From the IMG/VR virus record IMGVR_UViG_3300020044_005099, positions 1 through 27,435 of that record: DNA of 27,435 nt; one strand, given 5' to 3'. Positions 1 to 27,435 of this stretch are shown here, in pieces; the stretch's first letter is position 1; each line of letters starts with the position of its first letter. The notes beneath the pieces were generated by a model, which was given only the letters and a program-made list of their open reading frames with translations, was not told the DNA's origin and ran no database searches. The translations under genes and the position numbers were made by a program. Origin of the DNA: a virus. Its lineage: Duplodnaviria > Caudoviricetes.

Positions 1-2
1 TA

Positions 3-119
3 GTCCGCATCATCGCCACCGGCAAAGAAATTGTCGTGAAGTCATACGGCAATGGCGCAATAGACGCAGCTGGTAATTTTTACCATGCTAGTACATATGA
101 ATTTGTGAGGAATGTTTGA
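3..119 (+). CDS. Hypothetical protein, 5'-truncated by window edge (...VRIIATGKEIVVKSYGNGAIDAAGNFYHASTYEFVRNV*)
   Basis: Open frame from base 3 to TGA 117-119, which overlaps the ATG of the next gene (TGATG). Confidence 0.6.
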   Translation, partial: VRIIATGKEIVVKSYGNGAIDAAGNFYHASTYEFVRNV

Positions 120-403
120 TGAACTATTACAACAGTGACACACTGCTTGAGCAGCAACAAGAGATTCAAAAGCTGAAAGATGAGCGCGACGCATACCTTG
201 CTGAACTACAAAAAGCAAACGCAGTAATTATTGATTTGCAGAGGAATCCGCCAAATATGCTTGAGAGCTGCCTGCGCCAAGTGCGGGCGGATGCTGTTAA
301 CAAGTTTGCGGAGCATGTGTTTACTGGTACTGATTGCTTGCACGTAAACTTGAAAACATACGCCAACCAATACGCTGCCAGCATCTTAGCTGGTAAGGAG
401 TGA
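119..403 (+). CDS. Hypothetical phage protein with N-terminal coiled coil
   Basis: ATG 119 with GAGG upstream, coupled to previous stop; coiled-coil-like LEQQQEIQKLKDERDAYLAELQK. Confidence 0.75.
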   Translation: MNYYNSDTLLEQQQEIQKLKDERDAYLAELQKANAVIIDLQRNPPNMLESCLRQVRADAVNKFAEHVFTGTDCLHVNLKTYANQYAASILAGKE

Positions 404-406
404 GTG

Positions 407-832
407 ATGAAAAATGAAAAACAAAAAAGGCTGGAGAGCGCAAACCAGTTAATTCAAATAATCTCTAGCCACGGTCGCCGATTTTTCTTCAATGAGAAAC
501 ATCAGCGCACATCAAGTATGGTTATTGATACTGGTGGAAAGGTTTATTTTATTGATGATTATACCGGCAAGGCGATTTACACACATAAAACAGGATTTCA
601 CCACGGCTGGCGCGGATTCTCGCATGGCGGCACGTTGCGCACATTGGTAGAGATGATGCGTGATTACGTGACGAAAGGCGTGCAGATACCGGCGCATTAC
701 CTCGGTCTTGAGCGCAGCTTTACGAACGGCAACATTTGGGGTTATTCGCCTGAAGAAATGCAAGCGGTGCGCGACAAGGCTTCGCTGCTGCCGATAATTA
801 AAGAAGCCAAGCGGCAGGATGGTGAGCAATGA
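407..832 (+). CDS. Conserved phage hypothetical protein (GRRFF...IDDYT...WRGFSHGGTLR motif family)
   Basis: AAGGAG RBS before ATG 407; motif pattern recalled from phage early-region proteins; function unknown. Confidence 0.8.
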   Translation: MKNEKQKRLESANQLIQIISSHGRRFFFNEKHQRTSSMVIDTGGKVYFIDDYTGKAIYTHKTGFHHGWRGFSHGGTLRTLVEMMRDYVTKGVQIPAHYLGLERSFTNGNIWGYSPEEMQAVRDKASLLPIIKEAKRQDGEQ

Positions 833-915
833 CCATCCTCGCATGGCTAGGCTTCGGATGCGCAATAGCCTGCATTGTGGTTTATGCGCTGGTTCAGTTT
901 TTACCTGGAGATTGA
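829..915 (+). CDS. 28-aa single-TM micropeptide MTILAWLGFGCAIACIVVYALVQFLPGD
   Basis: ATGA overlap with upstream stop; one ~20-aa hydrophobic stretch; below the ORF-track length cutoff. Confidence 0.6.
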   Translation: MTILAWLGFGCAIACIVVYALVQFLPGD

Positions 916-916
916 G

Positions 917-1051
917 ATGATTTATAAATTTAGGCAGTCGATAATTTCCATGGCTGTAAAGATGTACATTGCCAGAATCGGTGTGGACGATTTAACCGCT
1001 GGTATTTCTGATATTGTCAAACACGTAAGGGGTTTCAGCGATGAAAGATAA
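917..1051 (+). CDS. 44-aa hypothetical protein MIYKFRQSIISMAVKMYIARIGVDDLTAGISDIVKHVRGFSDER
   Basis: GGAG RBS 6 nt upstream; fills the gap between coupled ORFs. Confidence 0.6.
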   Translation: MIYKFRQSIISMAVKMYIARIGVDDLTAGISDIVKHVRGFSDER

Positions 1052-1133
1052 AGACTTTGTTTGCGTGGCACTTGGCGTTTCATGGTTCGTTGTGTGCCTG
1101 CTGGTCGCTGCTGTGCTTATGGGTAACTCATAA
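1041..1133 (+). CDS. 30-aa single-TM micropeptide MKDKDFVCVALGVSWFVVCLLVAAVLMGNS
   Basis: AAGGGG upstream; stop TAA overlaps next ATG (TAATG); hydrophobic core. Confidence 0.6.
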   Translation: MKDKDFVCVALGVSWFVVCLLVAAVLMGNS

Positions 1134-1528
1134 TGTTGTCTCCACTAGACCAACTCTATCTAGACACAACCAGCAAAGAAGATTTACTGGCAGAGATAAA
1201 CGACCAGCGCCGGCAGGTTATTGAGGCGCGTGGCTTGGCTGCTGAATTGGAGCGTAAGTTGTGGTCTGTTGAGAAAGAGCGTGATGCGCTGATGGTTAAG
1301 GTTGCTAGAATAGATAAGCTGGAAAAGGAAGCAAAACTAGCAAGGGCAAGGTTTTCAAAGCTCAAGAAAAAGACCGGAATTCAAAAGGAAGACCCAAAAC
1401 GGATAAAGGTAATAAAGCTGCATGAGATGGGCATGAAGCCATTGGAGATAGCAATGCAGCATAATATCAATTACGGGTATGTTAGAAACGTAATCGCTGA
1501 GTATAAAAAAGCCGCTTTATCAATTTGA
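1133..1528 (+). CDS. Coiled-coil protein with C-terminal helix-turn-helix (putative DNA-binding regulator)
   Basis: N-terminal heptad-like region; C-terminal VIKLHEMGMKPLEIAMQHNINYGYVRNVI fits an HTH pattern. Confidence 0.7.
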   Translation: MLSPLDQLYLDTTSKEDLLAEINDQRRQVIEARGLAAELERKLWSVEKERDALMVKVARIDKLEKEAKLARARFSKLKKKTGIQKEDPKRIKVIKLHEMGMKPLEIAMQHNINYGYVRNVIAEYKKAALSI

Positions 1529-1537
1529 TAGGCGGCT
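1505..1537 (-). terminator. Intrinsic terminator ending the lysis cassette, at the convergence with plus-strand genes
   Basis: Minus strand AGCCGCCTATCAAATTGATAAAGCGGCT followed by a T-run. Confidence 0.75.
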
Positions 1538-1586
1538 ATGAAATACAGCTGGGGAACGATGCTTGAGATGAGTCAGAGCTTCATAG

Positions 1587-2054
1587 TTATCTTATGGCAT
1601 TGTATTCGTTTATGCAAGCCTGCAATGCTATTCGATGCCTTCCAGCTTCCTCAGCGTATTTTCCCGCCATGTAGTCAGATATTCCAAGCAGCTCGGATAG
1701 CACTCTGGTATTTGTTGCGGCATTTGCGCGTTCTGCGAGAGTGCTGGAATTGCCACTTGCGGGCATGGCCTTAATTCTGTTGAGTTGATCGCGCATCCTG
1801 CCAGCAGAAGCGTCGGCAGCAGCCAAAGCGGCTTGGTGTTTGTCTTGTAAATCTTTTGCAGTCTTGTAAGCATGCTCAAGCTCCACGGTTAGTCGTTTCT
1901 GTTTATTCTGAACTTCTTCAAGCGCTTTCTGATTGGCTTCAGCATCTGATGTCATGTGTGCAGACCATTTGGCTTGCCACTGCCAGTCAGCGACTTTGTA
2001 GCCGCTGAGTGATGCAGCAACTACAGCGCCTGCCATTAGGTAGTATTTAATCAT
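1587..2054 (-). CDS. Rz: Inner-membrane spanin (Rz-like)
   Basis: N-terminal TM anchor, Ala/Gln-rich periplasmic coiled coil, C-terminal Cys (LQACINEY); downstream of endolysin; contains an embedded lipoprotein gene. Confidence 0.85.
   Translation of the reverse strand: MIKYYLMAGAVVAASLSGYKVADWQWQAKWSAHMTSDAEANQKALEEVQNKQKRLTVELEHAYKTAKDLQDKHQAALAAADASAGRMRDQLNRIKAMPASGNSSTLAERANAATNTRVLSELLGISDYMAGKYAEEAGRHRIALQACINEYNAIR
1628..1879 (-). CDS. Rz1: Outer-membrane spanin lipoprotein (Rz1-like), embedded in the i-spanin gene
   Basis: Lipobox LLAG-C, Pro-rich mature part (RPCPQVAIPAL), nested in another frame of Rz; start may be the second Met. Confidence 0.85.
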   Translation of the reverse strand: MSMLTRLQKIYKTNTKPLWLLPTLLLAGCAINSTELRPCPQVAIPALSQNAQMPQQIPECYPSCLEYLTTWRENTLRKLEGIE

Positions 2055-2307
2055 CTTTGACGTTGCCTTCTCTGATGTACTTTAAACCTTGCCAGATAGC
2101 CGTGATTAAAGCCATCCCTATTGCGCTATACGCGATTGCAGCCTGAACTGGGTCCAGTTGCTTAAGACTGCGCACAATCTCCCACAGGAGCAGCTGCGAG
2201 CTTATGATAAGACCAACCGGCACTATACGCATTTGACGCAGCGTAACGTGCAAAGGTTGCTTAATGATGAACCCGAGCACATTATCTATCGCCTCTAGCC
2301 AAGTCAT
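2047..2307 (-). CDS. Putative holin (2 TM, charged C-terminus)
   Basis: 86 aa, two hydrophobic segments, between endolysin and spanins. Confidence 0.6.
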   Translation of the reverse strand: MTWLEAIDNVLGFIIKQPLHVTLRQMRIVPVGLIISSQLLLWEIVRSLKQLDPVQAAIAYSAIGMALITAIWQGLKYIREGNVKDD

Positions 2308-2309
2308 GC

Positions 2310-2663
2310 TTAATACTCGAAAAACACATCTTGCGGCAATGATTCGTCAATGTCGCAGTGGAAGAAGTTTTTGGCCTGATTGTAGCCAATTCGGCGAAAT
2401 CCAGCAGCGTAAAGACCTTTTAAGATTGCGAACCTTGCCTGACTGCTAGGGCATGCAATATCAACCGCCAAGCCGCGCAAGTGAGAGCTGTTGGGCGTGC
2501 CGCCGACATTCCTGTTATGGTTCGCGCATCGTGCGCCGGAAGTGATTACAAAAGGCAATGCAGCAACCTCCCGCGCCTCATTCAGCTTAATCAAAAGCTG
2601 CCTAGTGATATTCATTCCGCAACCACATCGGCACATCGTTTCAGAATCACTGAAGTAGCTCAT
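2310..2663 (-). CDS. Endolysin, peptidase M15A-type Zn peptidase
   Basis: CRCGCG, ITSGARC..HN, SSHLRGLAVDI (H-x6-D) and FFHCD motifs. Confidence 0.9.
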   Translation of the reverse strand: MSYFSDSETMCRCGCGMNITRQLLIKLNEAREVAALPFVITSGARCANHNRNVGGTPNSSHLRGLAVDIACPSSQARFAILKGLYAAGFRRIGYNQAKNFFHCDIDESLPQDVFFEY

Positions 2664-3121
2664 TCACGCAATCTCCATAAGTCTGAAACTGTCGGGCTAT
2701 ACCCATCAATAAAGCGCTTGGTTACGTGCCCAACAAGCTCAGAGCAATTATAGCTGTACTTGCTGCCTAAGCTAATTCTAAGCAACCTGAAGAGCCACAG
2801 AGCGCCTATGGTGGCAAGCATGTCGTATTCTGTTTTGCTAGTAACTAGCAGCTCGCACTGCTCGCGCCAGGATTCGTTACTTGTCCAGACTTCTTTTGTG
2901 CGCCAAGCTGAGTAACGTTTTTTAAACACGTCTGCCGGCGTCTTGATAACGCCTTTACGCCTGCCAATTCTGCCTTTGTAGCGACCGCCGACAGACTCAT
3001 AAACATAATCACCATCCAAGATGGCAACGTGCGACCACGGCGACACATCAAAAAACCGAATCAGCAGCCCGACAAATTTCGAGCTGCGGCCAAAGATTAA
3101 AGTGACTTTATGCACGGTCAA
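2660..3121 (-). CDS. Permuted papain-like (NlpC/P60, YaeF/YiiX C92-type) amidase
   Basis: N-terminal SPWSHVAI (His), central YD and C-terminal YNCSELV (Cys): permuted catalytic order. Confidence 0.8.
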   Translation of the reverse strand: MTVHKVTLIFGRSSKFVGLLIRFFDVSPWSHVAILDGDYVYESVGGRYKGRIGRRKGVIKTPADVFKKRYSAWRTKEVWTSNESWREQCELLVTSKTEYDMLATIGALWLFRLLRISLGSKYSYNCSELVGHVTKRFIDGYSPTVSDLWRLRE

Positions 3122-3557
3122 TGTACCAAAGATTTAAAACCGCAGCGGTTGAGCTTGGTTTTTTTGCTCTGATTTTCAGGTTCCTATTTACCTGAATAGC
3201 GTTAACGGTTGTTACAGGCATAGCGCCTAATGATGAGTTATAACCAAGCAGATATGCATTGCTGTCTGTGTATGAAACCGCAGACCCAGTTAAAACCACA
3301 ACGCCATCAACTTCAATTTCAGACTCTAGCAAGTTTGATGTTCCGTTAAGACCTGTTAGCGTGGCCGCAATCAAGATGCGAGTTTTACCAGCTGGCACAT
3401 CCAAATTACACATCTGTGTCAGCGCAGCACTAATGCTTGTGGCTGACGAAGTAAATGCAGGAGTATATACTGCGCTATTTGGCGCTATCGTGACCGTAGC
3501 TTGTAGGCTGTTGAAATAGTTGGCACCTAAGCCGTTAATATCAAAAGGACCAGACAT
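3108..3557 (-). CDS. Putative tail-fibre-associated beta-sandwich protein
   Basis: Thr/Ser/Val-rich beta-type composition; position after the fibre cluster; overlapping neighbours. Confidence 0.55.
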   Translation of the reverse strand: MSGPFDINGLGANYFNSLQATVTIAPNSAVYTPAFTSSATSISAALTQMCNLDVPAGKTRILIAATLTGLNGTSNLLESEIEVDGVVVLTGSAVSYTDSNAYLLGYNSSLGAMPVTTVNAIQVNRNLKIRAKKPSSTAAVLNLWYIDRA

Positions 3558-3781
3558 TATTCTTCCTCCGGCATGAATGAGTTAAAATGCGCTTTGTCGT
3601 TGAACTTGTAGCAAGTCATTGGCGGAATACCATCAAATACCCGAGAAGGAGTTGCAGGCGTTACGATAAAATCATCAGCATCTTCAATTATGCCGATCAC
3701 GTTAACGTGCCAGCCATCAACCGCCACTGGATTTTCTGGGTCTGTTTTATCGTAAACCAGTCCGATTTCATCAATAACCAT
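3557..3781 (-). CDS. Small tail-fibre-associated protein (IDEIG...GWHVN...TPSRVF type)
   Basis: Motif pattern recalled from small proteins next to phage fibre genes; coupled start/stop overlaps. Confidence 0.6.
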   Translation of the reverse strand: MVIDEIGLVYDKTDPENPVAVDGWHVNVIGIIEDADDFIVTPATPSRVFDGIPPMTCYKFNDKAHFNSFMPEEE

Positions 3782-4595
3782 TTGCTTTCCTCCGCATATT
3801 TCCCATCACCTCATCGATTGTACCGACAAACACATAGACTCTAAAGTGGTATGTGCCGGATGGATTTGCAAATCTGTAGACAGTATTCCACTTAACAACC
3901 TGTTCAGGAATGAATCGCCAGCGGCCATATCCTGCGGATTGCCACAGCGCTTGCGGAAGCTCAGGCGACCATGCACCCATTGCATGCTGACCGTCAGGCG
4001 TTGATAGAATAACCGGCAAATTCTGCTCTCCAGGGCCATCTGATAACAAACCGAGCGAGTTAGTCACCGGATTATAAGTCCAGAAAGCCGAAAAACTTGG
4101 TGGCATGTAACCAGTCAGCACTTCAAAAGTAGCGCTTGCGTGCGCCTCATTCGCCGGTAAATTGAACTGAACAGAGTATTCAATAACATTATTTGGCATG
4201 ACATAAACATGCTTGTTTAGTGTGTGCTGACTGATGAACTGCCAGCCAACCGGCTTCCAAAATGCCATCTGCGTATAAGTGGCCAGCGTGTTGCTGGTCT
4301 GCCATGAGGCAATCAGCCGGCTGGTTGAGCCTGATGGATTTAAGCCGTCCTGCTCTGAGCCTGCCTCTGTTGGGTTAAACGCTTCGCCCAATCCGCCGAA
4401 GCTCGACGCTGACTGCATTTGCCGCCCGTGGTCGTAGTCGTCAATATACTCAACGCCGCGCAGCTTTACGCTGCATACCGCGCCAGCGTCATGCGAGCAG
4501 GTTTTAACAGTTAGCTGCCCGTTACTTATAGTCATTGCCGACTGTGGCGCTGCCGACACGCAAAATGGGATTAGTAACGCGATTAATTTCATCAT
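3771..4595 (-). CDS. Secreted beta-rich protein with Sec signal peptide, possibly carbohydrate-binding/mutarotase-like fold
   Basis: MMKLIALLIPFCVSA-A signal peptide; DHGRQMQS and FNPTEAGS motif-like segments; aromatic-rich beta composition. Confidence 0.65.
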   Translation of the reverse strand: MMKLIALLIPFCVSAAPQSAMTISNGQLTVKTCSHDAGAVCSVKLRGVEYIDDYDHGRQMQSASSFGGLGEAFNPTEAGSEQDGLNPSGSTSRLIASWQTSNTLATYTQMAFWKPVGWQFISQHTLNKHVYVMPNNVIEYSVQFNLPANEAHASATFEVLTGYMPPSFSAFWTYNPVTNSLGLLSDGPGEQNLPVILSTPDGQHAMGAWSPELPQALWQSAGYGRWRFIPEQVVKWNTVYRFANPSGTYHFRVYVFVGTIDEVMGNMRRKANGY

Positions 4596-6271
4596 GCTGT
4601 CAACGCCTGCATATCTGCATTGCTAAAAATACCACCAAGGTAAACTGCCCGTTTGATTGGCGTATACGGTTGCAGTGTGGCGCTATTGTAGCGGCGACAC
4701 CCTATACCAAGTTTATCGTACCCTGTAGGCAGCGCTGTAGTGGTAACGCTTGTGCCTGCCGCACCATTAAGCCAGAAAGACCAGCTGTAAGTGCCATCAG
4801 AATTCCTAACATACCTGACAGCAGCTTTGTATAGCACTCCCGAGGTAAATGTGCCAACAGACAAGTTGGTATTAACTCCAGATACTCGAATTGTAGCAAA
4901 CAGCTTATTGCTATCAGCGCCGCTGCCATAGTTAATTGAGCATTCTTGCGTAGTGCTTGTGTCGCCAATCGCGATCAGTCGTTCTAAGTTGCCGAAAGCC
5001 TGAGCGATAAATTCAACGTACAAAACACCGCCATTTAATGCAAAGGCGTTTGCCAAGTCGCGCCGAACCTGAGTAGCAGCTCGCGTTACTTGCGCTGTAG
5101 TGGTTGGAATGTAACCAGTATAAAAGCTCCCAACCTCTAGCTGCGGTGTTTCGTGTATCACTGTGCCGGTTGCGTTGTTAACGCAGCCAAGGCCAATCCG
5201 CACAAAATAACTACCACCAACAGCGCCAGTGGTAAAAGTAATTGCGTAAGTGCCTGCTGAAGTAACTGAGCTGCCGTTTAAAATAGTTGTACCAGATGGC
5301 GTGTCAGCTCCGCCGACAGATACCGCCCGCATTACAACATCTGTTGCGATTGTACCATTTGCAAAATAACAGCTTAGAGTATAAGTTGTTAACGCTGCTA
5401 GTGTTACTGTCTGCTCATAACATTCTCTATTAGTAGTGCCTGACTGTGTAGATCGTATAGCTCCGGAGAATCGCGGGCTGGCTGCGGTCGTGGTGACGCC
5501 TGTACTAAAAGCAATCACCCAACCAGTCGGCGGAGTTTCACCACTAGCCGCTGTATACTGCGAGTGTAGCAGCAGGTTTGTCGATGCAGGTCTAGTGTTA
5601 ATGCCTAAAGATTCGCCTGTAGTCGCATTGTATTGTATTGATGGAGTATCAGCACCAACAGATTGAACGTTAAACGGGCCTGTGTAAGTCTCGTTTGACG
5701 CCCTGATGGTTTGAAGCACTGACGTCAACTGCTTAGGCTCAATCCCGTACCGCTCGTACGCAAAATACTTGTTGCGCGCAAAGTTGAAATCCAGTAATGC
5801 GCGGGAGAACAAGCTATCGACGTAGCGAGTGAATGACTCACCGCTTGCGACAACCCATGACGCGCTAATTCCAGGCTCTGCCGCTGTAACGTTTGCAAGG
5901 TTTGACAGCAGCACCCATGTTAGACCGTTGTGATATACGGATGCTGGCACAGCAAGCGAGCCAGTCAGCGCAGACCATGAGCCTTTGAAGTTTGCAGTGC
6001 CGGCAGCCAAATCTTTATAGGACAGCGCCAGTGCAGCAGAGGCATCTGATGCTGAAGCTGAATTCTGCGATTGCAATGCTGAAGCCTGTGCAGCTGCTTT
6101 ATCCGCTTCAATCTCAGCGCCTGACGAATCAATATAAGCGCCAAACGCGTTCAACTCAGTGCGGAAGTTAGGCAAAGCGCCTAGAAACGAATCGCCATTG
6201 GTTGCAAATTCTGCCGGCGTCTGCGTGCGCTGCGGCACCGTGCCAAGGCTGGTTATTGGTGGGTATGCCAT
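4592..6271 (-). CDS. Tail fibre / receptor-binding protein (N-terminal anchor, carbohydrate-binding and LamG-like domains)
   Basis: Ala-rich stalk, NFKGSWS..GSL..PASVYHNG..W motif, TNLL..S, QLEVGSF.T.YIPTT..VTRAA and C-terminal ...SNADMQALT typical of phage fibres. Confidence 0.8.
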   Translation of the reverse strand: MAYPPITSLGTVPQRTQTPAEFATNGDSFLGALPNFRTELNAFGAYIDSSGAEIEADKAAAQASALQSQNSASASDASAALALSYKDLAAGTANFKGSWSALTGSLAVPASVYHNGLTWVLLSNLANVTAAEPGISASWVVASGESFTRYVDSLFSRALLDFNFARNKYFAYERYGIEPKQLTSVLQTIRASNETYTGPFNVQSVGADTPSIQYNATTGESLGINTRPASTNLLLHSQYTAASGETPPTGWVIAFSTGVTTTAASPRFSGAIRSTQSGTTNRECYEQTVTLAALTTYTLSCYFANGTIATDVVMRAVSVGGADTPSGTTILNGSSVTSAGTYAITFTTGAVGGSYFVRIGLGCVNNATGTVIHETPQLEVGSFYTGYIPTTTAQVTRAATQVRRDLANAFALNGGVLYVEFIAQAFGNLERLIAIGDTSTTQECSINYGSGADSNKLFATIRVSGVNTNLSVGTFTSGVLYKAAVRYVRNSDGTYSWSFWLNGAAGTSVTTTALPTGYDKLGIGCRRYNSATLQPYTPIKRAVYLGGIFSNADMQALTA

Positions 6272-7194
6272 TAGATTAAACCCTCAATTTGTAAAGTCGC
6301 TGAACATTTTACTGGGCCATCAATTGTGTTGATGTAGTTTTTATAATACCCATAAACGATTGTATCATCATCTGATTCATCTGTACCAACCCAGACGCAA
6401 GGAATGGTTGTTAGCGCTGACAGGTTTCGCATGACATAGCCAACCCGCCCCTTGTCCACCCTAATATCAAAATCAACCAGCTTGGCAGTGCGCCTTGGCA
6501 CAATAATAAAGTTGCCGAAGTCATCACGCTCTTTGCGGCTAAAGTCTAGCAGCTGAATTGAAGTGCCGTAACATGCCACACCTAAAGTTAATTGCTGTCC
6601 CATCACCATAGTGCCGACTGATACTGATGTGTCTCCGTCAAATGACACTGAGATAGTCGCCTGACTGTATGACGGCATATCCATCACAACGAACTCTGAC
6701 CGAGTGACGATTGGCGCGAAGAAGTATTGATACCAGTCTACAACTGATGAGTTGTCTTGCAGGTTTACAACCTCGCTGTAAACAAGACCTTCTGTCGGAT
6801 CATCCATCTCAATAGTAACTTCAGACACGCCCGTCATGTTGAAAGCAGCGACAGCTGTTGCAATTCTTCCAGGTGTAACTTCAACCGTTAGCGGTGCAGA
6901 TGTTTCAGTAGATACTGAGCCGACAACGCCATCAAACATCCGGTAACGGTTTGTATAGCCAATCACAATCCAAGTCGGCACATCTTTAGCAGCGCCCACA
7001 TCAGGCTCGTCAGTGGTGTTCGGTGTCGCAACAACCTCGTAAATTAGGTGAGTGGTGGTCAGTATGCGCTGCGTGCCTGTGTTGTACGTTCCGGCGGTCC
7101 ATGTCACTTCTCCGGCTGCCGTATCTGGCTCAGGTATCGTGCTGCTTGTGAGCGCAGAACCTGATATTAAGTCAACCGGCTGTATTACTCTCAT
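6271..7194 (-). CDS. Tail tip/distal tail-type protein directly after tape measure
   Basis: ATGA overlap with TMP stop; N-terminal W..GTY small carbohydrate-binding-like motif; C-terminal DFSRKERDDFGN...YGYYK...LQIEGL. Confidence 0.7.
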   Translation of the reverse strand: MRVIQPVDLISGSALTSSTIPEPDTAAGEVTWTAGTYNTGTQRILTTTHLIYEVVATPNTTDEPDVGAAKDVPTWIVIGYTNRYRMFDGVVGSVSTETSAPLTVEVTPGRIATAVAAFNMTGVSEVTIEMDDPTEGLVYSEVVNLQDNSSVVDWYQYFFAPIVTRSEFVVMDMPSYSQATISVSFDGDTSVSVGTMVMGQQLTLGVACYGTSIQLLDFSRKERDDFGNFIIVPRRTAKLVDFDIRVDKGRVGYVMRNLSALTTIPCVWVGTDESDDDTIVYGYYKNYINTIDGPVKCSATLQIEGLI

Positions 7195-10100
7195 ACGACT
7201 GCCCTCGTGTCTAAGCCGTCCATCTCTACGCGCTGCAATGTGTCAGCAGTCTTGGCTGTGTGCTTGGCTGTTGATTCTTGAGCGCTCAGAATTTGATTCA
7301 GTAAGTTTACCATCTCTTGCGAGATTGGCTCGCCATTTGTTGTATATCTATCCGGCATTGTTGGCGGCACCCACACGCGACCGCCAGGCTTTGCGATCTC
7401 AACAATCTGCTGACCAACTTGAACAATTGCTGCCTCAACTCGGTTGATTGCCGCGACTTGCTCTGATGCTACACCTAAGCCTAGCTCATTGGCTGCATTC
7501 ATCGCTGCATAGAATTCAATAAGTGCTTGGTCAATAGTCAGCAATCTATCATCAACACCAAGCAGCGCATTCAGCTGTTTCTGAGCTTCAGTTAACTGCT
7601 CATCAATCTTGCCAACTTGCTCATCGTGGAGTTTTTGCGCAGTCTCTGCCGCAAGGTCTAGCTTGGCGAGTTGCGCAATGTAATATTCATCAGCTGCAGT
7701 CGCTTGGTATTCAATCCATTGCAGCTGCGATTTGGCACCACCCATCGCACCGCCGACAATGCCCTGAATGCCTGCCGCTTGATTGCGAGCAATAGCCATT
7801 GCGCGGTTTTGCTCAAATGCCGAGCTAAAGCCTGCTGAGCCTGAGCTAGATACGCCAGAAAGCACAGATGATAAACGCGAAGAGTCTGGCAGCAATCCCG
7901 CCTTGGCTTCGTTGTAAATCATCGCAAGCTCTTTAAATGGATTGGCTTGCGTGCCGGTATCGGACAAGAAACCGGTCAGAATGTCGTTAAGACCTTCGAG
8001 CTTGTTGACGTACTGCTCGACAGCTTTACCTTGCTCTTGATAACCGTCAATCACAGAATCGCGCTGCTGCTTCAACAGGTCTTTTTCTGCGTTAATTGCT
8101 TCGAGTTTTAAATCTAGCTCAGTGCCTAACCGGTCTTTTTCGCGCTGTGCAGACTCTTGCAGTTTGCCAAATGCGTTTTGTGCTGCATCGATTGCCGCTG
8201 ATGCCGCATCTCTTGCCGATTGCGCAGCTGCGTCCTGTGCTGATGCAAGCTCACGCTGAGCCGCCGCAGCATCTTCTGCCGCATAGATTTGCAGGAGTAA
8301 AGCCCGCAGCGTTTCGTCAGTTGCGTCTAGCTCCATCTGTCGGCGCAAAGCCAACGCCTCAGCAGACTGCCCGAGCGCATCATACAGGCGCAATTGCAAG
8401 TCTAATCCTTGCGCTTTCAGTGCTGCTGCTTTGGCTTCAGCTTCTTTTCGTGCTGCTTCTGCTGCATCTTCCGATGCTTGGCGTTGCGCCTCTAAAGCGG
8501 ATAAGTATTGGTCCATTCCTGGAACTAACTTCATCAGCTCCGCAAACATCTTCTGACCGGCTTCGGATGTCAAATCTAAGCCATCCACAAGCGCCCTGAA
8601 GCCTTCGCGGGTATCAGGCATGGTGACATTCAGCGCAGCAAACGATTCGCTTAGCTGCGCTAACAAATTAGCCTGTTGTTCAGCATCTGAGTAAAACGCG
8701 GAGTAATACTGACTGGTTAGCGCTGACAGCTGCTCAAGACCGCCAGCAAGCTCAACGATGTTGGTCGCTGCAACCATCGCAGCTTTGCCGGTCAGTCCAA
8801 AGTTAACGCCGAGCACATCGGTGACACCTTTGACAGCCTGCATGTTCATTGCCAGGCGGTTGACTGTATCGACTACGCCTTCACCTTCTTTCTGCAATCC
8901 ATCTAGTGAATCGCCGAAAACGGCATTGACCAAACCTTCAGTTGTGGATCCAACCCATGCAGCAATGGCATCCTGAATTTCCGCCTCTGTCTTGTCTTTA
9001 ATGTCGATATTGACTGATGAGGCAAAGCCTTTAATTACTGCGTCAGCACCTTCAATGCCGAATGTTGTCGCAGCCGCTAAAAGTGATTCGCTGATTGCAT
9101 CGAATGCGTCATCAATGGCAGATGCGTCATAACCTGATGTTGATGTGCGGCGTTTTGTGCCGCGGAACAGGGATTTTTTGCGGCTCTCTTCTGTAGTGAT
9201 TGAGCCGGTAATATCTCCGCCACCTAATGACAGCCCGAGCGATTGACCGGTAGTTTTAAACGATGTGCCAAACAGACCGCCGCCCGACAACTTCTGGATG
9301 CCAGCCAATGCCGCGCCAAGACCGGCAATGATAGGCGTTGCCATGCCAAGACCAGCCATGATATTGCCAGAGCCAAGCAGTGAGCCTGCACCGCTAAACA
9401 GCGTGCCGAATTGACCAGCGCCAACCAATGCGCCGCCGCCCATTAAGCCGCCGCCGAATGAGCCACCGATTAAACTTCCAAGTCCGGTAATGCCGCCGCC
9501 AATACTGCCGAGCAGCCCAAGGCCGGATGCAGCGCCACCAATGCTTGATGCGCTAGCGCCACCAGGTAACATACCACCCATACCCATGCTAATCATAATT
9601 GGGCGGGTTAAAGCCATGTGTGCCATTTCAGCCAACATCCGCTTGAATGCGTTTTTCATGCCGTCAACGACAGATTCGAAGCCGTCGAAAGCATTCATCC
9701 ATGCATCTGCAAATGCTTCCTCTATGCGCTCTGCGGCTTTTTCGCTGATTGATACTGCGCGCTTGTTGTCTTGGTCAAATGTGTCAACACCTTCTGACCA
9801 TTCATCCATGAGCTTTTCTGCGGCTTTTGCGCGGTTTTGATATACCTCTGTCAGCATATCTTCGCCGCCAAAAGCATCTTCCATTTCAGCTTCTAGCTTG
9901 GCAATGCGGCGGATTTGCTCCTCAACTTCTTTGCCGGCTTTCTGCCAGCGGATCAACTCATCAACTTGAGCTGATAATTCTGGCGTCAACTGTTTTGCAG
10001 AGTCGAAGCCAAGCTCGAAAGCCAAGGCTAGCTTCTGCGCGGCAGCTTCGCCGTTGACGAATTCTTCTTTAGCCAGCATTGCCTGCTGAGTTAATTCTTT

Positions 10101-11885
10101 GAGCTTGTCTTTTGCAGATGCAGCACCGACACCACCATCAGACAGCGAATCAGCTAACAGCTTGGCTGTATCAGCAGCGGTGATGCCATCGGTTGCTAAT
10201 TTGTTGATGGTGACGATAAAGTCAGCCAGCTCTTTGTCTGACATCTTCGCAGCTTGTGCTGTTTGCAGTAGGTATTCGCGGGCCTTGTTGATGCCTTCAG
10301 GTGATTTCGCCTCACCCATTGCCTTAATAGCTTTGAGTACATCAATACCCAATTGCTCAGCAGCTTTGCCAGTTTGGCCGAATTTCTCGCCGATTTCTGT
10401 AACTGTTTCAGTGAACGCCTTGCTACGACCGCCGCCAAAGTAACCGAATTGAAGATTAAGCTCTTTCATTGCGTCGGATACATCGTACAAGCCATACCCA
10501 GCGCCAGTCAGTGAATCGACCATATCAGCAGCCGCTTTTGACGCAAGCGTCATTGCTTCGGCGGATTTAATCATTACAGCCTGGAGTTGCGCTTTTGCGG
10601 CAAGGTCTGATTGCTTGGCTAATTCTTTAATCTCGTTGGTGAGCTGCAATACGCCATCTTCGTTACGCTCTGCCGCCTCACCTAAAGCATCCATTGCCGT
10701 TGCGAGCTTTTCCGCATTGGTTTTGCTGTCCATTAGTGACGGGGCGAGCACCATACCAGCAACACCAGCGACAGCGATTAACGCACCTACAATCGCACCA
10801 GTCGGCCCAAATGCTGATGCCATCTGAGAGCCTTGCTGCGACAGAATCATAAAGGCATTAGCGCCCATCTGAGCCTGTACGATGGTATCTTGAAGCTGAT
10901 AGCCGAATGACTGCATTGCACCGCGAGCGCCACCATAAGCGCCACCCATCTGAGAAGTCGCCAATGCGTTAGCTTTTGCAGCAGCCGCTGAGCGCTCATA
11001 CGCTTCGATTTTGTCAATAGCTGCAACAATGGCTTGTTTATCGGCCTGAGTCGCCCCGAGCTGATTGGCTTTGTATAGCGCAAGCTCTTTGCTTGTCATT
11101 CCAAGCATGCCGACTTGCTCTGTCAGTGATGATGTCATCGCCTTGATAGCTGCCAGCCTTTGCTGTTCAGATGCTAATGCGTTTGCCGTAGCGGCTTGGC
11201 TTTTTCTTGTCGCTTCAATTTCTTGTTGTAGCGCAGAAATCAGGCGCATAGATTCAGATGACGCGCCATTCTTTGCGGCTTGATAGCGCTGCATTTCGGC
11301 TGCTGTCATGCCGAGAGTTTCTTTCTCTTCCTGTAACGACTTAACGATAGAATCAACAGACTGCTGCATTCTCATCGAATCAGCCGCAGATTCAGCAGTC
11401 GCTTTACTTGCTTGCTCATATGCGTTTATTTTTGCATACATGGCTGACAATGCTTTCTGGTCTGCATCTGTCGCACCTAATTGAGCGGCCTTGTAAAGTA
11501 AAAGCTCCTTCTGTGACATCCCGAGGGTTTCGGTTTGCTCGCGCATTGCGCTCATTAGCGCAGTCAACCCGCTGATTCTGCGCTTTTCTTCTTCATTTAG
11601 TTTTTTGAGGTAATCAATATCATCCTGAAGCGCCTCTATCATTTTGCGCTCAGCATCGGTAGCGCCTGCCATTGCAGCAGTCCTACTTGCGAGCTGCGAG
11701 TTTGTCTGACCTATTTGGTCATATTCTTTGCGCATGGTTGATATTAAGAGTTGAGCGGCTGTCTCTTGCTTTTTCGTAGACGCCTCAGCTTTTAAGCCAG
11801 CCTTTTCTAATGATGCTAAAGCCTTATCAATTTTCAGCAGGTCGGTAGTATCTGCGGCGAAGCCAATCTGCGCTAAAGTATCCAT
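7191..11885 (-). CDS. Tail tape measure protein
   Basis: 1564 aa, Ala-rich helical; lambda-H-like GYQLQD..VQ.QMG....ILSQQGSQ segment; Gly-rich hydrophobic stretches; follows tail chaperones. Confidence 0.95.
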   Translation of the reverse strand: MDTLAQIGFAADTTDLLKIDKALASLEKAGLKAEASTKKQETAAQLLISTMRKEYDQIGQTNSQLASRTAAMAGATDAERKMIEALQDDIDYLKKLNEEEKRRISGLTALMSAMREQTETLGMSQKELLLYKAAQLGATDADQKALSAMYAKINAYEQASKATAESAADSMRMQQSVDSIVKSLQEEKETLGMTAAEMQRYQAAKNGASSESMRLISALQQEIEATRKSQAATANALASEQQRLAAIKAMTSSLTEQVGMLGMTSKELALYKANQLGATQADKQAIVAAIDKIEAYERSAAAAKANALATSQMGGAYGGARGAMQSFGYQLQDTIVQAQMGANAFMILSQQGSQMASAFGPTGAIVGALIAVAGVAGMVLAPSLMDSKTNAEKLATAMDALGEAAERNEDGVLQLTNEIKELAKQSDLAAKAQLQAVMIKSAEAMTLASKAAADMVDSLTGAGYGLYDVSDAMKELNLQFGYFGGGRSKAFTETVTEIGEKFGQTGKAAEQLGIDVLKAIKAMGEAKSPEGINKAREYLLQTAQAAKMSDKELADFIVTINKLATDGITAADTAKLLADSLSDGGVGAASAKDKLKELTQQAMLAKEEFVNGEAAAQKLALAFELGFDSAKQLTPELSAQVDELIRWQKAGKEVEEQIRRIAKLEAEMEDAFGGEDMLTEVYQNRAKAAEKLMDEWSEGVDTFDQDNKRAVSISEKAAERIEEAFADAWMNAFDGFESVVDGMKNAFKRMLAEMAHMALTRPIMISMGMGGMLPGGASASSIGGAASGLGLLGSIGGGITGLGSLIGGSFGGGLMGGGALVGAGQFGTLFSGAGSLLGSGNIMAGLGMATPIIAGLGAALAGIQKLSGGGLFGTSFKTTGQSLGLSLGGGDITGSITTEESRKKSLFRGTKRRTSTSGYDASAIDDAFDAISESLLAAATTFGIEGADAVIKGFASSVNIDIKDKTEAEIQDAIAAWVGSTTEGLVNAVFGDSLDGLQKEGEGVVDTVNRLAMNMQAVKGVTDVLGVNFGLTGKAAMVAATNIVELAGGLEQLSALTSQYYSAFYSDAEQQANLLAQLSESFAALNVTMPDTREGFRALVDGLDLTSEAGQKMFAELMKLVPGMDQYLSALEAQRQASEDAAEAARKEAEAKAAALKAQGLDLQLRLYDALGQSAEALALRRQMELDATDETLRALLLQIYAAEDAAAAQRELASAQDAAAQSARDAASAAIDAAQNAFGKLQESAQREKDRLGTELDLKLEAINAEKDLLKQQRDSVIDGYQEQGKAVEQYVNKLEGLNDILTGFLSDTGTQANPFKELAMIYNEAKAGLLPDSSRLSSVLSGVSSSGSAGFSSAFEQNRAMAIARNQAAGIQGIVGGAMGGAKSQLQWIEYQATAADEYYIAQLAKLDLAAETAQKLHDEQVGKIDEQLTEAQKQLNALLGVDDRLLTIDQALIEFYAAMNAANELGLGVASEQVAAINRVEAAIVQVGQQIVEIAKPGGRVWVPPTMPDRYTTNGEPISQEMVNLLNQILSAQESTAKHTAKTADTLQRVEMDGLDTRAVV
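10995..11750 (-). repeat. Four ~55-65-aa imperfect repeats in the TMP N-terminus (L.EQ.E.LGM...EL..YKA.QLGAT.AD)
   Basis: DQIGQTNSQLASRTAAMAGATDAE / ETLGMSQKELLLYKAAQLGATDAD / ETLGMTAAEMQRYQAAKNGASSES / GMLGMTSKELALYKANQLGATQAD; boundaries approximate. Confidence 0.8.
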
Positions 11886-11911
11886 GAACAGCCCTCAAGA
11901 GTCTTTGGCAC

Positions 11912-11960
11912 AGTATAGCTTAGTGGTCGGTCCACTTAAAGGCTTGTGGCGTGCTAGCAT
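11912..11960. promoter_or_regulatory. Divergent promoter pair (TMP on minus, moron on plus) around palindrome AGTGGTCGGTCCACT
   Basis: Minus -10 TATACT (11917-11912); palindrome 11922-11936; plus extended -10 TG-C-TAGCAT (11952-11960). Confidence 0.6.
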
Positions 11961-11984
11961 AAATTATCAACATAAGGAGTACAT

Positions 11985-12296
11985 ATGAAAAAGTTTATTA
12001 TCGTGCCATTGGCATTTTTTGCTTTTAACGCATTTGCAAACTGCCAATTAATATCATCACTGTCATCAGCCGTAATGAAGGCAAGGCAAGCGGGAGTCAG
12101 CAAGGAGTATTTGGTTATGCGTGCTTCTGATGCACCTGAGAGCATAAAGCCTCTTTATTTGGGCTTGATTGATGATGCATACAAAACTCCTGTAATGAAG
12201 TCAAAAGAAGATGCGGATCGCGAAGTGCGCAAATATGAAGGCGAAATGCTTGCTCTTTGCGTTGGCGGTTTACTGAAAAACAAAAAGCCTCACTAG
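11985..12296 (+). CDS. Secreted/periplasmic moron protein, antisense to the tail operon
   Basis: AAGGAG RBS; signal peptide MKKFIIVPLAFFAFNAFA; two Cys near the ends of the mature chain; own promoter candidate. Confidence 0.8.
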   Translation: MKKFIIVPLAFFAFNAFANCQLISSLSSAVMKARQAGVSKEYLVMRASDAPESIKPLYLGLIDDAYKTPVMKSKEDADREVRKYEGEMLALCVGGLLKNKKPH

Positions 12297-12302
12297 GAGG
12301 CT
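12276..12302 (-). terminator. Intrinsic terminator after the tail chaperone fusion
   Basis: Minus AGCCTC-CTAGT-GAGGCT followed by TTTTGTTTTT; the convergent TAG stops overlap in CTAG within the loop. Confidence 0.65.
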
Positions 12303-12706
12303 CTCATCATCGCTTTCATGCGCTTGGCGTTAATCGCTTGGATTTCCTTCAGCTTGTCATCATCTGGAATAATCGGCGGGTCAATCTTGTTATCTTGACT
12401 CGTTTTGCTGTACCAGTTGCAGTAGGCGTTAGACATTGCACGTAATGCGCCAAACTCCCATGATTCTGCATCAGTGCCGGATAAGTCAGACCACGCTTTT
12501 ATCTCTGACCAGTTCAGCGGCTCAGGTCCGTTTAATCCGCGAGCATACCAACCCAAATCACTAAACCAGCCGGCTATGTATTCGCAAGGCGCTTCAGGAA
12601 GCCACGCGGCATCGCCGTAAATATCTCTAAAAGTGTCGTGCGAATCCTTGTGCGGCGCATGAAGCCAGCCGTAATAGCCAGCCCATGCGCACAGGTCTTG
12701 CGTTAC
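12293..12706 (-). CDS. Tail assembly chaperone C-terminal extension (gpT-like), reached by -1 frameshift; fusion about 282 aa
   Basis: -1 frame is open from the slippery site (VTQDLCAWAGYYGWLH...) through the 12293..12556 ORF; PLNWSEIKAWSDL motif typical of GT-type chaperones. Confidence 0.85.
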   Translation of the reverse strand, partial: VTQDLCAWAGYYGWLHAPHKDSHDTFRDIYGDAAWLPEAPCEYIAGWFSDLGWYARGLNGPEPLNWSEIKAWSDLSGTDAESWEFGALRAMSNAYCNWYSKTSQDNKIDPPIIPDDDKLKEIQAINAKRMKAMMRAS

Positions 12707-13140
12707 TTTTTTAAGTAGTTATTCCGGTCGCTGATGAACTTATCGACCTGCTCATAAACGACTGGGTATTTTCCGTAAAACTCAATCGCCTGCTCTTGGC
12801 TAAACTTCTCTTTGAAGTTTTCCCAGCCCTGAGTCAGTTCAGCGACAAACTCAATATTGATTTTGCGCAACGCTTCAACGTCAGATTCAGTCGGCAATGC
12901 GTCTTTGTGGCGCTTCTTGTTGATAACATCTTGCTTGCGGATTTTAGCCAGCAACGCTTTACGAGCTTGCTTGGAGTCAGCACCATACAGGCGAATCAAC
13001 AAAGGCTTGGTTTCGTCATCAACTTTCTGACCATCTACCAGCTTTGGCAGATAGCACAAACGACCATCAGGGAAAGCAATGTGCAGCTCTGAAACATCGT
13101 TCAGTTGCAGGGCGGAAAAATCAAAATCTAAATCAGACAT
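12703..13140 (-). CDS. Tail assembly chaperone (gpG-like), 145 aa from MSDLDFDF
   Basis: GAGG RBS before ATG 13140 (track start 13230 is likely too long); IRLYGADS, GWEN, EQVDKFI.DR.NY motifs; between major tail and TMP. Confidence 0.88.
   Translation of the reverse strand: MSDLDFDFSALQLNDVSELHIAFPDGRLCYLPKLVDGQKVDDETKPLLIRLYGADSKQARKALLAKIRKQDVINKKRHKDALPTESDVEALRKINIEFVAELTQGWENFKEKFSQEQAIEFYGKYPVVYEQVDKFISDRNNYLKK
12706..12712 (-). promoter_or_regulatory. Programmed -1 ribosomal frameshift site A-AAA-AAG
   Basis: TTA AAA AAG TAA at the end of the chaperone gene. Confidence 0.85.
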
Positions 13141-13237
13141 GGTAACCTCATCAGTAGTTACATCCATTAAATTAGGTGGCAGGCGGTGGATGAATCCGCT
13201 TTTCCCGCACGTTACGGTAGCCAAAATCATTGTAAAT

Positions 13238-13262
13238 AAAAAAGGCTGGATTTACCAGCCTT
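13238..13262 (-). terminator. Intrinsic terminator after the major tail/116-aa genes
   Basis: AAGGCTGG-TAAAT-CCAGCCTT followed by TTTT. Confidence 0.85.
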
Positions 13263-13280
13263 CTTCTTTTCAGCTCAGTA

Positions 13281-13631
13281 TTAAAACTCTAGCAGCGAGC
13301 AAACCAAGCCTGTGCCGGATGTGATCGCAATAGTGCCTTGCAGGTATGCGCTGACAGTTTCCAGCGGGATGGCTTTCACAACGCCAGCAGCGATAGAGCC
13401 GACAGCGTAGCCGCCTGACACATCCAAACTGACAGCGCCAGGCACAGGCACAGTAGTCGATGCACTGCCGTCAATCACCGGAGACAAAGCACCGGCAGTT
13501 GCGTTACGGATAACCAGCACCGGATTGCGCGAAGCGTTGTAAACGAAAGTATCAGCAGTGCCGGTCAGAGTTACTTCAGTAACTGTGCGCTGACCGGAGC
13601 CTTGCATATTGGTTGCGGTAATCGTAGCCAT
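13281..13631 (-). CDS. Putative virion structural protein (tail accessory/decoration)
   Basis: Thr/Gly/Val-rich beta composition; starts 1 nt after the major tail stop with GAGG RBS; same transcription unit. Confidence 0.6.
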   Translation of the reverse strand: MATITATNMQGSGQRTVTEVTLTGTADTFVYNASRNPVLVIRNATAGALSPVIDGSASTTVPVPGAVSLDVSGGYAVGSIAAGVVKAIPLETVSAYLQGTIAITSGTGLVCSLLEF

Positions 13632-13632
13632 A

Positions 13633-14073
13633 TTATACCTCTACGATTGGTTTATTGAACTCAAGCTGCATTGAGGTGCCAACCATTGAGTTTGCGCCGC
13701 CAGGGTTTTTGCTTGAGCTAAACGCCTTGCCGTAGGTGTAATCAGTAGAACCGTCTTGATAGACGATTTTGATTGATAACAGCGCAGTAGCAGACAGCAC
13801 GTTTGCACGCAGCAGGTCTTGGCCGGCGTCAGCAGCGTCATAAGCGCCATCAACAGCAACAGAGCCGTAGTTGATGAATCCTGAGTATTTCTCGGTAACG
13901 CCGGTCGCCAATGGTTCATGCGTCACAACTTGACGCTGCGGGCCATAAGCTGGAATTGTGGTTACTTGTTTTACTTCAGTATACGTTAATGCGGCATAGC
14001 CTACAGCGTCGAAAGTAGCCGGAGTCGATGCAGAGACGTATAGTTTTGTCTCGGTGCTGGTCATTACGCTCAT
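13633..14073 (-). CDS. Major tail (tube) protein
   Basis: Position after tail terminator; motifs TIPAYG....VTH.PLATG.TEKY.G.INYG and DAGQ.LLR; GAGG RBS. Confidence 0.9.
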   Translation of the reverse strand: MSVMTSTETKLYVSASTPATFDAVGYAALTYTEVKQVTTIPAYGPQRQVVTHEPLATGVTEKYSGFINYGSVAVDGAYDAADAGQDLLRANVLSATALLSIKIVYQDGSTDYTYGKAFSSSKNPGGANSMVGTSMQLEFNKPIVEV

Positions 14074-14116
14074 ATTAAACCTCTTAAAAGTGAATTGATT
14101 GCAATCATCCGCATAC

Positions 14117-14160
14117 AGTATAAGTGGTCAGTCCACTGCAAGCAAACTTTATGCTAAGCT
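14117..14160. promoter_or_regulatory. Divergent promoter pair around palindrome AGTGGTCAGTCCACT
   Basis: Minus TTGCTT-17-TATACT toward the major tail gene; palindrome 14123-14137; plus extended -10 TG-C-TAAGCT (14152-14160). Confidence 0.6.
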
Positions 14161-14166
14161 CAGTAT

Positions 14167-14300
14167 TCCTATGGCACATGGGAGCGTCATCGTTAACTGA
14201 GTACTCCTTGCTCGCTGTTGTGCGATGGGTAACGGTAAATGTGCAAGCCAAGTCGTACAGGTCTTTTCAGGAGCTAGCCACTCCGGCGGTTCGGCTAGTT
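14167..14300 (+). ncRNA. Candidate structured small RNA antisense to the late operon
   Basis: Lies in a ~220-nt gap in otherwise gene-dense DNA; downstream of an extended -10; several stems, ending in GCTAGCC...GGCTAGT; no ORF with a good RBS. Confidence 0.35.
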
Positions 14301-14699
14301 AACCACGGTATACCGAATCACTACACCAGTTTGATACCACTCGCCATCAATAAAGCCAGTCTCTCTATCAGATTGCTCAATGCGGACTTTCTGCCCGCCT
14401 TCTGTCAAAACCAAGCCACGCGGAAAGCCTGCGATAATTGTATCGATATGAGCTAATGCATTGAACTTGCCGTTATTCTTTGGCACGAAAACGCCAACTC
14501 TATAAAGACCGTCTTGACGCTGAAAACCATCAGCAGTCAATGCAGGCGCTTGCGTCATGCCGGATAAGTCGGCCTCTCGCATGTAGGCTTGCCCAACTGT
14601 AGGCGTAAAGCTCGCGTTATCCTGCGCAAGTGGCGGCAGTCCGGTTAATGCCTTTAGCCTGTCTAGTAGCGCCTTTGATGTTTTATAGTGGTTAATCAT
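14295..14699 (-). CDS. Tail terminator/completion protein
   Basis: Synteny; DNASFTP, G.YRVGVFVPKNNG, I.AGFPRG and V.IRY motifs. Confidence 0.8.
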   Translation of the reverse strand: MINHYKTSKALLDRLKALTGLPPLAQDNASFTPTVGQAYMREADLSGMTQAPALTADGFQRQDGLYRVGVFVPKNNGKFNALAHIDTIIAGFPRGLVLTEGGQKVRIEQSDRETGFIDGEWYQTGVVIRYTVVN

Positions 14700-15103
14700 T
14701 TCGCTTTAGCTACCTCTTCAGATAAGACGGCAGGAAAGTTATTTACGGCACGCGCAACCATTTTGCTAGACTTGGCTGACCATCCATCCTCTAGCCTCTG
14801 CGCATACGGTAGGCTGTTAGTCATAAAAAAAACCTGCCCAAGCTCCAAGCCGCTGATTGACTTGTAAAGTCGTGTCGTGCTGCCGTTTTTCTCTGCCTGA
14901 CCATCAAAAGTGCCGTCTTTTGTCGATTCATCAGCAGAGCCAAAAGCAAACATCCAGTTAGCAGCAAATCGCCCCGTATCAATCGGCGACTCAACAATAA
15001 TCGATGTACCGGTGCGAATCAGTGACTTGCTAACAACCGTCACAGCCCTGTCATTGCAGAGCTTGCGGAATTCGGTTATCTTGCTGGATAGGTTGGTTAT
15101 CAT
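14696..15103 (-). CDS. Neck/tail completion protein (HK97 gp10-like)
   Basis: SPIDTGRF.ANW and NSLPYAQRLE.GWS motifs; ATG 15103 overlaps upstream stop. Confidence 0.85.
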   Translation of the reverse strand: MITNLSSKITEFRKLCNDRAVTVVSKSLIRTGTSIIVESPIDTGRFAANWMFAFGSADESTKDGTFDGQAEKNGSTTRLYKSISGLELGQVFFMTNSLPYAQRLEDGWSAKSSKMVARAVNNFPAVLSEEVAKAK

Positions 15104-15483
15104 TTGCGTAATTGGCACTCATACATAACAACAATCCTAGCAGGGTCAAGTGGCATGAACGCAACAACTCGCCACTTAATGCCGGATAACGTAACGGTCA
15201 TGCCGATTTCTGGCGCGCCGCCTTTGTAGAGTAATCGGCAATCGCCGGTCATAATGACAGTGCCGGTCGCTTCAACAAACGCCTGCTTGGTCTCGCCGGT
15301 GTAGTTTAACCGTGCGCAAACACCGGTAACGCTGACAGATGCAACAGGCGCTTGTACATTGCCGTCTGCATCATAGCCACCGCCGGCTGAGCCTTCTTTG
15401 GTTAGCGTGACAGGCGCTCCAAACTTAGTCAGTAGATTTTCTGCCAACGCCTGCATCTTGGAATAAAAAACGGTATCGGTCAT
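15100..15483 (-). CDS. Head closure/stopper protein
   Basis: Synteny after adaptor; A..LL.KFG..VTL, I..GD..LL, WRVV...P and Y..QLR pattern. Confidence 0.78.
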   Translation of the reverse strand: MTDTVFYSKMQALAENLLTKFGAPVTLTKEGSAGGGYDADGNVQAPVASVSVTGVCARLNYTGETKQAFVEATGTVIMTGDCRLLYKGGAPEIGMTVTLSGIKWRVVAFMPLDPARIVVMYECQLRK

Positions 15484-15908
15484 ACAACCAACTTCCCGTA
15501 ATTACCAGAGGCCAGAAACGGGCGCATCAGCATATCCAGTTCTGGCGCTCTTGGCTTAACTGTTGGTGTAGTGCCATCTTGGTATTCGATTTCCTCTTCG
15601 AGTACATCCGCTTTTTGCTTGGTACGCTTAACCACACCTCCGGCAATAGACGCATAATCCAGAGTCAACCGACCAGCCTGCTGAAGCTCAACAGCCTTTA
15701 ATGCGGCCTTGTTGATTGCTGCCAACTCCGCCGTTTCGATTCCTGGCAGTTTGTATTCGTCCGCAAGATTGTAAAAAGTGTTGATAAAGTCAGCGCTCAA
15801 AACCAAGTCTGATTCAATTTTGCCGACATCAATAGTAATGCCGCGAGCGTCTGCATAGGTTTGATATTCTGATTCGGTAACGTAGCTGTCAGTCGCTAGT
15901 GTCGGCAT
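15480..15908 (-). CDS. Head-tail adaptor (DnaT-like phage family)
   Basis: DSYVT..EY..YA.ARG N-terminus, K.DVLE.EY and LMRPFL motifs; GGAGG RBS before ATG 15908. Confidence 0.8.
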   Translation of the reverse strand: MPTLATDSYVTESEYQTYADARGITIDVGKIESDLVLSADFINTFYNLADEYKLPGIETAELAAINKAALKAVELQQAGRLTLDYASIAGGVVKRTKQKADVLEEEIEYQDGTTPTVKPRAPELDMLMRPFLASGNYGKLVV

Positions 15909-16182
15909 TTTTAGCCTCCAGTAATTCAAGCTGCTTCTTCAGGAGGCGGCGTTCAGTATATTTTGCAAGAAAGTACATGATAGCGGCAGGGATTGAAAAC
16001 AGGCTTGCAATGGTTGCCATTGTCCATGTTGTTGGGTCAAAGATGCGGGAGAATTCACCGCCAACTGTACCAATCCACATTAAAACAATGGTCACGGCCC
16101 CACCAACCCACTCAGCGAATCTACTTAACGCCGGATGGTCAATCAACGCCTGTCCGATTTGATGCGCGATGTCGTTGTTCAT
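15889..16182 (-). CDS. Two-TM holin-like membrane protein
   Basis: 97 aa, two hydrophobic helices, charged C-terminal tail (ERRLLKKQLELLE). Confidence 0.55.
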   Translation of the reverse strand: MNNDIAHQIGQALIDHPALSRFAEWVGGAVTIVLMWIGTVGGEFSRIFDPTTWTMATIASLFSIPAAIMYFLAKYTERRLLKKQLELLEAKNADTSD

Positions 16183-16652
16183 CTAATTCTTTCTCTTGCC
16201 TGTTGTATCGCCTGATGAGATACCCACAGTATACGATACCGCCAAGCGAGAATCCAATACTGAGCAGCGCCAGATAATATGCACTCAAGTCGCCGCCCTC
16301 CAATAAGCAGAATTAGCACGTACAAATCCACCGCGCCGACGATGTAACTGAATGAAGTATAATACATTGTTTCCGTTAACGGAAAAGCAAAAGCATCAAC
16401 GGCGGCAAGCCAATATAAGCACCCGCTCAACAACAAAGCATTTCGAATACTTGATAAAAGTTTGATAAATACCGCTCCAGATGCGGCAAGGATTAATCCG
16501 GACAGGCAGTTGTAGTAAATTGGATTGTCGATATACGCAAAGGCAAGCTCAGTAGATAAATAACCGGCAACGATGATTAACCCTTGCCGGTTGAAATATG
16601 AAGCCGCAAGGAATGCAGCTATCATTATGGTGTCTGCCTGAGTGGCGGTCAT
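16179..16652 (-). CDS. Multi-pass (about 5 TM) membrane protein of unknown function
   Basis: Successive hydrophobic segments over residues ~9-118; ATGA overlaps at both ends. Confidence 0.75.
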   Translation of the reverse strand: MTATQADTIMIAAFLAASYFNRQGLIIVAGYLSTELAFAYIDNPIYYNCLSGLILAASGAVFIKLLSSIRNALLLSGCLYWLAAVDAFAFPLTETMYYTSFSYIVGAVDLYVLILLIGGRRLECILSGAAQYWILAWRYRILWVSHQAIQQARERIR

Positions 16653-16963
16653 TTGCTATCCGGAGCGCGGAAACCTGCGTCGTAAAGCTCGCCAAGCGCA
16701 TCTGTCATTTTCTTGCCAGACATCCAAGGATTCACAGCCAAAGCATCCTCAATAAACTTTTCGCGCTCTGTGCGAAGTTTGCGGAATTTAGTGCCATGCA
16801 GGATGCAAGTAATCGCCCACTCAAATCCTGATTTGTAAGCAACGGTCGCGTGGTCAATAATAATGCATTCAACAGGCGCATTTGCCTCAGCGATGTTCAT
16901 GGCCTCGCATCTAACGCCAACAGGAGGCACCGCACTGCCCCAATCACTACTCTCCCAATCCAT
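16649..16963 (-). CDS. Phage hypothetical protein (W....PPVG..CE...TEREKFI...LYDAGFR type)
   Basis: GGAG RBS 8 nt before ATG 16963; motif pattern recalled from phage accessory proteins. Confidence 0.7.
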   Translation of the reverse strand: MDWESSDWGSAVPPVGVRCEAMNIAEANAPVECIIIDHATVAYKSGFEWAITCILHGTKFRKLRTEREKFIEDALAVNPWMSGKKMTDALGELYDAGFRAPDSK

Positions 16964-16980
16964 CTCATCCACTCCAAATT

Positions 16981-17017
16981 AAAAACCCACCAACAGCATA
17001 CACCGTTAGCGGGCTTT
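16981..17017 (-). terminator. GU-rich intrinsic terminator candidate after the micropeptide gene
   Basis: GCCCGCTAACGGT/GCTGTTGGTGGGT stem pairs fully only on the minus strand (G-U pairs), followed by TTTT. Confidence 0.6.
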
Positions 17018-17036
17018 GTCTAACTCATCGGATGAG

Positions 17037-17096
17037 TCACTTCTTATCCGGCTTTTTCTCGCCGCTGCCTTTCGGTTTTTGCTTTTTAGTTGCCAT
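17037..17096 (-). CDS. 19-aa Lys-rich micropeptide MATKKQKPKGSGEKKPDKK
   Basis: GAGG RBS, ATG 3 nt after the upstream stop; shares 9 identical residues with the 55-aa protein C-terminus. Confidence 0.7.
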   Translation of the reverse strand: MATKKQKPKGSGEKKPDKK

Positions 17097-17099
17097 TTG

Positions 17100-17417
17100 T
17101 TACCTCACATATACGGGTTCAGTTAGCGACGGATTCATGCGACTTGATAGCACATATCCATCATCATAAGTTGAGCTGTAGCCGATTATCTCAGGGAAGT
17201 ATCGACCGACAGCAAGCGCGGTAGTGTCGCCAATTGATACAGTCAAAGACTCGCCATCAACAAACAGCTTGGTCGGTTCTGTGTCTGTAGCGTAAGTCTC
17301 GCCGCCAATCCTAAACTCTATCCGGTCAAAATCAGCTAGGGAGAATCCATCGGCAAACGTGAAGTTAATCACCACCGGATTATCGCGGCCTTTGATGAAA
17401 AAGTTAGCGGCAGTCAT
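17100..17417 (-). CDS. Small beta-sandwich protein, likely fibre adaptor (BppU-N-like)
   Basis: I.KGRDN...F and L..G.Y..EI pattern; co-transcribed with the 765-aa protein. Confidence 0.55.
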   Translation of the reverse strand: MTAANFFIKGRDNPVVINFTFADGFSLADFDRIEFRIGGETYATDTEPTKLFVDGESLTVSIGDTTALAVGRYFPEIIGYSSTYDDGYVLSSRMNPSLTEPVYVR

Positions 17418-17419
17418 AA

Positions 17420-17842
17420 TTACACCGGCGCGATTGTCAGCAGGTTAGCATTCATCACCCAGCTGAATGACTCGCCAACCGCCGGAGAAATGGTAGAGCC
17501 ATAATCCCAGAAGCCAACAAGCTCATCGTTTGTCGCTGTGTCGTTATACATAACAGCATAACGGAATGGAGCGATTGAGCCGCCTGCCGCTGTCCATGTC
17601 GCTGTTGTATTTACCGCAGCAGTGTAAGTTCCTGATGTCTGGCTTGATGATGCTACTGGGACAGCCTGACCACCAGCTGTATAGCCATTGCCACCAGCAA
17701 TCTCGGTAATGTTAGCCTTGACAGTATTTGTCGCAACTGGCGCTGTGTTGGTCAGAATTACCTTAAATGTGTCTGCACTCATGTCGTGCTTTTTCTCTGC
17801 TACAGCCTCAATGAAGCTGTTAAACCGCTGGAATGTTGCCAT
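17420..17842 (-). CDS. Conserved phage structural protein (DTFKVILT...GNGYTAGG...YAVMYNDT...L.G.WDYG)
   Basis: GAGG RBS; motif pattern recalled from virion proteins accompanying head/tail fibres. Confidence 0.7.
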   Translation of the reverse strand: MATFQRFNSFIEAVAEKKHDMSADTFKVILTNTAPVATNTVKANITEIAGGNGYTAGGQAVPVASSSQTSGTYTAAVNTTATWTAAGGSIAPFRYAVMYNDTATNDELVGFWDYGSTISPAVGESFSWVMNANLLTIAPV

Positions 17843-17865
17843 CTTTTTAAACCCTCATGTATAAA

Positions 17866-20163
17866 TTAATTAGCGAATGCCGCAGAAATAGGCACGACAC
17901 CGTAAGACATAGTATAACCGTTTATTCTTACGCTTACAGCGCCCGAATGAGTCAGCGAAGCAATGCCGCCAGAATAACTATATTGCGCACCTGATGCAGA
18001 TAGCAGCCTGTTAAATAGCATCCCAGCATTAGCTGAAGAATAACCTAAGCTGACGCCATCTGCGACTAAAGTATATGTTGCCGCGCCTGTGTCGTATGTG
18101 AGCAATGCAGCGCCGCCAGCATGAGACCATTCAGAGCCGTCAGCCTGCAACAGACTATTGAGTAACAGCTCCGCAGCAGCTGATTGATACTGTAGCGATT
18201 GACCGTCAGCTTGCAGTACCCTGTTCAGCAGTGTTGATGCCTCGCCACCTGAATAGCTCCAAAATGCGCCATCGGCGTTTAGCGTATAGACTGTGCCAAC
18301 AGGGGTATAAGTCAGATTGGCGTCATCGCTAAAGTAATTCCACGCAGCGCCATCAGCATTCAGGGTGTATGTGGCGCCTGTCGTATAAAAACTAGCGATA
18401 ATACCATCACCAACCGCATCAGCAGCAAGCGCTGTTTCCGTATCTGTTTCGTAGTGAATTTTTTGGTAAAGCGGCCAAATCTCCGGCACTATGTCTGACA
18501 CGTTAGCGCTTGCCGCCGCAATGTCTTTAATCCATTGGCGCACGTTGGCATAAGGCGTCGTGTTCTCACCTGAAATTGCCACCAGCATACTATCTGCACC
18601 GGTCAGAGTTTTTAGCTGGTCGATCACCACGTTGTAGCGCGATTTAAAATCGGCCTCTGCGGTTTCTAGTACTGAGTCGCCCTCACCGATCCAAGTTGCT
18701 ACAGCTTCAACGTGACCTGTTGGAGACTCTGCATTATAAAAAGTTAGCATGCGGTTATTCAGTGCCTGACCAGGTTGCCACTGCGACAGCGATGTGCCAC
18801 CAGCGGCAACGCCGATAAACAGCACGGGGCATTCCAGCGCTGCGGTCAGTTGTGTGGCTAACAGCGGGAATATTGAGCCATTGACAGTATATGTATCAAA
18901 TGGATCTGCTGTTGCGACAACTAACGTATTGCTTTCAATGGCGCGCTTATACCACCAGCCAGCAGGGCCAGTGTACGTTTGCGCGTTGTTGGCACGACCT
19001 GAGAAGTTTGACTGCCCCCAGAATAAAAACTTGGCGCCCACTGCGATATTTGCGTGAGTATCTGTTGCCGTTACAAAGTTAGATACTCTGACATCGACAG
19101 CACCTACACCGACTGCCGCACCTGTTAACGTGCCTGAAAATGTGCCGGTTGGCACTGCGTCGATAACCTGCCATGCCCCACCGTTAAACCGCGCCTCGAT
19201 AGTCGCGCCAGCAGTTAAGTCAGTACAAGTGCCGTTGATCGCAATGTTGCCGGTGTTGGTATCCTTATCGCGGGCCAGAAACACGTTAGCGGCTGGATTA
19301 ATCATCAGGATAGTAGGGTTTGACGTTGTGACGATGCCTCTGTCGTTTCCCGATGGGCCTGTACCATCAAGCACGCCGCCAGTTGCAGCGGTGAATATAT
19401 CGTTTGCGTAGTCAGTGAATGCCGCAGCCGTTACACCAGTTAGCGCCCCAGTGCCTGATGCGGTTGAGTCACCGGATGCCATAAAACTAACCGTGGCTGC
19501 TGTGGTGGCGCCAAAAAAATCAACAACGCTATTGCCAAATGCAACGACGTTTTCAATGACGGTTCCTGCTACATCTTTGCGCATACCGCAGTAAGATGCG
19601 GTCGTGCCCGCCTCAATATTGCAGCCAGCTATCACGACATTTCGAGCTGTTACTCCTGCGAATGCTGCTTGGATGCCAGCGCGGTAAGCCCCCTCGACAA
19701 CCGTGTTTTCAATCAGTACCGTGCCGCCGCTGACAGCATTCTGCACGCCATGACGGCCACCACGCAGCCAGCAGCCGCGAATAGTTTGATTTGATACTGC
19801 TGAGCCGGTGTTAATCAGTGACTGTGTTGGGCTGGTGCTGGTGCCGCGCACCTCGATATTTTCAATCGTAAGCTTTGCAGCTCCAGCGCTCGGGATATTG
19901 ATCCCGCCACCAGCTGAAATTATCGCGTGCGGTGCTGTAGGGTCAGTCGGGTCAAACTCTAAGCCAGCAGCTGCACGAATAACCAATTCCATTGCATAAT
20001 TGCCGGAAGTGGCAAGGCCGGTACTCAATCCGCCCGTTGTGGTGATGATTTCGCCAATGTATCTGTCGCCAGCTCCACCGGTGCGCGCAGCAAACCAAGT
20101 CTGATAGTTGGCAAAATCAGCACCTGAACCGGATGCGCCTATCGTTTTAATTACATCAGCCAT
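17866..20163 (-). CDS. 765-aa modular virion fibre/spike: beta-helix-like N-terminus, Ig-like linker, SGNH/sialate-O-acetylesterase-like domain, C-terminal repeats
   Basis: GGAGG RBS before ATG 20163; FWGQSN, A.GGTS...W, WIGEGD and IHY esterase blocks; six L.ADG..W.YSG..A.L repeats. Confidence 0.75.
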   Translation of the reverse strand: MADVIKTIGASGSGADFANYQTWFAARTGGAGDRYIGEIITTTGGLSTGLATSGNYAMELVIRAAAGLEFDPTDPTAPHAIISAGGGINIPSAGAAKLTIENIEVRGTSTSPTQSLINTGSAVSNQTIRGCWLRGGRHGVQNAVSGGTVLIENTVVEGAYRAGIQAAFAGVTARNVVIAGCNIEAGTTASYCGMRKDVAGTVIENVVAFGNSVVDFFGATTAATVSFMASGDSTASGTGALTGVTAAAFTDYANDIFTAATGGVLDGTGPSGNDRGIVTTSNPTILMINPAANVFLARDKDTNTGNIAINGTCTDLTAGATIEARFNGGAWQVIDAVPTGTFSGTLTGAAVGVGAVDVRVSNFVTATDTHANIAVGAKFLFWGQSNFSGRANNAQTYTGPAGWWYKRAIESNTLVVATADPFDTYTVNGSIFPLLATQLTAALECPVLFIGVAAGGTSLSQWQPGQALNNRMLTFYNAESPTGHVEAVATWIGEGDSVLETAEADFKSRYNVVIDQLKTLTGADSMLVAISGENTTPYANVRQWIKDIAAASANVSDIVPEIWPLYQKIHYETDTETALAADAVGDGIIASFYTTGATYTLNADGAAWNYFSDDANLTYTPVGTVYTLNADGAFWSYSGGEASTLLNRVLQADGQSLQYQSAAAELLLNSLLQADGSEWSHAGGAALLTYDTGAATYTLVADGVSLGYSSANAGMLFNRLLSASGAQYSYSGGIASLTHSGAVSVRINGYTMSYGVVPISAAFAN

Positions 20164-20206
20164 GCGCCCTCCATTTGATGCCAATAGTTTAGCGGATTAT
20201 TGCGCC

Positions 20207-20233
20207 AATAAAAAGGGCGCAATTAAGCGCCCT
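20207..20233 (-). terminator. Intrinsic terminator after the 55-aa gene
   Basis: AGGGCGC-TTAATT-GCGCCCT followed by TTTTATT. Confidence 0.85.
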
Positions 20234-20254
20234 GATTAAACATGCAGAAACATA

Positions 20255-20422
20255 TCAGCCTTTAGGCTTTTGCTTCTTTGTGGCGTCTTCGTCAACAGGT
20301 GGGCCTTCTTCAGCTGGTGCAAATACAGCATCCACGATTTTAAAGCCTTTGCCAACCAATTCAGCCTTTCGCTCTGCGCTTACAGGATGCTGTTCGTAAA
20401 TAACTTTTTTCTCTTTAGACAT
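20255..20422 (-). CDS. 55-aa capsid-associated small protein (MSKEKKVIYEQHPVSAERKAELVGKGFKIVDAVFAP...ATKKQKPKG)
   Basis: GAGG RBS; directly after the capsid gene; YE.HPVS.ERKAEL...G.KI.DA.F pattern recalled from post-capsid genes; missed by the ORF track. Confidence 0.8.
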   Translation of the reverse strand: MSKEKKVIYEQHPVSAERKAELVGKGFKIVDAVFAPAEEGPPVDEDATKKQKPKG

Positions 20423-20431
20423 ATTAACCTC

Positions 20432-20455
20432 AAAAGAAAGCGGGGCGAACCCCGC
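20432..20455 (-). terminator. Intrinsic terminator after the major capsid gene
   Basis: GCGGGG-TTCG-CCCCGC followed by TTTCTTTT. Confidence 0.85.
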
Positions 20456-20460
20456 ATTAA

Positions 20461-21432
20461 TTACGCTTTCGCTTCGTCGCCGATAGTAACAACACCGGCA
20501 GTCATCTTGATGTCAGTAGCAACTTTATCCCAGTTCGAACCGGTCCCTAATTCTGCATCAGTTGGAGACTTGCCGCCGTTCGTCTCATCCCATGTATAGC
20601 CTTTCAAGCCTAAGCCGAAAGTGTAATCTACTTGCATGGTTGTTTCGATGCGGGTCTGACCGTTGTTGGTTTGGATGTTGCTGATAACATCGCCAGCATC
20701 GTGAACGATGGCGGCAGAATCAACCAGTGACAAGGCGTAAACCTTGTTTGGCGTGCCAGCAACGCGCAAGCCTGGAGCGTCAGTTACAATCATCGCCTTA
20801 CCAAGAATATCAACAACGCGCACGTTCTGAGACTGGAACAGCTGCGGAGTATTGGTCAGGTTGTCGCCAATCAGCTTGTGGTATACAGCACCGGTTACGA
20901 CAGTTGCAACCAAATCGCCTGACCGGTCGCCAAACTTAGCGTGCGCACCGTTCATGCTGGTGTAGTTGATACCGGCAGTCGCTGATACGTCATTGGTTGC
21001 AGACGCTTGGTTTGCGATAGCTGCGCGTAATGCCGTGATAGCTGTATTGAGCTGGTCAGCTAACAGTGCTTCGGCAAAGTTACGGCTTGCCACTTCAATG
21101 CCGCGAGCAGTTGGCATTGTCAGCCAAGTCATTTGACCAGGCTCAAAACGGATTGGGCCAAAACCGCCAGCCACTTTCACAGTGCTGTGTTTCAGCTGCG
21201 TTAAGTCGGTTGCTGACGCTGAAGCCTGAGCAGCGTAACGGTCAACACGGCGCTGAGCTGAATGGATAGCTGCAAAGAATGACTCTTGCAGGAAATCACC
21301 GGTAAAGCCAGTTGTAGTCAGTCGAATAGCGCCATTTGATGCCTGGTTGAACTTGTCGATCATCTGACCTAAAGTCTCAATGGTGGCAGGCATGATGTAT
21401 TCGTTAAAAACTTGCATTTGTGATAATGCCAT
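20461..21432 (-). CDS. Major capsid protein (HK97 fold, SPP1 gp13-like family)
   Basis: 323 aa after scaffold; FNQASNGAI.L, LGLKGY.WD..NGGKSPTDA.L.TG.NW motifs; GAGG RBS; strong terminator downstream. Confidence 0.93.
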   Translation of the reverse strand: MALSQMQVFNEYIMPATIETLGQMIDKFNQASNGAIRLTTTGFTGDFLQESFFAAIHSAQRRVDRYAAQASASATDLTQLKHSTVKVAGGFGPIRFEPGQMTWLTMPTARGIEVASRNFAEALLADQLNTAITALRAAIANQASATNDVSATAGINYTSMNGAHAKFGDRSGDLVATVVTGAVYHKLIGDNLTNTPQLFQSQNVRVVDILGKAMIVTDAPGLRVAGTPNKVYALSLVDSAAIVHDAGDVISNIQTNNGQTRIETTMQVDYTFGLGLKGYTWDETNGGKSPTDAELGTGSNWDKVATDIKMTAGVVTIGDEAKA

Positions 21433-21445
21433 GATCGAACCTCAT

Positions 21446-22162
21446 TTATGTTGGTAAATTAAATCTCTGTGCAATAGCAGCCTCTCGCGCTTTGCGGTCG
21501 CCGCCAAGATTGCCCTTACCAGATGAGGCACTGCCGCCACTGTTAGAGCCATTCGCACCGCCAGCGCCGTTAGTGGCAATTGCGGCTTTTACTAAGTGTT
21601 TGAACTTGCCTTCTTTCGTCAGCATCGCTTCAAACTCTGACCGATTGACGCTTAAGGCACTGCCAGAAGCATCTAAAAAGTATTCTTTGCCCGTTTCAGG
21701 GTCAACCTTTACGCGCTGTTTAATCAGCTCTGCAATCACTTCAGCAGCGTCTTTATCAACTGCGAGGTTTGCACCGATTGTATCAGCAATGCCTGAAGCC
21801 TTGGTGTCTGCCTGCTTCTGGCTTAATTCTTTGGTGACAGCTTGACGAGTTTCAGCCTCTACGCGAGTGCGCAAATCTGACATCTGCTGTTCAAACCGCT
21901 CTTTAATCGCCTTCACATCGCCTTTGCTTTCAGCTTCAGCTAATGCCTTGTCTCTTGCTGCCTGAATCTCAGCTGCTTTTTGCTGCTCAGCTGCTGTCAT
22001 CTTCGACTCGATGTCTTTGTACTTGGCATCGAGATTATCTAGGCTAGACTTCAGCCCTTTTACTTTCAGCTCAGCCTGTGGCACATAAGCGCCCTCATGC
22101 TGCACGTAATCAGACTTCACAAAGTCCGGCAATGTTTCAAACTGTTCTTGTGTTAATGGCAT
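21446..22162 (-). CDS. Capsid scaffolding protein
   Basis: Charged coiled coil, Gly/Ser-rich linker and short C-terminal helix; between portal and capsid. Confidence 0.88.
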   Translation of the reverse strand: MPLTQEQFETLPDFVKSDYVQHEGAYVPQAELKVKGLKSSLDNLDAKYKDIESKMTAAEQQKAAEIQAARDKALAEAESKGDVKAIKERFEQQMSDLRTRVEAETRQAVTKELSQKQADTKASGIADTIGANLAVDKDAAEVIAELIKQRVKVDPETGKEYFLDASGSALSVNRSEFEAMLTKEGKFKHLVKAAIATNGAGGANGSNSGGSASSGKGNLGGDRKAREAAIAQRFNLPT

Positions 22163-22227
22163 AGGTACAACCTTGCTTTAGTTTCATCCTGCTGCATACG
22201 ATGCAGCGCTTTGTCAATAATAAACCT

Positions 22228-23703
22228 TTATACAACAGCGGTCAAACTGCCGGACTCCTCTTGCTCAGCAAGAATTGTCTCAACATCCGAGACGGTTACA
22301 CCGCCACGCACAAGCAGGCGCACAGCCTCAGTGCGTGAGTACAATGCAGCGGTATAGTTGTCGCGGATTTCCTTCTGCTCTTGCGGTGTCAGTTTAGCCC
22401 GTGCAAACTCAGTTGGAAGGTCAATGACTACTTGTTCTAGCTGCTGCTCAATCGCATCTTGCGCCCATAAACCTTCGAACATGCCGCAGTATGAAACTAC
22501 GCGACGAAAGCAAGCCTCGAGATTATCAGCAAGCGTAACGAGCCGGCTAGTGACTTCGCTGGATTCGTTTTCTGACTGAGTGGCGGTTTTAGTTGCAGAG
22601 CCTTCACCTGACGGCCAGACCCCGCCAAGACCGATAATCTTCTGCTTGTTCGCCTCGAAATAACGCTCAAAACCTTCGAGGCTGATTGATGGGTTTAGAG
22701 TGCCCATCTCAACACCAAGCGGGAGGTTGTTCATTGCGCGAGCGCCGAAAGCTATGTATTCACGATTGCCATTCATTAGCTGGAATTGCCCCCAGCCTTG
22801 GTCAGTCCAGCCTGTCGTGTAGCTGGTTGGGCAGATGTTTTTAATGGTTTCTTTGTAGTCAGCGCTGACACGGTAACGTTCAAGACATGCAGTGGCAATC
22901 GGAGACAGCAAGCCAAGCGCTTTAGGCATTGAGCCTGCTGGCTGCTCAATATCTGCGACAACTTCTACAGGAAGCCATTTGAGCGCAGTGCCGCCGACAG
23001 TGACATATCTGCGCTCAGCATCTCGTTGAGTGACTAACTCATCATCAAACTTCTGCCAGTAATAATTGCCATCTTCATCCAGCGCCATAACCAGATATTC
23101 GGTTTTGTCATCGCGCCCGCCAGTGACTTGATTTAGCTCTGTGCGCTTCTCCATCATCTTTAAGTAAGACAGCTGCATCACACCACCAATGCGGCGGAAG
23201 TCCCAGTCTAAAACAGACTCTCGATTGTAGGTCTTGATCGCTGCGCGGATTCCTCTTGATGCAGCCTGTGCTTGAGACATGTTTTCGCCAGGTAATGGAG
23301 CATTCATATACTCAGCAACCAGCAAATGCCAACCAACTTGCATAACATTTGATGCGGTCTGCTCAATCAATCCAGCCAGTGATACGCCGTCACCGTCTGC
23401 GTTTTGAGTCAGGTAGTTTAACCGGTCTGGAAAATCAAACTCAGCGTCTGTCAGCTTCATCCTACCGAGGAAAGACTTCAGCGTCTGCTGCGTGATTTCA
23501 TCGAATTCAGCGCCTGCCAAATACTCAGCATAACGCTGCTTAGCTGCATCACTTGATTGGTCAATCTGTGACGGATGCGGCAGGTAAGTGTATCGCTCAT
23601 TCTTTACAAAGAAGCCACCAAGCACACAATCCCGAACAGATTTTAGCGCTGGCTGAATGGTTGCATAATCAGGATGCGTTGTCGTTGAATTCGCGGTTGC
23701 CAT
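22228..23703 (-). CDS. Portal protein (DUF4055/SPP1-like)
   Basis: 491 aa; HPDY, YLPHP, RY..YL..A.F, NADGDG.SL and KTATQ motifs. Confidence 0.9.
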   Translation of the reverse strand: MATANSTTTHPDYATIQPALKSVRDCVLGGFFVKNERYTYLPHPSQIDQSSDAAKQRYAEYLAGAEFDEITQQTLKSFLGRMKLTDAEFDFPDRLNYLTQNADGDGVSLAGLIEQTASNVMQVGWHLLVAEYMNAPLPGENMSQAQAASRGIRAAIKTYNRESVLDWDFRRIGGVMQLSYLKMMEKRTELNQVTGGRDDKTEYLVMALDEDGNYYWQKFDDELVTQRDAERRYVTVGGTALKWLPVEVVADIEQPAGSMPKALGLLSPIATACLERYRVSADYKETIKNICPTSYTTGWTDQGWGQFQLMNGNREYIAFGARAMNNLPLGVEMGTLNPSISLEGFERYFEANKQKIIGLGGVWPSGEGSATKTATQSENESSEVTSRLVTLADNLEACFRRVVSYCGMFEGLWAQDAIEQQLEQVVIDLPTEFARAKLTPQEQKEIRDNYTAALYSRTEAVRLLVRGGVTVSDVETILAEQEESGSLTAVV

Positions 23704-23745
23704 TGGTCAGCCCTGTAGTTTTGATTGTGTGAGTATAGCGCAGCG

Positions 23746-24876
23746 TCATTGAGCCAGTCCAGCGCGCCGGAATGCGTCAGCGTCACGCTGGCGTAGCTCA
23801 TCTAGCGTTAAAGTTCTGCCGGCCATGTCGGTGAAGCTGGAGATAGGTAGTTTACCCTCAAGGAATAGCTTTGCGTGTGTTGGTCCAAGCGTATCTTCAA
23901 CAAACCATGACGGCTGCTGCTTGAGCCATGTATCGAATTTGGTATTAGCTTTCACCCGCTCGATTGCAAACTTGTTCAGGTCTTTTCGCCCTTTGTATTT
24001 AGGCTTCTTGCCGGTGCGATCTTCTTGCGCTTTGAATAAGCGCTCAGCCTCTTCGGTATCTTTACCGCCAACAGCAGGCTTCATGCCATCAGGCGATTCT
24101 TGCCCTTCAACCAAAAACAACCACTGCGAGCGGCAACCGAAATGTGCCGGAATTGTCGGATAATCCTTTGCATGAATCGGCCATTTCTTGAGGTGGCGTC
24201 CAGCGCATAAAAGCGTAGTGCGGTTGTCAAGTGTAGCCCAGTAAACTCTTTCACTGAGTAAGTCTTTATTCGATACCGCAAACTGTTCTCGCCCTTCGTT
24301 AGCGTAGAATTGCACGGCGGTTCTGACAAGCGCTTCTGCGTGCCTGCTAAGTAGTCCGTCAGTCAACAGCTTTATCTGCGATGTCATATCTTGCACTGTC
24401 AGACCGTTTCTATATCCGGCAGATACAACGCCTTGAACTCTTCCAATCATTGCGGTTTTATTCTTGCGCACAAAATCAGGCCAAAGACCGGCTTGCGGCG
24501 ACTCACCTTCCGTTAGCGCCATCAGCGCCTTCTGCATCCACTCTTTCACTTGCCGCTGTGGTGGCGTTTTCATCCGGATCCCTGCATAACCACCAATCAG
24601 CTCTGTGTAGTAACTGGATTCGTATACCGCCAATCCGGTTAACTCTTTAGTTGTTTCTTCCCATGCGGATGAGGTTGCAGCGTCAATTGCTTTGGCGATT
24701 GCCTTATTGACCAATGATAGCTTGGTTGGACTGCCAATCGTTTCAGCATCAAGCAGGATAAGTCGCACGGCTTTATATGCTGCGTCATATGATGGAAATA
24801 CGCGGGTGCGCAAAAGCTCAGTAGCGATACGCCCGAGGTAGATGCTGTGACGGTCTAGGTCTTCTGGTAGGCTCAT
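23746..24876 (-). CDS. Minor head/head morphogenesis protein (SPP1 gp7/Mu F-like)
   Basis: LVRTA, ATLDNRTTLLC, PAHFGCRS and WLKQQP...LGP motifs. Confidence 0.9.
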   Translation of the reverse strand: MSLPEDLDRHSIYLGRIATELLRTRVFPSYDAAYKAVRLILLDAETIGSPTKLSLVNKAIAKAIDAATSSAWEETTKELTGLAVYESSYYTELIGGYAGIRMKTPPQRQVKEWMQKALMALTEGESPQAGLWPDFVRKNKTAMIGRVQGVVSAGYRNGLTVQDMTSQIKLLTDGLLSRHAEALVRTAVQFYANEGREQFAVSNKDLLSERVYWATLDNRTTLLCAGRHLKKWPIHAKDYPTIPAHFGCRSQWLFLVEGQESPDGMKPAVGGKDTEEAERLFKAQEDRTGKKPKYKGRKDLNKFAIERVKANTKFDTWLKQQPSWFVEDTLGPTHAKLFLEGKLPISSFTDMAGRTLTLDELRQRDADAFRRAGLAQ

Positions 24877-25151
24877 TTGCTAGCCTCAACAATAAACTGC
24901 CCATCAACGCACTTAATTTTGTATTCTTTGCCATCAGAAATCCGCATAAGCGATATGATGCTGATTTTTTTACCGCTGAATGCAATGCTATAGCTTTCAA
25001 CGCAAAAACCGTTCTTTTCGGATAGCCACCAAGTAAAAGTCATTATTGGAAATAATAACCAGTGCAGCGCCTTTGCTCTTTTGGTTAAAATGCGACCTTC
25101 TACAGCACCTAGTTTTGGCGCTAGCTTTCTGAATATATCGACTCTGCTCAC
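24873..25151 (-). CDS. Hypothetical protein with one hydrophobic segment
   Basis: GGAGG RBS, GTG start overlapping upstream stop. Confidence 0.6.
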   Translation of the reverse strand: MSRVDIFRKLAPKLGAVEGRILTKRAKALHWLLFPIMTFTWWLSEKNGFCVESYSIAFSGKKISIISLMRISDGKEYKIKCVDGQFIVEASK

Positions 25152-25315
25152 TTTGACGCCTCCACAACATGCAGCTTCAAAAGCTCAACGATGCCAACAA
25201 CTGACACCATTGAAAGCTCACCATCATACTCATGAACCAAGTCATGCAGCCGACCATAAAGCTCTTGCTCTTTGCTGAATTTTGGCTGCGCTGGGAATTT
25301 AACGGTGTTGCTCAT
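25148..25315 (-). CDS. 55-aa hypothetical protein MSNTVKFPAQPKFSKEQELYGRLHDLVHEYDGELSMVSVVGIVELLKLHVVEASK
   Basis: AAGGA upstream; overlaps both neighbours; below the ORF-track cutoff. Confidence 0.7.
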   Translation of the reverse strand: MSNTVKFPAQPKFSKEQELYGRLHDLVHEYDGELSMVSVVGIVELLKLHVVEASK

Positions 25316-25481
25316 CAGCCAAATCCTTAATTATCGTTGCCAGTAATTGAATCATCTTATCAGTATCGCCGGTATAAGTCTCGCCATTCGCTAGACGCCT
25401 AATGTCAACGATGCAAATCACATGAAACTCACCTGGTAGCTCAACAACAAAATGCGGCTGTCTTTCGTTTAGCTCAATCAT
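25299..25481 (-). CDS. 60-aa hypothetical protein
   Basis: ATGA overlap with terL stop. Confidence 0.65.
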   Translation of the reverse strand: MIELNERQPHFVVELPGEFHVICIVDIRRLANGETYTGDTDKMIQLLATIIKDLADEQHR

Positions 25482-26722
25482 CCTGCGCGTGGGCCTCTTG
25501 ACATTGGCTTGATGACAGGGAAGGTATAAGCAAGCGGGTAGCCGAAAGCATCTGATTTGTGGTCTAGACCGCTTTTCTTGTCTGGCTCGCCGTTATCGTC
25601 ATAAGCCTGCTGTTCAATACACTTTGCAGTATCTGGGCATCTTAATGAGTTAATCCACAATCTTCCGGCAGAGAATTGGCGATTCACGCAGTTTACTCGG
25701 TCTTTCACTCTCGGGTTTGAATCGTGTGCTCTGACCTCAAAGCCGGCCATCTGAAGCATGTTAATGTCAGAGGTTGATGCACCTTTGCTGCTGGTGTTTT
25801 TGCCGCTTGCATCCGGATAGATGATTATCTTATGCCCTTGCGATTTCCATTTATCATTGATTAGATTAATCATGTACGGCGTATCTTGCCCGTTAGTTAT
25901 CTCTTCAACGCAATGCCAGCCATTAGCGCGCTCAACGAAAATACACGCAGCCATCTTGTTGACGTTAAAGTCCATGCCGATGTGCAGTCTTTCGCCTGCC
26001 TGAATCGATTCTAGGCTGTTTTTGGCTGCTCTATCGTATTCAGGGTAAACGCTACCAGATGTCAAGTTAACAAACTGCCCGCGCAAATACGCCTGAATCA
26101 ATCCGGATGGGTAGGTTTCAAGCAGCGTACTTATGTAGTCGGGTGGTAAATATTCGGCGTTTTCGTATGTTGACGCCTGAACCATTGAATAGCTTGGCGT
26201 CGGGTCTTGTTTGAACTTTTCATAGACAAATAAAAACCCCTCTGGTGTTGTTGTTACACCTATACCGTTTTCAACTCCATCAATCACCAAGCGCAAGCGG
26301 GCAACAATTTTATTCCAAGCATCATGCGCTTTCTTTTTTGGCAGGGTGTCGATTTCATCAACTAATGCGCGGGCGATTTTAAAACCAACGATAGAGCCAG
26401 GATTATCCATTGACCGGCAGATTACCGTGCCGTAATAGACTCTGCCTCGATAAATATGAACTTCTTTATGGCTCTCAATTATCTCAACGCGAAAACCCAT
26501 CAACTCAGCGGCTTCTGAGAATGTCGGATAGAAGATGTCTCGAATAGATGGGTAAGAGGTACCGAAATAACCCTGTACTGTCTTTGGGTGTCTTGCTGAG
26601 AATATCAGCAAGTCCAAGCATCCAACAAACGTCTTCCCGCTACCAAACCCGCCAACGTATGCGCGGTATTTAGTGTTTAAGCCGTTAAGGAATGTATTCT
26701 GCGGCGCGCTAAGACTTAGCAT
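25478..26722 (-). CDS. terL: Terminase large subunit
   Basis: Walker A GGFGSGKT, Walker B ALVDE, coupling motif TTTPEG, nuclease IGMDFN ... DH.SDA. Confidence 0.97.
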   Translation of the reverse strand: MLSLSAPQNTFLNGLNTKYRAYVGGFGSGKTFVGCLDLLIFSARHPKTVQGYFGTSYPSIRDIFYPTFSEAAELMGFRVEIIESHKEVHIYRGRVYYGTVICRSMDNPGSIVGFKIARALVDEIDTLPKKKAHDAWNKIVARLRLVIDGVENGIGVTTTPEGFLFVYEKFKQDPTPSYSMVQASTYENAEYLPPDYISTLLETYPSGLIQAYLRGQFVNLTSGSVYPEYDRAAKNSLESIQAGERLHIGMDFNVNKMAACIFVERANGWHCVEEITNGQDTPYMINLINDKWKSQGHKIIIYPDASGKNTSSKGASTSDINMLQMAGFEVRAHDSNPRVKDRVNCVNRQFSAGRLWINSLRCPDTAKCIEQQAYDDNGEPDKKSGLDHKSDAFGYPLAYTFPVIKPMSRGPRAG

Positions 26723-27140
26723 TCGTTACCGATACATCAGCAACAGGCTGGCGGACTTCGAATGTGACATTAAGCGGGATTGGCTTCTCATCGTCTTTGC
26801 GGTTTTCTGGCTTATCGAAGCCAAGCAATTTAGCCTTACTCATGGTGGCATTAACCGCAGCGGATGACTGAACCGTCTCAGCAGATAAGGCGGCTTTGCG
26901 GGCTTCTTCAAGCTCTTTGAGTAGGTCTTGCAAGGTGATTCCGTGGTTAGCTCGAAGGGCTTCGCGGATTTCATCCACCCTTACTGAAACCTTACTATTC
27001 GAAAGAAGCTCAGAGGCTCTCACGTGAACTGATTCAGGCTTTGCAGTTGAGTTGTATGCTTGTCGGTATGCTTCGCTGGCATTGCCAAGTTGGACGTATA
27101 ACTGGCAGAATTTTTCTTGTTTTGGGTTTAGCTCAGACAC
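26709..27140 (-). CDS. terS: Terminase small subunit
   Basis: L.PKQEKFC..Y...GNASEAYR.AY HTH motif; AAGGAG RBS favours GTG 27140; overlaps terL. Confidence 0.92.
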   Translation of the reverse strand: MSELNPKQEKFCQLYVQLGNASEAYRQAYNSTAKPESVHVRASELLSNSKVSVRVDEIREALRANHGITLQDLLKELEEARKAALSAETVQSSAAVNATMSKAKLLGFDKPENRKDDEKPIPLNVTFEVRQPVADVSVTNAKS

Positions 27141-27159
27141 GGTCTGCACTCCTTAAATC

Positions 27160-27203
27160 GTGGTACAACCACTGGAGTTCAGTATAGCTTGTGCGCGTGA
27201 AAT
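27160..27203 (-). promoter_or_regulatory. Late promoter candidate (GC-TATACT) with GTGG-N5-CCAC palindrome near the start site
   Basis: TATACT 27186-27181; palindrome 27160-27172; no recognisable -35. Confidence 0.5.
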
Positions 27204-27225
27204 AAAAAAGCCTGCTTATGCAGGC
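27204..27225 (-). terminator. Intrinsic terminator upstream of terS
   Basis: GCCTGC-ATAA-GCAGGC followed by TTTTTT. Confidence 0.85.
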
Positions 27226-27380
27226 CTCTTGACTTCGTTTAGAATGTATCCATTGCCTGATGGCAGCAGCTCGCCATCTTTAATCATCCTCTTCGCCACT
27301 TCTCTGCTATTCGACCCTAACTCATCAAGTCGGATAGGGCGCTTTGCTGCGTTGCGTCTAATATTACGATGGAGGCTCAT
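27216..27380 (-). CDS. 54-aa basic hypothetical protein MSLHRNIRRNAAKRPIRLDELGSNSREVAKRMIKDGELLPSGNGYILNEVKRPA
   Basis: GAGGTG RBS, ATGA overlap with upstream stop. Confidence 0.65.
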   Translation of the reverse strand: MSLHRNIRRNAAKRPIRLDELGSNSREVAKRMIKDGELLPSGNGYILNEVKRPA

Positions 27381-27435
27381 GATTCACCTCTTGCTTTGGC
27401 GAGTAGCCAATCAATTTTTGAGCTGTCTAAATACT
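27377..27435 (-). CDS. 3' end of a hypothetical protein (...YLDSSKIDWLLAKARGES*), truncated by window edge
   Basis: Open frame ending in an AKARGE tail common in small phage proteins. Confidence 0.5.
   Translation of the reverse strand, partial: YLDSSKIDWLLAKARGES

Follow-up and report, generated by a model that had tools for sequence, protein, structure and literature searches.

A conserved four-gene cassette that likely helps to time host-cell lysis in tailed phages, with its peptide copied onto a post-capsid protein

Introduction

In phage lambda, Rz1 lies inside Rz as a gene overprinted in a lysis cassette. The locus analysed here contains a comparable small gene, embedded in the +1 frame and preceded by its own ribosome-binding site, but this gene encodes a single helix with a basic tail within a polytopic membrane gene, and not a lipoprotein spanin.

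Lysis inhibition in phage T4 is attributed to the antiholin RI and the holin T (PMC11413866), it is reported for ICP1 and N4 as well, and phage DNA is its proposed trigger (PMC8385771). The present locus shares with T4 the Gram-negative setting, a small membrane or periplasmic regulator beside a holin or, here, a holin-like gene, and the proposal that sensing of superinfection delays lysis. In T4, RI is a periplasmic protein with a signal peptide that binds a large periplasmic domain of the holin, whereas the locus described here combines an allele-specific peptide with a five-helix protein and an overprinted gene for a single helix. No scanned cassette protein matched the T4-family antiholins or holin (RI, RIII, T) in PHROG or Pfam.

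Peptide communication has been described for Bacillus phages as the arbitrium system (PMC13389391). The likeness to the present locus lies in a short phage peptide encoded beside its presumed receptor, and in the existence of lineage-specific variants. Arbitrium controls lysis versus lysogeny through a secreted precursor with a signal sequence and a cytoplasmic TPR receptor; here, in contrast, the partner is a membrane protein with five hydrophobic helices, the peptide has no hydrophobic segment, the output is holin-like, and a second copy of the peptide is carried by a head-module protein.

The DNA studied (the window) comprises the 27,435 nt of a Caudoviricetes record from IMG/VR, which covers a structural and lysis region only. 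It encodes a conserved four-gene cassette that likely helps to time the bursting of the host cell. The cassette order is a basic micropeptide, a five-helix membrane protein, a +1-frame overlapping one-helix gene and a holin-like gene. No description of it was found in the openly accessible literature searched, and we infer its function.

Results

A nonapeptide encoded twice in the window

The nonapeptide ATKKQKPKG is encoded at two places on the minus strand, which include the following features.

20255..20422, minus strand: p55, a 55-aa protein encoded immediately 3' of the major capsid gene (PHROG 16180, E 3e-11; PHROG 19159, E 1e-10)
20258..20284, minus strand: nonapeptide copy 1, which forms the C-terminus of p55; the residue before it is Asp, at the place taken by the initiator Met in the micro-ORF
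20214..20233, minus strand: terminator-like hairpin 3' of p55 (hairpin scan; fold z = -2.7)
17100..20184, minus strand: exchangeable accessory genes between the copies, outside the cassette (Pfam; gene sets vary in matched relatives)
17037..17096, minus strand: micro-ORF, cassette gene 1, encoding a 19-aa basic peptide (Shine-Dalgarno at 17102-17106; position, Shine-Dalgarno and synonymous excess conserved in relatives)
17067..17093, minus strand: nonapeptide copy 2, residues 2-10 of the micropeptide (repeat search and codon comparison)
16975..17035, minus strand: long hairpin with U-run 3' of the micro-ORF (fold z = -5.7)

The C-terminus of p55 reads ...DEDATKKQKPKG, and the micro-ORF product reads MATKKQKPKGSGEKKPDKK, its ATG lying 5 nt 3' of a GAGGT Shine-Dalgarno. 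From stop to start, 3158 nt separate the two genes, and ATKKQKPKG is the sole 8- or 9-mer repeated in a six-frame translation of the whole window. The codons given in the first-pass annotation were recovered at both copies, with five of nine differing and each change synonymous, an outcome with P of about 0.0001-0.001 in the absence of selection. The four codons in common compare with 3.8 expected by chance, and no DNA similarity between the copies is left outside the shared peptide. Terminators had been proposed for both genes, and hairpins are indeed present 3' of each; the one behind the micro-ORF folds stably, yet it was missed by the hairpin scan.

Across four sequencing runs no variant was listed within copy 1, and differing p55 bodies join just upstream of it. 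None of the joints listed connects the two copies by deletion. Further hits were discarded as chance: a single match to the coding pattern of the nonapeptide in L084, outside any start-bearing ORF, a MATKQKP string in L111, out of frame within a tape-measure gene, and Staphylococcus phage matches to L006, which were weak and N-terminal.

p55 appears as an ordinary ORF in the window listing and belongs to the PHROG 16180/19159 post-capsid proteins by profile match and by position, its relatives lying 3' of the capsid gene in most loci. The protein consists of a conserved body of about 35 aa followed by a variable basic tail, and it is at the tail region that p55 bodies are exchanged. It resembles other members of these PHROGs in family, usual position and basic tail; unlike in them, the start of a separately encoded micropeptide recurs in its tail, and tail and micropeptide change together. 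One relative, from Erwinia phage Gungnir39, is annotated as HeH/LEM domain-containing, and no solved relative was found.

The micro-ORF is coupled to a membrane gene

The micro-ORF behaves as a real gene, as the first-pass annotation had supposed, judging from the conservation listed above. Between L082 and L083 it has accumulated six synonymous substitutions and no replacement, and between L096 and L116 six and one. In all 38 examined loci that hold one, the micropeptide is encoded 5' of its membrane gene, and in many loci the micro-ORF stop overlaps the membrane gene start. The pair also occurs in phages that lack p55 or have an unmatched p55 tail; in L112, L116 and L144, which lack p55, the micropeptide keeps the same register. 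The partner module that matters is the membrane and holin-like cassette 3' of the micro-ORF. None of the micropeptides examined contains a hydrophobic segment, that of the window lacks an export signal, and the HS1 and KLER1-1 micropeptides are acidic in part. PEi21 encodes the peptide unit three times in tandem, and KpV52 has two diverged copies of it.

A hairpin similar to that of the window separates the micro-ORF from the membrane gene in L082 and L083 (z = -3.7 and -3.5) and is absent where the two genes overlap. The search for RNA listed no RNA holder. In the window and in L112 an unrelated gene sits between the two genes; that of the window is missing from close relatives, and contigs skip 16654-16977 or 16625-17037. 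The accessory genes between the nonapeptide copies comprise a 772-aa SASA-esterase/beta-helix protein, a 140-aa gene and a 105-aa gene, and the latter two recur as a pair in L144.

Cassette genes 2 to 4

The remaining cassette genes, and the gene inserted before them, are the following.

16649..16972, minus strand: inserted 107-aa gene that separates cassette genes 1 and 2 (weak match to PHROG 3483)
16179..16652, minus strand: five-helix membrane protein, cassette gene 2 (alignment of 68; AlphaFold pLDDT 90)
16139..16288, minus strand: hidden 49-aa single-helix gene, cassette gene 3 (+1 frame over the 3' end of the membrane gene; own GGAGG)
15889..16182, minus strand: 97-aa holin-like membrane protein, cassette gene 4 (weak holin and haemolysin matches of genes in the same slot)

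No cassette protein of the window matched a Pfam or PHROG family, gene 4 included, for which no holin or other match was returned. In a comparison with holins of the HP1-type class II and XhlA-like kinds, the genes occupying the slot of gene 4 elsewhere gave weak matches, with all Pfam matches below cut-off: gp32 of KLER1-1 to PHROG 20 holin (E 0.016) and PF16080 (E 0.12), the L001 gene to PHROG 24402 holin (E 0.0014) and gp26 of HS1 to PHROG 937 haemolysin (E 0.0011). Gene 4 has no large soluble domain. The one-helix ORF in the +1 frame was found in all 37 complete membrane genes.

The alignment of 68 five-helix proteins identified D7, D86, T95, Y98 and D109 as conserved. The topology is predicted to be N-out/C-in, and the conserved acidic residues are placed opposite the basic loops. 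GxGD intramembrane aspartyl proteases carry two membrane Asp residues, the second within GxGD; the five-helix protein has conserved D7 and D86, but the motif around D86 is WLxAVD and not GxGD. Fold searches against the PDB returned generic helical bundles only, with no Foldseek match at E <= 0.001 and a best VIA match to a designed helical bundle (Z 12.1, rmsd 3.1, 119 aligned) in the range defined by the tool as unspecific. ESM Atlas matches were only to viral clusters without names, below 0.9. Scans for the membrane protein gave no match in metagenome contigs and one weak, probably spurious match (L151) in genome contigs, and none of five records with distant p55 relatives matched the membrane profile. 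Broad alignments of the membrane protein were too divergent for pattern scans.

The two copies co-vary in relatives

The first-pass annotation had proposed examining relatives for co-variation of the copies. Twenty-eight records hold both genes, and in eight of them the p55 tail matches the micropeptide. In one lineage (A: the window, L081, L082 and L083), ATKKQKPKG or TKKQKPKG(S) is found at both sites, and in the other (B: L140, L160, L162 and G001) both sites carry SNSKQKPK. The copies co-vary, since lineage B carries a different peptide at both places: a tail matches the micropeptide of its own phage over 8-9 aa and that of the other lineage over 5-6 aa. Between A and B the membrane proteins share 19% identity, and they do not group as sisters in the tree; the two lineages provide only one independent contrast. 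A and B represent two natural alleles of the peptide.

In lineage B, three of eight codons are identical between the copies, against 3.3 expected, so that neither lineage shows the DNA identity above the peptide-imposed level that an insertion-flanking direct repeat would require; the longest exact runs between copies are 8-9 nt. With the synonymous excess in relatives, these codon comparisons show purifying selection on both copies, and uphold the earlier view that selection acts on the peptide rather than the DNA.

In the 20 unmatched records the longest run shared by tail and micropeptide is 2-4 aa; the L095 tail has KPTR in common with the C-terminal portion of its micropeptide, which at 4 aa was too short to count. 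Unmatched tails vary even under an identical micropeptide (L007/L008/L011 and L010/L012), while matched tails are constant on p55 bodies only 53-55% identical. Homologues of p55 without DNA context, among them P0080-P0096, carry further versions of the tail in the same register, such as APVKQKPKG, ASNKQKPKG, APTKQKPKG, AAKKQQKPKG and ATKKQKPRG, and one more of these (TKKQQKPKG, P0080) is identical to the micropeptide start of L112. No second copy of at least 6 aa was found outside the micro-ORF in seven unmatched IMG/VR records, scanned whole or nearly so, or in KpV52 and PEi21. Because 20 of 28 records are unmatched and the unmatched phages scanned have no second copy elsewhere, the p55 copy is dispensable for the cassette.

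Given that the micropeptide precedes its membrane gene in 38 of 38 loci, that only 8 of 28 records match and that the intervening genes vary among matched phages, it is the micropeptide that is general, and the tail of p55 is a derived, lineage-specific copy. The co-variation was as foreseen, and the direction is the reverse of that proposed. The suggested relic of a duplication linked to the fibre module is likewise not supported, as the genes between the copies vary among matched phages. Taken as sequence evidence, the co-varying p55 copy suggests that the peptide itself is recognised and serves as a recognition key.

Discussion

A chance match in lysine-rich sequence, raised in the first-pass annotation, has the low complexity of both segments in its favour and is vanishingly improbable: shuffling tail and micropeptide 20,000 times with composition preserved never gave a common substring longer than 7 aa, 4 contigs among 2.9 million viral ones contain the coding pattern of the nonapeptide, 3 of them in duplicate, and a different peptide is matched likewise in the second lineage. 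The same annotation saw the micropeptide as a possible mimic of a capsid-protein tail. If p55 carries a capsid-associated motif for docking or for triggering defence, the free micropeptide could act as a decoy of it or compete with it; this would agree with the exact, co-varying identity and with the position of p55 3' of the capsid gene, but the micropeptide keeps its register in phages without p55 and beside unmatched tails, and always accompanies the membrane gene, which makes this account improbable. A leader that acts in cis on membrane-gene translation, by coupling or by attenuation, with an inert product and an incidental tail match, is suggested by the stop/start overlaps and by the terminator-like hairpin of L082 and L083; it leaves the co-varying copy in another protein unexplained, amino acids and not codons are conserved (6:0 and 6:1), and unrelated genes intervene in the window and L112, so that we consider it very improbable.

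The 5' end of the micro-ORF may alternatively have been copied once or twice into the 3' end of p55, the match being kept by purifying selection and linkage. This is a possibility to be taken seriously, though we do not favour it, and the same holds for the accompanying idea that any Lys/Pro-rich tail would serve DNA binding by p55. In the simplest layout the two genes lie side by side, in L001 and L024 they overlap, p55 ends family-wide in basic segments that vary or in an extra helical domain, the tail is where bodies are swapped, most records lack the match, and both copies of lineage B draw their Ser codons from the same families (TCN, then AGC), as DNA copying would leave them. Against it stand the absence of DNA similarity beyond the peptide and the drift of unmatched but not matched tails. 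Moreover, in the KQKPK core one of five codons separates the lineage-B tail from that of L083, and four of five separate it from its own micro-ORF; it is therefore unlike a wholesale recent copy.

The reading that we favour, at about even odds, is that micropeptide and p55 tail are the same ligand for the five-helix protein and tune lysis timing via the holin-like gene; the tail would copy the phage's own peptide likely because both forms are that ligand. Once its Met is removed, the micropeptide would begin with the same residue as the p55 copy. The conserved acidic face of the five-helix protein, which the predicted topology places in the periplasm, would be the binding site of the Lys-rich key. 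The one-helix protein may relay to gene 4 or serve as its antiholin. Sensing could occur from outside, with free peptide released by lysing neighbours and the p55 copy brought by a superinfecting virion delaying lysis, a variant that we regard as possible but doubtful; action within the producing cell, p55 supply reporting head assembly, seems unlikely. More tentatively, the system may be a kin-specific lysis-control signal in Gram-negative phages, in which lysis of neighbours frees the basic peptide and the periplasmic five-helix receptor restrains the holin via the one-helix protein. Some lineages would boost such a signal by tandem copies (PEi21, KpV52), and others would attach the key to a head protein, so that it arrives with virions of their own kind. 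If true, this would constitute peptide-keyed lysis timing or communication in Gram-negative phages.

Points counted against the ligand reading are the match in a minority of records, the distant endolysin of the window, the lack of a holin match for its gene 4 and of an export signal, the Ser codon agreement of lineage B and the partly acidic micropeptides of HS1 and KLER1-1.

Genomic position in cultured phages

Like cassettes are present in cultured phages of Pararheinheimera, Pseudoalteromonas, Edwardsiella, Klebsiella, Pectobacterium and Vibrio. At a minimum, the cassette adds to many phage genomes three genes that had been overlooked, together with a candidate holin, and it reaches a group in which a holin had been sought in vain: for a Klebsiella phage carrying it, PMC10276810 reports that no holin gene was identified. 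In four cultured phages (KLER1-1, PEi21, KpV52 and PEAT2) it adjoins endolysin or spanin genes. In HS1 it lies 5' of the terminase genes and not with the lysis genes, and in the window it lies about 13 kb from the endolysin gene, which is adjoined by another small membrane gene (2047-2307).

A peptide shared by p55 and a micro-ORF

Re-reading of the window sequence agreed with the first-pass annotation in that the nonapeptide ATKKQKPKG is encoded twice, in the tail of p55 and in the micro-ORF. It was the sole repeated 8- or 9-mer in the six-frame translation of the window, and common runs in shuffled sequences never exceeded 7 aa (20,000 trials). Among 2.9 million IMG/VR contigs, four carried a degenerate TKKQKPKG coding pattern; three of them had it twice, with one copy a p55 tail and the other a micro-ORF every time.

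Features of the window discussed in the text
20255-20422, minus strand: p55, a 55-aa protein encoded after the major capsid gene; nonapeptide at 20258-20284
17866-20184, minus strand: 772-aa accessory protein with beta-helix and sialate O-acetylesterase-like (PF03629) domains
17037-17096, minus strand: micro-ORF, encoding a 19-aa basic micropeptide; nonapeptide at 17067-17093
16649-16972, minus strand: 107-aa gene, an insertion that separates the micro-ORF from the membrane gene
16179-16652, minus strand: five-helix membrane gene
16139-16288, minus strand: single-helix gene, +1 frame within the membrane gene, with a GGAGG Shine-Dalgarno
15889-16182, minus strand: holin-like gene
2660-3121, minus strand: 153-aa gene preceding the endolysin; PHROG 1128 match (E 7e-6)
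2047-2307, minus strand: 86-aa membrane protein, flanked by endolysin and spanin

Co-variation of the two copies

The comparison encompassed 27 loci with p55 and a micro-ORF, representing 22 distinct pairs, and a 28th record (G001; loci L068 plus L134/L142). The p55 tail repeated the start of the phage's own micropeptide in eight of the 28 records: four of lineage A (the window and loci L081, L082 and L083; 8-9 aa) and four of lineage B (L140, L160, L162 and G001; SNSKQKPK, 8 aa). Cross-lineage comparisons of tail and micropeptide yielded 5-6 aa in common and no more, and the 20 unmatched records 2-4 aa. Membrane proteins of the two lineages are 19% identical and fall in separate parts of the membrane tree, A beside L112, L144 and L116 and B beside the unmatched L095. 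The proposal that both sites co-vary between relatives is hence borne out, each lineage carrying its own peptide at both. In both lineages, an Asp in the p55 tail occupies the place of the micro-ORF Met.

Codon identity between the two copies is at chance level and all five codon changes are silent, which is improbable absent protein-level selection and supports the earlier suggestion that selection acts on the peptide rather than the DNA. A link to the fibre gene, also put forward, was not upheld: the genes between the copies vary among matched phages (span 3158-4573 nt), and the match therefore does not track that gene.

The p55 tail is inherited separately from the p55 body, since the window shares a DNA-identical tail with L081 while the bodies of the two are 53% identical, and different bodies join at 20290-20312, upstream of one invariant tail. 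No variant was listed for 20258-20284 in four runs from three studies, and the swapped bodies go with different capsid types, whose identity among relatives is 62-96%. Unmatched tails differ between phages with identical micropeptides. Twenty p55 homologues from a protein collection, read as proteins alone in a search biased toward such tails by its matched seed, included other tail versions that keep this register. Scanning of seven unmatched IMG/VR records (whole, with G010 covered to base 39,800 of 41,424), KpV52 and PEi21 detected no second peptide copy outside the micro-ORF.

The micro-ORF heads a four-gene cassette

All but one of 39 hand-chosen loci (one per contig; duplicate loci and fragments L114, L127 and L129 omitted) contain a membrane gene, which belongs to either of two profile types that are grouped by layout and lack a significant sequence relationship. 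A short basic ORF, selected by hand from the candidates at each locus, lies immediately upstream in 36 of these 38; in the window and L112, one inserted gene separates them. A Shine-Dalgarno precedes most of the micro-ORFs, and in many cases the ORF runs into the start codon of the membrane gene. Synonymous to replacement substitutions, a count that is meaningless for pairs with indels, were 6:0 (L082/L083), 6:1 (L096/L116), 2:0 (L010/L012) and 2:3 (L007/L131). The fixed position, the Shine-Dalgarno and the mostly silent changes agree with the earlier view that the micro-ORF acts as a gene; judged from these sequence features, it is the gene heading the cassette.

The membrane protein is predicted to form five hydrophobic helices (AlphaFold pLDDT 90, from 68 sequences). 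Its basic loops lie at 21-23, 64-70 and 120, and the conserved residues D7 (97% D/E), D86 (96%), E94, T95 and Y98 map to the side opposite them. Membrane protein orientation follows the positive-inside rule, and given the opposite basic loops the acidic side is predicted to face the periplasm. A +1-frame ORF with its own Shine-Dalgarno, coding for a single helix plus basic tail, was found in all 37 complete membrane genes (38 examined; raw count). In the window its GGAGG coincides with 'GGR' codons of the overlapping membrane protein, and a programmed +1 frameshift may instead add a sixth helix. An 85-125-aa membrane gene comes next; holin or haemolysin matches for this slot were weak and limited to three cases, with none for the window protein.

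Range in cultured phages

The only cultured phage matched by the window membrane gene was Pararheinheimera phage KLER1-1 (weakly, E 0.2), where another membrane gene, the endolysin and the spanins come directly after the cassette. In Pseudoalteromonas phage HS1 it precedes the terminase; the portion of the HS1 paper available mentions neither holin nor transmembrane genes (PMC5498523). The best two matches in a fold search with the membrane protein were unnamed viral proteins, and the search also returned an Edwardsiella phage PEi21 protein (TM 0.68, E 0.22), taken from its 143-aa length to be ORF-50. ORF-50 has no sequence similarity to the membrane profiles used, and its locus presents the four-part layout back to back with a SAR endolysin and spanins. 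An ORF-50 search matched 78 phage records, 64 of them from Klebsiella, and KpV52, PEAT2 and Vibrio phage 367.14 share the PEi21 layout. The basic unit of the micropeptide occurs three times in tandem in PEi21 (L187, AP013057, 27644-27769; DNA-identical repeats), twice in KpV52 (L204, NC_041900, 30839-30955; diverged) and once in PEAT2.

The cassette offers a holin candidate for the myoviruses PEi21 and KpV52. In the sections available, no holin gene is reported for vB_KleM_KB2, one of the ORF-50-matching phages (PMC10276810), and the lysis genes named for KpTDp1 are spanins and endolysin only (PMC11672853). The entire cassette carries hypothetical annotation in PEi21 and KpV52.

Possible function

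The micropeptide is the general element, the p55 copy being restricted to particular lineages, which makes the tail the derived form. Since the copy is letter-perfect and changes together with its model, the simplest explanation would be that both bind one selective partner. This could be the five-helix protein: it is the constant companion of the peptide, and a Lys-rich ligand would fit its conserved acidic face. The output would likely be lysis timing, as the last cassette gene is holin-like and the cassette adjoins lysis genes in four cultured phages. We infer each of these steps, and rate a shared ligand of the five-helix protein that tunes lysis timing as an evenly balanced proposition; of its versions, sensing from outside is tentative and an internal report of head assembly rather unlikely.

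The main rival, somewhat doubtful in our estimation, is that the peptide was copied into a generic DNA-binding p55 tail. The co-variation contrast involves two lineages only, the p55 copy is dispensable in other phages, and the Ser codon families of lineage B agree between copies, something that copying of a short tract would account for. Against copying, the KQKPK core of the B tail is nearer the L083 tail (1/5 codons differ) than its own micro-ORF (4/5). As regards the shared-ligand reading, T4 lysis inhibition is alike in proposed mode of action and arbitrium in the peptide key of its proposed mechanism, according to the parts of the sources available (PMC11413866; PMC13389391), although the cassette lacks the defining sequence features of either. 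The literature searched gave no account of the cassette; supplements may annotate these genes.

Other features of the window phage

The 27.4-kb window covers a siphophage structural region on the minus strand (terminase, portal, scaffold, major capsid protein, connector, tail, endolysin and spanin), and runs containing about one third of its sampled words came from freshwater metagenomes. The 772-aa accessory protein repeats a YTLNADGA motif (18288, 18369); its first part is 91% identical to an L082 gene with a different C-terminus. At the site of the 107-aa gene, relatives and run contigs lack the gene or carry other inserts. The 86-aa membrane protein, lacking a family match, is a second holin candidate, and the 153-aa gene shows a His...Cys pattern typical of permuted papain-like peptidases. 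Loci L144 and L146 are one phage region present twice, about 44.5 kb apart, in a single metagenome contig (VFQM010000154.1), probably through tandem or circular assembly; this phage carries the same cassette with a different capsid family.
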